In this document: in pieces, positions 1-64,000 of the stretch | How positions within the stretch are numbered: the stretch's first letter is position 1 | How the letters are laid out: every line of letters begins with the position of its first letter | Sequence record: NC_102531.1 | From: a phage | DNA length: 64,000 bases | Strand: one strand, 5' to 3' | Notes under the pieces: model-generated | Seen by the model: the letters and a program-made list of their open reading frames with translations, nothing else | Database searches by the model: none | What the model was told of the DNA's origin: nothing | Position numbers and translations under genes: made by a program

Positions 1-495
1 GGCGGACGGAATGGGAATACTTCTCATTCTTATAATAATTCTCAAATATCGAGGCAGTGAGGCAAATTAATAGGCCAGGCCGTTCACACAGTGGCACAAC
101 ATTTGCAACCTATCTTGGGCGGGTGAATGAGAATACCTATCATTGTGAGAACTGTTATCATTACGGGCAATTTAACATAATACCCATTATGCGCACCACT
201 GGCGATACATACAGGGATTGATAACATGGGTTACTGTTTACGCACATAACAATTATATTTCTTACTATTTGTGTGGGATATAGTTAGCAGCCGATAGATT
301 AGATATTAACCTGCAGACTTCTGACCGTCCAGACGTCTAAACGCCCACACACCAAGGATTATACATACACTCCTGAATGTAAACAGGGCCGCAAAAATGC
401 TACCATACAAGCTTGTAAATTTTCCATGCAGCACTTGACAAAGAGGAGAAAAACTTGTCTGACATAATGTGACCTAACTGTCACAACATGACACT

Positions 496-580
496 TTTAC
501 ACACCTATTAGTTTACACACTGGATTGTTTACATTCCTGATTGTTCACATGCTAACCATTTACATGATTGACTGTTTACA
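496..580. repeat. Periodic array of six TTTACA-core repeats (one is TTCACA) at 15-16 bp spacing, cores starting at 496, 512, 528, 544, 559, 575
   Basis: Counted directly in the sequence; non-coding context. Confidence 0.6.
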
Positions 581-592
581 CACCGATAATCA

Positions 593-612
593 GCCATGCC
601 ATTCGTTTGCAT
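593..612. repeat. 20-bp direct repeat gccatgccattcgtttgcat, copy 1
   Basis: Exact match to 824..843. Confidence 0.7.
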
Positions 613-676
613 GACAATAATTATACATGACAATAATCGCACTGATTATAATTAGCATGACATAATATAAAAGCAG

Positions 677-704
677 GGCAACTATTAGCAGATCTATAGT
701 TGCC
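677..704. repeat. Inverted repeat GGCAACTAT / ATAGTTGCC (9-bp arms) around an AGATCT-containing spacer
   Basis: Arms complementary on inspection; related GGCAACTAT / ATAGTTGCC motifs recur near 736 and 843. Confidence 0.5.
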
Positions 705-823
705 TTGCTTGTCATGTCATGATTAACTAAATACAAGGCAACTATGATCTGATTAATAGTTTGCAGACAAACTATCACGGGGGTGATGGTTACTGCTTTT
801 ATATTATGTCGCGACTCCGTCGC

Positions 824-843
824 GCCATGCCATTCGTTTGCAT
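824..843. repeat. 20-bp direct repeat gccatgccattcgtttgcat, copy 2
   Basis: Exact match to 593..612; preceded by palindrome cgcgactccgtcgcg. Confidence 0.7.
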
Positions 844-1454
844 AGTTGCCTTATTGTTACAGGTAAAACAATTACATTATTAATTATTTCTTATCTTTTT
901 CTTAGTCATCTAATGATTCCAGTCAGTATAGTAATGTACAGTAAACATTAGACGACTAAAGATTTCCCTGCTTATGATAACCTAACGTGACAATTACGAA
1001 CTGTTTACGAAAAATGTTGACACCGGGACAGGTTTATGTTATGTAGTTTATACGAATAATTATTTTGTACAGGTATTGACTATTCCGTTATTCTGTGGTC
1101 GGAATAAATACTTTGCAGGCTATAGAATGGTGATCGTACGTGGATTCTGAGATCTGTCGGCTATAGTTACACCCGATTTTTCACGTAGGACACGCTTTTT
1201 GGTTTGTGTAAGTGTATGAATTATAAGAATTTTTATTTGTTGACAAGATATTGAAGATATGCATCAGGTTAAAATTTATGCAGTAGCGGCATTACGTGCA
1301 ATTTTGGAAGAGAAAACGGGTAAAAATGACACTGCTACCACACAATGAAAAGTTATGCAATAGTTATTTTACCTGTATGTTTGTACAGTGAGGGCAATTG
1401 CTGGCTTGTTGGTTATTCCACTTGTCAGGCGGGGCCGTTTGTGGTAGGAAAAGA

Positions 1455-1485
1455 GCAGACAAAAAGAAAGGGGCCTAAGCCCCTT
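1455..1485 (-). terminator. Intrinsic terminator closing the leftward early block
   Basis: Stem AGGGGC / GCCCCT with loop CTAA, followed on the minus strand by TCTTTTTGTC; lies just downstream of the stop at 1498. Confidence 0.55.
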
Positions 1486-1497
1486 GATAATGTTGTA

Positions 1498-1761
1498 TTA
1501 TTTGTTACTCATCCAGCTTTCCCAAGCTGCCTGATAATCTGCCTCACTACGGCGGATCTCTTCTTGCTCTTCAAGGCGGATCTCTTCTTCAAGGTACCCC
1601 AGGATATCGGATTTTTTGGTCTGGCGTAGCATCCAGTCATCTTTTTTGCGGGTAAAGATCTTATAAGCTTTCTCGCAAACCTCTTTTTTGCTACCTTTTT
1701 GGACTTCAAGAATTCTGTAGGCCATGTACTGAACTAATTTAAGCTGATCCAGACGTTTCAT
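1498..1761 (-). CDS. Hypothetical early protein (87 aa)
   Basis: ORF with AAGAGGA Shine-Dalgarno upstream; terminator downstream. Confidence 0.5.
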   Translation of the reverse strand: MKRLDQLKLVQYMAYRILEVQKGSKKEVCEKAYKIFTRKKDDWMLRQTKKSDILGYLEEEIRLEEQEEIRRSEADYQAAWESWMSNK

Positions 1762-1838
1762 GATGTTTCCTCTTTATGTGGTTCGTTTTGATTAGTTGAT
1801 AATACAGCAGTTCGCAGATCAGTCTTTAGCAATTCATG

Positions 1839-2057
1839 CTATTTACTCACAAGGGTGTCGAAAACAAATTTTTCTTTATTGTCTAAACTCACGTATCCGA
1901 TTCGACCACGCAAGCCGCAAGTAGTGCCGTACTCGTAACCATTAAGGCCTTTAACCTTCCAATCCGTACCCATTAAAACCGCATTATATTCCTGACCAAC
2001 TACAAAAGCGCCCCCAGTCGATTCAATGCAAACAACTTTAATTTTACGGGTTGTCAT
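1839..2057 (-). CDS. Hypothetical protein (72 aa)
   Basis: ORF with AGAGGGA Shine-Dalgarno. Confidence 0.5.
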   Translation of the reverse strand: MTTRKIKVVCIESTGGAFVVGQEYNAVLMGTDWKVKGLNGYEYGTTCGLRGRIGYVSLDNKEKFVFDTLVSK

Positions 2058-2117
2058 TTTCTTTCCCTCTTTGTGTGGTTCTGATTAGTGGGCCTTTTGG
2101 CCCGTGTCATTATCTTA

Positions 2118-2390
2118 TTACTTACGGCGGCAGAATTCAAGCGTTTTTAATTGATAATCTTCCTCAGCCTGGAGTACTACCGCCTCGATCATTTCGTTGG
2201 CATTGTTAAAGCCATAACCTTTAGCGAACTCATCCGCGCCACCTTCGTGATCATGTTCTGCGTTCATCGCTTCCACAAAATGGAATTCCAAATTGTTGAG
2301 GTAGGGGCTTGATGTTCCGTCCTCTTTTTCGATGAGATCCCAAATAGCATTAAAACGTGATTCAACTTCTTGGTTAATCCAGCTTAACAT
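2118..2390 (-). CDS. Hypothetical protein (90 aa)
   Basis: ORF with GAGAGGA Shine-Dalgarno. Confidence 0.5.
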   Translation of the reverse strand: MLSWINQEVESRFNAIWDLIEKEDGTSSPYLNNLEFHFVEAMNAEHDHEGGADEFAKGYGFNNANEMIEAVVLQAEEDYQLKTLEFCRRK

Positions 2391-2601
2391 GGCGTTTTCC
2401 TCTCTTCCGGTTGTTGTGTGGGCACTTTTGCCCCTTCAAGATAAATGTTACCCCACCCCATGGCAGATGTCAACGGTTTTTATAGTTCTTATATGACAGG
2501 CACCCCCGGTGATTGTCTCCCCCCGTCGCCAGGTGCCTGCCGTGTAATAAGTATAACAAAAAACAGGACCATTGCAAGCCCTGTTTTCTAGTTAATAAGG
2601 A

Positions 2602-2793
2602 TTATATTTTTTCGCCTATGTAGTCCGGTCGGTTTTTCTCTGTCATGCGCTTTAGCAATTCTTGCATGTTACTTATGGCTTGTAGTGTATCCTCTTCCAG
2701 ACTTGAATCAACATAATCAGGATCGTCTATAACCTTTCTATGATTATGATAACGCAGTACCGCCAATACCTTTCTAACTTGTTCGGTATTCAT
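2602..2793 (-). CDS. Hypothetical protein (63 aa)
   Basis: ORF, weak Shine-Dalgarno. Confidence 0.4.
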   Translation of the reverse strand: MNTEQVRKVLAVLRYHNHRKVIDDPDYVDSSLEEDTLQAISNMQELLKRMTEKNRPDYIGEKI

Positions 2794-2942
2794 TTTTATC
2801 GCTCTTTAAAACAAGGTGCCAACCGTTTCCAATAGATCACTGACTACAAGGACAATACTGATCAGCACATATCTAACCATAAGGGGGAAGAGCGCCAGAG
2901 ATCCCGCCACAATCCCCAAGGTGATAATTATCTTTCTCATGG

Positions 2943-3227
2943 TTAACGGTTCACGTAAGTTTTCCCGTTTACGGTGATGGGCAGATCCTCCAGGTCTGGA
3001 TCTTCCTTAAGGTCGCGAGCAAGCTCACCGCACCGGATACCCTCGAATCCGTAGTACTCTGTCGTGCCGTCCCGGAAAGTTTTAGCGGCAAGGCATAAGC
3101 GATAAGTAACCCCGATTTGATTGACGGCATGAATATCCGTTAGATTAACCTCTTTTGCCAGCTCTTTAGCCATTACAGGCGCATTAAGTCCAACAACCAG
3201 GGCAACCACTGCGATCATCTTTTTCAT
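2943..3227 (-). CDS. Small secreted protein (94 aa) with N-terminal signal-peptide-like segment
   Basis: MKKMIAVVALVVGLNAPVMA then polar domain; AAGAGGA Shine-Dalgarno. Confidence 0.5.
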   Translation of the reverse strand: MKKMIAVVALVVGLNAPVMAKELAKEVNLTDIHAVNQIGVTYRLCLAAKTFRDGTTEYYGFEGIRCGELARDLKEDPDLEDLPITVNGKTYVNR

Positions 3228-3318
3228 TGTGTCTATCCTCTTTCTGCTAAGTTTAAGGCGGCGGTAACCGCCTGTTTATGCTTTGTTGGTTAATTTTCGG
3301 GTATCGGTATAAATTAAA

Positions 3319-3534
3319 CTATGCTGTACGCTCAACTATAACAACGGTTTGGGGGATCTCACCTTCCACCACTAATAAGGCCTTTTTCTGCGTGATGGAT
3401 ATCTTTACCCGTTGCAGCGTGGCGGTGAAGTCTTTCATTTCGTCACGTGGTGTTTTAGTGCAATACCAGATCTCAGGCTTGCCGATCTGTAAGTTGCGTA
3501 AAAATTCTGTTTTGCCTGTTTTGTTAGTGATCAT
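3319..3534 (-). CDS. Hypothetical protein (71 aa)
   Basis: ORF in the operon frame series. Confidence 0.45.
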   Translation of the reverse strand: MITNKTGKTEFLRNLQIGKPEIWYCTKTPRDEMKDFTATLQRVKISITQKKALLVVEGEIPQTVVIVERTA

Positions 3535-3543
3535 TTGCCAACC

Positions 3544-3648
3544 TCACCCGATACCGTTGGAAGACAAGATCATATTAGACATGGTTGCAATCAGGCCAAT
3601 ACCCAGGGCAATAACCAGGATCACCGCATCAATTAATTTCTGTTTCAT
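3544..3648 (-). CDS. Small hydrophobic peptide (34 aa, MKQKLIDAVILVIALGIGLIATMSNMILSSNGIG)
   Basis: Hand-translated; ATG preceded by AGAAGAGGA; below the ORF-track size cutoff. Confidence 0.35.
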   Translation of the reverse strand: MKQKLIDAVILVIALGIGLIATMSNMILSSNGIG

Positions 3649-3738
3649 CTTGTTTTCCTCTTCTTGTTCCAGGTGGCGGACCATTCCACCGCCTTATGTA
3701 TTATGCTTTGTTAGATGGTTGTTTGTTGTCAAGCTATT

Positions 3739-3993
3739 TTAACGATAATCATCGTACGCTTTATTAACCTGGCGAATATAACATTCAAAAGCCAGATCAA
3801 TAGATTTATATTCACGGATATATTCACCATAGGAAACAACATACATTTCTATAGCTTCCTCATATGCGAGGAGAATAGAATCTAAGCCTACGATCTCAGT
3901 CTTTGCAATAATAGCCATGATTTTTATCCTCTTTGTGGTTGGTGGGGCTTGTTCCTTTGATTTATATTCTACAGTCTTATAAGGCCATGTCAA
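3739..3993 (-). CDS. Hypothetical protein (84 aa)
   Basis: ORF. Confidence 0.45.
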   Translation of the reverse strand: MTWPYKTVEYKSKEQAPPTTKRIKIMAIIAKTEIVGLDSILLAYEEAIEMYVVSYGEYIREYKSIDLAFECYIRQVNKAYDDYR

Positions 3994-4251
3994 CTATTTT
4001 TCAAAAAATTTTTCTGCTGTGATATTCTTCCCGGTAGGGTTCGCTACTTTCAAAATTTTATCATGCACTGGACGCCCAAAAGAATAAGCGCCGTACACAG
4101 TAAACCAATAATCGCCGTCAGGCTGTACTATTACCGCCGCATATGGTACGCCTTTTTCGTTATTGCTGACAAAATAGATCACATTGCCATTAATAGCCTC
4201 AGCGCGTTTAATTTGTTCCATCATGATAGTTTGCCTCTTTTTATTTTTCAT
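3994..4251 (-). CDS. Hypothetical protein (85 aa)
   Basis: ORF abutting the upstream gene. Confidence 0.45.
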   Translation of the reverse strand: MKNKKRQTIMMEQIKRAEAINGNVIYFVSNNEKGVPYAAVIVQPDGDYWFTVYGAYSFGRPVHDKILKVANPTGKNITAEKFFEK

Positions 4252-4286
4252 AATTTCAGGCGGGGGCCTTTTCGGCCCCGCCAGGT

Positions 4287-4619
4287 TTATTTATTGATAG
4301 CGTGCAGCGGGAAAGCTACGCCAGGTTGATAGATAACCTTTACAACCTCATCAGGACAAAAGAAATTGCAGAACTCACCGCAATAGGCCTCATCCTCTTT
4401 CAACTCTTCATCAACATACTCAAAAAAGTAGTCGATGCTTGGATAATCTTGCCCTGGGTTATAGTCAACCATTGTCAGGACTAGTTCAAGATCGTTGCGT
4501 AGGATATGCATACCCGCTTTTAAGTATTTTGCTTCCATTTCTACTACATCGCCAGCGGTAACAATAGCCATGGTTTTAACTCCTGTTTCTGTTAATGATT
4601 GGGGGCCGCCCCTTGACAC
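4287..4619 (-). CDS. Hypothetical protein (110 aa)
   Basis: ORF. Confidence 0.5.
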   Translation of the reverse strand: MSRGGPQSLTETGVKTMAIVTAGDVVEMEAKYLKAGMHILRNDLELVLTMVDYNPGQDYPSIDYFFEYVDEELKEDEAYCGEFCNFFCPDEVVKVIYQPGVAFPLHAINK

Positions 4620-4792
4620 GTCCTATTATCCATATTGTAGGGCTTGATGCAAGTACTTATTTAAAAATTTTTTAAGCGCCTTGGGGGCCGCTGTAACGCT
4701 AAAATAATAAAGGCCATGCAACCGCATAGCCTTTATGTGATTATATCGCTGCAGGCCCTGCTAGGGGCCTTATTTTGCATCATTTGCCGGAA

Positions 4793-5098
4793 CTACACAG
4801 AGAAAACATCGTTCACAATAGCGATCACAATGCCGCCCACCTTGTCACGGTCAACAATGCACAAATCACCATAGATCATGTGGTAGTCTGGATGATCTTT
4901 CACGGAATAGTCAATGAGCGTTTTCTTGTCGTCCAGCTTTGTAACTTCCATTCTCATAACGATATGAGAATCATCAAAGGCATTATTCCGAAAAGTCATA
5001 GCCTGACCACCAGGGCACCCAGTGATCTCCACTTCCACACCGTCTACGATCTGACCATCAAAGAAATAAAGATTATTGGCGGGTATAAACATGATCAT
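4793..5098 (-). CDS. Hypothetical protein (101 aa; start moved to the ATG after AAGGAG)
   Basis: The track ORF begins at GTG 5113; ATG at 5098 has AAGGAG 4-5 nt upstream. Confidence 0.5.
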   Translation of the reverse strand: MIMFIPANNLYFFDGQIVDGVEVEITGCPGGQAMTFRNNAFDDSHIVMRMEVTKLDDKKTLIDYSVKDHPDYHMIYGDLCIVDRDKVGGIVIAIVNDVFSV

Positions 5099-5134
5099 TA
5101 CTCCTTTTTGCACTGATTATTTTAACAGGGTTTA

Positions 5135-5164
5135 AATTTACTTTATTGATGGCCCTGGAGTCAA
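5135..5164 (-). promoter_or_regulatory. Sigma70-like promoter, repeat family A copy 1 (-35 TTGACT, 18-nt spacer, -10 TAAATT)
   Basis: Inside a 50-bp element (5137..5186) repeated at 8880..8929 and, degenerate, at 9502..9541. Confidence 0.45.
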
Positions 5165-5183
5165 GGCCATCTAAAAATAAATT

Positions 5184-5384
5184 TTACAGGCCTACAATCT
5201 CTTTGATTCGTTTAATTGCTGCCTCAGCGCCTTGGGGGTAGAAATTATGGTAACCAATCACGCGAGTGATACTAATCGCCGTTTGATGATCTTCATAGTC
5301 GCCCTTGAAGATTTCTTGACCGTCAATCAGCACGGCAATTTTTTCTTCTTTTTTGAAGTTAATAACGCGGATATTGTTGCTCAT
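5184..5384 (-). CDS. Hypothetical protein (66 aa)
   Basis: ORF. Confidence 0.45.
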   Translation of the reverse strand: MSNNIRVINFKKEEKIAVLIDGQEIFKGDYEDHQTAISITRVIGYHNFYPQGAEAAIKRIKEIVGL

Positions 5385-5484
5385 TTTGTTTCTCCTTTCT
5401 GGTTTTTGTGGTGGTAGGGATTAGCTCCCCGTTGATTGTTATTATCCACATTCCGGACCGGATTGCAACACTCCGGAAGAAAAA

Positions 5485-5519
5485 TTTTTTAAAAAGATAG
5501 GCCCCCATGATCGGGGGCC
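5485..5519 (-). terminator. Intrinsic terminator
   Basis: Stem GGCCCCC / GGGGGCC, then TATCTTTTT on the minus strand. Confidence 0.55.
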
Positions 5520-5523
5520 GTTC

Positions 5524-5643
5524 TTAGTTACTTACAGCGATAAAGTACATCCCTACGCCTAGCAATATTTCAAGGGCGATAATCTCAAGCCATACCATAA
5601 CGCGGCGCACCTTATCGGTGCATGGCTTATCCTTGGTTGTCAT
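5524..5643 (-). CDS. Small membrane peptide (39 aa, MTTKDKPCTDKVRRVMVWLEIIALEILLGVGMYFIAVSN)
   Basis: Hand-translated; AGGAGGA Shine-Dalgarno; ATGA start-stop overlap with the upstream ORF. Confidence 0.35.
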   Translation of the reverse strand: MTTKDKPCTDKVRRVMVWLEIIALEILLGVGMYFIAVSN

Positions 5644-5903
5644 CGTCTCCCCCTTTCCTCCTGGTAGTAGTGACGCGATCTACAATGGCCCCCAGGAGTC
5701 CTATCACGACACACACCACAAGAAAAATTATCTCCGCTGTTGTTCGATCCATTGTTATAAAATTCCTCAAGATCAGGCCTGAAAATAAAGCGTTCGTTAT
5801 TGAATCCGTCACGCCAGGCGGCTGGCTTCAAATCTTCACTAAAGGGATTAATTAACGTGGCATTATTTAAACGGTTGGCCCACATATTTTCTATTCCTCT
5901 CAA
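5640..5903 (-). CDS. Hypothetical protein (about 81-87 aa; start uncertain)
   Basis: ATGA coupling to the 39-aa gene; the alternative frame 5627..5812 encodes a TM-containing ORF, so the frame choice is ambiguous. Confidence 0.3.
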   Translation of the reverse strand: MRGIENMWANRLNNATLINPFSEDLKPAAWRDGFNNERFIFRPDLEEFYNNGSNNSGDNFSCGVCRDRTPGGHCRSRHYYQEERGRR

Positions 5904-6234
5904 ATAGACGATCCGCCTCAGTTAAACATATCTCATGGGCTTGATCTCTGGTTTTAGCCTCATCAAAAACCTGTTGTGCCAGGCTGCAGCGTAGGGAGAC
6001 TGGAAGATCACTATAATAGGCGTTGACAAACGTTTGAGCGTCGTACAGGTCTGAAAATACTTTACCCTTTCTATTATTCCCCTTGTCAACAATTGCAAGG
6101 ATAACCAATACAATAGTTGCAACCACCCCCAAGAAAATAGATATAATAAACCATAAAAAGGCGGATCTGCCCATCTTGCCAGCGATCCAGGCGTTAAACA
6201 AGGCAACCAATACAGTCAAAATAATAAATTCCAT
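5863..6234 (-). CDS. Small membrane protein (123 aa, two hydrophobic helices)
   Basis: ATG at 6234 preceded by AAAGAGGT; track start at 6267 judged too far upstream. Confidence 0.5.
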   Translation of the reverse strand: MEFIILTVLVALFNAWIAGKMGRSAFLWFIISIFLGVVATIVLVILAIVDKGNNRKGKVFSDLYDAQTFVNAYYSDLPVSLRCSLAQQVFDEAKTRDQAHEICLTEADRLFERNRKYVGQPFK

Positions 6235-6298
6235 TCTATGTACCTCTTTTGCAGTTCTGTTTAACAATAAGGCGGCAAATATGCCGCCTGTTACCTGA

Positions 6299-6679
6299 TT
6301 AAAAATTATCGCCGTAAATCTTTCCGCTTTCTGCCCACACCACCACGCGGGGCATACTATCCCACACGTCTTGTTTTAGATTGAGCGCGTGCAATTCTTC
6401 GGTGGTGCCCATACCGGGCACGGGCTGATTGTATACTGCAAAACGACCACCCGCATAGTCATAGGCCAGAGTTAAATCACACTGGATCATCTTTTTGATC
6501 ATGGCATTAAGCATGGCGTTAGCCGCATACTGATCACGTTTTAAAGGCAACTCTTTGATTAGTTTGCGATAGTTTTCGATATGGTCGCACACTGTTTCAC
6601 GCGGAAGATCTTTCATATCCTCGCGAAAGGTAACCAGGTTAAACATAACGGTGTCAATAGCTTTAGTAGTGTTTTTCAT
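6299..6679 (-). CDS. Hypothetical protein (126 aa)
   Basis: ORF; hairpin GGGGGCAA / TTGCCCCC in the 5' UTR. Confidence 0.5.
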   Translation of the reverse strand: MKNTTKAIDTVMFNLVTFREDMKDLPRETVCDHIENYRKLIKELPLKRDQYAANAMLNAMIKKMIQCDLTLAYDYAGGRFAVYNQPVPGMGTTEELHALNLKQDVWDSMPRVVVWAESGKIYGDNF

Positions 6680-6769
6680 GATGTTTTCCTCTTTGTTTTG
6701 TGTGGGGGCAAACGTCTTGCCCCCTTGAGTTTTAATATAGCAGGTTTTTAGGTTATTGCAACACTTTAT

Positions 6770-7393
6770 TTATGAAAAAGTCATCTCGCCATATTCATCC
6801 ACATCAAACCGCCAATCATTGGCCTCGATAAGGCCGATCAGGTTTTCGGTAGTGAATTGTTCAAGATAGGCCCCCTCCAGGTCTACGTAAACCTTGCGGG
6901 ATAGTTCCCGTACCGTCTCGGTGATCAGCTCTTCCAGCTCTTCAACCTTACTTTCTTGCTTGGCTGTCAGGTCTAGCCATGTAGTATCGATGTACCCGCT
7001 TACAGTGTTTTCGTGACTATAGCGGCTATATGGATCACGCTCAACACTTGCGGATAGTTCGCCATCGTGCATTGTGCCGAACAAGTGACGAATTGAACGG
7101 AATTTAGTCAGAGACTTGACTTTACGCAAGAATTTTTCTAAATCCACGTTTTCAGCACTGATTGACGCGCCGTCACCCTGGCACCAAAAGCCGGACCAAT
7201 GTACCTTGGTATCTTCAAGGCCGTACTCTGGAAAGATATATTCTTCATAGTATTCAATTACATTTTCTGCAAAAAAGTTATCCCCGCTGTGTTCTTCTCT
7301 TTCGCGGACCATTTCAACGGCTTTTTCTTTTTGTTCGTCGGTCAGCACGTCGAAAGATAAATTGTAACCTGTGGTAATGTTAACGGTGGTCAT
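6770..7393 (-). CDS. Hypothetical acidic protein (207 aa)
   Basis: ORF with AGGAGAAAAT Shine-Dalgarno, downstream of a consensus-like promoter. Confidence 0.55.
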   Translation of the reverse strand: MTTVNITTGYNLSFDVLTDEQKEKAVEMVREREEHSGDNFFAENVIEYYEEYIFPEYGLEDTKVHWSGFWCQGDGASISAENVDLEKFLRKVKSLTKFRSIRHLFGTMHDGELSASVERDPYSRYSHENTVSGYIDTTWLDLTAKQESKVEELEELITETVRELSRKVYVDLEGAYLEQFTTENLIGLIEANDWRFDVDEYGEMTFS

Positions 7394-7421
7394 GATATTT
7401 TCTCCTATTTTCTTTGTTAGT

Positions 7422-7440
7422 GGCGGGAAGTTTTCCCGCC
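7422..7440 (-). promoter_or_regulatory. 5' UTR stem-loop GGCGGGAA gtt TTCCCGCC, conserved family B element
   Basis: 8-bp perfect stem between promoter and ribosome-binding site; related copies at 9293..9309 and 9958..9978. Confidence 0.45.
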
Positions 7441-7450
7441 TGTGTGTTTA

Positions 7451-7479
7451 AGTATACTTATTGATATTTACTTGTCAAC
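7451..7479 (-). promoter_or_regulatory. Sigma70-like promoter, family B copy 1 (-35 TTGACA, 17-nt spacer, -10 TATACT)
   Basis: Near-consensus hexamers with correct spacing upstream of gene 6770..7393. Confidence 0.55.
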
Positions 7480-7728
7480 ACTATTTTTTAAATTATTGTG
7501 GCGTAAAATGTTCAAGATCTCTTCAACGTCATCAACACGGCGGCAATTTTTAAACGCTACCAATTGCCCCAGGATTTTAATCACTGGACGGCCTTGCCAG
7601 TGCCCTTGGAGAAAGCGCGCCTTAACTTTATCGGTGGAACTATCGCGCCACCAAACTGCTTTATTATTGCAGTAGTAAAAATTATTCAGGACAACATCTA
7701 CTTTATCAAAATTTTTTAATTTGCGCAT
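7468..7728 (-). CDS. Hypothetical protein (86 aa)
   Basis: ORF. Confidence 0.45.
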   Translation of the reverse strand: MRKLKNFDKVDVVLNNFYYCNNKAVWWRDSSTDKVKARFLQGHWQGRPVIKILGQLVAFKNCRRVDDVEEILNILRHNNLKNSVDK

Positions 7729-7973
7729 GGCGTTTACTCCTTCCTTCTTGCTTTGATGTGGTTAGTATATCCGGACTATTCCAAGGTGTCAAGCTTTGAA
7801 TAAAATCACTGTCAATAATATTTTTAACGCCATAAAACGGCCCTAGACGCTGTTTTCAGGTCAAGAAAGGGGATTGCATAGGTAGGGGCTTTTGTGGCGT
7901 TTGTGGGGCCAACCGGGGGCGCTATTCGTAGGATAGAAATAAAAAGCCCCGCACAATGGCGGGGCGTTGGTTG

Positions 7974-8171
7974 TTATTTGCCTTTGTGGCGGTATCGTTC
8001 CGCCTGTCGTTCACGTTCCAAAAGTAGGCCCGGCAATTTACGATCATAATGATTCCGCCAGATCTTCCCAAATCTTTTTGGCTTATTCAGTTTATTGTTG
8101 CGCTGGCGGCGTTCCGGCAACTCTTCAGAATCATGAGGGCGCTTTACAATTTTTTCGAAATTAATTTTCAT
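7974..8171 (-). CDS. Small basic protein (65 aa)
   Basis: ATG at 8171 preceded by AGGGGGA; Arg/Lys-rich. Confidence 0.45.
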   Translation of the reverse strand: MKINFEKIVKRPHDSEELPERRQRNNKLNKPKRFGKIWRNHYDRKLPGLLLERERQAERYRHKGK

Positions 8172-8532
8172 AACTTCCCCCTTTACTGATCTCAATATTT
8201 GCCTGAATCGCCCGGATACGCCGTTTTATAACCTCCTGATCCTTGCAATCATATCCCCAAAAGTCTACGATTTTTGCGCCTCCAGCCTTTAGGCGGTATA
8301 GTGTTTCTTGCATCTTGTAAGCCGGGATCGGTCGCGGTGTTACCTGGTCGCCCTTCTCATTCTTGTACTTGATAATGTAGTCTTCATTGTCGTTGAATAC
8401 CCAAAATGGGTATTCTGTGAGCGCGTTGCTCTCTTTTTCGTTTTTGGATTGGATCTTGTTTACAATTAAAGCCGTAGCAATAGCACCAATAATAAAACTT
8501 GCCCCGCTGATCATGTTACTTTCTCCTTTCAT
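8161..8532 (-). CDS. Hypothetical protein with N-terminal hydrophobic segment (123 aa)
   Basis: ORF; ISGASFIIGAIATALIV looks like a TM helix. Confidence 0.45.
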   Translation of the reverse strand: MKGESNMISGASFIIGAIATALIVNKIQSKNEKESNALTEYPFWVFNDNEDYIIKYKNEKGDQVTPRPIPAYKMQETLYRLKAGGAKIVDFWGYDCKDQEVIKRRIRAIQANIEISKGGSYEN

Positions 8533-8590
8533 TGTGTTGATAAACTATCTTTATAGATGGCCCTGCTACCAGGACCACCGAAAAAACAGT

Positions 8591-8836
8591 TTATTTGACG
8601 ATACCGACAAAACAGATCCCGCCTTCCCCTATATAGGCAATATCGGTAATTTTATAATTTGTCAAGATCCGCGTGTTCAGCTCATTAATAAAATCTGTCA
8701 TCGCGTTGGTGTAGTTGTCTTCCATGTCTAGGGAATAATCCCAGGTGTAAACCTTTTTACGTCCGAAGCCTTTTACCATGATACGGGCGCTTTTGGTGTT
8801 AGTAGGAGCATAATACTTGGTGATTAGTGCTGCCAT
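8591..8836 (-). CDS. Hypothetical protein (81 aa)
   Basis: ORF with AAGGAG Shine-Dalgarno, downstream of the family A promoter. Confidence 0.5.
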   Translation of the reverse strand: MAALITKYYAPTNTKSARIMVKGFGRKKVYTWDYSLDMEDNYTNAMTDFINELNTRILTNYKITDIAYIGEGGICFVGIVK

Positions 8837-8877
8837 GGTTTTAACTCCTTTGCATTAGTTCAGTGTTAACAGTATAA

Positions 8878-8907
8878 AGTTTACTTTATTGATGGCCCTG
8901 GAGTCAA
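8878..8907 (-). promoter_or_regulatory. Sigma70-like promoter, family A copy 2 (-35 TTGACT, 18-nt spacer, -10 TAAACT)
   Basis: 50-bp element 8880..8929 identical to 5137..5186. Confidence 0.45.
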
Positions 8908-8926
8908 GGCCATCTAAAAATAAATT

Positions 8927-9268
8927 TTACTCGTTTTCTTCCAGCTTTGAAAGCTCTTCTTTCACTTCTTCAAGCTCTGTCTGCAATTCTTGGTACTCTT
9001 CATCGTCCTCAATATCCAGGCTGTCGATGTAGTCGCTAAATCCGCAGCGGTAAGCGATAGGATCTAACTCCTTGAGGATACGCGACGGAAGAAAAGAAAT
9101 GTTTCCGATCATAATTTCGCCATAAACCTCGTCTAGCCATTCATCATAGTTTTCGTCGTACTTGTCCTCGTCGATTTCAAAGTTATCGATCTTATTCTCA
9201 AGGTCTGCGATCTGTTTTTTCAGAGCGGCGATCTGCAGGGCTTTTTCTTCGGCGGTCATAGTAGTCAT
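8927..9268 (-). CDS. Acidic coiled-coil protein (113 aa)
   Basis: ORF; heptad-like acidic sequence. Confidence 0.5.
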   Translation of the reverse strand: MTTMTAEEKALQIAALKKQIADLENKIDNFEIDEDKYDENYDEWLDEVYGEIMIGNISFLPSRILKELDPIAYRCGFSDYIDSLDIEDDEEYQELQTELEEVKEELSKLEENE

Positions 9269-9319
9269 GGTGTTTTTCTCCTTTCGTGTGTCTGGGGAAG
9301 TTTTCCCGTCTATGTGCTT

Positions 9320-9347
9320 AGTATACTGATCTAAGTTAGCTTGTCAA
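9320..9347 (-). promoter_or_regulatory. Sigma70-like promoter, family B copy 2 (-35 TTGACA, 16-nt spacer, -10 TATACT)
   Basis: Same architecture as 7451..7479, followed by a GGGAA / TTCCC hairpin. Confidence 0.5.
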
Positions 9348-9467
9348 TTAAAAGTTTAAGAAAAATTTTGCTACACCGTTGGCGCTACCCATCAACATTT
9401 GCGCCAGGATGTAACCAATGATGCAAACGATAATAGTTACCTTTGTGTGCTGGCGTGTAGTGCTCAT
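9348..9467 (-). CDS. Small membrane peptide (39 aa, MSTTRQHTKVTIIVCIIGYILAQMLMGSANGVAKFFLNF)
   Basis: Hand-translated codon by codon; AGGAGG Shine-Dalgarno 7 nt upstream. Confidence 0.35.
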   Translation of the reverse strand: MSTTRQHTKVTIIVCIIGYILAQMLMGSANGVAKFFLNF

Positions 9468-9542
9468 CTTTAAGCCTCCTTTTCCGCTTAATTGTGGTTA
9501 GTTTACTTTATTGATTGGAGTCAAGGCCATCTAAAAATAAAC

Positions 9543-9938
9543 TCAATAAGTTTTTAGTACTTTCCCGTCCAATCTGTCAAGCTGGATCTCGATAGCTGCA
9601 GAAAACCTATTGTAAACCACATCGCCCAAGGAGTCCAGCCAATCTATGACGTTATACACCTGCTCTTTATTCTTGCAAGTCCGGATCCGTTTCATTACGT
9701 AAGACGGATCAATATTAGTGCTCTCGTTGTTGTGGTCATGCGCCTGGCCTGCCGCATTAGTTATAGATTTTACAACCACCTGAAAAGGCTTTAAGGTGCC
9801 TTTTGCGTTCATCTCACGCGCTTTTGCGGCGCGGTTGTTATATGTTACACAACGGCGGCAAATGTTGACTAAATGCATGTCAATAATTTTTTCATCGTTT
9901 GCCAGTTCGTTCATGATGCGGCGTACGTTCTTATTCAT
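9543..9938 (-). CDS. Hypothetical protein (131 aa)
   Basis: ORF with AGGAAA Shine-Dalgarno. Confidence 0.5.
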   Translation of the reverse strand: MNKNVRRIMNELANDEKIIDMHLVNICRRCVTYNNRAAKAREMNAKGTLKPFQVVVKSITNAAGQAHDHNNESTNIDPSYVMKRIRTCKNKEQVYNVIDWLDSLGDVVYNRFSAAIEIQLDRLDGKVLKTY

Positions 9939-9957
9939 GATCTTTTTCCTTTGTGTT

Positions 9958-9978
9958 GGCGGGAAACATTCCCGTCTT
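9958..9978 (-). promoter_or_regulatory. 5' UTR stem-loop GGCGGGAA aca TTCCCGTC, family B copy 3
   Basis: Same hairpin as 7422..7440 with one wobble pair. Confidence 0.4.
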
Positions 9979-10025
9979 TTGTGTATAGTTTACTTGAATT
10001 TTGCAGCGTGTCAATAATTTTTTTT

Positions 10026-10424
10026 TTATTCGTGGGCACATGTTACAATGTGCTTTTTATAGCCCAGGTGGTTAGCAAGTGCCGCCAAAAACTCTTCTTC
10101 ATAGATCCAGCCGTCGGCAGTGATTCCCATGGCACTTAATGCGCTTTCAAGTGCAGCGTTGGCTTTATCATAACCGTGACCGCTCGCCTTGCCGCCAGTA
10201 TAACCGTACTTATTGTTCTTGTTGTCGTGAATCCAAAATACACAGTAGTGAGTGTTACCGCTGGCGGCGGCATAGTACCGGATCTCCGCTACTTCGTGCA
10301 AATTATTATCATCGTCCAGGCCAACCAGATTATAGGCCTTGTAGAATCCGCGATCACGGCGGCAGCTTTTAACATCAGAAAAAGAGAAGTCAGCATTGTC
10401 AAAATTAAAGGTTGTGGTTTTCAT
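10026..10424 (-). CDS. Hypothetical protein (132 aa)
   Basis: ORF. Confidence 0.5.
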   Translation of the reverse strand: MKTTTFNFDNADFSFSDVKSCRRDRGFYKAYNLVGLDDDNNLHEVAEIRYYAAASGNTHYCVFWIHDNKNNKYGYTGGKASGHGYDKANAALESALSAMGITADGWIYEEEFLAALANHLGYKKHIVTCAHE

Positions 10425-10488
10425 GATTTTATCCTCTTAGTGTCTTTTGTGCTTTCAGTATATTTTGTTTCAGACTACATGTCAATAT

Positions 10489-10686
10489 TTATTTTTTATT
10501 AAACCAGTGGTTGATCTGACCTTTTGTCAGGGCGCAACGATTAAGCTGTTGCAGGGTATAGCTATGACCGCGACGAAATTTATAAAGGCCTTGCCCGTTG
10601 TTGATGGTTACATCCACCCGGCAAATCACTTGATTGGTGACCACCTGGCGAGTGTTGCGACGTACTTTGATCCCGTATGCGTTCAT
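10489..10686 (-). CDS. Hypothetical protein (65 aa; start at the internal ATG)
   Basis: ATG at 10686 preceded by AAAGAGGA. Confidence 0.4.
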   Translation of the reverse strand: MNAYGIKVRRNTRQVVTNQVICRVDVTINNGQGLYKFRRGHSYTLQQLNRCALTKGQINHWFNKK

Positions 10687-10767
10687 AAATTTATCCTCTT
10701 TACTGGTTAGTGCGGTGTTGTTCACCTTGTAGGGTAATAATACCATGATTAACCTTGTTGTCAACGA

Positions 10768-10941
10768 CTATTTTAAATTATTTTTATGATAGAATCCACC
10801 TGCCGCCCCCGCTAGGTTAACCACCATTTTTTCGTACTCTTCTTTATGTTCCAACGCTCCCGCCATAGCCTTTTCAACCAGGGCGATAGCCTCAGCGTCA
10901 TTAATCGCTACATTCTCCAGGTGAGTAGCATTACCTTTCAT
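10768..10941 (-). CDS. Small protein (57 aa, MKGNATHLENVAINDAEAIALVEKAMAGALEHKEEYEKMVVNLAGAAGGFYHKNNLK)
   Basis: Hand-translated; GAGGAGG Shine-Dalgarno 6 nt upstream. Confidence 0.35.
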   Translation of the reverse strand: MKGNATHLENVAINDAEAIALVEKAMAGALEHKEEYEKMVVNLAGAAGGFYHKNNLK

Positions 10942-11067
10942 TTTTGTACCTCCTCTTCAATTGTTTACCCTACTACCAGGTTTGCAAGCTTTCACCCCCC
11001 TGCCAGGCTGGCCCCGCCAGGTTGCAACGGTTAGCGCATCAGGTTAGAAAAAATTTTTTGAAAAGTG

Positions 11068-11096
11068 TTGACAGCGGCCCCGCCGGGTGGCACAAT
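11068..11096 (+). promoter_or_regulatory. Plus-strand promoter-like unit 1 (-35 TTGACA, AT-rich upstream, weak -10 CACAAT with TG at -15)
   Basis: Perfect -35 hexamer; weak -10; no ORF downstream. Confidence 0.35.
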
Positions 11097-11211
11097 ATAC
11101 CTATCGAAAGGACGGCAGGCACCGGTGACGGGGGAGACAACCACCGGGGATGGGCGCTGCATAAAATGAGAACGGTTATCATTATCATTTAAAAATTTAT
11201 GCAAAAAGTCC

Positions 11212-11242
11212 TTGCTTTCTTTGTCCTGTGTGATACTATAAT
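11212..11242 (+). promoter_or_regulatory. Plus-strand promoter-like unit 2 (-35 TTGCTT, -10 TATAAT)
   Basis: Perfect -10 hexamer at 11237..11242; downstream region shares GGGAGACAA and GAGAAnGnTTATCATT motifs with unit 1. Confidence 0.4.
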
Positions 11243-11358
11243 AACAAGCCGGGGCAACAGGGGCCGGGAGACAATCACCGGGCCTGCCCGTTATTCTGCA
11301 AACGAGAATGATTATCATTCAAAATTCTAAATGAGAACTCCTCGCATTTAATAAATTT

Positions 11359-11374
11359 AATTAGCATGCTAATT
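11359..11374. repeat. 16-bp perfect palindrome AATTAGCATGCTAATT (candidate operator)
   Basis: Self-complementary on inspection. Confidence 0.5.
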
Positions 11375-11523
11375 ACCCTCCGTAACAATTTCCTATAAAA
11401 CAGTATCCCATAAAATATTCCCATATAGAAATTTTAAAAATCCATTTCTGAAAACGAAAAATCGATTTCGTCCCCAAAAATTTCAGGTCGAGATCCGGAA
11501 CGATTTCCAGAAAATCCGGTTCA

Positions 11524-11547
11524 GAAAACGAAAAACAGATCGAGTAC
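11524..11547. repeat. Direct repeat GAAAACGAAAAACAGATCGAGTAC, copy b
   Basis: 22 bp identical to 11591..11612; partial copy at 11450..11466; contains GATC. Confidence 0.6.
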
Positions 11548-11589
11548 TGAGAAATTTATCGAGAAAAATTTTCAGAAAATTCAATCTTT

Positions 11590-11612
11590 GAAACGAAAAA
11601 CAGATCGAGTAC
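11590..11612. repeat. Direct repeat GAAACGAAAAACAGATCGAGTAC, copy c
   Basis: Matches copy b. Confidence 0.6.
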
Positions 11613-11924
11613 CTGGAAAGCTGCACCGCAACTTCAAGATAGTGGTTGGATTATTACCATAAAAGGTCAAGGGTAAGTGGAGGAAGTTCTGGTAGAAGGG
11701 TGTGAGCATGTGCGGGAAATCTGTAATGGTGGTCTGGAATATGGTGCAAACGATAGGATGAGTGGTTCATCTCGCCATGCCTGCTCTGAAAAATCCATTT
11801 TAGTTTTCGATCCATTTTCTGATTTTCTAAGGATTTTAAAATATCCAGCCTGGTGAAATATCAAAAGGAGGAAATCCATTTTAGAAATCCCCCTTACACT
11901 TGATATGCCAGGAATTTTCAAGTA

Positions 11925-12254
11925 TCAGCTGTCTTTGTTTTTAGGTTTGTACATGCGCAGAGGTATGGTCTTTGTAACACTCCATTTCCTCAACCCTTCC
12001 CAGCTCCAGTTGTGGGCGTGGTATCCGGTTATGCATGCACTGCTGGCGTGATCATAAGCATAAGAGAACGCTATGTGCACCAGGTGGGGCCAGTCCTTCC
12101 ACGGCTGTGGACCGTAAGCCTTTCTCCAACACCGACACAAACTAATTGTCTCAAGAATAGGGAGAATAACAATTCCATATACCACCACCAGAATGGTCAG
12201 TGCAATGATTGTCAGGAACACATACCCTGCAGTTGAAATGATGATCTCTGTCAT
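11925..12254 (-). CDS. Membrane protein (109 aa)
   Basis: ORF; N-terminal hydrophobic helix. Confidence 0.45.
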   Translation of the reverse strand: MTEIIISTAGYVFLTIIALTILVVVYGIVILPILETISLCRCWRKAYGPQPWKDWPHLVHIAFSYAYDHASSACITGYHAHNWSWEGLRKWSVTKTIPLRMYKPKNKDS

Positions 12255-12454
12255 TTGTCGTCCCCTTTCTTACGAATATAGATGTGAGAGCCTGCCTGTA
12301 TATAAATTTCTCGACCATCCTCTGCAAAGATATGAAATACACGATCACCTTCGTACTCGATACGAGATATCTTCATAATGGTCTTTCCACCTGGGATACG
12401 GATCTCGTCTCCCACAGCGATGTTCCATGCAGATTTAAGCTTAAACATCTGCAC
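12251..12454 (-). CDS. Hypothetical protein (67 aa)
   Basis: ORF with 4-nt overlap to the downstream gene. Confidence 0.45.
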   Translation of the reverse strand: MQMFKLKSAWNIAVGDEIRIPGGKTIMKISRIEYEGDRVFHIFAEDGREIYIQAGSHIYIRKKGDDK

Positions 12455-12686
12455 CCTCCTTTGGGAACTTGAACTCTGGCATAGCCATATACGCTACAAC
12501 AGGGTTGTGATCAAAGTAGAACTGACCGTTAATTATCCCGGTTTTGTCCACATAGTTACCAGATCCTGCAAGAACAACCTCGCAAGCTCCGAAATCTACA
12601 TTGCCATCCTCATCAGCCATAGCTACAATATACTTTCCTAGGGGCATGTTTTTAACGCCGTCTACAAATGTCCACCCTTTGTTCAT
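12441..12686 (-). CDS. Hypothetical protein (81 aa)
   Basis: ORF. Confidence 0.45.
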   Translation of the reverse strand: MNKGWTFVDGVKNMPLGKYIVAMADEDGNVDFGACEVVLAGSGNYVDKTGIINGQFYFDHNPVVAYMAMPEFKFPKEGADV

Positions 12687-12706
12687 ACTTTATCTCCTGC
12701 ACTCTC

Positions 12707-13039
12707 TTAAGGTAACCAGTAAACAATCTCGCCTTTCAGCTTCATGTCGTTTCCAACATAAATTTCCCAGCCATCCATCTTAGCAACTGTAGGCCCAAAG
12801 TCATCCGCACCCCTTACCTCTTTCCAGGCTCCGTAGTCAGGTTGCCAGATATAGAATCCACCTTCTTTGTCCCATGCTCCGTACACTACGTTTAACAGGT
12901 TTCCCATTGCAACAATGGTGGGCCGTGGGAATAATACATCTACAGATGCGCCACAATTTCGGGTATCTTTTAAGTTGCAATCCCAAAAGATGTCTGCCAG
13001 TGTGGCGGCGATAGCTTTACGTCTTTCCAATGTTACCAT
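12707..13039 (-). CDS. Hypothetical protein (110 aa)
   Basis: ORF. Confidence 0.5.
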   Translation of the reverse strand: MVTLERRKAIAATLADIFWDCNLKDTRNCGASVDVLFPRPTIVAMGNLLNVVYGAWDKEGGFYIWQPDYGAWKEVRGADDFGPTVAKMDGWEIYVGNDMKLKGEIVYWLP

Positions 13040-13049
13040 GGCACGATAC

Positions 13050-13241
13050 TCACTTGTTGTTAAGAAGTTCTAAAACTTTCTGTTTTACTTTATCAAGATC
13101 TGTTGATTCAAAAACTGTGCGATATCCCCAGCTTTGACCATAGGAGCGACTGCAATCTCCGTAGCACCATTGTTCAATTTGATAATATTCAAGGAATGGA
13201 TGCTGTCTGACTATGATACCATCCCGATTAAAAATTACCAT
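13050..13241 (-). CDS. Hypothetical protein (63 aa)
   Basis: ORF. Confidence 0.45.
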   Translation of the reverse strand: MVIFNRDGIIVRQHPFLEYYQIEQWCYGDCSRSYGQSWGYRTVFESTDLDKVKQKVLELLNNK

Positions 13242-13309
13242 GGTAAAGTTCTCTCTCTTTGTTGGTTTATGCTTGCATTATACACTACAGTTTTCAGATG
13301 TCAACCTTT

Positions 13310-13480
13310 TTATACTAAAATCTCCAGCCAGAAAGCACACGGGAACACCTTGATGATTGAATCTTTACCTGGTTCAGCAGTTCTTTTTCCGTAGGGCAGG
13401 TAGAAATACCCTCCTGCAGATTCGAACACAGCCCCTTCGGTTGTATCTATCACAGCTAGAATTAAGATTTTAGTCTCCAT
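13310..13480 (-). CDS. Small protein (56 aa, METKILILAVIDTTEGAVFESAGGYFYLPYGKRTAEPGKDSIIKVFPCAFWLEILV)
   Basis: Hand-translated; GAGGGAG Shine-Dalgarno upstream; fills a 290-bp gap in the track. Confidence 0.35.
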   Translation of the reverse strand: METKILILAVIDTTEGAVFESAGGYFYLPYGKRTAEPGKDSIIKVFPCAFWLEILV

Positions 13481-13533
13481 AGTGCTCCCTCTCTCAATTG
13501 TTGTGGTGACTATACCACCTCAAGAGCCAGCTG

Positions 13534-14091
13534 TCAACACTTTTTGTACTCCACCACGATCACATCAATGTCTGTGGTGGCAAGATTAATGACGTCTTCC
13601 ACGTGTTCCCACTTTAGACCACCAATACCGCATCCGATTTTAGGAATGTAGAACGGTAATGACATACCTTTGAATACCTCATTGACTCGCTCAAAGCCTT
13701 TCATGATTGAGAAGTATTCAGCGTTAGGTCCTGGGTAGAACTGAGTATATAGGTTGATTCCATATACAACCTTGTTCTTGGCAAAATGCTCCCAACAAGA
13801 AAACATGCCCAGCTTGTCTAGATTACCATAAGCAGTCTCTTTGTCGGCTGCCAATGCTTGAGGGAACTCACGGGCAATATCTTTCGCTATGCCTGCCCCC
13901 ATTGTGTGAAAGCAGTTACAACCGTGGATCATGTGTCCTGCCCCTTTCTTGAAAAGGGAGATCAGATCCCCCTCTACAGTATCAATAATCACGGTATGCC
14001 AGCTCCTCTTCTGCAATTTCCAAAAACTCATCCCAACACTGTGGCATATTTGAGTTGCCGAAGTGGCTTTCGTAGTAGAGATTTTTACCAC
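13534..14091 (-). CDS. Macrodomain protein, TARG1/OARD1/DarG-like (ADP-ribose binding or hydrolase)
   Basis: GDLISL...HGCNCFHTMGAGIAKDI and IPKIGCGIGGLKWEHV align with the TARG1 motifs GDLF...MGAGIA and MPRIGCGLDRLQWENV as recalled; true start may be an internal Met. Confidence 0.65.
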   Translation of the reverse strand: MVKISTTKATSATQICHSVGMSFWKLQKRSWHTVIIDTVEGDLISLFKKGAGHMIHGCNCFHTMGAGIAKDIAREFPQALAADKETAYGNLDKLGMFSCWEHFAKNKVVYGINLYTQFYPGPNAEYFSIMKGFERVNEVFKGMSLPFYIPKIGCGIGGLKWEHVEDVINLATTDIDVIVVEYKKC

Positions 14092-14407
14092 TTGGAAGGT
14101 AGAAATCTGTTACCTCGTAGAATCCACAATCATCGCACTCACCTTCTTCAAACTTAGCTTTAACTTTAATACCGAGGAAGGTGAAAAGTTTATGGATATC
14201 TTCAGTTTCGAACTCCCAGTGAATGTTGTTTTCCGCATCGGTGTAGAACTGGATCAGCAGACCATTGTCCAGTTTACCAAAATACTCTGTGAAGTAACTT
14301 CCTTCCCAGAAATCTTTATGACAAATAATATCCATGCGTTTGCCCATAATAATGGTGTGAGCGTTTTGGGCATCGTCACGAATCAGTTTTGGCATTTCAT
14401 AGATCAT
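13982..14407 (-). CDS. Hypothetical protein (141 aa)
   Basis: ORF with GGAGAA Shine-Dalgarno; its 3' end overlaps the macrodomain ORF in another frame. Confidence 0.45.
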   Translation of the reverse strand: MIYEMPKLIRDDAQNAHTIIMGKRMDIICHKDFWEGSYFTEYFGKLDNGLLIQFYTDAENNIHWEFETEDIHKLFTFLGIKVKAKFEEGECDDCGFYEVTDFYLPSGKNLYYESHFGNSNMPQCWDEFLEIAEEELAYRDY

Positions 14408-14475
14408 CTTCGTTCTCCGGGTTCAACAGGTGGTGGTGCTACAGGAAGATCATAAAACATGGCTATCACAGTCTC

Positions 14476-14673
14476 TTACACAGGAATTGCTTCAAACAGT
14501 CCGTTATCTATACCGTCCTTCAGATAGAGATTATATTCTATGTCGGTATCTGTATAAAGGGCAGCATCCAGCATTCTATCTGTGAGGCCATTCATTGGGT
14601 GGAGAAACCACCACCCACGCCAGTCAAAGTAACAGCCTGGTGCATCTTCTCTTACACGGATTCGATAAATCAT
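14476..14673 (-). CDS. Hypothetical Trp-rich protein (65 aa)
   Basis: ORF. Confidence 0.4.
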   Translation of the reverse strand: MIYRIRVREDAPGCYFDWRGWWFLHPMNGLTDRMLDAALYTDTDIEYNLYLKDGIDNGLFEAIPV

Positions 14674-14769
14674 GGGCAGTGGCCTCCTGTTAGTTATACA
14701 TCCCAGTTTTCTTCGTTCATCGCGTCCTCCCGTTATATGAAGTTATAATTGCACACCTTTCAACTTGTG

Positions 14770-15186
14770 TCAACAGAAAACTTCAACAAATTCTTCCACA
14801 GTTTTAATGTCGTGGGAAAAAGGTTTACGGCTATAACGGGCAATAGCACTATCAACCACCGCCCGGTACTCCAAATCTTCAGAATATTTCATGAAGCATT
14901 GCAGCGTCTCTGGGCAGATAGCTAAATAGCTCCACCACCCCTCTTCAGATTGGTAGTCGAATCCCATACTCTCCAACCATGAAGCATATACGCCTGCACC
15001 TTCAAGCCAGTGAGTATTTTCATCCAGAAACTTGTTAATAGACATGTGAGCTTCTAAGCATTTATCCAGCTCTTTTCCGTTAACCAGCCATGCACTAACT
15101 GTGGCGCATCCGAGGTCTACAGATTGAGTTGACAGGTTGTATTGGTCATAGTTCTCAGGTTTAACAATGATATCTTCTAATGTCAT
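14770..15186 (-). CDS. Hypothetical protein (138 aa)
   Basis: ORF with AAGGAG Shine-Dalgarno; follows a terminator. Confidence 0.5.
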   Translation of the reverse strand: MTLEDIIVKPENYDQYNLSTQSVDLGCATVSAWLVNGKELDKCLEAHMSINKFLDENTHWLEGAGVYASWLESMGFDYQSEEGWWSYLAICPETLQCFMKYSEDLEYRAVVDSAIARYSRKPFSHDIKTVEEFVEVFC

Positions 15187-15202
15187 TTTTCAGATCTCCT
15201 TA

Positions 15203-15233
15203 TACAAAAATGCCCCACCCTTTCGGGCAGGGC
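15203..15233 (-). terminator. Intrinsic terminator with GAAA tetraloop (GCCCTGCCC gaaa GGGTGGGGC, then ATTTTTG)
   Basis: 9-bp stem with T-run; the 22-nt hairpin sequence recurs exactly at 25334..25355. Confidence 0.65.
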
Positions 15234-15248
15234 TATGTTAACTAATTG

Positions 15249-16463
15249 TTAAAAAGGGATGTCATCATCAAAGGCGTACTGTGCGGGATTCTGATCCATT
15301 GGGTCATCTTCCTCATCATTTACAGGAGGAGCGTCTACAGTGTTTTGCTGTGGAGCTGCTTCCTGTTTGGCAGCCTGAGGTTCTTGATGGTCAGTTGACC
15401 CAGCACCGTTCTTGATCCAATCGTACAACGGCTCAGCCAGATTAGTCAAGACATCTTTTGCTTCTGCAGTAATTGCCGATGCAAAATCATCAACTTTCGT
15501 TTTCTTGTCAATGCGGCGACAAGCGTTCAACACCGCATTACCGACACTGGCACCTACTTCATCTTCAGTTCGGTTGGTGGCTTGAGCATACTCTTTCTTA
15601 AGCTCAATGGTGACTACGTGCAGTGTTTTAGCCACGCCTAGTGGGTCGTCTACCTTAAACCCGCGATCCAGGATGATCTGCAACGCATTGATGCTGTGCC
15701 CCGTCTCCACACCAATAGGGTCGTAAGAGGATTTACGCTTGCCACCAGAGCCTTGAGTGCCGTTCTCTGCCTTAGGTGGATAGGCTTTGAAACCACTGAT
15801 AATGTTTCCGGTGTCTTTGTCAACAATGGCTGCAACACGACCACCTACCACCAGGTCTTTAAGTTGCTCATCGGTGACAACCATAGCACCTTCGCCAATC
15901 TTGTGATCATTAACAGTAACCACGTTGCCAACAATCTGAGTCACATCGCCATAGATGCGTAAAACGTCCTGATTGGCATTCTGCTGAGGTTTCTGCTTCT
16001 GGCCTTGTGATTGTGCACCTTGCTGCTGAGTCGCTGCTGGAGCCTCTCCTGCACCCAGCTTGACCATCTTAGCCAGTGAGCCTTTGTAATAGGTCTTACC
16101 GTTATGCTCGTTTGCCTTCAAAGGGATATTTACGATCCATCCTGGTGTTACGGTTTCCCACTTGTCATCAATTTTAACAGAGACAGAGTCTTGATGACCC
16201 GGTTTAAGCAGCTTATCGCCCATACTGATCCAAACTTCTTCACCACCTTGAAGCAGGTTATCAGAGGAATCCAGTTCAGAAATCAGTAAAGAGATGGTGT
16301 GGCTGGATTCAATTTTCTTACCTTGCCACACAGTGGTTTTAATACCTGTTGTAGGATCAGCACCTTTGATAGGTTTGATGCTGACACGTTTAATCATGCC
16401 GTGAGCCAGTAAAACAGTTTCACGCGGATTCATCGGGTTAGCGAATTGTTGAATAACGCTCAT
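15249..16463 (-). CDS. Single-stranded DNA-binding protein-like (404 aa) with C-terminal DDDIPF tail
   Basis: C-terminus AQYAFDDDIPF matches the E. coli SSB acidic tip; Gln-rich linker; position in the replication module. Confidence 0.55.
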   Translation of the reverse strand: MSVIQQFANPMNPRETVLLAHGMIKRVSIKPIKGADPTTGIKTTVWQGKKIESSHTISLLISELDSSDNLLQGGEEVWISMGDKLLKPGHQDSVSVKIDDKWETVTPGWIVNIPLKANEHNGKTYYKGSLAKMVKLGAGEAPAATQQQGAQSQGQKQKPQQNANQDVLRIYGDVTQIVGNVVTVNDHKIGEGAMVVTDEQLKDLVVGGRVAAIVDKDTGNIISGFKAYPPKAENGTQGSGGKRKSSYDPIGVETGHSINALQIILDRGFKVDDPLGVAKTLHVVTIELKKEYAQATNRTEDEVGASVGNAVLNACRRIDKKTKVDDFASAITAEAKDVLTNLAEPLYDWIKNGAGSTDHQEPQAAKQEAAPQQNTVDAPPVNDEEDDPMDQNPAQYAFDDDIPF

Positions 16464-16828
16464 TATTTGTCTCCTTGTTCTTCGTTAGTGTTTGCCGTGT
16501 GTGCAAACCCTGCCTGAATTAATTTGTCCTGAACTTGAGCCAACAGGCCCATTGCAAAACTTGTGGTCCCAGAGAGGGCCATCAGCATATCTCGTTGTTG
16601 AGCTACCCAACCTAAGGCATAGTCCAAACGACGATATTTTTCTTCTTCACGCAGAGCCTGAAATAATTGTTCAGCCTCCGGTTGTTGTGTGAGCTCCTGA
16701 AGTCTTCCCATGAAAGAAGAAAGCACCAGCAAAAGAGACACTTGATCTTTACTTAACCCTAAGAAAAATTCTTGAGGTTGTTCTTGCTCGTTCATCGCAA
16801 CCGACGCTTGATCGTTCATTTGTTCCAT
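16463..16828 (-). CDS. Hypothetical protein (121 aa)
   Basis: ORF, 1-nt overlap with the SSB-like gene. Confidence 0.45.
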   Translation of the reverse strand: MEQMNDQASVAMNEQEQPQEFFLGLSKDQVSLLLVLSSFMGRLQELTQQPEAEQLFQALREEEKYRRLDYALGWVAQQRDMLMALSGTTSFAMGLLAQVQDKLIQAGFAHTANTNEEQGDK

Positions 16829-16872
16829 TATGGAATCTCCGATTTTATTTGAACAACATAGAAGGAGACACT

Positions 16873-16901
16873 ATTTTAGCATCCCCTTCTGTAAATTACA
16901 A
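16873..16901 (-). promoter_or_regulatory. Sigma70-like promoter (-35 TTGTAA, 17-nt spacer, -10 TAAAAT)
   Basis: Hexamers and spacing read from the sequence; lies between two minus-strand genes. Confidence 0.35.
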
Positions 16902-16911
16902 TAGGTATTTG

Positions 16912-17157
16912 TTAGCCAATCACTTCAAAAGTTCCCCAATTCCCGTCCAGCAGGCAGGTGATCGGATCCCCATCGTCGTCAAAGATTTCAAAGTTTTCAG
17001 CATCCAGGATGTGGCCCTCGAACACAATACTTTCGTCGCCACCGCCAGAAATAACAGCGTATTCCTTACCTTGAGTCAAGTTTTGACACCCTTTGCCACC
17101 AAAACCTACTTCAACACAACGTACTTTCTGTCCTGCGCGAGCAACTACTTCAGTCAT
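16912..17157 (-). CDS. Hypothetical protein (81 aa)
   Basis: ORF with AGGAGA Shine-Dalgarno. Confidence 0.45.
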   Translation of the reverse strand: MTEVVARAGQKVRCVEVGFGGKGCQNLTQGKEYAVISGGGDESIVFEGHILDAENFEIFDDDGDPITCLLDGNWGTFEVIG

Positions 17158-17174
17158 CTTAAGGTCTCCTGATA

Positions 17175-17495
17175 TTAATCGTCAAGTTCAAAATAGATTT
17201 TAACGGCTTCATCGAAGATTGGAATCCCGATGTTGTTGATAAGTTGCCAAACTACCATATCTTTACCTGGATCTGGGAGAATGTCAACCTTTCTCCATGC
17301 GCTGTATATCCAGTTCGGACCACCTTCTGCACTAACTGGCAGATTTTCACCAGCCTCCTGCAGATACTTATACAGCAAAAGATATTCTGGATACTCTAGA
17401 ACACTGTCCTCTGTAGTATATAGCAGTTCACGGTATACTTTTAAGAACCCTGCTGGGGTAATGTTTTCAGTCTTCATTTGCCGCTTCTCCTGCAT
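17175..17495 (-). CDS. Hypothetical protein (106 aa)
   Basis: ORF. Confidence 0.45.
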   Translation of the reverse strand: MQEKRQMKTENITPAGFLKVYRELLYTTEDSVLEYPEYLLLYKYLQEAGENLPVSAEGGPNWIYSAWRKVDILPDPGKDMVVWQLINNIGIPIFDEAVKIYFELDD

Positions 17496-17859
17496 TCATC
17501 AGGTCTGCCATAGCGTCACCTACGAAGAGAACAACCACATCGTTGACAGCGTCAGCATCATCTTTATTGACGTTGCTGAATTTAGGACACACAGCAATGA
17601 TCATATAGACACCGTTACCAACCTGAACTGTCCGTGTGGTGCACATCATGGCGGTATTTGTGCCTTCTTTGAAGGCGAAGCCTTGAAGACGCTCCTCTAA
17701 AGTGTTACCGGTAGATTTCAGAAGCGCCAGCTCGTCCAAGACATAGATGATATCTCCGGAAGTTAGTGTTGCCTTGCCATCAGACACCATAATAACTCCA
17801 TCAGCACCGTCAAGCTTAGAGGCTTCAAAGATATCAATATCCCAAATATTTTTCATCAC
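17467..17859 (-). CDS. Hypothetical protein (130 aa)
   Basis: ORF. Confidence 0.45.
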   Translation of the reverse strand: MMKNIWDIDIFEASKLDGADGVIMVSDGKATLTSGDIIYVLDELALLKSTGNTLEERLQGFAFKEGTNTAMMCTTRTVQVGNGVYMIIAVCPKFSNVNKDDADAVNDVVVLFVGDAMADLMNAGEAANED

Positions 17860-18176
17860 GCTTCCTCGTCGTCTAAGGAGTTGAAGATTTCACCGAAGTA
17901 TTCTAAGACTTCTAGCTCCCGTGTGGTGCAGAAAACACAGTCACCGTTGTCATCCTCGATAACGGCCTCTTTACCCAGCACATCTACTTCAAGTTTATCG
18001 TTCAACAGGACAGCCCCTGTGTAAACTTTGTCGGCTGTGCAGTCCCGAAAAGCAGAGTCTTTCTCCAGATAGTCTGGCTTAACCTTGGCTTTAATTCGTT
18101 GATATTGTTTGGTCATTGCTGTGGTCCCCTTTCGTTTTGATAGGGCCATTATATTAGGCCCCATCACTGTTGTCAA
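17856..18176 (-). CDS. Hypothetical protein (106 aa)
   Basis: ORF with 4-nt overlap. Confidence 0.45.
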   Translation of the reverse strand: MTTVMGPNIMALSKRKGTTAMTKQYQRIKAKVKPDYLEKDSAFRDCTADKVYTGAVLLNDKLEVDVLGKEAVIEDDNGDCVFCTTRELEVLEYFGEIFNSLDDEEA

Positions 18177-18179
18177 GTA

Positions 18180-18434
18180 TTAATGTTCAGGTTTTACAAA
18201 AACTACTTCATTAACAGTGCACCAGACAGAGTCTCCTTCATCATCTTTAAAGGTAAGGCACTGTGCTGAGTTTTCCAGCTCATCGATCTCTTCTTGTGAT
18301 AAAGGGGCCCCTTCTTCCAGGAGGGCTTTTACCAGAGGGTTCTCACAAAACTCTGCTTCATAAATTGCACCGACTGTGCAATCTTTAAAAGCTCGGTCAT
18401 TTGCAACGCATTCTGACTTCAAAGTAATTTTCAT
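18180..18434 (-). CDS. Hypothetical protein (84 aa)
   Basis: ORF. Confidence 0.45.
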   Translation of the reverse strand: MKITLKSECVANDRAFKDCTVGAIYEAEFCENPLVKALLEEGAPLSQEEIDELENSAQCLTFKDDEGDSVWCTVNEVVFVKPEH

Positions 18435-18510
18435 CTTAGCGGTCTCCTTAAGTGTTAAACAATCAACGCTCTGTTTGTGTGAAGCATCTTATATCTAATC
18501 TTACTTCCTG

Positions 18511-18909
18511 TCAACGACTATTTTCGATCATCCACCAAGGATCAAGATAAGTTTGTTGACTTTTTGCCCACTGACAAACTTCATTGTACATCTGAACCTC
18601 GTTGTCCGTCAATTCACGAATAGGTTCATCTACACCCTCATTTTTGTGGTAATCCCATTCTGCGTCTATCTCCCACAGCCATGACTTGTTGTCACCACGC
18701 TTACGCACACAGAAATCACCAGGGCGGCCTGCCAGTGCATTTAAGAACTCGTTCTCCGCTCGCTCCTGGAGAATACTAAGGAGCAAAACGTTGGAGCATG
18801 ACCGTAAAATATGCTTCAGCTCACAATCATCAATCTCAACTTCAATACGTTGTTTGACTGTGTGGGTACCTTTTACTAACATCCTACCTCCTCTAAACGA
18901 ACTCTGCAA
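18511..18909 (-). CDS. Hypothetical protein (132 aa)
   Basis: ORF. Confidence 0.45.
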   Translation of the reverse strand: MQSSFRGGRMLVKGTHTVKQRIEVEIDDCELKHILRSCSNVLLLSILQERAENEFLNALAGRPGDFCVRKRGDNKSWLWEIDAEWDYHKNEGVDEPIRELTDNEVQMYNEVCQWAKSQQTYLDPWWMIENSR

Positions 18910-19087
18910 GGGTTGTGTTGTTCACTGCACCACAGTAAATGGAGTATCCCAGCCCATTAGAGTGCAGAAACCACGGCGTGCCGAAATTATCTTTCACGTA
19001 GACATCGCCGTTGCTTGTAAAGGGCCAATATTCTTCACCAAGGGTGAAATACCTACTCATACCCTCAGCCAGATACTTTACTTTCAT
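18893..19087 (-). CDS. Hypothetical protein (64 aa)
   Basis: ORF. Confidence 0.4.
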   Translation of the reverse strand: MKVKYLAEGMSRYFTLGEEYWPFTSNGDVYVKDNFGTPWFLHSNGLGYSIYCGAVNNTTLAEFV

Positions 19088-19311
19088 AGGTCCTCTTCAA
19101 CAACTACAAACTTGGCAAGCAGGGTGGTTCCGTAGATATGATACTCACCGTTTGCCAGATGGGAGATAAACCAGGCAATCCCCTCCTCGTCTTTAATCAT
19201 CTTGTTTGCACGATCTTTATCGTAATAAACCTCGTAGGTCTTTCCTTCTTTAAAGAAGGACAGGTCTGTCATCTTTTCTTCTACAAAAGTAGCTTTAACC
19301 AAAGTTGTCAT
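19084..19311 (-). CDS. Hypothetical protein (75 aa)
   Basis: ORF. Confidence 0.4.
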   Translation of the reverse strand: MTTLVKATFVEEKMTDLSFFKEGKTYEVYYDKDRANKMIKDEEGIAWFISHLANGEYHIYGTTLLAKFVVVEEDL

Positions 19312-19682
19312 TGATCGGTCTCCTTCTTGTTAAGTCTGAATACTGCAATAATAGCATTCCCAAGGTGCAGTGTCAAATCATTTCCAAGATACCACAACAT
19401 TCCACGGTCATCTTTGATGAAAGGGTAACAATCTGGTGCCTTCCAGACATTGTACACTTTCCCGACCTGAAAGAAATCAGGACCTGTTGGGATTTTAGTG
19501 CCAGGCCACACTTGAGATACCTGAACACACTCTACCTGCATAATAACAGGGATAGTCATGGATGTAAATGTTTTTGTTGGTTCTACTACCATAAAAGTCT
19601 CCTCTTTGCTCAACAACACTTCCATGTGTTGATAGTTTACATTAGTGACAATCACCCCAATTACGACCACACAAGTATTCAC
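19308..19682 (-). CDS. Hypothetical protein (124 aa)
   Basis: ORF. Confidence 0.45.
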   Translation of the reverse strand: MNTCVVVIGVIVTNVNYQHMEVLLSKEETFMVVEPTKTFTSMTIPVIMQVECVQVSQVWPGTKIPTGPDFFQVGKVYNVWKAPDCYPFIKDDRGMLWYLGNDLTLHLGNAIIAVFRLNKKETDQ

Positions 19683-22419
19683 CTGTGATCTGGAACGGGA
19701 CTCCCATCATTTTAGAAGCTTGCCAGAAGCAATGCACCACCATTTCACCTACAGGGCTCCAGATAAGTTCAAGCTTTCCGTCATCGTTCAGGATAGGATC
19801 GTACACCGTGTTTCCGTCTCTGTCAACCACTTCGTTTCCGTCCTCATCCTTGCGTGCCTTTTTGTGCTTATGACCGTCGAACACATGAAGTTTGGCCTCC
19901 TGCTCTGCCTTAAATGCTTCCAGTTCTTCAATTGTGTCGAAGGTGTACACAGTCTTATACTTCGGTGTGTCAGGCACTTGAAGCTGATATTCGTCATGGT
20001 AATAGATAATACGACGGACACCTTCATCGTACCACCCACGCTTCACCATTTGGTGGTGCATGAGTATCCCAACCAAGTCACACAACGATGCACCACCATT
20101 TTGTTGGTATGCATTAAGCAAAGAGTGTTTAGAGCGAGTCCAGATGGCATGACCATCAAAAGAGTAGATAAATTTCTTACCTGTTGCTTCCCAGAATTTC
20201 TCCAAGTCCTCTTTACGCCCTTTAAGACCGGGGTTGGCATCCCAAAGCGCATCGATCACCCTTTGTCCCAACTCTGGAGAGATATCCAGCATGTCTGCAA
20301 CTTTATCTTTTTGTGCCCCATACATAACCCCATACGTGATAGGTTTACCGTCGTTACGAGACACCTCTCTGCCTGCTACTTTCGTATATGCCTCAGCATT
20401 GTTTTGGTGTGCGTCCCCGTTACTTACAACATCATAATACAAGCCGTTGTCGAACTCAAAGGCACCCCAAGCCCCGATAAGCTGCTCTAAGTTGGACCCG
20501 TCAATACCGATCTCAAAGTATCCTGGAGGAACACCCCACAGACTACGCATCTCTTTACCCATAACCACTTTAGGAGATGGTTTAGGCATGTTTGCACAAA
20601 TACTGTGTTTCTGTCTGGAAGTGTTTGTTAATCCAGAGCTTTTAGCAGGAAGCTTATGGTCAATCTTCAAACGTGGGTGATTAAGAAGACCAGTATCAAC
20701 CTTATCCTCCTTAATTGGATCAAGGACCGATCTGCGGTTTCGCAATGATAACCACAAGACGATATCTTTAGCCATCTCTCCGTTCAATTTTTCAAGATTC
20801 GGACATAGGTGTCCAAACGTATCTTTCAGTTGCGGAGAAGTAATAAGTGCCCTGGCTTTTCTACGTATTTTCCCGAATACTTCCTTTTTAATCCTCTCGG
20901 AGTTAGGAAAGCTTCGGAACTTGTGCACGGTTGTCTGGAACTTAGCATCAGTTTTGTTCCAGAAGTTGATAATCAGGTCACAATACTCTGACTCTAAAAG
21001 CTCGTCCATATATGCATATACTCGTGCATCAACATCTGCATCAGGTAGAGCTTTCTTCTTGCTGTCTTTAGTTACATCCTTAGTTCTCCACATTGTCGGA
21101 AGCCAACCAGCACTGATCAGGTATCGCTTAATATCGTCCTGATTGCTGATTTTCATAGGTATCTTGCAGTCAGGCATTCGCTTCTGCTGCAGATCGCTTA
21201 TTGCCTGATCCATCAGCTCTTTAGGTAAAGGTTGTGGTGTGGAGGTGCCCTTAATATAACCTCTCAAGAAATCAGCCATCTTGTCTGGGTCTTTGCAGCC
21301 CATCTCTTCACACCATTTTATCCCCATTTTACTGACATCTCCTGTGGAGGTAAATGCTCGCTTAGGTGGGGCTTTGAACTCTAAAGCGCTCATGTCTACA
21401 GGATAACCAAGCTTATCTTTTAACCATTTCCAACCATTATTGGAGATTGTCCCATCTTGGTTAAACGGCTTTTCAGGGAACTTGGGCCGCTGAGACATTG
21501 ACAGCTCTTTTAAAGGTAGTTGTGGTTCAACACGATCAGCTATTTCTTTCATCCACGCATCGCAACGGTCACGTAAAGCAATAGCCCCGTCTATGTCGAA
21601 ATACACACCCTGACGGGCCTGCAGCTCCATCAGGAAGTGCTGCAGCATGCCTCGGCGTAATGCGTTCTTCCAGGTGATCTTCTTGAACCCTTTTGGCTTC
21701 TCTTTGGCAGGATCGTACATAAAGTTCTGCATGTCAGATTTGCCGTAGAATACACCTTTTGATTCCGCTACCAGCTCTTTCCAGAGCAGCTCCTGGATGA
21801 TAACGTCCTCGAATACACGATCCACATACTTCCACAGCGGAAGATCGCGCCAGTCATCAATTTGAACTTTCTGGTTACCAAGAGCGTAGCCCCATGCCAT
21901 AAGGCCGTGAGGACCAACAGGCTGCATTTTCTTAGTAACCGGGTTGAATACAGAGTCCGGACAACCTTTTGGTAAAGGGCGATCAGGCCACAAGATTCGG
22001 CTCATCGCCAACGTATCGAACAGGTTAACCTGGTGGTCGTTGATAGTCCCCATACATTTAGGATCACGGAACATATCAAAATGAATACCGGATAATCTCT
22101 CCATCAGCATAAAGTCATAACTGTAGCAGTTATGGCAGTTCAAAGCTGTTGGTGACCAGTCGGAATTTCCTGTAAGCCAACCTTCCAACTCCGAAAAATC
22201 TGCTATGCGAACTTCAAAATCTTTATAAAGAGTTTTCTTTGCCAGAATAAAGTTCTTAGCCTTCTCTATATCCTCCTCGGAGTAGTGTGTGCGGTCATTT
22301 AGAGGAAGGAACAGCATAAAACGGTTCTTATTCAGCTCTTTAAACAGGCCGCAATGATAATAAAGATCTGGGTCTTCCAGCAAACCGGATGACTCAAAAT
22401 CGAACGACCACATGCTCAT
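19642..22419 (-). CDS. DNA polymerase, family A, T7 gp5-like, with N-terminal 3'-5' exonuclease
   Basis: FDFE exonuclease motif, motif B (KPITYGVMYGAQ), motif C (YYHDEYQ); N- and C-termini (ending NWGDCH) resemble T7 gp5 as recalled; AAGGAGA Shine-Dalgarno. Confidence 0.9.
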   Translation of the reverse strand: MSMWSFDFESSGLLEDPDLYYHCGLFKELNKNRFMLFLPLNDRTHYSEEDIEKAKNFILAKKTLYKDFEVRIADFSELEGWLTGNSDWSPTALNCHNCYSYDFMLMERLSGIHFDMFRDPKCMGTINDHQVNLFDTLAMSRILWPDRPLPKGCPDSVFNPVTKKMQPVGPHGLMAWGYALGNQKVQIDDWRDLPLWKYVDRVFEDVIIQELLWKELVAESKGVFYGKSDMQNFMYDPAKEKPKGFKKITWKNALRRGMLQHFLMELQARQGVYFDIDGAIALRDRCDAWMKEIADRVEPQLPLKELSMSQRPKFPEKPFNQDGTISNNGWKWLKDKLGYPVDMSALEFKAPPKRAFTSTGDVSKMGIKWCEEMGCKDPDKMADFLRGYIKGTSTPQPLPKELMDQAISDLQQKRMPDCKIPMKISNQDDIKRYLISAGWLPTMWRTKDVTKDSKKKALPDADVDARVYAYMDELLESEYCDLIINFWNKTDAKFQTTVHKFRSFPNSERIKKEVFGKIRRKARALITSPQLKDTFGHLCPNLEKLNGEMAKDIVLWLSLRNRRSVLDPIKEDKVDTGLLNHPRLKIDHKLPAKSSGLTNTSRQKHSICANMPKPSPKVVMGKEMRSLWGVPPGYFEIGIDGSNLEQLIGAWGAFEFDNGLYYDVVSNGDAHQNNAEAYTKVAGREVSRNDGKPITYGVMYGAQKDKVADMLDISPELGQRVIDALWDANPGLKGRKEDLEKFWEATGKKFIYSFDGHAIWTRSKHSLLNAYQQNGGASLCDLVGILMHHQMVKRGWYDEGVRRIIYYHDEYQLQVPDTPKYKTVYTFDTIEELEAFKAEQEAKLHVFDGHKHKKARKDEDGNEVVDRDGNTVYDPILNDDGKLELIWSPVGEMVVHCFWQASKMMGVPFQITGEYLCGRNWGDCH

Positions 22420-22437
22420 ATACAGTTCTCCTTAAAG

Positions 22438-22462
22438 GGGAGGCGGTTGTACTACCCCTCCC
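22438..22462 (-). promoter_or_regulatory. Intergenic stem-loop (GGGAGG / CCTCCC) just upstream of the polymerase ribosome-binding site
   Basis: Hairpin without a following T-run; candidate processing or stability element. Confidence 0.3.
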
Positions 22463-22477
22463 ACTCTTGGTTAAACA

Positions 22478-24556
22478 TTAAAAAGGCGTTTCATCGTCCT
22501 CAAAACCAGGAATCTGGTCAGAGGATGGATCATCGTACTGGAGGTCTTCCTGCGTGTCAACAGGCTTAACAGTAGGAGTTACAACCTTATCAGCCACAAC
22601 CTTGCCCATAGGTGTTTCTACAACTGCATGCTCCTGATCCTCAAACATGGCCTGAGGTCTCCAAACAACCTCCCCACCTTCTCCGTCTGTAAACATTTGC
22701 ATTTCTTTGTCCCAGTACCAATTACTGGCATCATGGAACTTACCTGTGTGCGGGTCCATAACTAGAGTGTCAGCAATACCTAAAGTTTTTGCTGGACGGT
22801 TTTTAAGACCTACCAGACGGACACGCCCACGAGAACGATCCACCATTTCTTCGGCCTCGACACCTATGACTACCCAACTCAACTGTTCAAGCCCAGCCGA
22901 TCCTCGCAAATTCTCTTTTCGCACAGGATACCAGAAAGGTAACGGGTTACCATCCTTGTCCTTAGGAGGCACAATCTCTGTACGTTTGAGGTGAGCAATC
23001 ACTAAGATAAACACGTTAAACTGCTTACAAAACGCAGCCAGTTGGGTCATAGCCATGTCCAGTTCTTTTCGCTCATCCTTAACATTAAGACCTGAAATTA
23101 CCATGGACAGGTGATCCAGTACAATATAACGACAATGGTACAGGCAAACCATTTGCTTAAGCTTAGTAATCAACTCGTCCACCGGAATAGATCCGAAATG
23201 TTTGAACACTTTGATTTTTCCAGCTTTTGCCCATGATTGGTGAATCTCTGCGTGTTCTTGATCAGTTAAAAACTGGCTAGGGTCTTCAACAAACTCTTTA
23301 ACATCAAACCCTAACTGGTTTGCATACAAGGAGTTAATTGCTTCCTCTGGGTCCTCCTCAAGATGGATCATGCATAGACGATCATCCTCTTCGTAGTCAT
23401 CGGCCTTCGGACATGTCGGGTCCATTAGGTATCTTGCAATACAGTGTTCCAGTTTTTTAGCTACGGTTGTTTTACCGCCACCTGACGGACCTGTAAGCAT
23501 TACGAGTGTCCCTTTGTGCAAGCCTTTTAGCATTTTTTGCAGTTTTGGGAACTCTGCGCTGATATCTACCCCGTTGGAAGTCTTTTTCCGCAAAGACTCG
23601 ATAGAGAAGTCTTCTAAATCCGACACAGCATCAGGCACATATTTAACAGGGTGCCGAAACATGTTGACAATATCTTCTAGCTTTTTAGCCTTCAGCATGT
23701 CACGGATATCTTTTACACCGTCAGGATCGTTTACCTCACCGGGATATTCTACGTGGTAAACGTTATCAGCCATCAAAAATGCTGCGATATTGTGAGTGGC
23801 CTCAACACCTTTAATGACGTGTTTTTGCTTTTCTACCTCGTTAGCTGCATCGTTATCCATTGCCAGCACAACTGTTCCATAGCTACGGATAAACTTCTCA
23901 TTGTTTGCAAAAGTATCTACTGCGTTTGCACATCCACAGTTAATTCCAACAAAAGGTAGGCAGGGTTTTCCTGCCAGATCACCACCGTTGATAACTGCAT
24001 CGATCCCGTCCTGGACCTCTTTAGCCCACTGCTTGACCTTTGCCGGGGCTTTAGCGTTGGTGAGAATCCCTTTTACCTGTATCTGATATGCAGCTTGCCA
24101 TGCTGCAATAACATCTCCTTCCCCCTCACAGACGTTAATCTGCTTGCGGTTGTTAGAGGATGCACACAGCTTTTGACCAAACATCTGAGAGTTAGCCTTT
24201 ACTATGCCTACTACAGACCAGTGTCCTTTCTGCTCTTTCGGCTTAGACCAATCACGTTTTTTGAAACCAGACAGATTCCCGTAGCGGTCGTAATATGGGA
24301 AATATGTTGCAGTAACTGTCACACCGTCTTCTTGGGACAATGCTGATCGCACACCAAAATATTGTGCAGCCATCAGACCGATATTTTGTTGTGGGACAGG
24401 GACAATTTTAGTATTTTCTAAAACAGTCTCTACAGTTTCAACTTCTTTTTCATCACGATAGTCTCGTTTCACACTTCCCCCACTTTTATACTTAGTTGCT
24501 TTCGGGTTTGGCTCACCGAAACGGTTGTATGCAGATGCCATAAATTTACTTCCCAT
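22478..24556 (-). CDS. Primase-helicase (DnaB-type helicase domain), T7 gp4-like
   Basis: Walker A LTGPSGGGKTT, Walker B-like DHLSM; N-terminal primase-like region; adjacent to the polymerase. Confidence 0.8.
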   Translation of the reverse strand: MGSKFMASAYNRFGEPNPKATKYKSGGSVKRDYRDEKEVETVETVLENTKIVPVPQQNIGLMAAQYFGVRSALSQEDGVTVTATYFPYYDRYGNLSGFKKRDWSKPKEQKGHWSVVGIVKANSQMFGQKLCASSNNRKQINVCEGEGDVIAAWQAAYQIQVKGILTNAKAPAKVKQWAKEVQDGIDAVINGGDLAGKPCLPFVGINCGCANAVDTFANNEKFIRSYGTVVLAMDNDAANEVEKQKHVIKGVEATHNIAAFLMADNVYHVEYPGEVNDPDGVKDIRDMLKAKKLEDIVNMFRHPVKYVPDAVSDLEDFSIESLRKKTSNGVDISAEFPKLQKMLKGLHKGTLVMLTGPSGGGKTTVAKKLEHCIARYLMDPTCPKADDYEEDDRLCMIHLEEDPEEAINSLYANQLGFDVKEFVEDPSQFLTDQEHAEIHQSWAKAGKIKVFKHFGSIPVDELITKLKQMVCLYHCRYIVLDHLSMVISGLNVKDERKELDMAMTQLAAFCKQFNVFILVIAHLKRTEIVPPKDKDGNPLPFWYPVRKENLRGSAGLEQLSWVVIGVEAEEMVDRSRGRVRLVGLKNRPAKTLGIADTLVMDPHTGKFHDASNWYWDKEMQMFTDGEGGEVVWRPQAMFEDQEHAVVETPMGKVVADKVVTPTVKPVDTQEDLQYDDPSSDQIPGFEDDETPF

Positions 24557-25340
24557 TAATTCTGCTCCTTACTGCAGGCTCGTTTGCTAAGAATACAGCT
24601 TTTGCCCAGCCACGGGGTGTGAGGCTTCGAATCATCTTTGTTCTTGCACTCTTTCCCCCCAGCTTGGCGTGTTGCATGGAATACCCGCTAACCGCGTCAA
24701 CTATTTGCGGGACAGGTTTTGTGGCCGGGATTATAAATCCATTACCTATCCAGCCGCAAGTTATTTTTGGATAGGCATCACGTGGAGCTATAAATTCAGG
24801 AAACCAGGGGTTTACATCATCCTCCGGTAAATACCCGCCATAATCAGAAGGGTGAAAACGGTAATCAGGTTTGCGCCACAGCGTGGACATAACACCCACA
24901 GGATTCTCTACATGCCACGGGCAATCGTAAATCTCTCCCAACTCTTCTGCAACCCGAGCATCCTTTACAGCGTTAATCTGGATCAGCGGGTCCTTAGCCA
25001 GCTTCTTCTTAAAGTGTGCAGCACCTGACACCGCTAAGTGGGTGCACGGAGGAAATGCAAGAACAAAGTCCGGAGCTGGGTACATGCAGAAAGTTTCCTG
25101 AGGGAACCATGGATCAATCCAATAATCTACATAGTGAATATTTGGATGATCGGTGATCACCTCTGCATAACTGCCGTGGTCAGCACCTTCTGCGTTAAAG
25201 CACAGGCACAGATATCCAGCTTTTGCCCAGTCAATGACTGCACCGCCAGATCCGTCAAACAGACTCCACACAACACCTTTGTGGTAGTGTTCTTTATAGA
25301 TAAATTTCAATTTGCTGTCTCCTAATGCAAAAAGCCCCAC
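24546..25340 (-). CDS. Compact C5-cytosine methyltransferase-like protein (264 aa) with variant catalytic motif
   Basis: Motif I SLFDGSGG, motif IV FPPCTHLAVSG (PCT instead of PCQ), motif VI HVENPVG; too short for a normal target-recognition domain. Confidence 0.5.
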   Translation of the reverse strand: MGLFALGDSKLKFIYKEHYHKGVVWSLFDGSGGAVIDWAKAGYLCLCFNAEGADHGSYAEVITDHPNIHYVDYWIDPWFPQETFCMYPAPDFVLAFPPCTHLAVSGAAHFKKKLAKDPLIQINAVKDARVAEELGEIYDCPWHVENPVGVMSTLWRKPDYRFHPSDYGGYLPEDDVNPWFPEFIAPRDAYPKITCGWIGNGFIIPATKPVPQIVDAVSGYSMQHAKLGGKSARTKMIRSLTPRGWAKAVFLANEPAVRSRINGK

Positions 25341-25355
25341 CCTTTCGGGCAGGGC
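25326..25355 (-). terminator. Intrinsic terminator, second copy of the GAAA-tetraloop hairpin
   Basis: Identical 22-nt hairpin to 15212..15233, followed by TTTTTGCA. Confidence 0.6.
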
Positions 25356-25361
25356 CTAGTG

Positions 25362-25844
25362 TTAAACCCGGATACCTATTGTATACTCGGTGGATACCAA
25401 TGTCAAATCTAAATTTAAAATTTCTTGCATCTCATAATATGCGTCCAGGGTGAGATACATTTCCCCATCCTTTTCTACATACTTGTCAAGGTGTTTGAGG
25501 CACTTTGGATAACTATCAAGTGCAGCTTTCAGACACTCAAATTCTGTGCTGTTGATGAATCCTTCCATCTTGGCTACCCGTTCTGGAGTAACGATAGCAC
25601 TGTAGTGAGATTTAGCTTCCTGAATGCAATGGGTCCAAGCATCAACTTTCTCTTCGAAAAGTCCGAAGAACTTCTTTTTGGTGAGCTTCAGATTCTTTAA
25701 GTGCTTAAGCACTCGGTTGCCGATCACAGCCACATCACGAAACTTAAGGATCACTTTGTCGATATCCTCGCGGCCTATTTTCACAAAGCAAGCTTCACAC
25801 ATTTCAGGAGCTGCGTAACCTACTTTCCACATAAAATCTGACAT
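25362..25844 (-). CDS. Hypothetical protein (160 aa)
   Basis: ORF. Confidence 0.5.
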   Translation of the reverse strand: MSDFMWKVGYAAPEMCEACFVKIGREDIDKVILKFRDVAVIGNRVLKHLKNLKLTKKKFFGLFEEKVDAWTHCIQEAKSHYSAIVTPERVAKMEGFINSTEFECLKAALDSYPKCLKHLDKYVEKDGEMYLTLDAYYEMQEILNLDLTLVSTEYTIGIRV

Positions 25845-25856
25845 AACACTATCTCC

Positions 25857-26255
25857 TTATTCTTCCTGAAAAGCTATGATATCATATGAACTTGCAGATG
25901 ATCCTGGTGAAGAATGACTCCAGTCCAGGTCATCAGAGTAGTCAGCGTACTGTGCACCGCTACGTAGTTTGTATTTTACCCACTTACCTGGTGCAGGGTT
26001 TTCACCACCTTCCCATACTTCCCAGCCTTCTGGCAGGCCGTCCTGAGCATAGTCATCCACCTCACTAATGATCTTAGGGTTTGGCACCAAGATCCCCGCA
26101 GGCTCTTCCTTCCGGATAAGTGTCCACACAGCGTAGGTATCTGAGCAGGCGCATGATAGCAAAGTATATCCACTATTCAGAACTTCTGCAAGCTCTTTTT
26201 CAGCATCTTCCAATTTAGTTAAGTGGTATTGGATAATCTTCACACCTGTAATCAT
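25857..26255 (-). CDS. Hypothetical protein (132 aa)
   Basis: ORF. Confidence 0.5.
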   Translation of the reverse strand: MITGVKIIQYHLTKLEDAEKELAEVLNSGYTLLSCACSDTYAVWTLIRKEEPAGILVPNPKIISEVDDYAQDGLPEGWEVWEGGENPAPGKWVKYKLRSGAQYADYSDDLDWSHSSPGSSASSYDIIAFQEE

Positions 26256-26599
26256 CAGAAACCTCCCACTTCTTCAGCAAATGCAGCTGCTGTCGTCGCT
26301 GCATCCAGATAGGACTCCAGTTCACGGGCTGCACGTTTGTAAATTGAGTGTCGCAAATCGTTTGGCAGTTGGTGGAAGTCCACCTCTTCACCGTTGTGGT
26401 AAACATGCACATCGGTAATTTGTCTAAATCCGTAATAGTCAACATCAGAATCACGGCACTCCGGGTCTGGCAACTGGACAACTGCCTGAGCTTCTACAGT
26501 AAACATATCGTCAAGTTCGAAATCGATTTCAAAAGTGTATGGTTTATAACGTTTCATCATTTGATTGTACTCTTTATTGATCAGACATATCTTTCGCAA
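26255..26599 (-). CDS. Hypothetical protein (114 aa)
   Basis: ORF. Confidence 0.5.
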   Translation of the reverse strand: MRKICLINKEYNQMMKRYKPYTFEIDFELDDMFTVEAQAVVQLPDPECRDSDVDYYGFRQITDVHVYHNGEEVDFHQLPNDLRHSIYKRAARELESYLDAATTAAAFAEEVGGF

Positions 26600-27899
26600 T
26601 TAAGGCCGGGGTAAGTTTGTAATAACGGAAGCCACCACCACCTTGCCAGTTTACAGACTTGGAAATACCACCTTGATCTTCGCCATCGATCACTTTTTCC
26701 AAGCGCGGAATAATATGGGTATGACAATGATCACCCAGTTCGATCAAGATCCAACGTCTTTTCATTTTGTGAGCTACAGCAGCAGTAGTTCCCGAACCAC
26801 CGAATGAATCCAATACCAAATCGCCTTCTCGCGTACACATTTCGAAAATCCGCTTCAAAAGCGCTTCTGGTTTTTTCCCATTTTTGAAACTAACGCCACC
26901 TTCATTTGCTATTCCATTCCAACTAATATCTGTCCAAACATCAGTTATTAGTTCCGCAGGCTGCATCTCACCGTCAATTTCCAAAAGCCTATTGGAGTAA
27001 AAGACCATTTGCCTACCATTTGCGATATAAAATCCTTCAACATCCTCATTTGGATGTACATAAACCTTATCCTTATCTTTCTTTGACTTCTCGATAGTTT
27101 CTTTTCTCTTTATTTTAGCACCACCACCAATTGCAACAGATTGAAATACACGTTCTGCATTATCAATTGCGAATTGTGCTAATTCATCATCGAATGTGTC
27201 AGGCAGTTTTTTCTTGGCTTCTTTTGCATCTTTATAGCCATTGGCCTTTGCAAACGCATCGGCAATACCGCACCACGTCCAATTTTTATAATGGTCATCC
27301 GGGTTTAATAGGTATTTGTTATATCCTGTATCATACCCTTTAGGTATATAGATTTTGTTAAGCGGTTTCTGGGTGCGATCTTTTGCATATACAAGCAAAA
27401 AGTTTGCTGTGGAGAAAACTGTGGCTCCTGTTGCCTTAAATCCCGAAGGGGAATTTGTGGTCATCGATATGGTAGTTAACTGATTTGCACGACCAAAAAT
27501 CTCGTCCATCAAAACTTTTAAATACGCCATTTCGCAATCATCTAAGTGAACGAATATTACCCCATCATCACTTAGAAGATTACGAATTATTTCTAACCTA
27601 TCCCTCATTAAGCCCAGCCAAATGGAATGCTCAAGGCTATCATCGTAGTGCTCAAAAGCCCTTCCAGTATTGAATGGTGGGTCTATGTAAACACACTTCA
27701 CTTTGCCTGCATACTCTTGCTCTAGCGCCTTCAATGCTAATAAGTTATCTCCAAAAATCAGTTTATTATCAAAAATATCGTTTTCGGTCACTTTCTGGCT
27801 GTGGTAAGACTTGCTAGAATCTTCTAACAAAATGTGCGGCTCTAACTTTTTGCGCTCGTTTTTACCTATCCAGGTTAGTTCTAATTTGGTTTTACTCAT
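26574..27899 (-). CDS. DNA methyltransferase, Mod-like, probably N6-adenine; no partner endonuclease recognised
   Basis: LIFGDNLLALKAL then VYIDPPFNTG (motif IV) and C-terminal SFGGSGTTAAVA (motif I), i.e. beta-class order. Confidence 0.8.
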   Translation of the reverse strand: MSKTKLELTWIGKNERKKLEPHILLEDSSKSYHSQKVTENDIFDNKLIFGDNLLALKALEQEYAGKVKCVYIDPPFNTGRAFEHYDDSLEHSIWLGLMRDRLEIIRNLLSDDGVIFVHLDDCEMAYLKVLMDEIFGRANQLTTISMTTNSPSGFKATGATVFSTANFLLVYAKDRTQKPLNKIYIPKGYDTGYNKYLLNPDDHYKNWTWCGIADAFAKANGYKDAKEAKKKLPDTFDDELAQFAIDNAERVFQSVAIGGGAKIKRKETIEKSKKDKDKVYVHPNEDVEGFYIANGRQMVFYSNRLLEIDGEMQPAELITDVWTDISWNGIANEGGVSFKNGKKPEALLKRIFEMCTREGDLVLDSFGGSGTTAAVAHKMKRRWILIELGDHCHTHIIPRLEKVIDGEDQGGISKSVNWQGGGGFRYYKLTPALIAKDMSDQ

Positions 27900-27960
27900 C
27901 GTTTGGTGCTCTCCTTAGTTTTTGTGGGGAGGAGTGCCTCCCCTTTATACTCACATCTTA

Positions 27961-28302
27961 CTACTCAAGGTCTTCAGAGTCAAGCTCAAAAAGAATCAAA
28001 CTGTGCATACCTGCAGAGAGATTAACACACCCTGCAACAATAAGGGTTTGATAGTAAGGTTCAGCACCCTCGATGTCTTCGTTAAAATCCACAACAAGAT
28101 AGTCACCTTTGTTAAAGGTGTATTTGTCCGATGTAAACGCAAAACCTGCCCAGTCCCCTACTGCAGGATCTTTATCAGTCACCTTTGTCAGCAGTAGATC
28201 TTTTTCACGAGATCTTTTAGTAAAATCGTGAATCACGACATCCTTCTCTTCAGGAGTTGGATTGCCACACACGTAGTTAACTATATTTCTCCACAAACTC
28301 AT
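27961..28302 (-). CDS. Hypothetical protein (113 aa)
   Basis: ORF. Confidence 0.45.
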   Translation of the reverse strand: MSLWRNIVNYVCGNPTPEEKDVVIHDFTKRSREKDLLLTKVTDKDPAVGDWAGFAFTSDKYTFNKGDYLVVDFNEDIEGAEPYYQTLIVAGCVNLSAGMHSLILFELDSEDLE

Positions 28303-29669
28303 ACGTCCCCCTCTTCTGCTCTGGTTTCAAAATCTTTCCTGACAATTTTGTCTAAGTCAGGAAAGGTTGTATTGTAAAACTCTACGACTCGCGGGTCAAC
28401 AATAATGTCAACTTCTCTTAGTGGACGCAACAAGTTTATTCCTTGTATTGTCTTAACTCGACTCAAAGCAACATACGTCATCCCAGGAGAGAAAGCTCCG
28501 TTCTTTCCAAGGTCCAGGTTGTAACAATCTAGCGTAAGTCCTTGACTTTTATGAGATGTTACGGCGTACCCAGATTTCAGAGGGAGTTGCTTGTATGATC
28601 CAATCACTACCCTCTCTATAAACTTCTCCATCTTCCTTTCTGCAATGTTGTATCTTTGAGATGGCTTATACTCGTTATTCTCCCACAACCTTTGTTCTAT
28701 GTCAACCTGTGTTCCATCTTCAAGCTCTACCACCACCGCCTTGTTCTTAAATTTAACAATTGTGGCACGTGTTCCGTTAACATAATAAGGTACTTTGTGC
28801 GTCGGGTCAACATCGTTGGCGGTTATCATAACTTTCATGCCAATTTTCAACTTCATCTCCTGCTCAACTGGCAAGGTGGAGGGAAACTTACCCTTCATTT
28901 CACCAGTGTATACCTTCTCTGGGGCGTTGATGGCATCATAGAACCTTCTGTTCACTTCCTCTGCTTGTTTGTTGGTGGCGCAAATTGTGAGAGCATCTGT
29001 TGGTACACCGCCTTTGTAACAGCGAGCATTAAGTTCTGCTACAACCTCTTTTATGCGACGACCCTCACGAACACAGTTGAGCATTGTGGCAAATCGAATA
29101 GACTCCTGTCGGAACTGATCTATTAGGGCTATGTTGTGGAGGTCAAGCTCTTTCCAAGATTCGGTATAGCAACACAGGTCCGTATGGTAGAAGTTGAAAT
29201 AGGCTTCCTTCTCCATAGAAGAGACAACAGGAGGTGCCTGGTAAAAATCGCCAAACAATATGACCTGTATGCCTCCGAAAGGTTTGTCATTTTTTCGAAG
29301 GAAGCGGAGTTTCCTATCCATCTCTATAAACTTATCAGCACGGATCATAGAGATTTCATCGATAATTAGGATGGTAAATGCCTTGCTTTTCAAAGGCTTT
29401 GCTGTTTTTGCCCTTATTGCGGTCCAATCTGACTCCATGCTCACACCTGCTGCAAGATCGAAGGTTCGGTGTGCTGTTGCTCCATTAACGTTTAAAGCGG
29501 CTACCCCTGTCGGGGCAACCGTTATGCAAGAGTCTCCATACATCGACTGGATCATGTTGATGAGATACGTCTTCCCACAACCTGCAGGTCCTGAAACGAA
29601 GACATTCTCACCACTCATGATTGCAACGAGGGCAGCATCTGTGCCTACATCATACTGCCCTTTTTCCAT
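28299..29669 (-). CDS. SF1B DNA helicase, Pif1/RecD/Dda-like
   Basis: Walker A GPAGCGKT, APTGVAA, Walker B IIDEISM, GDFYQAPPV, TSHKSQG. Confidence 0.8.
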   Translation of the reverse strand: MEKGQYDVGTDAALVAIMSGENVFVSGPAGCGKTYLINMIQSMYGDSCITVAPTGVAALNVNGATAHRTFDLAAGVSMESDWTAIRAKTAKPLKSKAFTILIIDEISMIRADKFIEMDRKLRFLRKNDKPFGGIQVILFGDFYQAPPVVSSMEKEAYFNFYHTDLCCYTESWKELDLHNIALIDQFRQESIRFATMLNCVREGRRIKEVVAELNARCYKGGVPTDALTICATNKQAEEVNRRFYDAINAPEKVYTGEMKGKFPSTLPVEQEMKLKIGMKVMITANDVDPTHKVPYYVNGTRATIVKFKNKAVVVELEDGTQVDIEQRLWENNEYKPSQRYNIAERKMEKFIERVVIGSYKQLPLKSGYAVTSHKSQGLTLDCYNLDLGKNGAFSPGMTYVALSRVKTIQGINLLRPLREVDIIVDPRVVEFYNTTFPDLDKIVRKDFETRAEEGDV

Positions 29670-30874
29670 TACGCCTCCTCGTAAAGAATGTCGATAGTGT
29701 TACCGTCACGATCAACTACATATTCAATAGGGTCTCCATCTTTGCGTGCTTCCGGAGCTACCACAATCTCATAGCGGCATGCACGGCACTTAGCGCTATT
29801 GTGTTGGTATGGCACACTAACCACATCTGCAGGGTCAACCATAACAGTCATTACAGTGCCGTAGCTCTTTGCATACTCTTTGCTGGCGCAGTGTAAGCCA
29901 TAGGAGCACGCAGCTTCCGGATCATCCTCTACAAAGTTACGAGGCATGGATACAAAAGCCCCCTGGTATTGTGGAACTTTACCACTGTGCCAATCCACCC
30001 ACTTGCTGCCGTTAAACTGAACCCCTTTGTAGCAAATGATTCGACCATCTTCTGCAATCTGAATATCATTGGCCTGCATAAAATCGTAGAGCATGTTTAC
30101 AGATTTTGCAGAAGGATTGCGTAGCAGGCGAACGAGGAATTTCACATAGCGGTCATCCAGTGTTCCGTCTGCATAATCTTTCTCAATTTTCTTTGCAATG
30201 GTGGATCGCATCTCTACACCGTAGTAGTAGAGCTTACCATCTTTCATGATCAGGTTGTCTGCAAGTGTGGTGAACTCATTCTTGCGTTCCAGCCAGACAA
30301 GGATTTCACCAATTGCCTCGTCATATTCCTGAACAGAGATATGGTCGAAGACTTTCTGGTAAACTTCCTCACTTTCGCTGCGGCGAATTTCAAAAATGCC
30401 TTCGTTGCAGGTAATCTGGAGGAGTTCCCCACAAATAACTACCAAAGGCTCAATGCTTCGAGTCTGTTGCTGAGACACACTGCTCACCACCTCCAGCACC
30501 GGATCTTTGACTTCTATTGAAGGTTCTTCTGACTTGATTGCTACCCCAGTGAACCCCACACCGTGAACAACACACAGTGGGTATACCACGCCCCAACGTT
30601 TAACGGAACCTTCGCCTAAATCTAAGATCATGGCGTACTTACCGTTATCTTCCAGACCGTATCGAAATAAACGGGCCTCTTCGCGGGTTTCAAAATCCTC
30701 ACGGGTGTAGCAGACGCTGTCACGGTCAGGATCGAACAACTCTGGGGCACCCACTGCCAGTGTCCAGGTTGTGTCGCCTTTCTCAATGGCACATGTGAAA
30801 CCCTTCTTCTCAAGTTCTGCACGGCGGTCTCGTGCTTCTTTACGGGTTTTGAAATGTTCGTAGATGAAAATCAT
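29669..30874 (-). CDS. Hypothetical protein (401 aa), partner of the GHKL ATPase
   Basis: Long ORF immediately downstream of the GHKL gene; no motif recognised. Confidence 0.55.
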   Translation of the reverse strand: MIFIYEHFKTRKEARDRRAELEKKGFTCAIEKGDTTWTLAVGAPELFDPDRDSVCYTREDFETREEARLFRYGLEDNGKYAMILDLGEGSVKRWGVVYPLCVVHGVGFTGVAIKSEEPSIEVKDPVLEVVSSVSQQQTRSIEPLVVICGELLQITCNEGIFEIRRSESEEVYQKVFDHISVQEYDEAIGEILVWLERKNEFTTLADNLIMKDGKLYYYGVEMRSTIAKKIEKDYADGTLDDRYVKFLVRLLRNPSAKSVNMLYDFMQANDIQIAEDGRIICYKGVQFNGSKWVDWHSGKVPQYQGAFVSMPRNFVEDDPEAACSYGLHCASKEYAKSYGTVMTVMVDPADVVSVPYQHNSAKCRACRYEIVVAPEARKDGDPIEYVVDRDGNTIDILYEEA

Positions 30875-30884
30875 CTTGGTCTCC

Positions 30885-32867
30885 TTATTTGATGTTATTC
30901 TTTGTATCGATCAGTTCACGGTATTCAATCATAGCAGGAGTGTCCCAATATTTCAAGCCTACATGCTTCAAAAGTGGGTATTTCTTTTCCAATCTTGCAA
31001 TATAGGCCTTCCCGCATTTAACTCGGTTGGCGATTAAGATTTTGGCACGATGATTTAGCTCGCTGTGCTTCCACGCGGTGTTACCTTCCCACTTGTGGAA
31101 ATGTGGCCGATAATTTCCAAAATCTTGCATGGGAATAATTTTCCCTAATTGTCTATACAGGCTGTCATATGAAGTTTCATTTGCTGCGCGAGTCAGTAAG
31201 AATTTCCAGGCGTCCTCTTTCAACAAATGTTCCACATTCTTCTCTGTAACATACTGGCAATCAGGATCAGTCCAAAGCAGACGAGATTCTGATACCAGGT
31301 ACAGATCTTCCCCTTCAGGAATCTGGAGTGCCGCACGCACACGGTCATAATTTTGCTGGTAGATGTTACTCATCTGTCCCAGCCAGCAGCTTCCCCGTTG
31401 GATATCTCCCTCATAAGGGATGCAATGCTTAATCTTCTTGAACTCTGCCTTCGTGAGGCGCTCACGATGGAAGTAGCCATCCTCTCTAAGCTTCTTAACC
31501 CAGTAACCCGGCTCGTAACGAGTTTTGGTTTCACCTTTCTTCGAAGGTCGGCGTGGAAGCTCAGATAATAATTTTACCGTATCTGCAAAGAACGGGTGGT
31601 GTGCCGCCTCTTTAAACTCTTTCACCAGATCCGTGTTCCGACAATAGAAAACGTTGCGTCCGGTGATCTCGCTTAAGTAGTTACACTTATTCCGGTTATA
31701 TTTGCCGTCTCCGTCGTTAAATACTAAATAGACTCCCCGTAGGAATTCTACCTTTCCGTAGCAGGAGTAGCCTATGCGGCCTTTATTTAAGCCGCCAGCG
31801 AAGATCTCACAATCTCCCAAACTTCCTAGTCCTGTCTCTTCCCATCGGTCCCACATAAAATTCTTACCGAAGATGTGCCCGAACACTCCACTGTTCTTCA
31901 TCATCTCGCGTGCTTCTGAGGATGTTTTTGCTGTCTCCAATTCCGCAACAACTTCTGCCCCACGAAGACGGATACCTTCTTTGACAAAAGCCTCCAGACG
32001 CTCTTGGAATCCACCATCGTCGTGCCCCTCTATGGTCCATTCGCGCCCAGGATTAATATTGCAATCCCCGATAGGGATCTCTACACAGATTGCAGGGTAG
32101 TCTGTCAATGTTTCCAGAAACTTAGAGCGGTAAGGTTGGTGTCCCATCACCACACGGCTCTCATCAGAGCTGGTATAACCTTTCAGGATGGTCATTTTCC
32201 AACCATCTTTCTCGTAGCGATACTGCGCCTCAACCTTGTCACCTTCCAGCATCTTACTGGTCATAGGGTCGGTAACGGTAAACGGAAACTTTGCATAGCG
32301 TAGGCATGACGCAATAGCAGTGCGATATTTCAGAACATGCTCTTTCTTAACATGGAACTGAACTTTTACCCCGTTGTGCTCTTCAGTCTTCCGCTCGCGG
32401 ATCTTGGTAACGTTTGGGATACCCTGATCCAAGAACAACAGATATGTGCTTTCAACACCGTTGTGCACACTGATCACATCGAAAGTGTCCACCATGCTGA
32501 ACGGGGCCTTTGAACCTACACCTTTATTACCTACCAGAGCGTTGCTGTTGCGCTTGGTTGACTCCCCGAGGTTCATGAAAGTGTTGCGGACCATCTCTTC
32601 CGACATGCCCAATCCAACGTCCTGCACAAAGAAGTATGGTTCAAGGTCTGTAGGAGAGTGAATGATGATCGGTACATCACCCCGTCCAGACTCAACATGG
32701 GAGTCCACAGCATTGAAGATTGGTTCACGGCAGCTTGCCAGCACCTTATCTTCGTAAATCCCTTTAATGATTAGCCCAAAAGTCTCTTTGTTCAGAGAAA
32801 TTGAGCCCCTGGTGACCTCCATATTTCCGGTTAGTACTGCTTTAGTTTCATTACTGTTTACAATCAT
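30885..32867 (-). CDS. GHKL-family ATPase domain protein (660 aa), rIIA-like candidate
   Basis: Bergerat-fold motifs: N-box EPIFNAVDS, G1 VQDVGLGMS, G2 GNKGVGSKAPF; the long C-terminal region is unassigned. Confidence 0.6.
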   Translation of the reverse strand: MIVNSNETKAVLTGNMEVTRGSISLNKETFGLIIKGIYEDKVLASCREPIFNAVDSHVESGRGDVPIIIHSPTDLEPYFFVQDVGLGMSEEMVRNTFMNLGESTKRNSNALVGNKGVGSKAPFSMVDTFDVISVHNGVESTYLLFLDQGIPNVTKIRERKTEEHNGVKVQFHVKKEHVLKYRTAIASCLRYAKFPFTVTDPMTSKMLEGDKVEAQYRYEKDGWKMTILKGYTSSDESRVVMGHQPYRSKFLETLTDYPAICVEIPIGDCNINPGREWTIEGHDDGGFQERLEAFVKEGIRLRGAEVVAELETAKTSSEAREMMKNSGVFGHIFGKNFMWDRWEETGLGSLGDCEIFAGGLNKGRIGYSCYGKVEFLRGVYLVFNDGDGKYNRNKCNYLSEITGRNVFYCRNTDLVKEFKEAAHHPFFADTVKLLSELPRRPSKKGETKTRYEPGYWVKKLREDGYFHRERLTKAEFKKIKHCIPYEGDIQRGSCWLGQMSNIYQQNYDRVRAALQIPEGEDLYLVSESRLLWTDPDCQYVTEKNVEHLLKEDAWKFLLTRAANETSYDSLYRQLGKIIPMQDFGNYRPHFHKWEGNTAWKHSELNHRAKILIANRVKCGKAYIARLEKKYPLLKHVGLKYWDTPAMIEYRELIDTKNNIK

Positions 32868-33364
32868 TTATTGCGCTCCTTGTAGTAGATATGACTCCCG
32901 AATTGAGCTGTCCTCTGCATCTTTTTTGCCCATTTCGGTCGTACTTTGGTTGTATGGTAGTGTGTTGCTCCACCTGTTATGTCCATAGCCATGTATGCAA
33001 CATGGTTGTTATTATAGACCTTTAGAAGCATCTTTGCAAGACTTTTAGCGTGATCCCATGAATCTTTTTCTGTCACCTTAAAAGTTTTGCCGTGGTTTGT
33101 CCACGAAAACTGGTTAGGTTGGTAGACAATCTTTCTTATAGTGTCTGGGTATTTGGGGTGAGATTTCCTGTTTAGTGTGGCAAACCCTGATGCCAGCATA
33201 CCCATCGTGCCATCCCCTCTAGCCTCCCTGTAGATATTGCATGCCAGAATGTTTTCCTTAGTATCTGAGGGCTTGCAAGTATGATATACTTTTTGTTTTG
33301 GTGCTGCAACAACAGGCAGCGATAAAAGTGCGCTCAAAATAATAGCAAAGATCTTAATTTTCAC
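32864..33364 (-). CDS. Secreted cell-wall hydrolase, SleB/CwlJ-like (candidate endolysin)
   Basis: Signal peptide MKIKIFAIILSALLSLPVVA; NIYREARG...QPNQFSW motif; GTG start; ATGA overlap with the GHKL gene. Confidence 0.6.
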   Translation of the reverse strand: MKIKIFAIILSALLSLPVVAAPKQKVYHTCKPSDTKENILACNIYREARGDGTMGMLASGFATLNRKSHPKYPDTIRKIVYQPNQFSWTNHGKTFKVTEKDSWDHAKSLAKMLLKVYNNNHVAYMAMDITGGATHYHTTKVRPKWAKKMQRTAQFGSHIYYKERNK

Positions 33365-33369
33365 AATGA

Positions 33370-33400
33370 CTCCAAATAGAAAATCCCCGCCGAAGCGGGG
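33370..33400 (-). terminator. Intrinsic terminator (CCCCGCTTCGGCGGGG then ATTTTCTATTT)
   Basis: Same 16-nt hairpin as at 59811..59826. Confidence 0.55.
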
Positions 33401-33412
33401 AGGTCTTAGAAA

Positions 33413-33841
33413 TTAATCGTAGTGTGCCAAAATCTCTCCATCGTTGCAAGTTCCCTCTACAAAGTTATGAAGATTCATGCACTCATCTTGATAGAAGAAT
33501 TTACCGCTTTTCAGCCGTAGGCCAAACAACTCCGCATCTCCACGATGGCAAGCCTCTACAAGTTCATAGATTTCATACGGCAACTCTCCGTCGTCATGGA
33601 AGAATCCAGCCTTATCGTTGACATAAATGAAGAAATAATCACTGCTATCGCAAGCATCCAATATTTTAAACCAGATTTCATCTACATCTTTTTCTCGGAT
33701 ATCGATCACGCAAGTGGAGCTGCATTCGTACTCCTTCTCCGGCTCCTCGGTCAATACCACCAGGTAGTTTCCCCGCTTACCTACTTTAGCCATACAACCC
33801 CCCTTAAGCTTTAGCCAAAATGGCGCTAAACTCTTCACCAA
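33413..33841 (-). CDS. Hypothetical Cys-containing protein (142 aa)
   Basis: ORF. Confidence 0.45.
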   Translation of the reverse strand: MVKSLAPFWLKLKGGCMAKVGKRGNYLVVLTEEPEKEYECSSTCVIDIREKDVDEIWFKILDACDSSDYFFIYVNDKAGFFHDDGELPYEIYELVEACHRGDAELFGLRLKSGKFFYQDECMNLHNFVEGTCNDGEILAHYD

Positions 33842-34988
33842 ACTCTTTTACAATCTTCATCAGGTTTGGGTATGCTTTGATCAGCTGAGCAACAATCTTG
33901 TCACGCCCTTTACCGATAAGCAAGGCATTTCCTAAGGCATTAGGTTTCATCATCGCCATAAAGACTGAGAATACAAAATCTCGGTTCTCGTCCTTGAAGT
34001 TTTCCCAAAGGAAATCGAGGAAGTTTGCCACGCAGCTGACAAGATCTTCGTCTGAGATACTTGCATTTTCCATCATATTACGAATAGCGATACAACCTTC
34101 AGATCCAAGAATCCACAAAATGTCTGGCTGCTTAGGACCTACGTATTCTTTGCAGCCACCTGCCATAATCCGACCGATTTCCGGTAAATTGCGTTTCTTG
34201 GTGTGGTATGTCCAGATCTCTACCGCTGCAGTGTGACCAATAGCACCTTGCAGAAGAATACGGGACATAGCGTCAGAAATAATACCGCTGTCAAAATCGT
34301 GCAAGATGTCAGATGCAGCAACCCAAGATCGTGGTGTGGCAAAAGATGGACAATTAATCTCAGCCATAGCCTCATAATTATCAATAGCTGATGGAACTCT
34401 TTTCAGATACCCAATTACAGAGGAGTGAACCCCGTTGAGGAATGCGTAGTCCTCAATAAACACCTCTGCATTGCTTGTAACCTCTACAATGATAAAGCGG
34501 TTAGCCAGAGGGGCTTCGAGCGCCGAAAGAACCGCACCATCTGTAGAACGGTTACCCGCAGCCACAAAAACAGAACCCTTAGGGAATGCATAGGTGCCGC
34601 ACTTGTGGTCAAGCATAATTTGCATTGCAACCTTTTGCAGGTAGTTATCTGCATGAGTGAGCTCATCCAGAAAGATAATTCCGCTCCAGTCAGGATCCGC
34701 AGGCCAAAATTCTGGAATTGCAAACACTGTACGTGTAGTTCCATCCGCTTCTACAGGGATAGGTAGCCCAGATAAGTCGGCAGGATCTTTATCTGACAGT
34801 CGCACGTCAACAAGGTTGTCATCTCGCTCACCGAACATATTATCAGCGATCTGCTTCATCACCTGGCTTTTACCCACACCCATTGGTCCCAAAATTAGGA
34901 CAGATCGGCTATGACGTTGGGCAAACTGAATAATAGCTGGCAACTCACGGACAGTGATTTGACCACTTTCGAATACGTTTCTTGACAT
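33804..34988 (-). CDS. AAA+ ATPase, MoxR/CbbQ/CobS-like
   Basis: Walker A GPMGVGKS, Walker B IIFLDELTHA, AAA_5-like layout. Confidence 0.7.
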   Translation of the reverse strand: MSRNVFESGQITVRELPAIIQFAQRHSRSVLILGPMGVGKSQVMKQIADNMFGERDDNLVDVRLSDKDPADLSGLPIPVEADGTTRTVFAIPEFWPADPDWSGIIFLDELTHADNYLQKVAMQIMLDHKCGTYAFPKGSVFVAAGNRSTDGAVLSALEAPLANRFIIVEVTSNAEVFIEDYAFLNGVHSSVIGYLKRVPSAIDNYEAMAEINCPSFATPRSWVAASDILHDFDSGIISDAMSRILLQGAIGHTAAVEIWTYHTKKRNLPEIGRIMAGGCKEYVGPKQPDILWILGSEGCIAIRNMMENASISDEDLVSCVANFLDFLWENFKDENRDFVFSVFMAMMKPNALGNALLIGKGRDKIVAQLIKAYPNLMKIVKEFGEEFSAILAKA

Positions 34989-35257
34989 TAGTAAAAGTCC
35001 TCTACTTGTGTGTAAGTGTTTTCAAAGTTTTCCAAAACAGATATCACATCGAATCTGTCAATATCATACGTGACTCTCCAGTTGTACGCAACCCTTTCTG
35101 CTGTTGCCTCTTCTGGCGCTAGTCGTCTGCTGGCATAAAAGAGTGTTGGAGTACACTTTCTTGCTTGCCCTCTAACTTTCCCATAATAATATCTGTGAAT
35201 ATCTTTGTCAAAATTTAACTCTTTTTCTGCACGAAGTTCATATTGCTGGTATAACAT
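34988..35257 (-). CDS. Hypothetical protein (89 aa)
   Basis: ORF. Confidence 0.45.
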   Translation of the reverse strand: MLYQQYELRAEKELNFDKDIHRYYYGKVRGQARKCTPTLFYASRRLAPEEATAERVAYNWRVTYDIDRFDVISVLENFENTYTQVEDFY

Positions 35258-35301
35258 CTCTACTACTCCTTAAGCAGCATCCTTGCCGCCATTCCTGCCC
35301 A

Positions 35302-35682
35302 CTAAAATGCAGTCCGAATCCAGACAAGGTTCTTATCTGCCCAATCATAGAGGCAAGTCATTGCACTATTGAATTGCTCACACGGAGGATAATCTTCTTC
35401 CATCTGGCGCATAGCAGAGCCTTGTGGGTAAAGCTCCCGTGCTGCAAACCACGCATCGTAGTCATCCACGGTATCGAAGTAGTATACAACATCCTCCAAC
35501 TCAGGATCGAACTTTGAACTATCAGGATCCAGTTGTTCAGGGAACTTGGAGCGTAACTTGCCAGCCACAATACTTGCCAACTCGCTAACATGCTTATTGT
35601 CCCACTCCACTAGCTTCCCGTCTTCAGTGATGCGTCCTAACCACTGATCATGAAGGTCAACTGTTGTCTTCCACTGAGCCAT
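35302..35682 (-). CDS. Hypothetical protein (126 aa)
   Basis: ORF. Confidence 0.45.
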   Translation of the reverse strand: MAQWKTTVDLHDQWLGRITEDGKLVEWDNKHVSELASIVAGKLRSKFPEQLDPDSSKFDPELEDVVYYFDTVDDYDAWFAARELYPQGSAMRQMEEDYPPCEQFNSAMTCLYDWADKNLVWIRTAF

Positions 35683-35684
35683 TA

Positions 35685-35942
35685 TCAGTCCACCTCTTCT
35701 TCTCGTTGTAGTTCAAGATACCCGTAGGTCTGGACATCTTGAAGGGTGTGGAACTCCCCCTCTGCCGCTAAGGCACGAACAACTTGGCACAAAACCTTAT
35801 GAGGAACTTCATCCAAACCTAGATTCAGTGCAGGAAACACCTTATCTAAGTCAACAAAATAAACGAACTGTAGCTCACCAGCTTCAAAAGGTGTATCTTC
35901 AATAAACATCTTCTCGGCATTAGTCAAGATCTGCACTTTCAT
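35685..35942 (-). CDS. Hypothetical protein (85 aa)
   Basis: ORF. Confidence 0.45.
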   Translation of the reverse strand: MKVQILTNAEKMFIEDTPFEAGELQFVYFVDLDKVFPALNLGLDEVPHKVLCQVVRALAAEGEFHTLQDVQTYGYLELQREEEVD

Positions 35943-36298
35943 TATTCTACCTCCTCTTCTTTTTCTTCGGCATTAGTTTCATGGCTACTCCACTCGGGAG
36001 TTTCTACCTCGACAGTAAACTCACGCACTACACGGTAATTGCCCATGAAGCGCTCTACTTCGTCAAGGCTTATGGAGAGGCCATTGGCAACCAGGTCTGC
36101 AGCACCCTCTTCTACCAGGTAGTCCAGATTGGCTTCCAGAGCCTCAGGTTCAAACCCTGTCAATGCAATCAGATAACCTTCCCCTTCATCAGGGAGGACA
36201 ATACAGCCCAATTGATTTTCTTTAAAAAGGCAGTGACCATCATTATTGATTGGGTGTTCATTGCAGTAAATAGCTGCACGATAAGTAACTTTAGACAT
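35942..36298 (-). CDS. Hypothetical protein (118 aa) beginning MSKVTYRA inside the 29-bp inverted repeat
   Basis: ATG at 36298 preceded by AAGGAGA; first 24 coding nt identical to 38142..38165 on the other strand. Confidence 0.45.
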   Translation of the reverse strand: MSKVTYRAAIYCNEHPINNDGHCLFKENQLGCIVLPDEGEGYLIALTGFEPEALEANLDYLVEEGAADLVANGLSISLDEVERFMGNYRVVREFTVEVETPEWSSHETNAEEKEEEVE

Positions 36299-36303
36299 CG
36301 GTA
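36275..36303. repeat. 29-bp perfect inverted repeat, left copy
   Basis: Exact reverse complement of 38137..38165; flanking bases differ on both sides. Confidence 0.85.
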
Positions 36304-36311
36304 AGGTCTCC

Positions 36312-36590
36312 TTAGGCAATTGTCATTTTACATTCTTGAAATTTTAACACAAGACGGTGATTGTGTCTAGTGTCTAAAAAGATTTTTTCAACCATCAGGC
36401 ACACGGTATAACCGTCCATCTTGTTGACAACAAAATCTCCAGGATGAGGGAGGATGTCTCCCGGATTGGGGAAACATAGTCCACTCAGAAAGGCATCGTC
36501 AGTGGTGGACTTAATAGATTTCCACACACTGTCTGCCTGAACATGTTCGCCGACGTAATATACATTACCACATGCCTTCATCATAGTCAA
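36312..36590 (-). CDS. Hypothetical protein (92 aa)
   Basis: ORF. Confidence 0.45.
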   Translation of the reverse strand: MTMMKACGNVYYVGEHVQADSVWKSIKSTTDDAFLSGLCFPNPGDILPHPGDFVVNKMDGYTVCLMVEKIFLDTRHNHRLVLKFQECKMTIA

Positions 36591-37486
36591 ACCCTCGCAT
36601 AAATTAAACTTGTATCAGTATACTTCTTTAATGGGTAAATATCCTGTCCATAGATGCAATCATTAAACACCTCATCTACCCAAAGGCTACACTTATATCC
36701 CATCATTTCTAAAACACCCATCTCTTCTTCGGTAAACTTATCACCGCTCTTGCAAGATGTCAATACCTCATTCTGAACTCTTGCTACCTCGAAGCGGTTA
36801 TTGGCAATATCGCTATTGGCGATCAAATACTCACCTAGAGGGTGTGCGGCATTAAAGATGCACAGTGGACGGCTGACGTAATAGTCTCCGGGTGTATAAA
36901 AATTGTTGAGGTCTTTCACTAGAACATTCTTATCAGTCACTTCATTTATAACATCATGCATATCGCACATCTTTATATGTTTGAGGATTCCATCCCCCAT
37001 CACAAAATAAAAACTTGCTGAGACACTTTCGGCATAGATCTTACTAGATCCGTTGTAGTTGTATTTTACTCGGATGCTAACGGGGGTTTTTCCTGTCGCG
37101 TTAGCCATCATCCAAAGAAATGGCAGCTCATACTTCTCCTCTGAGGAAACAAAAGGTGAGGTAGCCAGAGATCGAAAACCTCCAGAGAAGTTGAAAGTTA
37201 CAGAACCGCTCCGGCGGTATGATACCGCGTATTCTACTTTTATATCGACGTACCCATTGGAATAGGTGTGTCCTTCATTATCTAAATATGTCCACTTATC
37301 AGACCCAGATACCAATCTACGCTCAATAACCTTCATCACTACAGGAATTAGTGGGTTGGTACAAACCGCTTTTGAAGTAGCTTTATCATCTAAAGCCTCG
37401 TAAATTGCAGAAAGGATGTCCCCAGCTGAAAGATTGGTTGTTATGTCCTGTTTCCACCGCGTACTAAAACTGTTAAGATTTGCCAT
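36587..37486 (-). CDS. Hypothetical protein (299 aa)
   Basis: ORF; first gene of the leftward block. Confidence 0.5.
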   Translation of the reverse strand: MANLNSFSTRWKQDITTNLSAGDILSAIYEALDDKATSKAVCTNPLIPVVMKVIERRLVSGSDKWTYLDNEGHTYSNGYVDIKVEYAVSYRRSGSVTFNFSGGFRSLATSPFVSSEEKYELPFLWMMANATGKTPVSIRVKYNYNGSSKIYAESVSASFYFVMGDGILKHIKMCDMHDVINEVTDKNVLVKDLNNFYTPGDYYVSRPLCIFNAAHPLGEYLIANSDIANNRFEVARVQNEVLTSCKSGDKFTEEEMGVLEMMGYKCSLWVDEVFNDCIYGQDIYPLKKYTDTSLIYARV

Positions 37487-37526
37487 AAGTAAGTGCTCCT
37501 ATGTTAGTTTTCTTTCGAATGGGTGC

Positions 37527-37555
37527 ACTATATTGTGGAGTTAGAGTAAAGTCAA
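37527..37555 (-). promoter_or_regulatory. Sigma70-like promoter in the divergent region (-35 TTGACT, 17-nt spacer, -10 TATAGT)
   Basis: Hexamers and spacing read directly. Confidence 0.45.
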
Positions 37556-37565
37556 CACGTTTTTG

Positions 37566-38606
37566 ATGTTGACATCTGTTGAGACAATTGATACGATTTC
37601 TTCACTTACAGAGCACGAGAGACGACTCATGAATCTTGAAAAATATTATACACCAGAAGAGTTAGAGCGCTTGCTCAAAAAATATAGACGCAAACAGAAT
37701 AACGCACGGAAACGAGATATAGAGTTCGACCTGTCATGGGAAGAATACCTCCTATTTGGTAAAAAACTTTTAGGAGATGGAGTATGCGACTATACCCTTA
37801 TACCTTTTGACATGCACACAGATGAAAACGGGCTGGGAAATCCTTTCTACCCATCTCTGGAGCGGATAGATGATGAAGGTCCTTATGCGGTTGATAACTG
37901 TTGTGTGGTGGGATTGAGATGCAACTCTCTAAAGGACTGTCTGGTAGATAAAAAGACTGCAGTCTTGATTAAAGACGAAACTGATCGAAAAATTGTCCAG
38001 CAGATGATGCTCCACCTGAGCGAAGAGCGTATGGAGAAATTGAAAGGTGATTATACTTTTGAAGATTTCATCTTGCAATATGGAACGGAAGAGGATAAAC
38101 TAGCACTCTTTGACGAAGAAGAGGAGGAAGATATGCTACCGATGTCTAAAGTTACTTATCGTGCACCCAAGAAGCACATTTCCGACATTGTAAACGAGCC
38201 TATCACAGAAGAGATTGAAGAAATGACGCAACAGGTGCATGAAGAGGAAAAAGAGACTCAGGAGGTCGAAGAGGAGCTTACAGAAGAGGTTCCTGCACTA
38301 CCTGATGATGTTGAGATTGCCAAAGCTTACACTTTCTATTGTCAAACGTTCTACGATGTAGGTATGAAAGTTGATCTGTCGTTCAGCCAATTTAAGAGTT
38401 CGTATATTCGCAAATGCTGTGCTTTAACTGGTGAACGTCTTGAAGCTGGACTTAAACCTCTGTTGGTGACCGACTGGAATAAAGGTTTCACTAAAGGAAA
38501 CTTTATGGTAGTATCTCCAATTATGGAGAAAGCTATGACAGATCTTATGAAGACCACCCGCATGACAATGACCGAGTTGGCAGGTATTTTCAAACACGTT
38601 AAATAA
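37566..38606 (+). CDS. Hypothetical protein (346 aa) with internal MSKVTYRA copy at residue 193 and an acidic central linker
   Basis: First gene of the plus-strand island; contains the right copy of the 29-bp inverted repeat in frame. Confidence 0.5.
   Translation: MLTSVETIDTISSLTEHERRLMNLEKYYTPEELERLLKKYRRKQNNARKRDIEFDLSWEEYLLFGKKLLGDGVCDYTLIPFDMHTDENGLGNPFYPSLERIDDEGPYAVDNCCVVGLRCNSLKDCLVDKKTAVLIKDETDRKIVQQMMLHLSEERMEKLKGDYTFEDFILQYGTEEDKLALFDEEEEEDMLPMSKVTYRAPKKHISDIVNEPITEEIEEMTQQVHEEEKETQEVEEELTEEVPALPDDVEIAKAYTFYCQTFYDVGMKVDLSFSQFKSSYIRKCCALTGERLEAGLKPLLVTDWNKGFTKGNFMVVSPIMEKAMTDLMKTTRMTMTELAGIFKHVK
38137..38165. repeat. 29-bp perfect inverted repeat, right copy
   Basis: taccgatgtctaaagttacttatcgtgca, reverse-complementary to 36275..36303. 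Confidence 0.85.
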
Positions 38607-38639
38607 TAACAGGGGCCAATGGCCCCTTCTGGAGTTTTA

Positions 38640-40100
38640 ATGGATAGCAGAAGTTCAGAAATCATTGCCTCGCAGAAAGATGATGCCCTGAGAATGTTGC
38701 AGGCTGCACGTATGTATCTCCTTGAAAAGCTGCCGTTCTATGGCACACTACTGTCAGGGTTGCAGTTCGTAGAAAACCACACATGGTGCTCCACCATGGC
38801 AACCGACCATAAACGCATCTATTACAGTCCTGAGTTCATTATGGGATTGGCTGATGAACGCAAGGCTATTCTTAAGGCTTCTCTAACTGACGAGCAGTTT
38901 GAGATGGCTGAAGTTTTCTATTCCCCAAAATCTGTGAAAGAGGTGGCCTTCCTTCTGTCACATGAGGTGGGGCATATTATCTGTGATCACCTAGTCCGTG
39001 GTAAAAGCTTTGAGCCGGAACTGTTCAATATTGCTTGTGATCACGTTATCAACACAGGCCTTGTGGTTGACTTTAGCAAACCTCCTTGTGTTTTCTTCCC
39101 GAAGGGGAAAAGCACTACGTTCGTGAAAGGTAAGCCTTTTGGCTTCTTAGCCAGCTGCTACTGCGACATGAAGTTTCATGGATGGATTGCTGAGAACGTT
39201 TATGCAGTTCTTGATAAGCAAAGAGATCAGAATAACGGTAAAAGTAAGAACGGTAAAGGTGAGAACTCTCAAAGTGATAAGCGACAAACCGATGATCACA
39301 TGAGTGGGAACGGTGGCACCAATGATAATCTTGGAAAGGCTATGGGGTATGATCAGCCACAACCTGTAATCAGCCAATCTGATAAAGATCAGGCCATGCA
39401 GGACTCTGGTGATATGCTGGAGGCAGCAATGCAAGCGTCCGGAGGCCGTTGCCCTGAGGCGGTGCGTGAGTTTGTCAAGAACAGAGGTAAACCTGTAATC
39501 AACTATATAGACATCATTAAGCAACGCATGTTGTCTAAAAGAAAGGCCGAACTGACCTACAGAAAACCTGGTCGCCGATCTGGGTCTTTGACCAGCACAA
39601 TGCGAAAAGTTGGGGCTATAAACAAGAACCAGCACGTTATTGTTCCTGGTCGTAATCCGGAAAACACTATAGATATTGTGGTGGCTTTAGACGTTTCTGG
39701 CTCGATCTCTCAAAGAACTTTAAAGAAAATGTTCAATGAAATCACCGGATTGTGCAATCTGTATAAAGAGTTTAAGGTTACAATGTTCTGTTGGTCAACT
39801 GAGGTTGGAGAGGTTAAAGTATACACTCGCGGCAACATAGACGAGATGATCAACTATGAGGTCCACTCAACATGGGGCACAACAGCTGCTTGCGTGTTCG
39901 AGTATCTGGATGCCAACATACCTAATGCAAAAGATGTCATCGTCCTGACCGACCTATACTTTGAGCATAACTTTGAACAAAAGGTTGTTGACAACAAGTG
40001 GAAAAAGTACGATACTCTATGGGTCCTCACTGAGGGGTATAATAAAAATTATATCCCGAGCTTTGGGAAAACTGTGGAATTAATCGAGTACGCTAAGTAA
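38640..40100 (+). CDS. vWA-domain protein with N-terminal HExxH metallopeptidase-like motif (CobT-like partner of the MoxR ATPase)
   Basis: LSHEVGHIICDH (HExxH) and MIDAS-like VVALDVSGS; start placed at the ATG after GGAG rather than the ATG inside hairpin 38611..38627. Confidence 0.65.
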   Translation: MDSRSSEIIASQKDDALRMLQAARMYLLEKLPFYGTLLSGLQFVENHTWCSTMATDHKRIYYSPEFIMGLADERKAILKASLTDEQFEMAEVFYSPKSVKEVAFLLSHEVGHIICDHLVRGKSFEPELFNIACDHVINTGLVVDFSKPPCVFFPKGKSTTFVKGKPFGFLASCYCDMKFHGWIAENVYAVLDKQRDQNNGKSKNGKGENSQSDKRQTDDHMSGNGGTNDNLGKAMGYDQPQPVISQSDKDQAMQDSGDMLEAAMQASGGRCPEAVREFVKNRGKPVINYIDIIKQRMLSKRKAELTYRKPGRRSGSLTSTMRKVGAINKNQHVIVPGRNPENTIDIVVALDVSGSISQRTLKKMFNEITGLCNLYKEFKVTMFCWSTEVGEVKVYTRGNIDEMINYEVHSTWGTTAACVFEYLDANIPNAKDVIVLTDLYFEHNFEQKVVDNKWKKYDTLWVLTEGYNKNYIPSFGKTVELIEYAK

Positions 40101-40115
40101 GAGAGGAGGTTATTT

Positions 40116-40379
40116 ATGGCAACAGAGTTAAAATTTGCATCAAACCGTAAAACTAAGAAGTATCTGTCCTCAGTAGCTCCAGGCACTGTGGTGATGTTTG
40201 TTGATGAACTTGGGGATGTGAATACAGCACTTGTTGTAAAATCACATCCTGCAAACATATATGTTGGGGTATTTGACCTGTTCAGAAAGGTGTTTGTAGA
40301 ACTACCTCACAGTTTGGTTGTTACAGAAATGGATGCCTGCATAGAAATTCTTGGCGAAGTTATGGTGGAGGAACAATAA
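40116..40379 (+). CDS. Small paralogous protein 1 of 4 (87 aa)
   Basis: Shares the layout KF-x-S, G-x-VV, Cys or His core, V-TE(L/M)D, I-ILGE with the next three genes. Confidence 0.5.
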   Translation: MATELKFASNRKTKKYLSSVAPGTVVMFVDELGDVNTALVVKSHPANIYVGVFDLFRKVFVELPHSLVVTEMDACIEILGEVMVEEQ

Positions 40380-40642
40380 TGGCTACCAGCATTGTATTCA
40401 ATTCTAAGGTGAAGAACAAAAAGCGTGCAGACAGCTTTCCGTGTGGGACCGTGGTAAGTTGCGACGGAGACGGCATTCAAAACATAGTTATGATTGTCAA
40501 AACAGGAGAACATTGTGTGTGGGGGTTCGATTTAGAAAATAATGAGTTGTACGATCTGCCACCAAACATGAAAGTTACAGAGCTTGACACCAAAATTACC
40601 ATCCTTGGAGAGACAAGCTATTCAAAAGAAGGAGGAGAATAA
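40379..40642 (+). CDS. Small paralogous protein 2 of 4 (87 aa)
   Basis: Tandem paralog, TAATG-type junction. Confidence 0.5.
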   Translation: MATSIVFNSKVKNKKRADSFPCGTVVSCDGDGIQNIVMIVKTGEHCVWGFDLENNELYDLPPNMKVTELDTKITILGETSYSKEGGE

Positions 40643-40905
40643 TGACCACAAAAATCACTATCGCAGAACCGAAAGCTAACACTCAACCTATCGAAAAGTT
40701 TAAGTGCGGTGAGGTGGTAACATTCACACCAGATAATGAAGATGCTAAGATTTTCGCAATGGTCACAGCTGAGTGGATGTGTGACAACACCACACAGGTT
40801 CTGCGTTTTGACACCTATCTTACCGATGAAATCAGGAACGACAAGATTGTGACTGGTGTGGATACTGAGATTGTTTTCTACAAGAGCTTTTTAGAGGGTT
40901 TCTGA
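40642..40905 (+). CDS. Small paralogous protein 3 of 4 (87 aa)
   Basis: Tandem paralog. Confidence 0.5.
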   Translation: MTTKITIAEPKANTQPIEKFKCGEVVTFTPDNEDAKIFAMVTAEWMCDNTTQVLRFDTYLTDEIRNDKIVTGVDTEIVFYKSFLEGF

Positions 40906-40906
40906 T

Positions 40907-41140
40907 ATGGCAAAAATTCGTAAATTATCTAGTAATCAGGTTGTGAAAGACTTTGAATCTGGAGAGATTCTTTATGTTCGTGATGCAGATGACGAAGGTG
41001 AAGATCTCGTTATGTTGGTGGGGCACGCTGAGGACGGATGCATCCAAGCTGTTTTTCTTGAAACAGCTATGGTGCACTGGATAGAGCTGGACCTGAAAGC
41101 ACGAAAACCTAAAGCAGAAATCCTGATTTACGAAGATTAA
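40907..41140 (+). CDS. Small paralogous protein 4 of 4 (77 aa, most diverged)
   Basis: Similar length and motif order. Confidence 0.45.
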   Translation: MAKIRKLSSNQVVKDFESGEILYVRDADDEGEDLVMLVGHAEDGCIQAVFLETAMVHWIELDLKARKPKAEILIYED

Positions 41141-41155
41141 TAAAAGGAGAGAGCC

Positions 41156-41605
41156 GTGTTGAGCAAACGTGAATGCGACAGCATTAGCCTGAATTCTTAT
41201 AAGAAACAATGGTTTGGGGTGGAAGTTTGCCGACTGCGGCTAGGCTCCTACCTGAACTTCGTTTATTATGAGAGCGACAGTCGTATCGTTTCTTATGAAG
41301 TGTTCTACACTAAGAACACATTCGAACTGCGCCGTAAAGTAGAGGGAGGGAGAACTACCGCCCAGAATAATTGGGAAACTATTCTGCCTCCAGATGTTAT
41401 AGGAAGCCCCCTGAATGTATCTGAAGATGAAAATCTTATGGTTCATGCTATGATGGGACTTGACAGCTTAGAGCTGGCGATCTATGATATGTCCATCGAA
41501 GCAGTTAAGCTGGACTACATCGAAAACACTTTAGAGGAAGGTATCAAGAAGTTTCTCAGTGAGAAATTAAAAGACCACTTTCATAAGGAGCTATATCTGT
41601 TATGA
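41156..41605 (+). CDS. Hypothetical protein (149 aa), GTG start
   Basis: AGGAGA Shine-Dalgarno 6 nt upstream of the GTG. Confidence 0.45.
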   Translation: MLSKRECDSISLNSYKKQWFGVEVCRLRLGSYLNFVYYESDSRIVSYEVFYTKNTFELRRKVEGGRTTAQNNWETILPPDVIGSPLNVSEDENLMVHAMMGLDSLELAIYDMSIEAVKLDYIENTLEEGIKKFLSEKLKDHFHKELYLL

Positions 41606-41847
41606 AGACCCGTAAAGAACGTAACAAAATTTTACCTGGAGCTCTCGAACACCTGATGAAGTGCAGATCTATTTGGCACTCTGCCAAGGAAGGGCAGAAG
41701 GTGGTTGTGGTTAGTGACAATGCCAACCCGTTTGGAGATTATACCACCATGATGGCCCCATATGTCCGTGATGGCGTTGTAGAAGTGGTCCCTTACAACG
41801 GTTTGCATGAACGGCACTTTGAAAGCACTTTGCTAGTGGAGCTATAG
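41602..41847 (+). CDS. Hypothetical protein (81 aa)
   Basis: ORF, ATGA overlap. Confidence 0.45.
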   Translation: MKTRKERNKILPGALEHLMKCRSIWHSAKEGQKVVVVSDNANPFGDYTTMMAPYVRDGVVEVVPYNGLHERHFESTLLVEL

Positions 41848-41849
41848 TC

Positions 41850-42416
41850 ATGGCGGTCAATGTGGCTTACAACACAGGAAAGCTTGACAGAGACATTGGG
41901 TGTCTTGTCCTTTCAGATACAGAAGAGTATTGGGGTTATGGGTTGCTGTCAGACCCACACCCGAGCAACCTTGTATCAACAGTGCTATACCGCTACGACC
42001 CTGTGCCAACGGTACACGACAAAGACATTCACGACCTTCGGATCAAGTGTCTGGAAGATCTGCTGAACAATGGTTGCAACGATCTGCAGGTAGCCAAGGA
42101 GAAGCTTACAAACATTCACAAAGAGGAAGTGATGAGTACCCTCAGTAAAAGATCAGTGCACAAAAAGATGATGCTGAACTTTGCAATGGGTATCTACATG
42201 GATGGGTATAAGGGAGGGGATCCGATCCTCAAGCTTCGCTGCCCGACACTGTGGGAAAGAGTGGTTGACAGTAAGGACGGTACTGCCCTGCTCGAACTCC
42301 ACACTGCAGGTTGGATTTGGCGGTATGTAGACGGATACCCTCTGTGGGCATGTGGACCTGGGGAATTTGTTGACAGACCTAGCGCGGTGGTGGACTTACT
42401 ATTGCAGTTTGAATAA
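41850..42416 (+). CDS. Hypothetical protein (188 aa)
   Basis: ORF. Confidence 0.5.
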   Translation: MAVNVAYNTGKLDRDIGCLVLSDTEEYWGYGLLSDPHPSNLVSTVLYRYDPVPTVHDKDIHDLRIKCLEDLLNNGCNDLQVAKEKLTNIHKEEVMSTLSKRSVHKKMMLNFAMGIYMDGYKGGDPILKLRCPTLWERVVDSKDGTALLELHTAGWIWRYVDGYPLWACGPGEFVDRPSAVVDLLLQFE

Positions 42417-42473
42417 AAAGGTGAGGTATAAGGTATTCATACACCTACCAACAATACAACAGGAGAGACTAAG

Positions 42474-42749
42474 ATGACGAAAGAAGAGGCCGACGTATTA
42501 GATTTTGCACTAGAGGCTACGCAGGAGGCTTTGGTGTTAGCTTGGAAAATGAACCAGCGTGCTGCAGAATGCAACCGCCGCATCAATGAGATCTTGGGCA
42601 TGTCTATGTATGATTTCACCATGCATGCCGGAGAGATTCCTGAATTAACTGCCGAGATGAATGATCTTGACGATAAAATTAATATCATTCTGAAGACAGC
42701 AGAAACAACTCACCAAACCGCCCGTAAATTTATCAACGAGAAGGTGTGA
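42474..42749 (+). CDS. Hypothetical protein (91 aa)
   Basis: ORF. Confidence 0.45.
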   Translation: MTKEEADVLDFALEATQEALVLAWKMNQRAAECNRRINEILGMSMYDFTMHAGEIPELTAEMNDLDDKINIILKTAETTHQTARKFINEKV

Positions 42750-43216
42750 ATATGGACTACAGCTACTGCGGGGAAGAAGTCCCTTTTAATTACAGCAATC
42801 TTACAACGAGCAATCCATATGAGACTCGCCACGGCACGCACATCATTGCCATCGACTTTGATGGAACGTTTAATGCGAGCCCTTTCATCTTCTCCCGCCT
42901 GATCAGGGATCTGAAGAAGGAGGGGTGGACAGTCTACCTTGTGACTTTCCGATTCATTACTCAAGACAATGTAGACATTGAGTATTGGCGCAAGGAGCTC
43001 GATGTTGGTGTGTTCTACACAGGTGGTGTTCAGAAGGCAGCCTACCTGGCGCAGTTTGATATCTACCCAGATATCTGGATTGATGATTCTCCGGCATGTA
43101 TTCCGGCTAAGAATCAGTTAGAGTTTGCAATGAAGGAGATTGAGTATAAGTCTGAGGCTAAGCGGAACGGATGGCCCTTTATTATTGAAGATTACCCAGA
43201 TCCTGAACCGGAGTAA
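42746..43216 (+). CDS. HAD-superfamily phosphatase-like protein (156 aa)
   Basis: Motif I IAIDFDGTF (DxDGT) and C-terminal IWIDDSP (DD). Confidence 0.45.
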   Translation: MNMDYSYCGEEVPFNYSNLTTSNPYETRHGTHIIAIDFDGTFNASPFIFSRLIRDLKKEGWTVYLVTFRFITQDNVDIEYWRKELDVGVFYTGGVQKAAYLAQFDIYPDIWIDDSPACIPAKNQLEFAMKEIEYKSEAKRNGWPFIIEDYPDPEPE

Positions 43217-43221
43217 GAGCC

Positions 43222-43392
43222 ATGAGGCGAAGATATCATTACCTGATGTGGAAGTTATATCAAAATGCTGCCAAAGCCTATCATACCATGTTTGGCAATG
43301 ACGATCACTACATCATGTTACATCTCACCGCTATTGAGCATCACAATGAGTGGATTCATGCAATCGTGGCAGGTGATAAAGACTTTAAGTAA
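43222..43392 (+). CDS. Small His-rich protein (56 aa)
   Basis: Hand-translated MRRRYHYLMW...GDKDFK; below the track cutoff. Confidence 0.3.
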   Translation: MRRRYHYLMWKLYQNAAKAYHTMFGNDDHYIMLHLTAIEHHNEWIHAIVAGDKDFK

Positions 43393-43442
43393 AGTATACC
43401 TCAAAAACGTATAGTGCGGCTTTCTAGACGGAGACTGATTAA

Positions 43443-43823
43443 ATGTGCAAGTGTAAATCCTATAATTGGAAAGTGAAAGGTGCCAAGCATCCAAATGTTA
43501 TCGTTGATGTGCCTAAAAATCTTCGTGACGGCAAAAAACGTGTGTGCCTTGATAAGTGTATGGCTAAGCCTATCATGAGTTTGTGGGCAGCAGGTTTGAA
43601 AACGCTAAACTGCTGCTGTGGTCATAACAAAGATATTCCAAGCATCATTATCCCAGAAGATGCAGATCCTAAAGCTTATGCCAAAATACTGACCCGCTAT
43701 CCCAGCACCTTCCTGATCGGAAAATGGTGTCACGATGAACTCCAATGGTGGATAGCCTATGGTAGTATAGGCACTACTTTTGGCTTCCCAGCTTTGTCAG
43801 AGCGCTATGTCAAAGTGTCATAA
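43443..43823 (+). CDS. Cys-rich hypothetical protein (126 aa)
   Basis: ORF with multiple Cys clusters. Confidence 0.45.
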   Translation: MCKCKSYNWKVKGAKHPNVIVDVPKNLRDGKKRVCLDKCMAKPIMSLWAAGLKTLNCCCGHNKDIPSIIIPEDADPKAYAKILTRYPSTFLIGKWCHDELQWWIAYGSIGTTFGFPALSERYVKVS

Positions 43824-43927
43824 TAGAATTTAAGGCCTCAAACGAGGCCTGTGCCTTCATAAATTTCCCCACCCTGTGCGATTGCCTTCCTGAATAAAAT
43901 ACCCTCTCAGATCTCTTAAAATTAAGC

Positions 43928-43956
43928 TTGACACCACCACCAGATCTATATATAAT
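43928..43956 (+). promoter_or_regulatory. Perfect-consensus sigma70 promoter (TTGACA, 17-nt spacer, TATAAT) inside the plus-strand island
   Basis: Both hexamers exact with 17-bp spacing; GAGGAG Shine-Dalgarno and ATG at 43985 follow. Confidence 0.65.
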
Positions 43957-43984
43957 TCTCACCAACCAAACAGAGGAGATCGTC

Positions 43985-44389
43985 ATGGATAATCTTGCAG
44001 ATGTAAATGTCGAAATTGTTAAACTAAAGTTCTTGGGCTTTCGAGACCATTCTTTAACAGCCATACTAATGGATACTCACTTCACACCAGGTAAAGAGTA
44101 CACTGCCTTCCGTTATATTTGCGGAGATCACGAATCAGCTTACAGTGTGAATACAAACCTCGGCGAGGGATATTTCATCAGAGATATCACAGATCACTTG
44201 TGGGGCATGTGGGAGTTGGTGGAGGAAGAGAATAAATCCCTTCCTAAAGAGATTTGGGTGCACACCTTCCACACAGGTAAGTTTGGAGGTACGGAACATA
44301 AGTCTATCCACTATGATGAAGAAAGTGCCATCAAACAACAAGCTGTGCTTGGTGGATCTATAGAAAAATTTGTTAAATGCGAGGACTGA
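43985..44389 (+). CDS. Hypothetical protein (134 aa; start moved to the ATG after GAGGAG)
   Basis: The track start at 43928 is the TTG of the promoter -35 hexamer. Confidence 0.5.
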   Translation: MDNLADVNVEIVKLKFLGFRDHSLTAILMDTHFTPGKEYTAFRYICGDHESAYSVNTNLGEGYFIRDITDHLWGMWELVEEENKSLPKEIWVHTFHTGKFGGTEHKSIHYDEESAIKQQAVLGGSIEKFVKCED

Positions 44390-44392
44390 GAA

Positions 44393-44593
44393 ATGGCTGA
44401 TTTTTGTAAAGATTGCTCTGAAGAGTTGTTTGGCTTTGACTGCAAAGATTTGGAAGGTCTGATCACTGAGGATCAGTGGAAGGAAGGCTATGCAGCACCT
44501 GTTATTTGTGAAGGTTGTGGCTATACCTATGTTGACCATAAAGGTAAGCGCGTCAAGCCGTCTGAAGATGGGGCATGTTGGGAGTATTACTAA
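44393..44593 (+). CDS. Zinc-ribbon-like small protein (66 aa)
   Basis: CxxC ... CxxC pairs (CKDC, CEGC). Confidence 0.45.
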   Translation: MADFCKDCSEELFGFDCKDLEGLITEDQWKEGYAAPVICEGCGYTYVDHKGKRVKPSEDGACWEYY

Positions 44594-44597
44594 CTAT

Positions 44598-44630
44598 AAA
44601 AAGAAAGGGGCCGTTTGGCCCCTTTTTATT
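44598..44630. terminator. Bidirectional intrinsic terminator between convergent blocks
   Basis: Stem GGGGCC gttt GGCCCC with T-runs on both strands. Confidence 0.65.
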
Positions 44631-44640
44631 TACCCCCTTG

Positions 44641-47600
44641 TTAACGAGAAAAGGTTGCGTAGGCTTCTAGACGATACTGCTGGTCACCAGGGAACATAAC
44701 ACCTATAGAGGCTGTCCCTAGAATCCTGCCTTCCTTTCCAGACTCCATTCTGAACCCTACCCATCCTGAACTCCTTGCAGCCTCGATGTTGTCGCTATAC
44801 CCGAAAGTGGCAAGATCGTCAACACCAGCCCCAAACAGCAACTGAAGCTGACTTCTCGGAAGCCCTATAATTTCAGGAATATACGCACCAAAGTACACCA
44901 TCTGCCCTACCTTAGGACCGCTGCCGTACTCCATCGGTTTGCTTGTAGAGAAAGTCTTCATACCAGAAGTACCTGCCGGATTAGGGTATGCCCCGTTTGT
45001 TGCTGTACCTATCCACATTCTCCACTGTGGTGCCATCTGTTTGACAGTAAAAGATGTTGAAGACGTTTTGCGCCCTGCATCATCTGTAACTACAAACTTT
45101 ATGGTGACATTCCCAGTAGCTTTAAATGTTACCAGTCCTGTGGTGGCATCCACTGTTGCAATGTTGGTATTACTACTTTCCCAAGTCTTTCTAATCCCGG
45201 ATACGTTGGAAGGGGTAATAGAAGGTTCCTGCATCTGCAGTTTACCCCCAACAATCCCTATGCCGTTGCCCGGATTATACAGCACACCAACCTCGTCTAT
45301 AATGTTCCCTGCTTTGAGACTATACTTCCTTGAGAAGTTGTAGGTTCCGTTATAAGTGTGTGTCCCCGAGAAGGTGACATCTGCCTTCCCGTAAGAGATG
45401 CAAACCAAAGCATACTTCCTGTCAGGCAACGTTTCTCCAGTCTCTGGGTGAGTTTTACCTACCTGGAACACACTCGGGTCAGTAGAGTCGTGACTATCAC
45501 TAACGGAGCTTGGACCGCCCATCAACTGTGACAAACAATTCCTTACCCATGTCCAGTTATTATCGCTGGAGAAGTCCACAGTCAAATCAAACACAACCCA
45601 CTCATTTGGCTTCCACACAGGTGTTGTAATGGACTTGCCTACACCACCTCCTTGGAGTGTTGCCGACTGTTCAGTGATCAGGGCCGCATAGGCCAGAGTT
45701 CCTAAACTCAAAGTCTGGCTTGCTGTCCTCACTACCTTAGAATCAGCATCTGTGAAGTTGTTGATGATCTGGAATGTGCCATAAGTGTTTTTACAGGTAA
45801 TTCTGGCGTTCAGCGTGTCAATCTTCCTCACATCTGCCATAGCAGTGTTAGACACAGAGAAGTCAGAAGCTTTAGCTGAGTTTGCCGCAACAGCAGGATC
45901 AACGTTAAGAGTTGCGTTGAACTGACAGGCAGGGGTAACCAGCAGCTTGTTATCACCTATTTGCTTCCATGAAATACTTTGGACAGGTAGATTCCATTTA
46001 ATACCTGAGAAAACTTTAGCAACCCTTGGCCCCAAAGCTCCAGTCCTGTTGTCTTTACAGCACATAGACATGGTGATCGTTGACGGAGTTGCTTGACCAA
46101 ATAATTGCTGTGCTTTTGCAGAGGACATAGTGTAGAAATTGTCCTTAACAAACTCATCAGCAGCTAAAGATCCATCAGCTCTCCACCACTGAACCTGGTA
46201 CCCTGTTTTGTCCCAACCACCGACCTGCTTCAAGTCCTCCCAGGAGATTTCTAGATCCCCAGTGGTAGGGTTGATTGCAGCAGTTCCCGGTGTTCCGGGT
46301 GACCACAATGGGATATCGAACCACGCTGGTTTAACAGATTGTACTGCGTTCGGTCCTATTGCAGCAGCAAGTTGCTGACCCATCAACACACGAGCATCTT
46401 TTACCAAGCCCCATTCAATCATGGACCCGGAGTAGCCTTCTTTCTTATAGGCCGAAGATCCGTTCAAATGGATAAGTCTGCTGCAGTCGAAACCATACGC
46501 CCCGCCACCGTTAGGATCTGCAAAGTTAGTTATGATTCTATCCCTTATATTTTTCCATGCCCTGCCTCCAATCTCATAGTCATGGTCATAACATCTCTGC
46601 AGCGTTGTCCAGCAAATGATTGCCATTCTTCTGCCACCAGTAAACCCGAAAGCGCCGTCATTCAACTCTTTCCACAGATAGCAGTTAGTTGCCCACATAG
46701 CTCTGTGGATATTGAACCAGTTTATAGACTTAGCAGAATTGTCCCACTGAGTTCCAGGTAATTCAGGCCACACCGCATTCACCAGCATATCCTCTGTGCC
46801 AGCATCGACCAGGAAGCCTCTTACCTTCCTACCCATCCCTTCTCTGTCTTTAGCAATCCAATTGCCAAACAGCCTCAGTTTTGGACCATAAACAACATCT
46901 TCAGGGTGCTCAAAAGAGACATACTTCAAGTATACCGTAGGATCACCGTAGGTGCCATCACAAACACTTTTATGCATGTTCTCACCCAGGTCTAGACGAA
47001 GTCCTGTCACCACTTTAGATGTGTCGGTGAATTTGTCTGTTAAATCAAATTCATACCACCACCATCCGCCACCAAGCATAAATTTCTTGCACCGCGCAGT
47101 GTCTGTATCTGATATTCTCTTATCCCCTGCAAAAGGTGAATCAGCAAACTGATAGTGCAGAGCAGTCTCAAATAGATGTGTTGAGGTTCCGTTTTCTGCA
47201 AGAACTTGCTTACCTATTAAGTCACACTTAATAATCATCACAACACGCTTGTAGCCGTTTGTTATCGGAACCTGCATAGATATGGATGTTCCGTCCATGT
47301 TCGATCTTAGTGCGGTCATGATGATGTAAGGATCAACAGCATTACCCAAAGTTTCAGGTCCTGGAATTATCTTGTACTTCTTGACCTGCCCCATGAATCT
47401 GTCACTGGCGTAAGTTGCAGCCTCGAAGCAAGACCCACCTCCAGGTAGTTCCCCCGGACCCCAGAAAAATGCGCCATAACAGTTATAAAACCATTTGTTA
47501 GGGTCATATTTATTCTTGAAGGTCTGAACCTCGTTGGCCTGTTTTGTCAAGAAAACCTGCGTGTCTGTGAAGATTGCAGGGTTTACTCTCGCCTGTCTTG

Positions 47601-50277
47601 GAGGGTAACCTGTAGTTTGGTTAAACCACAAATTACAAGAGTAATCCCTCATATAGTCATAATCAGAGTATTTGTTTACATCTTCGTTCCAACACATGTT
47701 TAGGTTGGTACCGCCCATGCATACAATATATTCTGCGACATACTTATCACTTCTGGTAGGAATACCTATGAACCATCTGTTAACAGGCTCATCCCAAGCT
47801 GTGCGCTCATCTTTAACGCAGATAGCAATCCAGTCATGTGTTCCTGTTTTCTTGCACACATCTCGCTTCATACCATAGTAGAACTCTTTAGTATTCGGCT
47901 CAGGTGCATTTATCAGGTAACTCCATGCCTGATTTGCATAAGTTCCATTGGTGCGTGGATCATGATCAAAGGCATACATGATGATCCTTTCCCCACCAAG
48001 ATGTTCGCCAAGAGTAACTTTGACATTCACATCGCCGTAACCATTGCGAACAACCTCCATATTATCAATAGAGATACCTCTGGGCGTGTAGGCAATTTTC
48101 AGCGAGTTATCTTCACTAGTGCCGCCAAGTGTAATCCCTATGTTGTTTGTTGTCCCGTCGACATATCTTACTGTAGCTTCCCAGCGTATTCCGAAATATC
48201 CTGCATCATGGCTGACAATTTTCAGTGTACGAGCTCCCGGGTGAGGTTTTCCAGGATCAGGCCAAGGGTCTGGGTGTTCGTGAACAGTCAACGACGTTCC
48301 GTTCTGCTCATTAACCTGCAACATTTTACCACCCTTGCCATTAGGATTGAACTCCCACAAGGCTTGTGTTTTCACAATATTGTCATACGTGGCGCGTCTT
48401 TGATCGTAGATCTCTTGGGTCACATCATAAGTTACTGATCCAGCATCCATTCTGTGGAGTCTGACCATATACGATGTATCCCCTTCTACTGCAGGCTGGG
48501 TCCCATTCAGCCCAAAGTATACAGTATCGTTAACATGGAACTGCTTGTTTCTACCAACGGTATGCCACTTGCCGTTGGACGGATACGCAGGAACTATGGT
48601 GTTCCAGTTCAAAGTCCTTGTCGTGTGAGTTCTGCCTGTGCCATGCTTGTCATGATAGGTTATTTTTACAGAGTACAGGCCACGTCTGTTAACATTTCTG
48701 TTATACTGGGTAACAACAACTTCGTTGGCCCCGCCGTGGTTCCAGTTGGTGGAGAATTGGTAATTTGCATCTGTAACAACCGTACCTGCAGCATTCACCA
48801 GTTCAATCTTGTCAATGATGAACGTAGCTCCCTCTGGCTGAGGCTTCAATTTCATCTTGACCGTGTCACCAATGTAGATATTGCTAACACTGCTAACACC
48901 ATTAACGTCGAAAATATCATCAACGCCCCAACTGTCTACTGGGACATTTTTATACCAATTCTCAGGAACCTCTGTGAACCCCTGACTATTAAGTCTGCCG
49001 CCAAACAGGTTATTAGAGCCTGTAAAACTTCCCCTTGGGATACCTGACCACCAAAGTTTACCATTAACAACAGTAAAGGTCCCTAAGAAACCTTCTCTGT
49101 GGATGCCTTGGAAATAAACACTCTCTGTCCAGCTGACTGGCAGGCGTTGCTCAACATATTTAGCTGTAGCAAGAGCTTGATAGTGGATAAAATCGGCCCT
49201 AGGACTATTGTTTGCAGATTGTGCACCAATATCATTACATAAGTTGCGAGAGAACCCACGATACTGCTTAGTGCCATTATTGAAGAAAATGCCACTTGTG
49301 CCGTACCCACGAGCCATCATTACCTCATGGGTGTAGGTGATATTCAGTTCCCGCCATGTATCATCTCCCCAAATGTTTTGACCATAAAATACGTTAACAA
49401 GCTGCTGGTCATCGGGTCTATGCATCCTCTGTGTAGCAATTACTGCCCCGTTAGGACCACACATAAACCCTTTCCACTCCTCATCTGCAGGAATGCCCCT
49501 CAAATCGTTACGAGTAATCTGCACAGGAGGCCAAACAAGGTCGTTTCTACTGTTATTTCTCAGAAAGTCGTATCCAGCAATCCAGAAACCCCTAGGACCA
49601 CCGAAAATAACAGAGTTGTCATGCACCTCACAGTTGATGCTTGGGTTTTTCCAAGGGCCTGTTTCAGGATTTTCCGATGTCTCACCAATCTTTACAGGGG
49701 TTGCATGCTGATTTTTATCTACATGCAAAGATCCGTAGGTGTTGTTACCAGATCCATACAGGTTAAGTATGCCAGTACCTTCTGCCTCTGCAATAACCCA
49801 GACAGTGTTGTTAATACCGCCCATCACCTCAATAAGGCGTTCTGGGTGGGTGTCAAGGTGCAATCCTTTAACAATCTGCTCTGGGAGTGGTGTCCACTCG
49901 TTTACGCAAACATCATTACCGCCTGCCGCAGTGGATCCGATAAGACCTGCAGTGCAGCCGATGTAGAAAAACTGGTTATCAAAAGTCCGGATCACAAACG
50001 CGCGGTCTGCTCTCCACACATGATCAACATTCCAGGCTGTTTCGCTCGGATAGTTTATAGGGCTACGATCCCCAGTGCGGCACTCTCCGAACTTGTTATA
50101 GCCAGTAATATTAAGCTGACCATCATCAAAAAGTATAGCTAAGCTATTTACATAGGATACTGTGTTGCTTGTACCATCACTGTTGTCTATTGGGTATGAC
50201 AGAACAGCAAGTTCCTTAATTCCACCCCTCTTATCGAGGAAATGACGACCAAGTTTTAGCAAAGGGATTGGAAGCAT
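44641..50277 (-). CDS. Very large tail fibre or receptor-binding structural protein (1878 aa), putative
   Basis: Beta-rich Gly/Asn/Trp/Tyr-rich composition; position downstream of the fibre cluster. Confidence 0.6.
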   Translation of the reverse strand: MLPIPLLKLGRHFLDKRGGIKELAVLSYPIDNSDGTSNTVSYVNSLAILFDDGQLNITGYNKFGECRTGDRSPINYPSETAWNVDHVWRADRAFVIRTFDNQFFYIGCTAGLIGSTAAGGNDVCVNEWTPLPEQIVKGLHLDTHPERLIEVMGGINNTVWVIAEAEGTGILNLYGSGNNTYGSLHVDKNQHATPVKIGETSENPETGPWKNPSINCEVHDNSVIFGGPRGFWIAGYDFLRNNSRNDLVWPPVQITRNDLRGIPADEEWKGFMCGPNGAVIATQRMHRPDDQQLVNVFYGQNIWGDDTWRELNITYTHEVMMARGYGTSGIFFNNGTKQYRGFSRNLCNDIGAQSANNSPRADFIHYQALATAKYVEQRLPVSWTESVYFQGIHREGFLGTFTVVNGKLWWSGIPRGSFTGSNNLFGGRLNSQGFTEVPENWYKNVPVDSWGVDDIFDVNGVSSVSNIYIGDTVKMKLKPQPEGATFIIDKIELVNAAGTVVTDANYQFSTNWNHGGANEVVVTQYNRNVNRRGLYSVKITYHDKHGTGRTHTTRTLNWNTIVPAYPSNGKWHTVGRNKQFHVNDTVYFGLNGTQPAVEGDTSYMVRLHRMDAGSVTYDVTQEIYDQRRATYDNIVKTQALWEFNPNGKGGKMLQVNEQNGTSLTVHEHPDPWPDPGKPHPGARTLKIVSHDAGYFGIRWEATVRYVDGTTNNIGITLGGTSEDNSLKIAYTPRGISIDNMEVVRNGYGDVNVKVTLGEHLGGERIIMYAFDHDPRTNGTYANQAWSYLINAPEPNTKEFYYGMKRDVCKKTGTHDWIAICVKDERTAWDEPVNRWFIGIPTRSDKYVAEYIVCMGGTNLNMCWNEDVNKYSDYDYMRDYSCNLWFNQTTGYPPRQARVNPAIFTDTQVFLTKQANEVQTFKNKYDPNKWFYNCYGAFFWGPGELPGGGSCFEAATYASDRFMGQVKKYKIIPGPETLGNAVDPYIIMTALRSNMDGTSISMQVPITNGYKRVVMIIKCDLIGKQVLAENGTSTHLFETALHYQFADSPFAGDKRISDTDTARCKKFMLGGGWWWYEFDLTDKFTDTSKVVTGLRLDLGENMHKSVCDGTYGDPTVYLKYVSFEHPEDVVYGPKLRLFGNWIAKDREGMGRKVRGFLVDAGTEDMLVNAVWPELPGTQWDNSAKSINWFNIHRAMWATNCYLWKELNDGAFGFTGGRRMAIICWTTLQRCYDHDYEIGGRAWKNIRDRIITNFADPNGGGAYGFDCSRLIHLNGSSAYKKEGYSGSMIEWGLVKDARVLMGQQLAAAIGPNAVQSVKPAWFDIPLWSPGTPGTAAINPTTGDLEISWEDLKQVGGWDKTGYQVQWWRADGSLAADEFVKDNFYTMSSAKAQQLFGQATPSTITMSMCCKDNRTGALGPRVAKVFSGIKWNLPVQSISWKQIGDNKLLVTPACQFNATLNVDPAVAANSAKASDFSVSNTAMADVRKIDTLNARITCKNTYGTFQIINNFTDADSKVVRTASQTLSLGTLAYAALITEQSATLQGGGVGKSITTPVWKPNEWVVFDLTVDFSSDNNWTWVRNCLSQLMGGPSSVSDSHDSTDPSVFQVGKTHPETGETLPDRKYALVCISYGKADVTFSGTHTYNGTYNFSRKYSLKAGNIIDEVGVLYNPGNGIGIVGGKLQMQEPSITPSNVSGIRKTWESSNTNIATVDATTGLVTFKATGNVTIKFVVTDDAGRKTSSTSFTVKQMAPQWRMWIGTATNGAYPNPAGTSGMKTFSTSKPMEYGSGPKVGQMVYFGAYIPEIIGLPRSQLQLLFGAGVDDLATFGYSDNIEAARSSGWVGFRMESGKEGRILGTASIGVMFPGDQQYRLEAYATFSR

Positions 50278-50285
50278 TGTGTTCT

Positions 50286-50318
50286 CCAGATAAGAAAACC
50301 GCCCCGTCAGGAGCGGTT
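50286..50318 (-). terminator. Terminator or attenuator hairpin upstream of the 1878-aa gene
   Basis: Stem AACCGC / GCGGTT then TTTCTTATC; overlaps the ribosome-binding region. Confidence 0.4.
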
Positions 50319-50325
50319 AGATATA

Positions 50326-52071
50326 TTAACGTTGTGCAATTACTACGTCTACGATATCACCAACACCACAATACGTTAATTGCAGCAAGGTAACACTGTT
50401 AGCCTTGTTGTTAATAACAGGTGTTGCCGACAGGATAGCATACTTATCGTGCAAAGTCACGTTGTGACCTACAGCATCCTGAATTACATAGATAACCGCA
50501 GTGAATGGATAAGGTTTATCTTCCGCTGATGTCCCAGGCCACTGTCCTATTGTAAAATCCCCTTTCGCGTGAACAACATACATACTGGCCTGCCCGTTAG
50601 GTGTCCATGTCCCACTGGACGCGTCAACCTCCTCTAAATCAAAATCTACCTTTCCTGCGTGGAAAGTAGGGGCAGTAATGGTTTTACCCGCCTCAATTTC
50701 TTGAGAGGTGGTTATCTTGCCACTGGAGTTAATGCCATTACAGACAAAGTTGACATTAGAGAAGTCAGGCAACCACCCAGTCACCGTGCCGGATATTTCA
50801 AGGTTGTGAACAGAGGTGGTGCCAGTCCCTGCTGCGTTTAAACTGACATCTCCATTTACCTGCAAGTTGCGGGTAACGTTGCAGTTTTCAGAGTTTGCAG
50901 TTGTTGCAGTTAAAGTGGTTGTTGTCAGCTCGGTAATTACACCTTTGTTGGCTGTAAGCCCTTCTCCTTCAAAAGTTGCACGCTCATTGACTCTTAAGGT
51001 ATTCAGAGCTATGTTTTGGATAGAGGCCGTACCTCGAATAACTACAGACCCGCCAACCTCCAAATCGCCATTTATCAATGCATCACCAGTGCTTTCAATA
51101 TAGCTAGGGTAGATCATGGTGCCATCGACAGAGTATGTTATCCCTGTAACGGTACCTGTCACCTCAAGGTTCTTAACCCTGGTGGTCCCATCTACCTGCA
51201 ATGTCGGTTCGGTTGCTGCCTTCATGGCATTACCACGAATGTACACGTAGTCAAAAAAGTTATTACCCAGGCCATCAAAATGCACATCGTTATTATTAGC
51301 CACTGGTTTCCCAGAAGTTATAGTGTCAGCTATAACCCTGTGGGTGGACACTTCATGAGGTTGCAGCTCTGTACTTCTCCAGTCTGCATGCTTAGGATCG
51401 CTCCACGCAAAAGTAAGTGTAGAAGTATTTGCCGTGAGGATTAGATTCCTAAAGCGTGCAGTAGAATCTGCCCCATTAACAGGTCCATGTAAGGTAAGGG
51501 TGCCACCAACTATAGTGTTAGCGAGTTCTGTAAGACCTTTTACCACCAAAGACCCTACAGTAACTTTCATCCCCTCCATGGCTTTAAATATGCTATCAAC
51601 ATAGTCAACAACAAACTCTGTGTTTGCTATGGACTCTGACTTATCGTCCATTGGAGGTGTAGGTACTCGTGGGTCACCTTCGAACCTCGGGCTGTTAAGT
51701 TTTGCGTAGTATTTTGCCATTACTGCAGAGTCGGTGTATAATCTCCAGTTTGGAGATTGTGAAGGATCTGCTGGCATTCTAACCGGGTTAGATTTTGATG
51801 CTGCGGGAGCGTACCACCATTGAGGGCCTGTGTCCCCTTTAAACTCATACAGCTGGTTAAAAACTGTTGTGGATGCACCATACGCCCAAGGGATCGGTGG
51901 CGTTTTAAAATAAAGGTTGTCAAGCATGGCTTTTCGTACCGTAGGGATGGTGGTCCCATCCTCTACGACAACTTCATCCACAGCGTTACCGTTGACAACC
52001 AAGTGCAAACGTTCAGAATCAACAATTACTTGATCTACCGCCTGCTCAAAGCTTGTCATGTCTTGCGCCAT
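50326..52071 (-). CDS. Tail fibre or spike protein (581 aa), putative
   Basis: Thr/Gly/Asn-rich repetitive beta-helix-like sequence. Confidence 0.55.
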   Translation of the reverse strand: MAQDMTSFEQAVDQVIVDSERLHLVVNGNAVDEVVVEDGTTIPTVRKAMLDNLYFKTPPIPWAYGASTTVFNQLYEFKGDTGPQWWYAPAASKSNPVRMPADPSQSPNWRLYTDSAVMAKYYAKLNSPRFEGDPRVPTPPMDDKSESIANTEFVVDYVDSIFKAMEGMKVTVGSLVVKGLTELANTIVGGTLTLHGPVNGADSTARFRNLILTANTSTLTFAWSDPKHADWRSTELQPHEVSTHRVIADTITSGKPVANNNDVHFDGLGNNFFDYVYIRGNAMKAATEPTLQVDGTTRVKNLEVTGTVTGITYSVDGTMIYPSYIESTGDALINGDLEVGGSVVIRGTASIQNIALNTLRVNERATFEGEGLTANKGVITELTTTTLTATTANSENCNVTRNLQVNGDVSLNAAGTGTTSVHNLEISGTVTGWLPDFSNVNFVCNGINSSGKITTSQEIEAGKTITAPTFHAGKVDFDLEEVDASSGTWTPNGQASMYVVHAKGDFTIGQWPGTSAEDKPYPFTAVIYVIQDAVGHNVTLHDKYAILSATPVINNKANSVTLLQLTYCGVGDIVDVVIAQR

Positions 52072-52080
52072 GATTTCTCC

Positions 52081-52347
52081 TTAAGCTTTTTGCTCTTCGT
52101 TTTTAACGTGGTCAGGGTGCTGGCAACCCCACCGGAGCGAGATGAATTTGCTAATAAGCTGGGGGCAAGCTACTGAAGGCGCGTATATCCACGCATACCA
52201 TTCAGGAAGCGTATCATTATACCCCATATGAATAAACACCCCAGTCATCACCGCCATGCCTATGTTCGACCATAGCTTAGATTGGGATACTTTCGTAGGG
52301 TCATCAGATGCCGCAACCAGTCCCCATAAAAACTGAGTTAGTTTCAT
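52081..52347 (-). CDS. Small two-TM membrane protein (88 aa), holin-like candidate
   Basis: Two hydrophobic segments plus charged C-terminus KNEEQKA. Confidence 0.35.
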   Translation of the reverse strand: MKLTQFLWGLVAASDDPTKVSQSKLWSNIGMAVMTGVFIHMGYNDTLPEWYAWIYAPSVACPQLISKFISLRWGCQHPDHVKNEEQKA

Positions 52348-52358
52348 TTACCCTCTTT

Positions 52359-53402
52359 TTAAGCATAAGATATAGTGATCCATTGACCATTTACAAGTTT
52401 TTGGATAGCACCTGTCCAGTAATCACCTTGATAAGGGTGTTTATAAGCGTAGTTACCAGAGCACATCACATGTCCAGGGTAGACTCTTGACTCTCTGTAG
52501 GTGGTTTTGAAACGGTTTGCTATCCTTACATCATCAACACCTCTGCTGGGCATAGGGATAGTAAGGTTACCACTACCGTCTGCGCTGTTACCATTTACCC
52601 TACGGACCACGTTTCTTCCACCAACTGTTGCATATTGGCCCCTGACGGTTTCATCGTTACAATCAACTCTTCCACCTATTTGAGCGCTTCCGCAGGATTG
52701 TTGTCCGTTAACAGTGGCTCTTGGTATCGTAACTGCATTGGCATTTGCAGAGGAACTTTTTGCGTCGTTGCATTCAAGATTTCCTTGGATAGCCAGTCTT
52801 GCACGGTTGGCAGTTATAGCATTGAGCTTCATAGCTGAAAACACAGGCTGCCCACCAGAAGGTTGAAATCTCCAACGGAACCCGTCTATTTGGTGAGAAG
52901 GATCATCAAGATCTGTGCCGTCAGCACCACCGATGTTGTCCATAATCCAGAAATCCATCATCGTCTTGTCTGAGGTTATGGTGGTATATATTGCCGCACT
53001 GTCTGTTGACGCAGATGCAAACTCGATTCTTTGGAGACCTAAAGTTTGAGTCTGAATCATTATGTCTCCAGACTTGTCAACATATAGATCGTCCATTTCT
53101 TCAGGTGAATATACATTGAGAACTTGACGTGCAGCAGCTTTGTCTGGAACGTCTGCTAGATTATTAGTGACCCTTAAGAATCTATTATCCCATCCTGGGA
53201 CAACATCTTCTGTTAAATGCTTTAACCACGCAGAAAGCATGTGAAGTTCAAAGTTAACAACTTCACATGCCACTCTTTGTGTCATATCCCAACCTTTCAA
53301 TCTCTCTTCTTTTTTTGGTTGAGACTTATTCAATTCTCCCGTATTTTCAAGCACAACATCCTGATTGGCCCAAATATCAAGAGGGATAACTGGTTTAGTC
53401 AT
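52359..53402 (-). CDS. Tail fibre protein, paralog A (347 aa)
   Basis: Homologous over its length to 54417..55457; shared N-terminus and C-terminus KLVNGQWITISYA. Confidence 0.6.
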   Translation of the reverse strand: MTKPVIPLDIWANQDVVLENTGELNKSQPKKEERLKGWDMTQRVACEVVNFELHMLSAWLKHLTEDVVPGWDNRFLRVTNNLADVPDKAAARQVLNVYSPEEMDDLYVDKSGDIMIQTQTLGLQRIEFASASTDSAAIYTTITSDKTMMDFWIMDNIGGADGTDLDDPSHQIDGFRWRFQPSGGQPVFSAMKLNAITANRARLAIQGNLECNDAKSSSANANAVTIPRATVNGQQSCGSAQIGGRVDCNDETVRGQYATVGGRNVVRRVNGNSADGSGNLTIPMPSRGVDDVRIANRFKTTYRESRVYPGHVMCSGNYAYKHPYQGDYWTGAIQKLVNGQWITISYA

Positions 53403-53491
53403 CGCGTTCTCCTGAGAAAATTCCTTAGGACTATTTTAACACTTTAGAGAACAAAATGCAAGAACGGAGTCCTTTCCGTTCTGACCTTTGT

Positions 53492-53806
53492 TTACCTTTT
53501 ACTATGCTCTACGAGCATGTGCAAAATCTTTTGTACATCAGCTCGGATACCGGAGACATCTGTCCTGACATCCTGCTTAAGGTCGTTAATATCGGCCTCT
53601 AGCTTGCTTAACCGGGTCTCGATAACGGAATCAAGTCTATCTTTTGTAACCATACTGTTTTTCACTAAGATGAGGTCTTTCTCCAGCTCATCTAACCTCT
53701 TGGAAATGCCTTTCCATTTGGTGTGCCACTGGTTGAAAGCCCATACACAGATCGGGACAACGGTACCCATGCAGATACCGTACAATGCCGCCAAATCCAA
53801 CTCCAC
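53492..53806 (-). CDS. TM plus coiled-coil protein (104 aa), i-spanin-like candidate
   Basis: N-terminal hydrophobic helix then heptad-rich charged region. Confidence 0.35.
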   Translation of the reverse strand: MELDLAALYGICMGTVVPICVWAFNQWHTKWKGISKRLDELEKDLILVKNSMVTKDRLDSVIETRLSKLEADINDLKQDVRTDVSGIRADVQKILHMLVEHSKR

Positions 53807-53817
53807 AACACCTCCTC

Positions 53818-54402
53818 TTAGAGGGTAGGTCGCTCCGGGAAGAAAATGTCAGGGGCTTTAGATGTATCTATTTCAAGAAGTTTTACCCTGTACATTTTCA
53901 AATCTCTGATGTTACGTTTCTGGTCATCAGTAAGATCATATTCAAGGTCAATCATGTCTTGATAGGCACCAATTCTAGCAGTAGCCCAAGCAAGTTCTGT
54001 CTCTATGACACCCTCTGCCTGTTGAACAAAGAATTCATTGTCTGTGACAAATTCATCACCAACTAAACGCAAAGCGTCGTGGTGAAGCATAATGTTTTCT
54101 GGTACCTCTTCTTTTTTGGCGATAACCACACGAAGACCTGGAGCAGGCCATAAGGCATCAGGTTCTTCTGTAGATGTCTTAAGAATTCCCTTTTCGTCAA
54201 CAAGTAGGAAGATACAACCCGGATTTTCTTGTCGTAATGTTCGTGACTGCACATACCAATCGCCATCATCATTACGTAAAAAATACCCAGTGTATGCGGT
54301 GTAATCCTCAACCTCTTGAGGGGTCAGCTCTTTGGTTTCCTTGTTGGCGTGGTATTCGCCAGATCCCGGTTGGTAAAGTTTAAACTCTTGAAGTATTTTC
54401 AT
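53818..54402 (-). CDS. Tail fibre assembly chaperone (Tfa family)
   Basis: C-terminal KMYRVKLLEIDTSKAPDIFFPERP matches the Tfa signature as recalled; directly downstream of a fibre gene. Confidence 0.7.
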   Translation of the reverse strand: MKILQEFKLYQPGSGEYHANKETKELTPQEVEDYTAYTGYFLRNDDGDWYVQSRTLRQENPGCIFLLVDEKGILKTSTEEPDALWPAPGLRVVIAKKEEVPENIMLHHDALRLVGDEFVTDNEFFVQQAEGVIETELAWATARIGAYQDMIDLEYDLTDDQKRNIRDLKMYRVKLLEIDTSKAPDIFFPERPTL

Positions 54403-54416
54403 GCTAGTCCCCCGAT

Positions 54417-55457
54417 CTATGCATAATTAACAGTGATCCATTGACCATTTACAAGTTTTTGTAAAGGTCCTGCCCAGTAAGTTGAACCACGCATCTCTTT
54501 TTTGTCACCGAAATGCCAGCCTGTGACAACGTAGCCGTTGCGGATTGGGGATTCAGAAACGCCGTCCACAAGTCTTGCACCGATTCTGATGTCTTGCACA
54601 CCTGTCTGCGGGATGGTGATCGTTACATCACCGTTACCGTTAGCCGTCACTCCGTTCACAGAGCGAACCACATTTCTGTTACCGACAACACAGTGCTGGC
54701 TTCTTACAACCATACTGTCACAACTTGCACCACCATTAACATATACTGACCCAGCCGTCAATTGACTAGCCACATTACAGTTGGTGAATGTTGCTGTATT
54801 GCTGATAGTAAGGTTATTACACCTCATGTTATCGACAACTTCAACATTGCCTACCACTTTCAACAGCGCACGGTTAGCCGTGATCGCGTTAAGGTACATC
54901 AAAGTGAACTCTGGATTAATATCCGGCTGAGTTGGCTGGAATCTCCAACGAAACGCATCTATTGTAGATGTGCCACCATCATCAAACGACCCAATATTAT
55001 CACTTAACCCAAAGTCGAGAGTTGTCTTATCTGGGCCAATAGTTGTCTCTATCCAAGCCTTATCTGTATCGGCAGCTTTAAAGTTGATACGTTGCAAACC
55101 CAATGGGCCTGTCATTGTATCACCTGTAACTTTTACATACCTGGCGTCTGCCTCTTCCTTAGTAATAATCCCAAGGTTTCTACGGGCAACAGGGATGTTC
55201 AAAAGATCACTCAAGTTATTATCACGTACCAGATAACGGCCTTCTTGAGCGGGGATCTGCTCGTCAGCAATGTATTTTGCCCAAGTTCCGAGCATATTGA
55301 AAATATAGTTAAGTTCTTCACATGAGGGCTTTTGACCAAGATCCCAACCTTTTCTCCACAAATCATCAATCGGGCGTAGCCTGTTCTGTCTGTGGGTGTT
55401 AGGCAGAACCTGATCCTCCTCTGCCCAAATCTCTAATGGAAAACTAGGTTTTGACAT
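54417..55457 (-). CDS. Tail fibre protein, paralog B (346 aa)
   Basis: Paralog of 52359..53402 (C-terminus KLVNGQWITVNYA); followed by Tfa. Confidence 0.6.
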   Translation of the reverse strand: MSKPSFPLEIWAEEDQVLPNTHRQNRLRPIDDLWRKGWDLGQKPSCEELNYIFNMLGTWAKYIADEQIPAQEGRYLVRDNNLSDLLNIPVARRNLGIITKEEADARYVKVTGDTMTGPLGLQRINFKAADTDKAWIETTIGPDKTTLDFGLSDNIGSFDDGGTSTIDAFRWRFQPTQPDINPEFTLMYLNAITANRALLKVVGNVEVVDNMRCNNLTISNTATFTNCNVASQLTAGSVYVNGGASCDSMVVRSQHCVVGNRNVVRSVNGVTANGNGDVTITIPQTGVQDIRIGARLVDGVSESPIRNGYVVTGWHFGDKKEMRGSTYWAGPLQKLVNGQWITVNYA

Positions 55458-55469
55458 TTTATCTCCTGA

Positions 55470-57542
55470 TTATGAGAAGTCTGGCGGGACAACATCTTCT
55501 ACATACCCTTTCAGAGCAACCTGCCCCATATGAAGCACGGTAGAATCTCTAGCGGTAACAGTGATGCTGTCAGACATTACTTGCGGGTATGCCCACACAT
55601 ACTGTTTTACCTCAGGATATCTATACTCTATAGTTGCCATGTTTCCGCAAATACATCTCCATAAAAATTCTTGGTAATTCCTAGTTGGGTCGTAACCATA
55701 TACCGGAGCAAGCTCTTTACTAGGAACGAACCCTGCAAGGTATTGTATTTCAGACGGTTGCCAACCTAACTTAACGATAGGTATGTTTACAGACTCTTTT
55801 GCCTTTTCAATACCTCCCTGCATCACCCAATCGTAGCACTCGGTGCAGAAGAAATCAAGAGCACCTGCTTCCTTTTTATATTGGTCAGCAAGGTTCAGCT
55901 TTTGCGTAAGCTCAGTTTCCATAATGGTTGGGAAAAACAACAAAGCTGTCATCTGAGCTGATGCAGCGTGTGCCTTTATTGCCTTTGAAATAGCCGCAAT
56001 ACGAGCGCCAAGCTTACCACGACAAAATGCTACATACTTGTCGTAAACACCGCCAGTTTTAGGATCGTCAATAGTCCCAATATCTAATGCATACTCACCT
56101 GTCTCATCATAAAACGCCTGCTTTGTAGGGTAATCATAAATACAAGGTCTACGAGTATCGGTATTGTACCACCACCACGGTTCACCAACCTGCATAATCA
56201 CTGGCAGGTTGTTTCTCATAGCGGCTGATGCAAAATTCTTAAATACTGCAGTAAGGAAATTCATACCCTCTTCAATGGTTGGAGACAGGAGGTAGCTACA
56301 AGGTGTATACCCTGTTTTAGCGTAGTTATCGTTCCAGTCTCTTTGGGTCCATTCCAACGGGCAGGCATCGCTGAAAAGCTCAAAACTTACAGACTGCATA
56401 ACGTCGAAGTTATGTCGTTTGGCATTGTACATAAAATCATCATGCCATTTATAGGCTGCAGCGTTTAGCGCTCCTGTTCTGTTTATAGACCATTGGGTTC
56501 CTGACCATGTGTAGTCATAATAATGACTCATACCAACATAATGGTTTATGGTTCCGGTATAGCCCAGACGCTTGATATTGTTCAACACCCTTAAAGGAGA
56601 TACGTTCCACATATCGTCATATGCGGTGCAGATCCCAACGTCGTGCTCTCTCACCTGAATATTGTTAAGTTGCATCATTTTCCAGCCTGTGTCTGGCTGA
56701 AGCAGATCTAGGCGCAACTCACACTCTACGTTTTCCGTTCTCGGGTCTGTGCTGTTACTTACCCAGTCTTTAGGCATGAGCGGTATTAAAATCCTTCTCA
56801 CCTGCCGAGGATCAACACCCATCATGTTGTTGTTCTGGTCCATCCCAACGCAGTCCTCAAAATCAATATGAATTTCTGCAACATTCTTATCCTCTGAGAT
56901 GCTGACAGCATATTGAGCTAAAGGAACATAGATGATTGTGCCATCAACAAGGTCTACAGTCATAATCATCTTTTCAGGGGTGGAGAAGTTGCTGGCGTTG
57001 GTTATTGACATTCTGAACCAAAGCTTGGTGTTTCTCATCTCATAATGATCATCAAATCCAATACCGAAATGGTCATACTTGTCAACTGTTTCCCAAATGC
57101 ACCCAGCCATACCCCCATATGTTCTTGACACTAAACGGTTAATACAACAGTTGTTATCTGCAACAATACAGGTACTTTCAGTCTGCTGAGTAGTTGTAAC
57201 CCAATATCTTGGGTGAAACATTCTCTCCTCAACAGTATCCCAAGATATCCTGTCAAGATTCTCATCTGAAACTATTGTACATTTCGCCCTTTGTGTCCCG
57301 ATCATCACCCCTTGGGATTTTGATGAAAACTCCATAAAGAAGCTTCTTGGCAACCTGTTGGGTAATTTGTCAACAATTTCCACCGGGATCTCAATACTGG
57401 TTGCCCCAACTGGGATAGTTACATCGCCCTCAACATGATCATAATCCCTACCCGGAACGGCAGTATCCTGAACTGTGCGGTAATGAAACCGTGCAGCCAT
57501 TGTAGAGTAATCACGGTAAGGTTTAAAAACAGCTGTTGCCAT
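55470..57542 (-). CDS. Tail or baseplate structural protein (690 aa), putative
   Basis: Large ORF in the tail module; no motif recognised. Confidence 0.45.
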   Translation of the reverse strand: MATAVFKPYRDYSTMAARFHYRTVQDTAVPGRDYDHVEGDVTIPVGATSIEIPVEIVDKLPNRLPRSFFMEFSSKSQGVMIGTQRAKCTIVSDENLDRISWDTVEERMFHPRYWVTTTQQTESTCIVADNNCCINRLVSRTYGGMAGCIWETVDKYDHFGIGFDDHYEMRNTKLWFRMSITNASNFSTPEKMIMTVDLVDGTIIYVPLAQYAVSISEDKNVAEIHIDFEDCVGMDQNNNMMGVDPRQVRRILIPLMPKDWVSNSTDPRTENVECELRLDLLQPDTGWKMMQLNNIQVREHDVGICTAYDDMWNVSPLRVLNNIKRLGYTGTINHYVGMSHYYDYTWSGTQWSINRTGALNAAAYKWHDDFMYNAKRHNFDVMQSVSFELFSDACPLEWTQRDWNDNYAKTGYTPCSYLLSPTIEEGMNFLTAVFKNFASAAMRNNLPVIMQVGEPWWWYNTDTRRPCIYDYPTKQAFYDETGEYALDIGTIDDPKTGGVYDKYVAFCRGKLGARIAAISKAIKAHAASAQMTALLFFPTIMETELTQKLNLADQYKKEAGALDFFCTECYDWVMQGGIEKAKESVNIPIVKLGWQPSEIQYLAGFVPSKELAPVYGYDPTRNYQEFLWRCICGNMATIEYRYPEVKQYVWAYPQVMSDSITVTARDSTVLHMGQVALKGYVEDVVPPDFS

Positions 57543-58228
57543 TAACCCTCCTGTCTAGTTGCGTTTACTGTAATACTTTCACAATAAATGGTTGTGGTGT
57601 CCCAATCAGGTCTTACGTCAGGAACATACAGCAAAGTAGCCAGCCCACCAACTCCGAACTGGTTTTCTTCCCATACTGATCCGAAGCCAAGAGCTGTGGA
57701 GTCCCCTTCAAAACCAAAAGCTTGCCCTTGCGATTCTGTAAGGCGCAAATGACAAGGCAATGGCAGCATATCTAAGATCTGATCGATAGACTGCAATATG
57801 TCAAAGCAAGTTTTTCTAATGTTTATGTCAAACCTGAAGTTGTCTCCTTTCCACGTATCGAAATTGTTTCTTCCGAACAATTGTCGCAAGGTGGAGATGA
57901 CATCTTCGCGAGTCCCTCCCCTTGATGCTGCGGCCTGCTGAATAATTAGTGTGGCACGAAAATCAGCATCTGAGAGTCCATTCCTAAGAATACCAAGTTG
58001 ATTACCAACTTCGTCAAGGTATCTTCCGCTGGCATTGTTAAGCAATCTTCCTTCAGCCAAACCTACCAGCATCTTATCAACATCCTCCAACCTTTTAAGG
58101 TACACGGTTAAGAATGTGACTAAATTAACCTTCTCAGCCAGAAAATCTCCAGGCAGGTAGTCAAGACCTCCCTGAACAAAATCTGGCAGAGTGTGGATGT
58201 GGTTAACATCCGACTTAATCTCTGCCAT
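57542..58228 (-). CDS. Tail or baseplate protein (228 aa), putative
   Basis: ORF coupled to its neighbours. Confidence 0.45.
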   Translation of the reverse strand: MAEIKSDVNHIHTLPDFVQGGLDYLPGDFLAEKVNLVTFLTVYLKRLEDVDKMLVGLAEGRLLNNASGRYLDEVGNQLGILRNGLSDADFRATLIIQQAAASRGGTREDVISTLRQLFGRNNFDTWKGDNFRFDINIRKTCFDILQSIDQILDMLPLPCHLRLTESQGQAFGFEGDSTALGFGSVWEENQFGVGGLATLLYVPDVRPDWDTTTIYCESITVNATRQEG

Positions 58229-58239
58229 ATCTCGCCGCC

Positions 58240-59730
58240 TTAAATAGTTTGTTGGAAAGTTATATTACTTTCGTCGAGGTCAAACACCTCGGTCATGTTC
58301 GCAACAATATCGTTTGTAGTGTAAGCTTCATCAGAAGCTCCTACTGGTTTAACTTGAATTACCAGTCTATTAAATCTGCCTATAGACACAGCAGCAGATG
58401 CAGCACCGACCAATTGGATATTGTACAACGTATCTGCAACATCCAGTCCGTTAACAACCTGCAAAAGAGCCTCTACAATGGCATCTTTTTCGGTTGTGGA
58501 AAGCGCAGCACCGGAGTAGGTAATTCTTACATCCAGGCGGTAGGTATTTGCCTTGGAATAATAAATTCTTTCAGTTTGACCGTCAGATGTAGTGACATCG
58601 TAGAAAATATTACCATAAGTCCTGTTCGTACAGGCTATAGTTTGGTAAAGTGCTTGGCAAATGTCCTCCGTTGCACCACCAAACACAACCACTTGGAACT
58701 TGTAAGGAGGTATACCTTTAGCATCAGTTTTATCGGTGTTGTTGGAGAACACTCTCACTTTCTCAACACCTTTTACCTCGCTTACAGCGCTAAGGATTGC
58801 AGGACGGGTAGCCTTCGATGTTAACTGTTTTGTGCTGGAAGCTCTTAAGCGATACTCTGAGTCTTTTTCAACATCCCTTCCCTCATTGAATCTTTCTCGG
58901 TTGGTAAGCTTAATAAATCCACTGGGGGTAGGCGACATTGTTGTCACGGTTTCTGCCTCTCTTGACAGCTCACCAGCCTCGTTAGCGATAACATCTAGGG
59001 TGATAGTTCTTTCCCCTACAATCGGGGATACTCTGAAATCTACCCTACTATTAAGTCCAACTTGATCAAGATTCGAATTGTACCCTATCCACAACGTTCC
59101 TGTCAACATATCGATTTGAATCAAATCGTCGTTCAACAGAGTTGTATTATCGACAATGAATTGCTTAATCTCTCCGTAAAAGCTTGGCAGATCAGAAGAG
59201 TCCAGAGCCTTATCTGTTAAAACCAGACTTTTTGTTTTGATACTTCCATCTGTCTGGTTGGTAATTTGAAAGTTGTATTTCCCAATTCTTAGATCTGGAG
59301 CGTTTATCCTGTGAGCAATAAGATTCCCTGCTACCTGCACGTCGTTGCTAAGAACAAAGTTCCCACTGTCTAATGTGTAAGTTTTGGAATCGTAAATCAT
59401 GTTGTACGGCACAGTTGTGTTGATCGTCAACTGGCAGGTACCTGATGATTTAGAACGGCCTCTTCGGTAAATACCCTGTCTTCCAAGAAGTTCATCTAGG
59501 TAAATACCTTCTGCCCCATACAGCGTCTGCGATGCGTATACAGATGCTGCCATAAGAATAAGTTGATACTCTCGCTCGTTGAAGATAGTGGTCAGCTTAT
59601 CTGCAACGGAGTTACTCTGTACGTTGAAGTTTTCGCCAAAAGCACGGATCAGGCTTTGCTTAGTTTCAACGATTAGGTCATTTAGGGTTGGTATAACGAA
59701 ACCAGCCTCTGTCAATCCATACTTAGCCAC
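58240..59730 (-). CDS. Tail or baseplate protein (496 aa), putative
   Basis: ORF immediately downstream of the J-like gene. Confidence 0.45.
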   Translation of the reverse strand: MAKYGLTEAGFVIPTLNDLIVETKQSLIRAFGENFNVQSNSVADKLTTIFNEREYQLILMAASVYASQTLYGAEGIYLDELLGRQGIYRRGRSKSSGTCQLTINTTVPYNMIYDSKTYTLDSGNFVLSNDVQVAGNLIAHRINAPDLRIGKYNFQITNQTDGSIKTKSLVLTDKALDSSDLPSFYGEIKQFIVDNTTLLNDDLIQIDMLTGTLWIGYNSNLDQVGLNSRVDFRVSPIVGERTITLDVIANEAGELSREAETVTTMSPTPSGFIKLTNRERFNEGRDVEKDSEYRLRASSTKQLTSKATRPAILSAVSEVKGVEKVRVFSNNTDKTDAKGIPPYKFQVVVFGGATEDICQALYQTIACTNRTYGNIFYDVTTSDGQTERIYYSKANTYRLDVRITYSGAALSTTEKDAIVEALLQVVNGLDVADTLYNIQLVGAASAAVSIGRFNRLVIQVKPVGASDEAYTTNDIVANMTEVFDLDESNITFQQTI

Positions 59731-59797
59731 GTCACTCCTCCGGTATGAAAATCTCTACAAGGTATTTTACCAAATTTTGTAACAATAGTCAATCTGA

Positions 59798-59826
59798 GCA
59801 TAAAAATAAACCCCGCCGAAGCGGGG
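59798..59826 (-). terminator. Intrinsic terminator after the J-like gene
   Basis: Hairpin CCCCGCTTCGGCGGGG then TTTATTTTTATG; same hairpin as 33385..33400. Confidence 0.55.
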
Positions 59827-59835
59827 CTTTAAAGG

Positions 59836-62800
59836 TTAGTCGTGAGACTCGTTCCAAGGTCCTTGGAAGCTTGAGTTAGAACGGCTTACCACAACAGTAG
59901 GACAGGATATTGCGACCCCTGTTACAGAAGACGTTGACCATGGTGTGTAGATTTCAACAACAATATCTATGGTTTGTTCACCAAGACCTGTTATCCCTAC
60001 CGCACACATGCCGTTGTTGTCGTTTCCGTACTTCTTACCTGCAAGGATTTGATGTCCGGCTATCCAAACGTTGAGCTGGGAGCTGGCAAGAGTACCATTC
60101 AGTTTAAAGAAGAATGTTACGTTCTTACCCTGACCTGAAACGTTATCTACGTATCTCCACCTCCAACGGCAAACCCTTTGCTGGGAGTTATATACTGGAG
60201 CACAATCCCCGTAAGTCCTATGTGCAACAATTGCACCTTCGAACTGGTTAGCACGGATAACAGAAGCTTCTACACGACCACGGAAGGTACCTCCGGTTGC
60301 ATCTATGGTGCCCCTAAAGCTACCATTATTGGCATAAACATCCCCACGGAAGGTACCACTAGTGGCGTTAACTGCCCCTGTGAAGTTACCAGAACTAGCG
60401 TTGATGTTGCCTTTCACCCACACATCCATAAATTGGGCGTGCCCGTTCTTGTTAATATACCAACCGTATTTATGGTACCCGTTGCCATCGTAGTTGTTTG
60501 ACGAGATTTCTTGTGCGATCTTGGCAGAGGAGATCGTGCCATTCTCTATAAAAGCGTCTTTCAAGAACGCTTGGTTGTTCTTGATTGCGAAAGCAAGGGT
60601 TGCTGTTCCATTTCCTGGGTTGTATACCGCAAAATTGTTTGCACTAACCATGAAGTAGGATTGAACTTGGCCTCCAGACCCTTCCATCCCCAACTGAATA
60701 CCTGCAACATATTTATTCCCTGCGGAGTCTACCTGTATTTTTGTGCCCCATTGAGCATTTACTTTACCCTCTAAGTCGGTTACAGCCTTAGATGTTGTAG
60801 CTACTGCAGCCCTGATCTCAGACACATCCCCAACATCATCCATGATCTCCTGCTTAGCAACAGCAAGTTCTTGACGAATAGCTGACGCTGTGCCGTTGAT
60901 AAGGTCCACAGTGGCTTTGTTGGTATCGGAAATTGTAGCATCCAGCGCTGTTTTTGTGGAGGTCAGTTTTCCATCCAAAGCATCAATCGCTTGCTTGTTG
61001 GTAGAAATCTCCCCACGTGCAGAAGTTATCTGCTCTGACAGTGCAGATGTTTTCTGATTAAGCAGGTCAGTGGTGGCCTTGTTGGTATTGGCAATCAAGG
61101 TGTTGAGGTCAGTTTTTGCGGTAGTTATCTTTCCGTCAAGGGTGGTATAGTTTTTAGATACCGTCGCGTTTGTCTGACTAATCTTTTGATCCAGAGTTTC
61201 AGATGTCCTGTTCAGAAGATCTACAGTGGCTTGGTTAGTGCTCAAGATGCTTGCGTCAAGTTCTGTTCTCTGAGTATTGATCTTACCATCCAGAGTTTTA
61301 TCTCCGGCTAAATACCCGCTCTCAACTCCATCTATCTGCTCTACCAGCTCACCTTTGGCGGCAACCAATTTCTCATCTAAAGCCTCTGTCTTTTTGTTCA
61401 GAAGATCAGTAGTTGCTTTATTGGTTGTCTCAATCAGAGATGCCAATCTTCCACTTTCAGTGTTCAGATCGTTGGTGAACTTGTTCTGTGCAGCAACAAG
61501 TTTCCTATCCAGCGCTGTGATATTGCCATTGACATCCTCAAACTTCTGAGTTGTCTCTGTAACTACCGCACCTATTCTGTCTCCAAGTTGCTGGAATGCC
61601 TCATCTACCCTACCATCCATGTATTTATTAAGCTCTGTGACACGATTTTCAACCTCTTCAATAGAGGAATCCAAAGTGCTCATCAACTCTTTATAAGTTT
61701 CTGTCTTTTTGAATTCAGCATCTATCTGAGGCATCAAATCCTCGATAGAGGTGTAGCAGCGTGCAGCGCATTCTACAAACTGAGAACTACCAAAAGCGTT
61801 TGTGGTTCTAATATACCAATAATAAACCTTATCGTTCTGCAGACCTTCAGATGTCCAAGTTGAACCAACACCCATACGAGTGGCTTTTGAAGTAACAGTT
61901 GCATCACTGGTGTCGGGCAACCTTGTCATACCAGATGTCCAAAAGTCATACTGGGTACTTACACTTGCCAAATCCCTGCTGTGTGGAATCAAGGTGATAG
62001 CAAAGTATCCCTGCTTAACCTCTACAGAAACCGGAGCCTCAGGTGCCTGAATGTTAAACTCGCAGTACGCTTCTGGAGATACACCACCTTTATAAGATGT
62101 TGCAACCACGGTTGCTGTGTATGACCCTTTGGTCAAGCCTTCTACTCGGACAAACTGCTCAACTGTTTGTGCTGTCCAAACAATCTCTCCGTTCTTTCTT
62201 ACCTGCACAATATTTTGAGCGTATGTCCCAACGTTGTCCCAAGCCAAAACACCGTGAGTTACTTCTCCAGCTTGGAGAACGGAATATCTGAAGTTTTGCG
62301 GTTGAGCTACACCAGATGGAGATATTGGAATATCTACATCGCCAGAATCCGGAAGTTGCCCTGTGGCATCATTCCACTCTTTAGCATCTTGACGAAGTTT
62401 TACCTTGACACCACCCTTTTTAGTAAACTCCCATTCAAGAACTCTCATTTCTTGGCCCACTATACCAATACTTGGGAGGTCCATTGTAACGTAACGACCA
62501 GGTTTAAATTTGAAACCTCGCATATTGCAGGTGACTTCAATAATCCTGCCAGCTCTGGCACGTCTTAGGAAGATTGCAGAAACACGCTGAGCTTGATAAG
62601 GGCTGGTAACAAAGCGATAGTCTATATCGATTATCTTTCTTTCTCCATCCTTCTCTATCCACTCTGGGACAAACACTGATGGGAAATCTGTTTCAGAATA
62701 CCCTTTGGTCGGACTAGTGAATCTGCCAGTTATTGTGTTAGATCTTTTGTCAAATGAGGCTTCCGGATAGATCTTAACCTCACCACAGACACAGTCCTCA

Positions 62801-63675
62801 CTAAGTGTCATTGTTGCTGGGCCATAGTATGCACCAACCAGCAAACCATACTTACCAGCAACATAACTAAGATCTGCACCGCAAGCTTTCAGCATTTCTG
62901 CCATAATACTTGCTGGGGCCTCATCCATGTCAAACTCACCGTTAATGGTGTAACGGCGCTCACTGGTTCCGTCTGCGTTTTTTACCGCCTCGTCGCATAT
63001 GTTGGCAGCCTCCTTAAAGGACTCCCAGTTGATGGTTTCGTCAGGACATTTAAGGTACGTTCTTAAATAGTCTAGGATCACCAAGGCAGCGTTATTGGTA
63101 TACACCTCTTTACTGATGCGAGGATCATAGCATTTTTTACCAACCTTGACGAGTGTAACGTTTGGCAACCCAAAAGGAAACTTGTTAGGGTCAAACTTGA
63201 AACTGGCACGTAGCCAACTGATCCCTCTACCTATCATGTCGGGTGACCATGATGGGCAGTGTGTACCCATGAAAGGATCAGATGTTTTTCTGTCGTTATG
63301 TAGCTCCCACGATACCAGATCTCCATACGAGGAAATAGGATTACCGTCGATAAGTATGTCTTCTATACCTTCCAGAGGATGATTAGCAAGAACAATGGCA
63401 CAATGGAGGGTTCTGTCTCTGTCCTGCTCCAAAAACGCAAGCAGTCCAGACGTGCGTGTCTTCCCATACACTACAGAGCAAGGTGCAGCAGAAGATCTGA
63501 GAAGCTTTTGTCTATCTTGCTGACTTCTGTAAGATTTGTTGCCCTCAAAAATCTTATCCAGAGTTCTGGTGGTAACAGTGTTCAGGCTGTCAGCCAGAGC
63601 TGCCTTGGATGCGTTCCAGTCATAACTTGAAGATCTTGCAGAAGCAACGATGTTATCAATCATTGCAATTGGCAT
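59836..63675 (-). CDS. Host-specificity or tail-tip protein, lambda J-like (1279 aa) with internal coiled-coil repeat insert
   Basis: C-terminal half shows J-like segments (GYFAITLIPHS, YYWYIRTTNAFGSSQFVE, GNKYVAGIQLGMEG) against lambda J as recalled from memory. Confidence 0.55.
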   Translation of the reverse strand: MPIAMIDNIVASARSSSYDWNASKAALADSLNTVTTRTLDKIFEGNKSYRSQQDRQKLLRSSAAPCSVVYGKTRTSGLLAFLEQDRDRTLHCAIVLANHPLEGIEDILIDGNPISSYGDLVSWELHNDRKTSDPFMGTHCPSWSPDMIGRGISWLRASFKFDPNKFPFGLPNVTLVKVGKKCYDPRISKEVYTNNAALVILDYLRTYLKCPDETINWESFKEAANICDEAVKNADGTSERRYTINGEFDMDEAPASIMAEMLKACGADLSYVAGKYGLLVGAYYGPATMTLSEDCVCGEVKIYPEASFDKRSNTITGRFTSPTKGYSETDFPSVFVPEWIEKDGERKIIDIDYRFVTSPYQAQRVSAIFLRRARAGRIIEVTCNMRGFKFKPGRYVTMDLPSIGIVGQEMRVLEWEFTKKGGVKVKLRQDAKEWNDATGQLPDSGDVDIPISPSGVAQPQNFRYSVLQAGEVTHGVLAWDNVGTYAQNIVQVRKNGEIVWTAQTVEQFVRVEGLTKGSYTATVVATSYKGGVSPEAYCEFNIQAPEAPVSVEVKQGYFAITLIPHSRDLASVSTQYDFWTSGMTRLPDTSDATVTSKATRMGVGSTWTSEGLQNDKVYYWYIRTTNAFGSSQFVECAARCYTSIEDLMPQIDAEFKKTETYKELMSTLDSSIEEVENRVTELNKYMDGRVDEAFQQLGDRIGAVVTETTQKFEDVNGNITALDRKLVAAQNKFTNDLNTESGRLASLIETTNKATTDLLNKKTEALDEKLVAAKGELVEQIDGVESGYLAGDKTLDGKINTQRTELDASILSTNQATVDLLNRTSETLDQKISQTNATVSKNYTTLDGKITTAKTDLNTLIANTNKATTDLLNQKTSALSEQITSARGEISTNKQAIDALDGKLTSTKTALDATISDTNKATVDLINGTASAIRQELAVAKQEIMDDVGDVSEIRAAVATTSKAVTDLEGKVNAQWGTKIQVDSAGNKYVAGIQLGMEGSGGQVQSYFMVSANNFAVYNPGNGTATLAFAIKNNQAFLKDAFIENGTISSAKIAQEISSNNYDGNGYHKYGWYINKNGHAQFMDVWVKGNINASSGNFTGAVNATSGTFRGDVYANNGSFRGTIDATGGTFRGRVEASVIRANQFEGAIVAHRTYGDCAPVYNSQQRVCRWRWRYVDNVSGQGKNVTFFFKLNGTLASSQLNVWIAGHQILAGKKYGNDNNGMCAVGITGLGEQTIDIVVEIYTPWSTSSVTGVAISCPTVVVSRSNSSFQGPWNESHD
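60978..61758 (-). repeat. Tandem degenerate coding repeats (about 4-5 units) encoding the coiled-coil insert of the J-like protein
   Basis: Recurrent DNA phrase ...agaagatc...agtggc.ttgttggt... and peptide TNKATTDLLN-like units; coordinates estimated from residue positions. Confidence 0.4.
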
Positions 63676-63920
63676 TAATACCTCCAGACATCAACAACGA
63701 TAGAATCTTTCATGTCGAACATAAAGACCCCTTTATCACCTTTAGCCCAAATCTGGTTGTTCCAGAACACACCAGCGGTGAGCCCGTTCAGACCTTCGAA
63801 AATGACAATATCTCCACGCTGAACCTGTTTAGGAGTATCCAGCCGAGTCATAAAGAGATCAAAAATAGTGGGCAGGTGTGTGGTTTTGAAACGGAGCATG
63901 CACCATCTTTTGCTTTCCAA
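63675..63920 (-). CDS. Small tail-assembly-associated protein (81 aa)
   Basis: TAATG overlap couples it to the J-like gene. Confidence 0.4.
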   Translation of the reverse strand: MESKRWCMLRFKTTHLPTIFDLFMTRLDTPKQVQRGDIVIFEGLNGLTAGVFWNNQIWAKGDKGVFMFDMKDSIVVDVWRY

Positions 63921-64000
63921 CTCTGTTTTATACGTTCCTTCAAAATTAGAAAGAAAATCTGTTCCGTATTGGGCATCAACACACTTAGCTGCAAAGGTGC

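Follow-up and report, generated by a model that had tools for sequence, protein, structure and literature searches.

The left genome end and its terminal repeat

The window, which is the whole 64,000-nucleotide stretch of record NC_102531.1 analysed here, is the left end of the genome of a Vequintavirus, an rV5-like myovirus of E. coli. Bases 1–1500 exhibit 89–94% identity to at least 119 phage records, all of which belong to the genus Vequintavirus; some of the matching records carry the wrong label "Campylobacter phage". The genes between 1.5 and approximately 38 kb are all encoded on the minus strand and include a T7-like DNA polymerase (family A) and a primase-helicase, and the annotation of phage EdH4 agrees on this leftward block. 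The block, approximately 36 kb in length, ends in a terminator-like hairpin on the minus strand that forms the right limit of the non-coding zone (Table 1); the first-pass annotation had correctly placed a terminator next to the region of interest, positions 440–900. Genes are encoded on the plus strand at the right end of the genome, therefore transcription converges on the junction. Convergent transcription units around this region are likewise described in excerpts of the LL12 report (PMC6658697). The GC skew tracks gene orientation and was rejected as an indicator of a replication origin, and excerpts of the rV5 paper also tie the skew at this locus to gene orientation (PMC3606486).

The seven ORFs nearest to the region do not contain any significant Pfam domain, and the five closest of them fall into PHROGs without an assigned function. 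Pfam and PHROG analysis of the neighbouring small ORFs did not identify a candidate array-binding protein. An "FtsK" label that appears in some records is unsupported. Positions 440–900 are overlapped only by short ORFs of at most 62 amino acids, in agreement with the initial view that no credible ORF is present, and coding is unlikely within the array region because indels are frequent there among the relatives.

The first 459 bp of the window represent the left copy of a direct terminal repeat (DTR). The EdH4 and HdK5 records begin at the same base as the window, and a base-level check shows the right end of EdH4 to be an exact second copy of its first 459 bp; the right DTR copy is seen in EdH4, as the right end of the present phage lies outside the window. 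The published PhageTerm DTR coordinates of LL12 also project onto window positions 1–459 in a base-by-base check. Terminal redundancies of 458 bp are given for EdH4 and HdK5 in excerpts of the report by Korf et al. (PMC6563267), and the accessible text of the reports on EdH4/HdK5, LL12 and Gotham describes terminus mapping that corresponds to a non-permuted DTR equivalent to window 1–459 (PMC6563267, PMC6658697, PMC7471380). The genome is treated as circularly permuted in excerpts of the rV5 paper (PMC3606486). The repeat has been compared in 17 genomes, all of which carry CTTGTC|TGACAY at the inner boundary (17/17). When a concatemer is cut, 459|460 becomes the right-hand physical end of the genome that precedes it. 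The phage is of the T7-style exact direct-terminal-repeat type, neither cos nor headful-pac. As in other DTR phages, 459|460 is presumably the terminase cut.

The region at 440–900 spans this inner boundary. It had been proposed to be a terminase recognition (pac/cos) region, with mapping of the genome termini as a check, and the published mapping in close relatives indeed places one end boundary (459|460) inside it. The terminus part of the proposal thereby gains strong support from position, but the terms pac and cos do not apply to a phage of this type.

Table 1. Features of the left genome end, with the conservation of its four segments
Feature	Position	Strand	Basis or description	Median identity to window	Length in relatives
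DTR, left copy	1..459	.	non-coding; EdH4 terminal repeat and LL12 PhageTerm coordinates	94.7%	459–460 bp (17 genomes), invariant
Inner DTR boundary, ...AAACTTGTC|TGACATAATG...	459..460	.	EdH4 and LL12 comparison		
Array segment	460..592			57%	106–219 bp
Module A, GACAY-type motifs, consensus TGACAYWWTRG	460..495	+	starts at DTR boundary		
Module B, six AYTGTTYACR-type units, period 15–16 bp	491..585	+	motif positions; consensus of relatives		
Inner block	593..823			84%	213–294 bp (absent in FV3)
20-mer direct repeat GCCATGCCATTCGTTTGCAT, copy 1	593..612	+	exact match		
GACAWAAT motif copies: CATGACAATAAT at 610–621 and 626–637, CATGACATAAT at 655–665	610..665	+	sequence match		
Cruciform-capable branched hairpin, 152 nt	659..810	.	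DNA fold		
Right part	824..1456			89%	632–634 bp, invariant
20-mer direct repeat, copy 2 (824–843), overlapping ATAGTTGCC (842–850)	824..850	+	exact match		
AT-rich tract, ~22% G+C	851..930	.	lowest G+C of the 1.5-kb non-coding region		
Terminator-like hairpin ending the leftward gene block	1467..1485	-	hairpin prediction		

Phased arrays and the inner block

The unique DNA begins with two successive periodic modules. Module A is degenerate in this phage and reads TGACAT (460–465), TGACCT (469–474), an inverted GTCACA (480–485) and TGACAC (489–494). The TGTGAC and GTCACA motifs that had been described as flanking the TTTACA repeats do exist (468–473 and 480–485), but both are located upstream of these repeats rather than on either side, and they are degenerate members of the GACAY motif family. 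GTCACA is also not a conserved inverted partner, as EdH4, naswa and Alma read GACACA. A CRP site at 468–485 (TGTGA...TCACA) was considered and rejected, since a spacer of N8 does not fit such a site and these same three phages do not conserve the second half.

Module B is well developed, with TTYACA cores that start at 496, 512, 528, 544, 559 and 575 and spacings of 16, 16, 16, 15 and 16 bp. The six TTTACA-core repeats first noticed at 496–580 are confirmed, with the correction that the member at 544 is TTCACA. A unit of this module holds the small palindrome TGTnnACA. First-order Markov simulation of the 64-kb window, run 300 times, never produced a six-member chain with 15–16 bp spacing; the longest chain had three members and occurred once. 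No other TTYACA cluster is present in the window (other 100-bp stretches contain at most 2–3 motifs per strand), and the array is unique within these 64 kb, with the remaining ~73 kb of the genome lying outside the window.

Coding, promoter and RNA-family signals are absent from the array. A sigma-70 promoter scan identified 5 sites against 7.1 expected, with 0 inside 440–900, so that promoters are not in excess, and TTTACA was rejected as an array of -35 elements. The sequence TGACATAAT is found at positions 460 and 658 only in the 64-kb window, on which ground a general promoter role, as an extended -10 or phage promoter motif, was rejected. An Rfam scan of positions 1–1600 returned no RNA family, the sole sub-threshold chance match being tsr25 (17.8 bits against a gathering threshold of 63), and the array strand does not exhibit secondary structure (z = -0.44).

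The exact 20-bp direct repeat reported at 593–612 and 824–843 is present in both copies, the first of which is preceded by GATGATAA in most relatives. The GGCAACTAT/ATAGTTGCC palindromes, also noted previously, are located at 677–685/696–704, 737–745 and 842–850. Between the two 20-mers lies the cruciform-capable element, the outer stem of which is formed by an exact 18-nt inverted repeat (659–676/793–810). Its inner parts are GGCAACTAT-N10-ATAGTTGCC (677–704), an imperfect second copy of this arrangement (737–763) and a GC hairpin (770–791). The DNA fold of the whole element has a predicted energy of -43.8 kcal/mol (z = -10.9), and the arms of the hairpin start with GACATAAT, which is the motif found at the DTR boundary. 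Three elements had been overlooked by the first-pass annotation: the 18-nt inverted repeat, the CATGACAATAAT pair and the 459-bp terminal repeat that ends inside the region.

Phage FV3 contains a single 20-mer and is missing the whole 593–823 block, which was either lost via recombination between the 20-mers or never there. If the FV3 assembly is correct, the block is dispensable, and it is this block that lies between the array and the AT-rich tract, approximately 270 bp apart. A scan of IMG/VR with the 20-mer provided two contigs only, both of them vequintaviruses.

Conservation was compared across 16 distinct relatives, consisting of 14 GenBank genomes and 2 IMG/VR contigs. The unique DNA opens with TGACAY in all 16 relatives. 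In module A, which has 1–7 copies, 35 of the 45 successive GACAY spacings are 9–11 bp. In module B, 32 of 43 spacings are 15–16 bp and 10 more are near multiples of this distance (30–32 or 45–46 bp), with 1–8 strict copies; FFH2, navn and C7 have just 1–2 strict units, and these phages are viable. The AYTGTTYACR consensus was derived from 46 distinct units, in which the TTYAC core and the flanking positions A(-4) and G(-1) hardly vary. The array segment closes with GATGATAAGCCATGCCATTCGTTTGCAT in most relatives. In these alignments the segment is a hotspot of turnover, with rapid changes in copy number, in which the motif cores, their order and their periods are nonetheless kept.

Possible functions of the arrays

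The best-supported reading, though a tentative one, is that the arrays act in cis in recognition or cutting of the terminus. This packaging reading is favoured because the arrays start exactly at the mapped genome-end boundary, and because they are phased, unique in the window, non-coding and conserved in their architecture. It is further favoured because T7 carries an array of the same architecture beside its terminal repeat and because the packaging site and termini of ICP1 occupy a comparable ORF-less region. The region would represent the unique-sequence side of the concatemer junction in a T7-style exact-DTR phage, and both arrays would be bound, as double-stranded DNA, by a phage protein of packaging or end processing, for which the small terminase or an accessory factor are candidates. 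Assembly of a nucleoprotein complex on the arrays would flag the junction and direct the cut to 459|460, and the cruciform-capable element at 659–810 may act in end processing or in duplication of the repeat. Protein binding, the identity of the binder and the packaging role of the binding are what we infer from these observations.

The packaging reading is weakened because the arrays are confined to the genus Vequintavirus, and also because there is no matching array beside the outer boundary of the DTR. NYAACTAT and CCTGAAGAG were scanned in the right-end 5 kb of EdH4 and in 4.4–54 kb of the same genome, and the repeat scan of the EdH4 right end did not find a GACAY or TTYACR array at this other cut; this end contains only five copies of CCTGAAGAG with irregular spacing. 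A long array is not essential, because some viable phages keep 1–2 strict units. The 15–16 bp period also places successive sites on opposite faces of the helix, which would be unusual for wrapping around a small-terminase ring. A further version, which is quite unlikely, is that a protein coat on the phased arrays acts as a barrier or ruler to fix the inner edge of the DTR, where the terminase, translocating or scanning, would be halted and cut at the first GACAY unit, and the cruciform at 659–810 would provide a fold-back primer or nick site for regeneration of the second repeat copy. If true, this would be a previously undescribed and genetically tractable mechanism for exact short terminal repeats in large myoviruses, and it might recast the "pac" region of ICP1, where the cut sites are 460 bp apart.

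An unlikely alternative is that the locus is a replication origin, of the theta or rolling-circle type, with the arrays as iterons for an initiator or for host DnaA. DNA unwinding or nicking would then take place at the palindromic element and in the AT-rich tract at 851–930, perhaps with a link to packaging of the kind suggested for ICP1; origin and packaging functions at the junction could be linked. Direct repeats, palindromes and the 22% G+C tract do all occur within 450 bp, and such clustered repeats with palindromes nearby are also featured in the iteron origins of lambda (ori) and of plasmids (oriV), to whose AT-rich element the tract here may correspond. The late rolling-circle origin of ICP1 maps near its non-coding pac/terminus region (PMC7145576), and a skew change at this locus is present in excerpts of the rV5 paper (PMC3606486), though, as the same excerpts indicate, the skew merely tracks gene orientation. 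The unit at 495–503 (TTTTACACA) fits a relaxed DnaA box and 10 of the 46 units are one mismatch off, but the conserved core is AYTGTTYACR rather than a DnaA box and 35 of the 46 units have at least two mismatches. The DnaA-box reading of TTTACACA accordingly holds for a minority of units only, and matches to TTWTNCACA are not enriched in the window (3 against 8.3 expected, with one exact match in the region).

Most of the features that define the iteron origin suggested by the first-pass annotation do not hold for this locus, including the period, copy number, DnaA boxes and direction of transcription. Iterons recur at periods of approximately 11 or 22 bp, whereas the period here is a non-helical 15–16 bp with an unstable copy number of 1–8, and the short conserved core of approximately 10–11 bp compares with iteron direct repeats of approximately 17–22 bp. 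Pfam and PHROG analysis of the neighbouring ORFs did not detect a recognisable initiator gene, and the palindromic block is missing in FV3. The replisome genes are also T7-like (family A polymerase, primase-helicase). Replisomes of the T7 type usually initiate from transcripts, not from iterons. Flanking transcription is convergent rather than divergent, as is also stated in excerpts of the LL12 report (PMC6658697).

It is rather improbable that the arrays are a near-neutral hypervariable minisatellite, generated by slippage or unequal recombination at a recombination-prone end and without a sequence-specific function. The segment varies from 106 to 219 bp with 57% identity among genomes that are otherwise approximately 90–95% identical, and the copy number is highly variable, down to 1–2 strict units in some phages. 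Despite this turnover, the motif cores and both periods are retained in 16 of 16 lineages, and the 46 distinct units hardly vary at A(-4), at G(-1) or in the TTYAC core. The two motif families also occur in a fixed order with the first always at the boundary, and the units are not simple tandem copies, as their differing spacers point to selection on core and spacing. Arrays of redundant protein-binding sites would be expected to retain motif and period despite turnover in this way, and such retention speaks against neutral drift alone.

Binding sites unrelated to packaging or replication, for a phage transcription regulator, a host nucleoid protein, RNA polymerase or a post-injection end-protection factor, are very unlikely: TGACATAAT does resemble an extended -10 (it fits TGnYAYAAT), the TGTnnACA palindrome of the B unit is typical of dimeric helix-turn-helix sites and the injected DNA ends approximately 460 bp from the locus, but intergenic DNA elsewhere in the 64 kb does not contain the motifs, promoters are not in excess and no plus-strand gene lies downstream before the terminator at 1467–1485. 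A site for a general regulator is unlikely in particular because TGACATAAT is limited to 460 and 658 and there is no second TTYACA cluster.

At keyword level, which is thin evidence, the arrays were not found described in the accessible text of the genome reports for rV5, EdH4/HdK5, LL12, Gotham and KPP-1, nor in that of the BpE1AUH, septuagintavirus and BASEL reports; the repeats as such were looked up in excerpts of the rV5 report only. A conserved, phased array at the cut site that is unique within the window provides a concrete cis element to delete, to footprint and to use as bait. It would offer a handle on concatemer recognition, cutting and repeat duplication in large myoviruses with short exact repeats, an essentially unstudied process. 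Together with the 459-bp repeat, CTTGTC|TGACAY would allow the many permuted or "circularly permuted" Vequintavirus records to be re-oriented to their true ends. Vequintaviruses find wide use in biocontrol of E. coli O157 and in therapy cocktails, applications for which transduction and the specificity of packaging are relevant. Should the arrays be dispensable, the segment is merely an ordinary hypervariable non-coding stretch.

Comparison with known systems

The closest parallels in architecture are drawn with T7. Both phages carry short DTRs that are exact and non-permuted, of 160 bp in T7 and of 459 bp in the present phage. Both also have a DNA polymerase and primase-helicase of the T7-like type, and a non-coding array of a 7–11 bp motif with a fixed period that starts 0–40 bp from the inner boundary of the left repeat. 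In T7, the repeat ends at 160 and 12 CCTAAAG-type motifs with a 13-bp period follow at 175–338, so that the array starts 15 bp off. We take this array to be the SRL of Dunn and Studier (1983). A literature search on the function of the T7 SRL and SRR did not provide anything usable. To our knowledge, a packaging role of the T7 array is not firmly established. The two systems do not share sequence similarity, as CCTAAAG compares with GACAY and AYTGTTYACR, and 13 bp with approximately 10 and 15–16 bp. A single motif makes up the T7 array, whereas two successive modules are present here. On the opposite side of its repeat T7 has a second, looser array of related motifs, and only dispersed CCTGAAGAG copies are found there in EdH4. 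T7 is furthermore a podovirus of 40 kb that encodes an RNA polymerase of its own, and this polymerase takes part in junction processing. Judged by sequence, the arrays are best considered an analogue, and not a homologue, of the T7 array.

Phased short repeats are known as small-terminase sites in the pacL/pacR boxes of SPP1, the cosB R sites of lambda and the pac hexamers of P1. These sites resemble module A, with GACAY every 9–11 bp, in having roughly helical motif repeats beside the cut, and they are likewise non-coding and unique (here within the 64-kb window). The differences are that those phages use cos or headful packaging rather than exact DTRs, that their small terminases are known, and that the 15–16 bp period of module B has no counterpart among them.

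ICP1 is related through its replication genes and encodes a DNA polymerase that is 45% identical to that of the present phage. Its packaging site and termini lie in an ORF-less region (PMC7145576, PMC11417361), 1.3 kb in length and located between gp1 and gp2, and no small terminase has been identified for it (PMC11417361). PhageTerm analysis gave two peaks at 431 and 891 (PMC7145576), and their distance of 460 bp matches the 459-bp DTR found here. A late rolling-circle origin was inferred near the packaging site (PMC7145576), and NYAACTAT motifs recur in both regions. In contrast, a periodic array was looked for in ICP1 and not found, the flanking genes are divergent in ICP1 and convergent here, and ICP1 is interpreted as a headful packager with a sequence that is not alignable.

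Among phages of other genera, the Klebsiella phage KPP-1 (Mydovirus) has a PhageTerm DTR of 514 bp according to excerpts of its report (PMC9862379). Its boundary sequences are recognisably related, and a gene-free junction is common to both phages. The KPP-1 DTR also contains, approximately 310 bp inside, a 205-nt branched hairpin that is analogous to the element at 659–810 and whose outer stem starts with GCGACACAATAAC (z = -11.7), but there are no periodic arrays at its boundary. The septuagintavirus A5-4 shares the gene-free junction, and its non-coding zone, read by eye with the DTR position unmapped, does not contain such an array. From these comparisons the arrays appear to be specific to the genus, whereas the gene-free junction and the hairpin element appear to be more widespread.

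The palindromic block between the 20-mers

The entire block between the two exact 20-bp direct repeats (window 593–823) is missing from phage FV3, which retains a single copy of the 20-mer. Judged from sequence, this state resembles a deletion through recombination between the direct repeats, or an empty site. Provided that the FV3 assembly is correct, its absence there indicates that the palindromic block is dispensable. Within the block lies a branched element capable of cruciform formation, the arms of which begin with GACATAAT, a motif that is also found at the cut of the direct terminal repeat (DTR). An analogous element is located approximately 310 bp inside the DTR of Klebsiella phage KPP-1, a phage of a different genus. 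The window element may be a fold-back or nick site for duplication of the terminal repeat, an origin element or an RNA.

The motif NYAACTAT, counted on both strands, occurs seven times in the first 1.4 kb of the window versus 17 times in the other 62.6 kb, and KPP-1 carries GTAACTAT inverted pairs at a similar location. Inverted pairs of this type may represent an operator-like site common to different genera.

Elements and ORF of the left genome end and the KPP-1 analogue
Feature	Location	Strand	Remarks
Branched cruciform-capable element, 152 nt	window 659–810		exact 18-bp outer stem; fold z = -10.9
Analogous element, 205 nt	KPP-1 (L025) 2339–2545		z = -11.7
Inverted NYAACTAT pairs	window 677–704 and 737–763		
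87-aa ORF adjoining the non-coding zone	window 1498–1761	-	several GenBank entries carry the name 'DNA translocase FtsK'

The non-coding stretch and its neighbors

The non-coding stretch at window 824–1456 is constant in length (632–634 bp in 16 genomes) and is limited on its right by the terminator at 1467–1485. Its + strand contains several promoter-like sites of the TTGACA type. It could be a source of small RNAs or peptides. Past the terminator, several relatives encode an extra 139-aa gene (rV5 ORF164) that is absent from the window phage. The 87-aa ORF adjoining this zone has no match in Pfam and is assigned to a PHROG of unknown function, and the FtsK annotation therefore appears unfounded; weak homologs (41% identity) are encoded by Salmonella siphoviruses.

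The phage collection matches include 16–18 UNVERIFIED records entitled 'Campylobacter phage'. Their sequences are nearly identical to those of E. coli vequintaviruses, and they are probably mislabelled or contaminant genomes.

The right genome end and comparison with ICP1

The right end of EdH4 contains roughly 960 bp of non-coding DNA. Five copies of CCTGAAGAG on one strand and two copies of CCCCTGCCCCGCCGG are found there within 1.2 kb preceding the right DTR (L004 3318–4505); the whole 64-kb window holds one copy of CCTGAAGAG, on the opposite strand. These copies may correspond, on the right-hand side, to the phased left arrays, though they are non-periodic.

Phage ICP1 encodes a DNA polymerase that is 45% identical to the vequintavirus enzyme, and NYAACTAT recurs in the non-coding regions of both ICP1 and the window phage. 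The relevant ICP1 region spans 1–1425 of ICP1_2006_E. Its published PhageTerm peaks fall at 431 (+) and 891 (-), a separation of 460 bp that matches the 459-bp DTR of vequintaviruses. Instead of packaging by the headful mechanism, ICP1 might possess a DTR that is short and exact.

Follow-up and report, generated by a model that had tools for sequence, protein, structure and literature searches.

Phage T4 encodes two superinfection-exclusion proteins, Imm and Sp, which are expressed early, reside in the inner membrane and measure roughly 80-100 aa. In the Staphylococcus phage PhiNM1, Gp11 is described as a small membrane protein among the phage early genes that binds the host proteins MurG and DivIC (PMC11237401). 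On the bacterial side, YohP of E. coli (PMC7549839), at 27 aa, belongs with a class of proteins (reviewed in PMC12648545) of <50 aa with a single hydrophobic helix that presumably modulate larger membrane proteins. Three phage-encoded, genus-restricted peptides analysed here share this size and single helix with the YohP class but show no sequence similarity to it. They are smaller than Imm and Sp, whose exclusion function is the one that the original prediction had in mind. Gp11 stems from a different host and phage lineage and has no detectable homology to the three peptides, and target and phenotype were demonstrated for Gp11; by analogy, it might nevertheless be the best documented model for how they could act.

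The DNA that we analysed, referred to as the window, is a stretch of 64,000 nucleotides (sequence record NC_102531.1) that shares 90-94% identity with many Vequintavirus genomes, and judged by this its source is a Vequintavirus (rV5-like coliphage). The original prediction had proposed six small genes in it, and all six open reading frames were found exactly at the proposed positions, with ATG starts and the proposed lengths. We refer to them as c1 to c6 and list them with their rV5 equivalents and PHROG families:

3544..3648, minus strand: c1, 34-aa single-pass membrane peptide (MKQKLIDAVILVIALGIGLIATMSNMILSSNGIG); rV5 ORF173/gp168; PHROG 14631, full-length
5524..5643, minus strand: c2, 39-aa single-pass membrane peptide (…VWLEIIALEILLGVGMYFIAVSN); rV5 ORF181/gp176; PHROG 13629
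9348..9467, minus strand: c3, 39-aa single-pass membrane peptide (MSTTRQHTKVTIIVCIIGYILAQMLMGSANGVAKFFLNF); rV5 ORF193/gp188; PHROG 16391
10768..10941, minus strand: c4, 57-aa soluble, probably helical protein; rV5 ORF197/gp192; PHROG 21957
13310..13480, minus strand: c5, 56-aa non-membrane protein, predicted all-beta; rV5 ORF208/gp203; PHROG 15268
43222..43392, plus strand: c6, 56-aa His-rich soluble protein; rV5 ORF22/gp022; PHROG 12006

These small genes are genuine, ordinary and already known. They had been called unannotated, which is true only of the ORF track used for the original prediction: rV5 and other records carry annotation for all six, the rV5 reference NC_011041 since 2008/2013 (Kropinski et al. 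2013, PMC3606486). Same-sized coding sequences are annotated in RudolfGeigy, navn, MiataMamis, DrSchubert and rV5, and collinear tables of these five genomes show order and strand preserved between the same flanking genes; c6 is annotated in rV5, B9-1 and ECP32. blastn aligns c1 and c2 with rV5 DNA at 100% identity, and c3 and c5 at 94%. Gene order, strand and flanking promoters agree between rV5 and the window, the differences being that c1 of rV5 was given a 46-aa start and that a frameshift shortens c4 to 41 aa in rV5. The exact c1-c6 sequences are held by NCBI, under Vequintavirus names, and by UniRef, and each matches its PHROG family end-to-end with E-values of 1e-22 to 1e-42; all six families belong to the unknown-function class, so that the matches amount to a sequence catalogue without functional information. 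Very probably, then, c1-c6 are six real, previously catalogued protein-coding genes of Vequintavirus accessory gene blocks.

Frames this short could also be chance openings in intergenic DNA propagated by automatic gene callers, as annotation spreads between related genomes, and one adjacent annotated ORF at 11031-11318 (rV5 ORF198) does behave as non-coding by its substitution pattern, with variable sites distributed over the codon positions as [11,10,11], a pN/pS of 0.71 and stops in one relative. That the same test scores this ORF as non-coding shows that it is able to discriminate. For c1, c2, c3, c5 and c6 the reading frame is intact in every relative examined, and in-frame pN/pS values lie at 0.16-0.39 versus about 0.6-2.7 in the off-frames (pairwise Nei-Gojobori estimates, phylogeny not taken into account), a pattern that indicates purifying selection at the amino-acid level in the proposed frame only. 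The c1, c2 and c3 peptides were recovered by tblastn at full length in 67/67, 118/118 (all Vequintavirus) and 112/112 independent phage records, while nearby non-coding DNA of these relatives shows between 3 and 43 gap positions over ~985 nt. Chance frames are thereby effectively refuted for these five genes, and for the set of six we consider this explanation barely credible.

The individual frames bear this out. The c1 frame is kept at 34 aa in 12/12 fetched relatives, with a pN/pS of 0.39 versus 1.0 and 1.8 off-frame, and even the MiataMamis copy, strongly diverged in its N-terminal half, retains the length and the C-terminal ANMILSSNGIG. The upstream extension to the 46-aa rV5 start contains 1- and 5-nt gaps in relatives, and the 34-aa start is therefore preferred. 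A fourth small membrane peptide, missed in the original prediction, is located at 2806-2940. c2 is intact in 15/15 relatives, two of which carry an in-frame 3-nt insertion, and has a pN/pS of 0.18, with nine of its ten variable positions falling within the N-terminal 16 residues. c3 is intact in 14/14 relatives (pN/pS 0.16; distribution of variable sites over the codon positions [7,1,14], p=0.0035), but of the annotated records sampled about one in three has no feature at its site. c5, likewise intact in 14/14 relatives, starts with ATG or GTG, is extended by stop loss to 64-66 aa in two relatives and has a pN/pS of 0.21 ([9,5,20], p=0.002). Codon-position bias alone is not significant for c1 (p=0.18) and c2 (p=0.09) because of their few variable sites. 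c6 is intact in all eight sequences compared (the window and seven relatives), with a pN/pS of 0.22 versus 0.96 and 0.76 off-frame.

For c4 the picture is mixed. Among the fetched relatives, 7 have an intact frame of 58 aa, and MiataMamis has one of 56 aa whose N-terminal part is diverged, but frame-breaking indels occur in rV5, DrSchubert, ECO111 5-P and EI-SP-GF, several within C5 and A6 runs. At least 80% of c4 is covered in one piece in 83/107 records, about a fifth of the relatives, rV5 included, are frameshifted or truncated, and pN/pS among intact versions is 0.33. From this record across relatives we read c4 as a real gene that is dispensable or decaying. The proposed conservation of the frames thus holds for c1, c2, c3, c5 and c6, whereas the frame-disrupting differences in close relatives that would speak against it were seen in part for c4.

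The surroundings of the genes contain the following further features:

5500..5519, minus strand: intrinsic-terminator-like hairpin of 8 pairs (7 G-C) with a T-run behind it, 5 nt past the c2 stop codon
5640-5885, minus strand: ORF182 equivalent, 81 aa (rV5 and BASEL annotation), overlapping the c2 start by 4 nt
5863-6234, minus strand: ORF183 equivalent, 123-aa membrane protein with 1-2 TMD (rV5 and BASEL annotation)
6270-6289: hairpin
9320..9347, minus strand: sigma-70 promoter-like site TTGACA-16-TATACT, the -35 hexamer of which contains the c3 stop; the rV5 equivalent is the annotated promoter P192
10737..10764, minus strand: sigma-70 promoter-like site TTGACA-16-TATTAT with TG, directly after the c4 stop codon
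13277..13304, minus strand: perfect-consensus sigma-70 promoter-like site TTGACA-16-TATAAT, just past the c5 stop codon
13509..13537, minus strand: sigma-70 promoter-like site close to consensus, TTGACA-17-TATAGT with TG, ~30 nt ahead of the c5 start codon

Strong Shine-Dalgarno sequences had been proposed for all six genes. They are present at c2 (GGGGGAG), c3 (AAGGAGG), c4 (a perfect AGGAGGT) and c5 (GAGAGGGAG), but only moderate at c6 (GGAG) and at c1 (GAGGA), where roughly half of the relatives have a weak or unconserved motif. The genes are packed tightly, the c1 stop lying 9 nt ahead of the next start, the c2 start overlapping the upstream stop and the c3 stop falling within the next promoter's -35 hexamer, an arrangement that would also suit frames in which only the act of translation matters, as leader or coupling uORFs for downstream genes or by keeping Rho off, the peptides themselves having no function. 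The selection on amino acids in the proposed frame argues against this, as does the retention of helix and C-terminal motifs despite strong DNA divergence (c1 of MiataMamis, c3 of locus L004); such residue conservation is not expected of a pure uORF, and we regard a translation-only role as very improbable.

The first three products had been proposed to be single-helix membrane peptides, and hydropathy confirms this. With a membrane segment defined as ~19 residues or more at a Kyte-Doolittle mean above about 1.6, c1-c3 pass (maximum 19-residue means of 2.55, 2.15 and 2.08) and c4-c6 fail (0.55-1.27), in agreement with Table S3 of the rV5 study, where ORF173, 181 and 193 are listed as "membrane protein, 1 TMD" on the basis of TMHMM/Phobius (PMC3606486). 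c1-c3 follow a common plan of a short basic N-terminus, a ~20-residue hydrophobic helix and a tail of 2-12 residues. Lysines and arginines together number 2, 5 and 2 ahead of the helix (N-terminal) and 0, 0 and 1 behind it (C-terminal), and this positive-inside distribution predicts that the peptides sit in the E. coli inner membrane in an N-in/C-out orientation, the N-terminus facing the cytoplasm. The helix and the C-terminal tail are the most constrained parts and the cytoplasmic N-terminus the least, a pattern that fits an interaction surface in the membrane or on its periplasmic side.

Searches returned no relatives of described function. No Pfam family matched c1-c3 at E-values up to 1, an exhaustive HMMER scan of c2 against 1.84 billion representatives found nothing beyond its own cluster, and an Rfam search of the whole window matched no family. 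All six genes are genus-restricted; Pfam gave no match to them, fold comparison gave nothing informative, and none is homologous to a characterised protein. Membership of c1-c3 in a known exclusion family of the T4 Imm/Sp type was considered and rejected on the Pfam and HMMER results and on the PHROG matches, which are to unknown-function families only. The genes neighbouring c1-c3 all belong to unknown-function PHROGs, the ORF182 and ORF183 equivalents included, and the context is uninformative. In the literature we found no functional study of these genes, no Vequintavirus transcriptome or ribosome profiling and no tagging or fractionation report on the membrane localisation of c1-c3.

c3, c4 and c5 adjoin sites that share 11-12 of 12 positions with the sigma-70 consensus, in agreement with the annotated rV5 promoters. 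Host RNA polymerase would transcribe genes from such promoters early, a timing read from promoter sequence only, and we tentatively propose, at somewhat less than even odds, that c1-c3 are non-essential effectors made by the host polymerase soon after infection. They could contact inner-membrane proteins of the host (or the phage) by helix-helix or periplasmic-tail interactions and modulate these larger partners, in the manner of small membrane proteins from bacteria and of early phage proteins, among them PhiNM1 Gp11. That c1-c3 and the 2806-2940 peptide each bind a specific E. coli inner-membrane protein (in division or transport, a receptor or a defence component) is possible though unlikely; if true, rV5-like phages would own a set of 34-44-aa inhibitors without known homologues, and the two invariant glutamates within the c2 helix could form a pair with a basic residue in the helix of its target. 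The role in host takeover or superinfection exclusion that had been suggested for c1-c3 is plausible as a hypothesis.

Small single-TM phage peptides may also serve lysis, as holins, antiholins, lysis-timing or spanin-like factors, and c2 closes a tight cassette of which the first gene (5863-6234) was called "putative holin" by the BASEL annotators. This label on the ORF183 equivalent has no supporting family match, however, and in rV5 the lysin (gp89) and a putative holin (ORF129) are encoded elsewhere in the genome (PMC3606486). The tails NMILSSNGIG (c1), SN (c2) and SANGVAKFFLNF (c3) contain at most one charged residue, and the peptides lie among consensus sigma-70 promoters rather than rV5's proposed late motif. 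We rejected c1-c3 as holins or antiholins, given that they have neither the charged C-terminal domain typical of holins nor an endolysin nearby, and consider a lysis-related role in general improbable.

In size and hydrophobicity c1-c3 also resemble type I toxins, and toxicity is a recognised property of some early phage products (PMC13250531). Like these toxins or viroporins, they might depolarise the membrane and so aid host shut-off by membrane damage instead of through a specific partner, in which case an oligomeric pore could be lined by the two helix glutamates of c2, which do not vary among the 15 relatives. In sequence c1-c3 resemble no toxin family, and early depolarisation would presumably be costly for a lytic phage, which needs an energised host during replication; we give this reading only a small chance, and favour effectors that act on membrane partners.

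The remaining three products (c4-c6) are soluble ORFans of small size. Among 5.8 billion proteins only 9 clusters match c5 at ≥75% identity, and a fold search with it gave no match other than its own ortholog; the best AF2 model reaches a pLDDT of 84, the five models being mutually inconsistent. The start of c6 overlaps the stop of the upstream gene in some relatives.

The region holding the first five candidate ORFs (window 3000-14000) matched 227 phage records by megablast, and the best matches, 90-94% identical across the entire stretch, all belong to Vequintavirus, the rV5-like E. coli myoviruses. Phages of this type serve in the biocontrol of E. coli O157 and are included in the BASEL collection. 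Several UNVERIFIED "Campylobacter phage" records are amongst the matches and are placed in Vequintavirus by taxonomy; around 20 GenBank records so named and marked (MG0656xx; loci L012, L014-L016, L019 and L026-L028 of the comparison) give C. jejuni as host but share 92-94% identity with E. coli Vequintaviruses; this host label is probably wrong. As IMG/VR yielded just two close relatives, GenBank phage records were used for comparison.

All six small ORFs are present where they were predicted, each with an ATG start. Orthologous frames were extracted from 15 fetched relatives for the minus-strand block and from seven for the c6 region.

Small ORFs of the window, their equivalents in the Vequintavirus reference genome rV5 (NC_011041), and their conservation (intact frames in fetched relatives; in-frame pN/pS; full-length tblastn records)
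c1: 3544-3648, minus strand, 34-aa membrane peptide; ORF173/gp168; 12/12; 0.39; 67/67
c2: 5524-5643, minus strand, 39-aa membrane peptide; ORF181/gp176; 15/15; 0.18; 118/118
c3: 9348-9467, minus strand, 39-aa membrane peptide; ORF193/gp188; 14/14; 0.16; 112/112
c4: 10768-10941, minus strand, 57-aa peptide; ORF197/gp192; frame broken in some relatives
c5: 13310-13480, minus strand, 56-aa peptide; ORF208/gp203; 14/14; 0.21
c6: 43222-43392, plus strand, 56-aa peptide; ORF22/gp022; 7/7 (8 sequences including the window); 0.22

The ORFs had been described as unannotated, which does not hold: CDSs of the same size are annotated in the related phages RudolfGeigy/Bas52, navn, MiataMamis, DrSchubert, B9-1 and ECP32, and ORF173 (46 aa), ORF181 (39 aa) and ORF193 (39 aa) of rV5 carry the label "membrane protein, 1 TMD" (Kropinski et al., 2013, Table S3, PMC3606486). 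The exact sequences of the six peptides are in NCBI/UniRef as hypothetical proteins, and each peptide matches end to end a PHROG family with no assigned function. The finding is therefore a rediscovery of annotations public since 2008/2013. In favour of the original prediction, about one third of the sampled annotated records carry no feature under the tblastn match to c3, so that gene callers often miss this gene. A greedy census of small ORFs preceded by a Shine-Dalgarno sequence was set aside as unreliable; in it, spurious antisense ORFs hid c1, c4 and c5. The strong Shine-Dalgarno sequences claimed for all six are found before c2, c3, c4 and c5, whereas those of c1 and c6 are moderate, and roughly half of the relatives have only a weak one before c1.

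Conservation of the reading frame in relatives, proposed with the prediction as a check, was seen for c1, c2, c3, c5 and c6 and only in part for c4. While pN/pS in the two off-frames is about 0.6-2.7, the in-frame values are lower; since the neighbouring long genes show 0.05-0.16, the small genes are constrained, though less tightly than the long ones. The excess of variation at third positions is significant for c3 (p=0.0035), c5 (p=0.002) and c6 (p=0.02) and, taken alone, not significant for c1 (p=0.18) and c2 (p=0.09), both of which have few variable sites. Across the same relatives, the adjoining non-coding stretch at 10942-11925 shows 3-43 gap positions per ~985 nt. Changes of length within the genes include a 3-nt in-frame insertion in c2 of two relatives and stop-loss extensions of c5 in two; the c5 start codon alternates between ATG and GTG. 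Over its N-terminal half, the MiataMamis c1 can no longer be recognised by blastn, yet its frame still spans 34 aa, stays hydrophobic and retains the segment ANMILSSNGIG. For c1 the predicted length of 34 aa is a better call than the 46-aa form of rV5, because gaps of 1 and 5 nt occur in the 36-nt extension in relatives, and the shorter form is the one annotated in most other records.

The same analysis was applied to a 95-aa ORF at 11031-11318 (minus strand), which lies within the adjoining non-coding stretch and is annotated in several relatives (rV5 ORF198, RudolfGeigy bas52_0101). Its variable sites are spread evenly over the codon positions [11,10,11], its pN/pS is 0.71, two in-frame stops interrupt it in MiataMamis, and no Shine-Dalgarno sequence was found before it. 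Judged by this pattern it is likely an annotation artefact, and its non-coding signature indicates that the comparative test can discriminate. An ORF-track length cutoff conceals real genes, and frame preservation together with pN/pS by frame are simple comparative tests that sort these from spurious ones.

The exception, c4, has a perfect and invariant Shine-Dalgarno sequence. Seven fetched relatives keep the gene whole at 58 aa, and MiataMamis keeps it at 56 aa, there with its N-terminal part diverged; pN/pS across the intact versions is 0.33. Frame-breaking indels occur in rV5, DrSchubert, ECO111 5-P and EI-SP-GF, and only 83 of 107 phage records align without interruption over 80% or more of the peptide. 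Several of the indels fall in C5 and A6 runs, and sequencing error may account for some of the breaks; accepted as they stand, they describe a real but dispensable gene. An RNA-level element inside c4, suggested by its seemingly invariant middle, was rejected, the binned identity there (0.94; block mean 0.92, block maximum 0.98) being in the normal range. In rV5 (loci L011, L022), ORF177+178, ORF201+202 and ORF197 resemble pieces of ORFs that are single and intact in the window (4793-5113, 12251-12454 and 10768-10941) and in other relatives, and this fragmented appearance suggests that the reference sequence of 2008 contains frameshift errors.

The assignment of c1-c3 as single-helix membrane peptides is borne out by maximum 19-residue Kyte-Doolittle means of 2.55, 2.15 and 2.08, against 0.55-1.27 for c4-c6; the genes originally predicted are real, and three of them were described correctly. 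All but one of the K/R residues of c1-c3 lie N-terminal to the helix, which predicts an N-in/C-out topology. In c2, nine of ten variable positions fall within the first 16 residues, and the helix VWLEIIALEILLGVGMYFIAV, carrying two glutamates, is invariant except for A36S; in c1 and c3 conservation is highest in the C-terminal tails. This distribution would place the constrained surface inside the membrane or at its outer face, with the cytoplasmic N-terminus serving as a topological anchor. One more small hydrophobic peptide, the fourth, is encoded just left of the range originally listed, at 2806-2940 (minus strand, 44 aa, MRKIIITLGIVAGSLALFPLMVRYVLISIVLVVSDLLETVGTLF); it is absent from the original list and corresponds to rV5 ORF170 ("membrane protein, 1 TMD") and PHROG 16005.

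Homology searches related these peptides to no characterised protein. Pfam returned no match at E up to 1, c1-c4 are confined to Vequintavirus by tblastn, and phmmer, run exhaustively against 1.84 billion representatives, recovered for c2 its own cluster only, a single one at 50% identity. Amongst 5.8 billion proteins c5 has only nine clusters, all close relatives; its AF2 model is all-beta, with five models that disagree (pLDDT 48-84), and its own ortholog was the only Foldseek hit in PDB and BFVD. The representative of the 90%-identity cluster holding c5 is a 388-aa JGI "predicted ATPase", a grouping that we regard as a database clustering artefact because BLASTP shows no similarity (E=0.38). 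A literature search on the six ORFs found no Vequintavirus transcriptome, ribosome-profiling, genetic or functional study.

The best-supported reading, which we put forward tentatively by analogy, is that c1-c3 could be non-essential inner-membrane effectors; they would be expressed by host RNA polymerase and would act by binding larger membrane proteins, with superinfection exclusion as one possible outcome. The documented model is PhiNM1 Gp11, a small early membrane protein that binds MurG and DivIC (PMC11237401). A role in lysis seems improbable for such peptides, and a toxin-like action equally so. Nothing in the present evidence points to an unusual mechanism, and no new one emerges. The six ORFs are part of the large pool of uncharacterised small phage proteins; the value of the finding lies in showing that the comparative test works and in a clean candidate list, with c1, c2, c3 and the 2806-2940 peptide as truly conserved small membrane peptides for effector screens.

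The minus-strand block is a run of short genes, and a consensus scan places eight sigma-70 sites on this strand (each 11-12/12 consensus positions), in agreement with the promoters annotated in rV5. A tight cassette ends with c2: the equivalents of ORF183 (123 aa, 1-2 TMD) and ORF182 overlap each other, the latter shares 4 nt with the start of c2, and a strong predicted hairpin terminator follows 5 nt past c2. The c3 stop codon lies within the -35 hexamer of the next predicted promoter, and two predicted near-consensus promoters flank c5. Except for a Macro-domain protein (13534-14091), all neighbours belong to PHROGs of unknown function. Directly 3' of stop codons on the minus strand, an intergenic element, TAAAATTTATTTTTAGATGGCCTTGACTCCAGGGCCATCAATAAAGTAAA, is repeated at 5152-5187 and 8895-8930, with a partial copy at ~9515-9545; it forms a 7-bp hairpin (GATGGCC/GGCCATC) with TTGACT in the loop, also scores as a weak promoter (TTGACT-18-TAAAyT), and may act as terminator and promoter in one or else bind a protein.

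The ~985 nt at 10942-11925 (read on the minus strand) are conserved in all relatives at 83-95% identity with many indels and appear non-coding. They contain three direct repeats of ~62 nt each (11419-11619) and a G+C-rich motif of ~37 nt that occurs twice (about 11112-11148 and 11266-11300), each copy just downstream of a Fur-box-like sequence: GATAATGATAACCGTTCTC at 11168-11186 (3 mismatches, 0.03 expected by chance) and AATGATAATCATTCTC near 11308-11326. Searches of this stretch for tRNA, Rfam RNA and E. coli chromosomal matches found none, the folding z-score is only about -2 on both strands, and 73 nt of it have a match in Acinetobacter phage ABPH49 and Enterobacter phage FENT2. The stretch could serve in regulation, act as an origin or encode an RNA element. 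A third, inverted copy of the G+C-rich motif, ~8.6 kb from that at 11112-11148, is inferred at window ~2500-2550 from relatives (e.g. rV5 locus L011:3509-3548) and from pseudo-peptides of similar sequence in the window ORF list (…GTPGDCLPPSPGAC…).

Follow-up and report, generated by a model that had tools for sequence, protein, structure and literature searches.

The repeated elements in the early block of this phage were most readily explained as composite early-expression cassettes of the PeSL (promoter-early stem-loop) type, a reading to which we assigned a probability of about 0.6. The window, meaning the whole 64,000-nucleotide stretch that was analyzed, was about 95% identical to rV5 (Vequintavirus) in a sequence comparison and was identified on this basis as an rV5-like coliphage. 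Because the minus strand was the coding strand of the early genes, both repeat families had to be read there. The original prediction had reported two promoter families, A and B; both were present where it had placed them, and more than expected by chance (Table 1). Each cassette would lie between a stop codon and the following ribosome-binding site, and would consist of a host σ70-type promoter preceded by an A/T-rich tract, together with a stable stem-loop working in the sense-strand RNA.

Table 1. Promoter and hairpin elements in the window (gap, nucleotides from -10 to hairpin; energy in kcal/mol)
Element	Position	Strand	Hexamers	Consensus match	Hairpin	Gap	Energy; z
A1 (Family A copy 1, 54-nt repeat)	5134-5187	-	TTGACT 5164->5159; TAAATT 5140->5135		5148-5171, 10 bp, GAUGGCCUUG-ACUC-CAGGGCCAUC
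A2 (Family A copy 2)	8877-8930	-	TTGACT-18-TAAACT 8907->8878		8891-8914
A3 (Family A copy 3)	9494-9547	-			degenerate, 5-bp deletion (GGGCC)		-8.2; -1.65
Ah (Family A relative, hairpin only)	8542-8595	-			8556-8579, GGUGGUCCUG-GUAG-CAGGGCCAUC		-17.8; -4.27
B1 (Family B copy 1, rV5 P185)	7422-7478	-	TTGACA-16-TATACT 7478->7451	11/12	7422-7440, GGCGGGAA-AAC-TTCCCGCC	10	-14.6; -5.6
B2 (Family B copy 2, rV5 P192)	9295-9347	-	TTGACA-16-TATACT 9347->9320	11/12	9295-9307, 5 bp, weak, GGGAA-AAC-TTCCC	12	-5.1; -0.8
B3 (Family B copy 3, rV5 P194)	9958-10014	-	TTGACA-16-TAAACT 10014->9987	10/12	9958-9976, GACGGGAA, one mismatch		-8.1; -1.6
P6761	6704-6761	-	TTGCAA-16-TATATT 6761->6734		6704-6724, GGGGGCAA-GACGU-UUGCCCCC	9	-15.9; -4.0
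P5468	5416-5468	-	TTGCAA-16-GATAAT 5468->5441		5416-5430, GGGGA-GCUAA-UCCCU	10
P2473 (rV5 P168)	2420-2473	-	TTGACA-17-TAACAT 2473->2445		about 2420-2434, GGGCA-AAAG-UGCCC	10-11

The Family B elements corresponded to σ70-type promoters that were already predicted in rV5 by Kropinski et al. 2013 (PMC3606486, Table S4); P185, P192, P194, and P168 had their counterparts at orthologous positions in the window. The promoter reading of this family, as judged from sequence, was sound, and the TTGACA-16/17-TATACT description held, with TAAACT as the -10 of B3 and 16-nt spacers throughout. A G-rich/C-rich hairpin lay downstream of each -10 as claimed, but after a gap of 10 to 12 nt rather than immediately. 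The proposed common stem, GGCGGGAA-N3-TTCCCGCC, was exact in B1 only; B3 had one mismatch, and B2 shared just GGGAA/TTCCC, the full stem being undetectable there even with three mismatches allowed. At B1, the hairpin was followed by an A/C-rich leader, an SD sequence, and the ATG at 7393. The B3 mismatch was specific to the window: the position was G (GGCGGG) in all 14 relatives, whose B3 hairpins folded at -14.6 kcal/mol in 12 cases and at -13.3 and -14.4 kcal/mol in the other two. The window mutation created a mismatch in the sense RNA and a G·T wobble on the opposite strand.

P6761, P5468, and P2473 had the Family B layout, P6761 with a different stem, and the six B-type cassettes (7478, 9347, 10014, 6761, 5468, and 2473) formed a colinear alignment from -35 to ATG. 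At these six window promoters the hairpin started 9 to 12 nt after the -10; across offsets 0 to 30, none started anywhere else. Against a background of 0.0071 hairpin starts per nt, the binomial probability of this fixed-offset enrichment was approximately 1e-4 to 1e-5. At other window promoters, inverted repeats were observed around the -10 or within the spacer. The promoter-hairpin layout recurred, with unrelated stems, in two other Vequintavirinae lineages. In TH18, hairpins were located 11 to 12 nt after the -10 of promoters 11951, 13571, and 14332, and inverted repeats also enclosed the -10; in PVP-SE1, a hairpin was located at 10 nt, inverted repeats surrounded the -10, and a further one lay in the spacer.

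If initiation occurs at the usual distance, a B-type hairpin would begin at about +3 to +6 of its own transcript, with a U-poor, A/C-rich leader and the SD coming after it. The placement of hairpins at the extreme 5' end, and with it nuclease protection, was thus reasonable as a prediction for the B-type elements, but not for Family A, in which the hairpin lay upstream of any start. The most likely role of the B-type hairpin would be that of a 5'-terminal structure that slows RppH/RNase E 5'-end-dependent decay and insulates the ribosome-binding site. With a start 7 to 8 nt after the -10, the predicted unpaired 5' leader is 3 to 5 nt; RppH and RNase E require a minimum of 2 unpaired nucleotides, with a preference for 3 or more (PMC8833179), so any protection would be partial at best. 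Early leaders were poor in U (11.8% versus 25.9%, P about 1e-18). P5468 lay directly downstream of a canonical terminator (t181, 5500-5519) and still had its own hairpin. The window phage also carried an Srd-like gene; T4 Srd is an activator of RNase E (PMC4980113). These three observations were consistent with a hairpin role in the promoter's own RNA. Promoter activity, start positions, and the effect of the hairpins on RNA are what we infer from these features, and our literature search found no study with transcription starts, RNA ends, or half-lives for any rV5-like phage.

The hairpins might instead be ordinary intrinsic terminators of the upstream transcript, the adjacent promoters simply opening the next transcription units. 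Like intrinsic terminators, they were GC-rich and intergenic, and several database records annotate them as such: the B3 equivalent is a "putative transcriptional terminator" in the HdK5 record, the A1 and Ah equivalents are terminators in the Murica record, and a "terminator" lies under the B1 match in the Alma record. In one test, moreover, PeSL stem-loops cut downstream lacZ as strongly as rrnB T1 (PMC2839356). However, a coding-strand U-tract was missing after every hairpin (tails ACUAACAAAG, ACACAAAACA, AAUAAAGUAA, and UAUAAAGAUA), whereas genuine terminators of the same block had one (5519-5500, 7965-7946, 6289-6270, and 15233-15212); the lack of this tract also left the suggested attenuation, in its classical sense, unsupported. 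The hairpins at 6704, 7422, and 9958 did pass a hairpin-plus-T-rich scan on the plus strand, but these tails were a side effect of the A-rich initial transcribed region, and they were poor in TH18. In addition, P5468 kept its hairpin despite lying 30 nt downstream of a canonical terminator, and tight spacing from the -10 would be unexpected if the hairpin ended the upstream RNA. Thus, the absence of a sense-strand U-tract and the 9- to 12-nt spacing favored RNA-stability roles over termination, and we considered the terminator explanation unlikely.

In the case of Family A, the predicted 50-bp element was confirmed in two copies and a degenerate third, although the repeat was 54 nt long and read on the minus strand, and a fourth, hairpin-only relative (Ah) had been missed. 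A1 and A2 were 98% identical across the 54 nt. The ATGGCC..GGCCAT inverted repeat was present as a hairpin, whose RNA stem was 10 bp plus a tetraloop instead of 7 bp (-17.8 kcal/mol, z = -5.15; 0 of 200 shuffles folded as well). When up to 2 mismatches were allowed, GATGGCC-N10-GGCCATC matched at 3 sites versus 0.12 expected. On the minus strand, A1 comprised the stop codon of the upstream gene (5184-5186), a AAAATTTATTTTT tract, the hairpin, AATAAAG, and TAAATT, and the next gene began about 40 nt further downstream. TTGACT lay within the stem and loop and was followed after 18 nt by the -10-like TAAAYT, a 9/12 match of a score class common by chance (63 found versus 43.5 expected). The AAAATTTATTTTT tract occupied -57 to -45 relative to these hexamers, in register with the UP-element consensus of E. 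coli. In the 42 intact Family A copies listed, from 15 genomes, TTGAC was invariant; position 6 of the -35 toggled between T and A toward the consensus. In A3, the deletion removed the 3' arm and cut the spacer to 13 nt; A3 was intact in all 14 relatives examined, GGGCC being missing in the window alone. Ah had the same 3' arm as Family A and two G·U pairs, without a good -35.

Because the Family A hairpin encloses the -35, it is absent from the RNA of its own promoter and would form only in read-through RNA from the upstream gene, and this would apply to all four A-type elements. Its most likely role would be that of an intercistronic barrier, acting either as a block to 3' exonucleases or as a 5' structure that remains once RNase E cuts the U-rich tract; it may perhaps be a weak attenuator as well. 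Family A and Ah resembled REP-type 3' barriers and the sites at which RNase E processes polycistronic mRNAs of T4 in having an A/U-rich single-stranded tract beside a stable intercistronic hairpin, but the sequences were unrelated, and a role in cleavage or decay in the window would be by analogy.

Across relatives, stems were conserved and loops were variable or flipped. The B1 stems were unchanged in 13 of 15 genomes, and the P6761 hairpin had 11 alleles among 15 genomes, all of which folded (-12 to -18 kcal/mol), including a compensated C/G change in HMD6. The palindrome was flipped whole at P6761 in FV3/A13b and at B1 in JeffSchatz. In Family A, 6 of 12 loop columns varied versus 2 of 60 stem columns (P = 1.4e-4), and all five one-sided stem changes kept G·U pairing on the sense strand, with mismatches on the other strand. 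All cells were paired across the aligned copies, with zero double compensatory changes; 361 of 500 shuffles reached the same value, which makes this control uninformative.

These patterns bore on the suggestion of a repressor site, under which the inverted repeats would be DNA operators through which a phage or host regulator shuts the early promoters off jointly. The palindromes do overlap or abut promoter hexamers, the three Family A copies have identical arms, and early promoters need to be shut off later in infection. Nonetheless, we judged this very unlikely, since the stems differed among promoters (GGCGGGAA, GGGGGCAA, GGGGA, GGGCA, and GATGGCC), many stem and loop alleles occurred at the same promoter across relatives, loops flipped without consequence, and the Family A G·U pairing works only in RNA. 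The Ah arms were likewise asymmetric as DNA but fully paired as RNA via G·U, the perfect Family A half-sites (GATGGCC/GGCCATC) were off-phase at 17 bp center to center, and no DNA-binding protein was recognized among the neighboring small ORFs.

The loops were also informative about cis-acting RNA signals for a phage factor, as in lambda nut/boxB or HK022 put, that would mediate antitermination at early-block terminators. Hairpins just 3' of early promoters, several canonical terminators inside the block, and a strong terminator directly after promoter 25406 would fit such signals. Nut and put elements, however, rely on specific loop or stem features, whereas the loops here were unconserved and even inverted and the stems differed among sites and genera. 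Neither a boxA-like motif nor an Rfam match was found, and the A-type hairpins lay upstream of the start, so this explanation seemed highly improbable.

A final alternative was that the hairpins have no function, the repeats being left over from duplication or recombination and the stems incidental to GC-rich spacers. B2 and the window's own A3 and B3 were degraded, the latter two by damaging mutations, which indicated that constraint is not absolute, and Family A had no double compensatory substitutions. This explanation was already disfavored, and we gave it very little weight, given the strong folding z-scores, the enrichment at a single fixed offset, the eleven folding alleles at P6761, the far lower variation of stems than of loops, and the recurrence of the layout with unrelated sequences in two other lineages.

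The near-identity of the Family A copies makes them recombination sites, with mutual homogenization and possible deletion of the genes between them, a role that the original prediction overlooked. Paralogous copies within a genome shared the same loop variant in JEP1, HdK5, V18, JeffSchatz, and rV5; thus, the copies exchange variants within genomes by gene conversion. ECP32 had a single hybrid copy, whose upstream flank was that of A3 and whose downstream flank was that of A2; the approximately 0.6 kb between A2 and A3 was missing, and the HSPs overlapped by the 50-nt repeat. Judged by this junction, ECP32 lost the cassette between two copies via recombination. It was the one natural recombinant among 17 Vequintavirus genomes inspected, and other indels of the early block were at RBS microhomology, not at Family A repeats.

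The closest precedent for the cassettes, which had been missed, was provided by the PeSLs of the T4-type phages RB49, phi1, PST/T4, and nt-1/KVP40 (Arbiol et al. 2010, PMC2839356; Comeau et al. 2014, PMC4122927). PeSL stem-loops occupy five positions, among them one over the -35 and one 3' of the -10, have polyG...polyC stems, and are located in ORFan-rich regions, where copies recombine (PMC2839356). The window elements were likewise intergenic cassettes present in several copies within ORFan-rich early or hyperplastic regions, limited by an upstream stop codon and a downstream SD/ATG, with a σ70-consensus promoter and an A/T-rich tract upstream. Their stem-loops, often polyG...polyC, were also at discrete positions: over the -35 in Family A and after the -10 in Family B; at other window promoters, and likewise in TH18 and PVP-SE1, they surrounded the -10 or fell inside the spacer. 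As with PeSLs, recombination between copies dropped intervening genes (ECP32). Unlike PeSLs, the cassettes belonged to Vequintavirinae and not to a T4-type lineage, and their sequence similarity to other phages was detectable only within Vequintavirus. PeSL promoter, terminator, and mini-circle activities come from experiments, with terminator activity tested on a single T4-type element (PMC2839356), whereas the window cassettes are known from sequence. Set beside PeSLs, they had tight B-type spacing and sense-strand hairpins clearly without U-tracts.

The 5'-terminal stabilizing stem-loops of the ompA and papA leaders (Emory, Bouvet and Belasco 1992, as cited in PMC3997798) offered a second comparison. 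As described there, they share with the B-type elements a simple hairpin close to the 5' end, a stem whose sequence is unimportant, and then an unstructured leader and SD. They differ in that the window starts are predicted, that the predicted 3 to 5 unpaired nt are at or beyond the protection limit, and that A-type hairpins lie away from the primary 5' end.

Kropinski et al. 2013 (PMC3606486) listed only the hexamers, with the downstream hairpins and Family A unmentioned. The early block is built from standardized host-type promoters, each paired with an RNA hairpin, an organization that is real but largely expected.

The 5.1-kb early-gene interval was 94-95% identical to Escherichia phage rV5 and to ~120 other Vequintavirus genomes. 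Its rV5 counterpart comprises ORFs 177-195, small genes of unknown function that all lie on the window minus strand. The coding strand of the promoter elements is also minus, and the sequences in the original prediction need reverse complementing. The results indicated that the promoter/stem-loop feature in this interval is real and statistically supported. Three or four copies of one repeat (Family A) and three related copies of a second element (Family B) sit among the small genes of unknown function, and gene-sized indels between relatives are frequent in neighbouring parts of the early block. An Rfam scan of positions 4500-10600 at E <= 1 returned two sub-threshold chance matches and no known RNA family. 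A search of IMG/VR with the protein encoded downstream of Family B promoter B1 found two close relatives only, which were of little use for covariation, and the comparative set was drawn from GenBank phage records instead. This 207-aa protein (6770-7393, minus strand) was assigned to phrog_5162 (function unknown); its homologues are found in ~350-kb jumbo coliphages of the PBECO4/phAPEC6 group (57-59% identity) and, more distantly, in Erwinia, Klebsiella, and Salmonella jumbo phages.

Coordinates of the repeat copies and promoters with hairpins
Feature	Position	Strand	Promoter	Basis or description
Family A copy 1	5134-5187	minus		repeat finder, 54-nt family, 98% identical to copy 2
Family A copy 2	8877-8930	minus		repeat finder, 54-nt family, 98% identical to copy 1
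Family A copy 3	9494-9547	minus		repeat finder, 67%
Family A relative Ah	8542-8595	minus		repeat finder, 67%
B1	7478 to 7451	minus	TTGACA-16-TATACT	promoter scan, 11/12
B2	9347 to 9320	minus	TTGACA-16-TATACT	promoter scan, 11/12
B3	10014 to 9987	minus	TTGACA-16-TAAACT	promoter scan, 10/12
P6761	6761	minus		stem GGGGGCAA/UUGCCCCC, -15.9 kcal/mol, z = -4.0; B-type layout
P5468	5468	minus		B-type layout
Promoter 2473	2473	minus		B-type layout

The three copies of Family A that had been predicted were recovered, two of them near-identical and the third degenerate, but a hairpin-only relative (Ah) also exists. Copy 3 lacks GGGCC in the window alone and is intact in 14 of the 14 relatives examined. 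On the coding strand, the order within a full copy is the upstream gene's stop codon, AAAATTTATTTTT, GATGGCCTTGACTCCAGGGCCATC, AATAAAG, and TAAAYT, and the ribosome-binding site of the next gene lies ~40 nt beyond TAAAYT. In RNA, the central 24 nt form a 10-bp stem (one G·U pair) capped by a tetraloop, with a folding energy of -17.8 kcal/mol (z = -5.15; 0 of 200 shuffles folded equally well). The arms-plus-spacer pattern occurred 3 times versus 0.12 expected. The 3' arm of Ah is that of Family A, and its 5' arm has three differences, each of which is still paired via G·U; its loop is unlike that of Family A, and a convincing -35 is absent.

The TTGACT of Family A extends over the upper stem and the loop. 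Although the promoter match as a whole is only 9/12 to the sigma70 consensus with an 18-nt spacer, it is plausible, as judged from sequence, that Family A is also a promoter, because AAAATTTATTTTT occupies positions -57 to -45 relative to the promoter, which is the register of the UP-element consensus, and because TTGAC is invariant across the 42 intact copies listed while position 6 toggles toward consensus. A second promoter 5' of Family A, with TAAAAT as the -10 and the hairpin 9 nt from it, was dismissed as chance; it is present at copy 2 only, and copy 1 has no -35.

The Family B promoters were found where they had been predicted and correspond to P185 (B1), P192 (B2), and P194 (B3) in Table S4 of the rV5 paper, the text of which does not mention the hairpins (PMC3606486). 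The predicted Family B hairpin, however, is exact at B1 only (7422-7440; -14.6 kcal/mol, z = -5.6). The B3 hairpin contains one window-specific mismatch that leaves it at -8.1 kcal/mol, compared to -14.6 in 12 of 14 relatives and -13.3 and -14.4 in the remaining two, and B2 has only a 5-bp GGGAA/TTCCC stem (-5.1 kcal/mol) that is not significant alone. A-tracts or a UP-like tract matched by sequence lie upstream of the Family A and Family B promoters.

Together with P6761, P5468, and the promoter at 2473, the Family B promoters make up six B-type cassettes, in which the hairpin lies 3' of the -10. All six are colinear: an A/T-rich tract, a GTGTTGACA-like -35, the -10, ~10 nt, the hairpin, an A/C-rich leader, the Shine-Dalgarno sequence, and ATG. 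In every case, 9-12 nt separate the -10 from the hairpin start, and at the other offsets between 0 and 30 nt no hairpin was found at any of the 27 candidate early-block promoters. The background density of hairpin starts was 0.0071 per nt, which puts the binomial P for this enrichment at ~1e-4 to 1e-5. A 9/12 match at 8951 also has offset 9 and was treated as a chance overlap with the hairpin of Family A copy 2. For the stable hairpins (A, Ah, B1, and P6761), z-scores lie between -4 and -5.6.

Other window promoters have inverted repeats around the -10 (18176 and 13537) or around the -35 (2577). A 14-bp hairpin at 2557-2590 (minus strand; AAAACAGGGC...GGTCCTGTTTT) surrounds the -35 of a promoter-like TTGCAA-16-TATACT that has a TG extension, and a T-run comes after this hairpin. 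This site is a recurrent insertion/deletion junction among relatives, several of which carry 305-346 inserted nucleotides. Two other Vequintavirinae lineages, TH18 and PVP-SE1, showed the same architectures with unrelated sequences. In TH18, three to four promoters have a hairpin 11-12 nt past the -10, and at three promoters the -10 is enclosed by an inverted repeat. PVP-SE1 has one hairpin with an offset of 10 nt, and its inverted repeats enclose the -10 in two cases and lie in the spacer in one.

Across 15 genomes, the -35 hexamers and the stems were nearly invariant, and the spacers and loops were variable. In Family A, 6 of 12 loop columns varied versus 2 of 60 stem columns (P = 1.4e-4). 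All 110 of the 110 stem cells in Family A and Ah are standard pairs, and the one-sided stem changes (5 of 5) are G·U-compatible on the sense strand; the same five changes would be mismatches on the opposite strand or in a DNA cruciform. The P6761 hairpin has 11 distinct alleles that all fold at the same place (-12 to -18 kcal/mol), including an HMD6 allele with a C inserted in one arm and a matching G in the other. Two independent whole-palindrome inversions (FV3/A13b at P6761 and JeffSchatz at B1) flipped the loop and kept the stem, so loop identity and orientation do not matter. Because a covariation count found no double compensatory changes in Family A (100% pairing) and the shuffle control was uninformative, the covariation evidence is modest, and it points to conserved pairing mainly through the wobble pattern and the multi-allele P6761 site. 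The G-rich 5' arm was dropped as a strand indicator, as a perfect palindrome is identical on both strands.

These data bear on what the hairpins could be. Some GenBank records annotate A-type (hairpin around the -35) or B-type hairpins as terminators, and three hairpins pass a terminator scan, on the plus strand only; no Family A or B hairpin was listed on the minus strand. Their sense-strand tails are A/C-rich and have no U-tract, unlike the genuine terminators in the same block, and on this basis intrinsic termination on the sense strand was rejected. Attenuation and a repressor site, both proposed in the original prediction, also lost ground. The former, in its classical form, would call for the U-tract that the sense strand does not have. 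Because the pairing is kept by G·U wobble, loops are flipped, and stems are diverse, we gave less weight to both a DNA operator and a terminator acting on antisense RNA. Antitermination RNAs such as lambda nut (boxB) and HK022 put have a conserved loop or stem that is recognised by N or RNA polymerase, and nut adds a boxA-like partner; the loops here are variable and invertible and had no Rfam match, and this reading is unlikely. RNase III sites such as those between the T7 early genes contain about two helical turns of duplex RNA, and the stems here, at only 5-10 bp, do not fit such a site. Elsewhere in the window, TTGACA-17-TACAAT (25332-25406, minus strand; rV5 P231) is followed 21 nt after the -10 by a strong canonical terminator (rV5 t232), whose sequence is repeated at 15212-15233. 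Together, the promoter and terminator would either produce an RNA of ~45 nt or serve the next gene as a leader attenuator.

The original prediction placed the hairpins at the very 5' ends of transcripts. For the A-type, this did not hold; the hairpin encloses the -35 and thus cannot be in the promoter's own RNA, so it can act only on read-through RNA. There it might serve as a barrier to 3' exonucleases, as a weak attenuator, or as the 5' structure that remains after RNase E cleavage in the U-rich tract before it. The existence of the hairpin-only Ah indicated that A-type function is independent of the promoter.

For the B-type, the hairpin would lie near the transcript 5' end. It probably acts in its promoter's own transcript, because the spacing to the -10 is tight and because P5468, which is directly behind a canonical terminator, has a hairpin too. 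Initiation 7-8 nt after the -10 would place the hairpin from about +4 to +6, with a predicted leader of 3-5 nt. In this respect, B-type hairpins would resemble the 5' stabilisers of the ompA type, in which the hairpin is no more than ~2-4 unpaired nucleotides from the transcript 5' end. The comparative data were also similar: the many stem and loop alleles and the loop inversions that keep the fold, together with the unrelated stems in TH18 and PVP-SE1, parallel an effect exerted by structure rather than by stem or loop sequence. For RppH and RNase E, 2 unpaired nucleotides suffice and 3 or more are preferred (PMC8833179), so protection by B-type hairpins may be partial. The predicted 5' leaders of 17 early-block promoters contain 11.8% T and 45.5% A, compared to 25.9% T and 30.4% A for the whole strand. 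This U depletion fits avoidance of RNase E sites and also unstructured, A-rich translation leaders.

Outside the early block, a gene at 37563-38606 (plus strand) encodes a 347-aa protein with PHROG matches to an HNH endonuclease (9e-113), a decoy of host sigma70 (3e-15), and the Srd anti-sigma factor (2e-10); no Pfam match to this protein was found. The gene is located at the counterpart of the divergent rV5 promoter pair P010/P011. In T4, Srd stimulates RNase E on host mRNA (PMC4980113). A link between the Srd-like protein, RNase E, and the early-leader hairpins is speculative. In such a scheme, the protein would act like T4 Srd in stimulating RNase E against host mRNAs, and the phage early mRNAs would escape decay through structured 5' ends and leaders without RNase E sites. 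The A-type hairpins would likewise shield fragments freed by processing in the U-rich tract. The shield would amount to a cis-encoded self-marking of phage mRNAs that is portable with each gene cassette. We consider it unlikely (a probability of roughly 0.15) that the B-type hairpin and U-depleted leader form this shield against a host decay machinery that the phage itself turns up. No usable Vequintavirinae transcriptomics was found in the literature.

The repeats also appeared to recombine. Family A is present in about three copies per genome in 120 records, which are Vequintavirus without exception. In JEP1, HdK5, V18, JeffSchatz, and rV5, a loop variant (ACAC or ACUU) is common to two or three paralogous copies in the same genome, which requires gene conversion between Family A copies. 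Differences in copy number between records revealed ECP32, the only deletion case found. It has a single hybrid Family A copy with the upstream flank of copy 3 and the downstream flank of copy 2, and it is without the intervening ~0.6 kb, whose window equivalent (8928-9499) holds a 39-aa ORF, promoter B2, and a 113-aa ORF. The overlap of its two BLAST segments is exactly the 50-nt repeat. When indel junctions at Family A or B were sought in 14 relatives, the interval was syntenic in 13 of the 14, the exception being ECML-10 (OL631479), in which most of the gene that follows B1 is missing (window 6958-7407). The left junction in ECML-10 is in the leader just 3' of the B1 hairpin, and the promoter and hairpin are fused to a C-terminal gene fragment. 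Other early-block indels involve microhomology in ribosome-binding-site regions, not the Family A or B repeats. The rV5 derivative rV5_ev146 (LR699804) is without ~5.5 kb (window 2514-8026) and ~0.5 kb (9456-9947), with junctions at short microhomologies, one of them in ribosome-binding-site regions; therefore, much of the early block, including two Family A copies, is dispensable for growth.

A separate ~0.95-kb stretch without ORFs (10950-11900) matches the "non-coding" box of the rV5 map. It contains three ~62-nt direct repeats (11419-11619) and two GC-rich units spaced ~135 nt from each other, both with a Fur-box-like palindrome at the end (~11164-11196 and ~11300-11332), and no Rfam match was found in it. 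This stretch could be an origin with iterons or could hold small-RNA genes.

The closest precedent for the Vequintavirus elements is the promoter-early stem-loop (PeSL) of the T4-type phages RB49 and phi1. PeSLs are repeated intergenic cassettes in ORFan-rich regions. Each joins a sigma70 promoter to an A/T-rich tract and to a polyG...polyC stem-loop that occupies one of five possible positions; overlap with the -35 and a site downstream of the -10 are explicitly among these. Copies of PeSLs recombine to give indels between related phages (PMC2839356). Families A and B are likewise repeated intergenic motifs in an ORFan-rich, variable early region, with sigma70-consensus -35 and -10 matches and an A/T-rich tract. 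The stem-loop overlaps the -35 in Family A and is found 9-12 nt past the -10 in Family B. Copy-copy recombination has its parallel in the ECP32 hybrid (one natural recombinant) and the shared loop variants. The Vequintavirus elements thus share every architectural feature of PeSLs. Promoter, terminator/attenuator, and mini-circle activities of PeSLs were shown by reporter fusions and inverse PCR (PMC2839356). PeSLs occur in T4-type myoviruses and the window genome is a Vequintavirus, and no sequence similarity to the elements was found outside Vequintavirus records; membership in the PeSL class is thus by architecture, not descent. No papers on PeSL-like elements in rV5-like phages were found in the literature searched, an absence that is not proof.

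The promoters themselves had been predicted earlier, and the promoter/stem-loop concept came from another phage group. New here are its extension to the Vequintavirinae, the constant placement of the B-type hairpin, the signature of the A-type hairpin in sense RNA, and direct comparative evidence of repeat recombination. For annotation, hairpins without U-tracts are called terminators in several GenBank records. For engineering, the elements offer compact, standardised, context-insulated expression cassettes of ~85 nt from the -35 to ATG. The significance is modest unless RNase E shielding is true, which would join 5' hairpins, U-poor leaders, and an Srd-like protein in a directly testable link. 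If confirmed, the findings would mean that promoter/stem-loop cassettes are not peculiar to T4-type phages and represent a design, convergent or shared, for rapidly evolving early regions in large virulent coliphages. Every orphan gene would then carry along a promoter, RNA-structure element, and ribosome-binding site of its own, and gene gain and loss would be driven by the repeats themselves.
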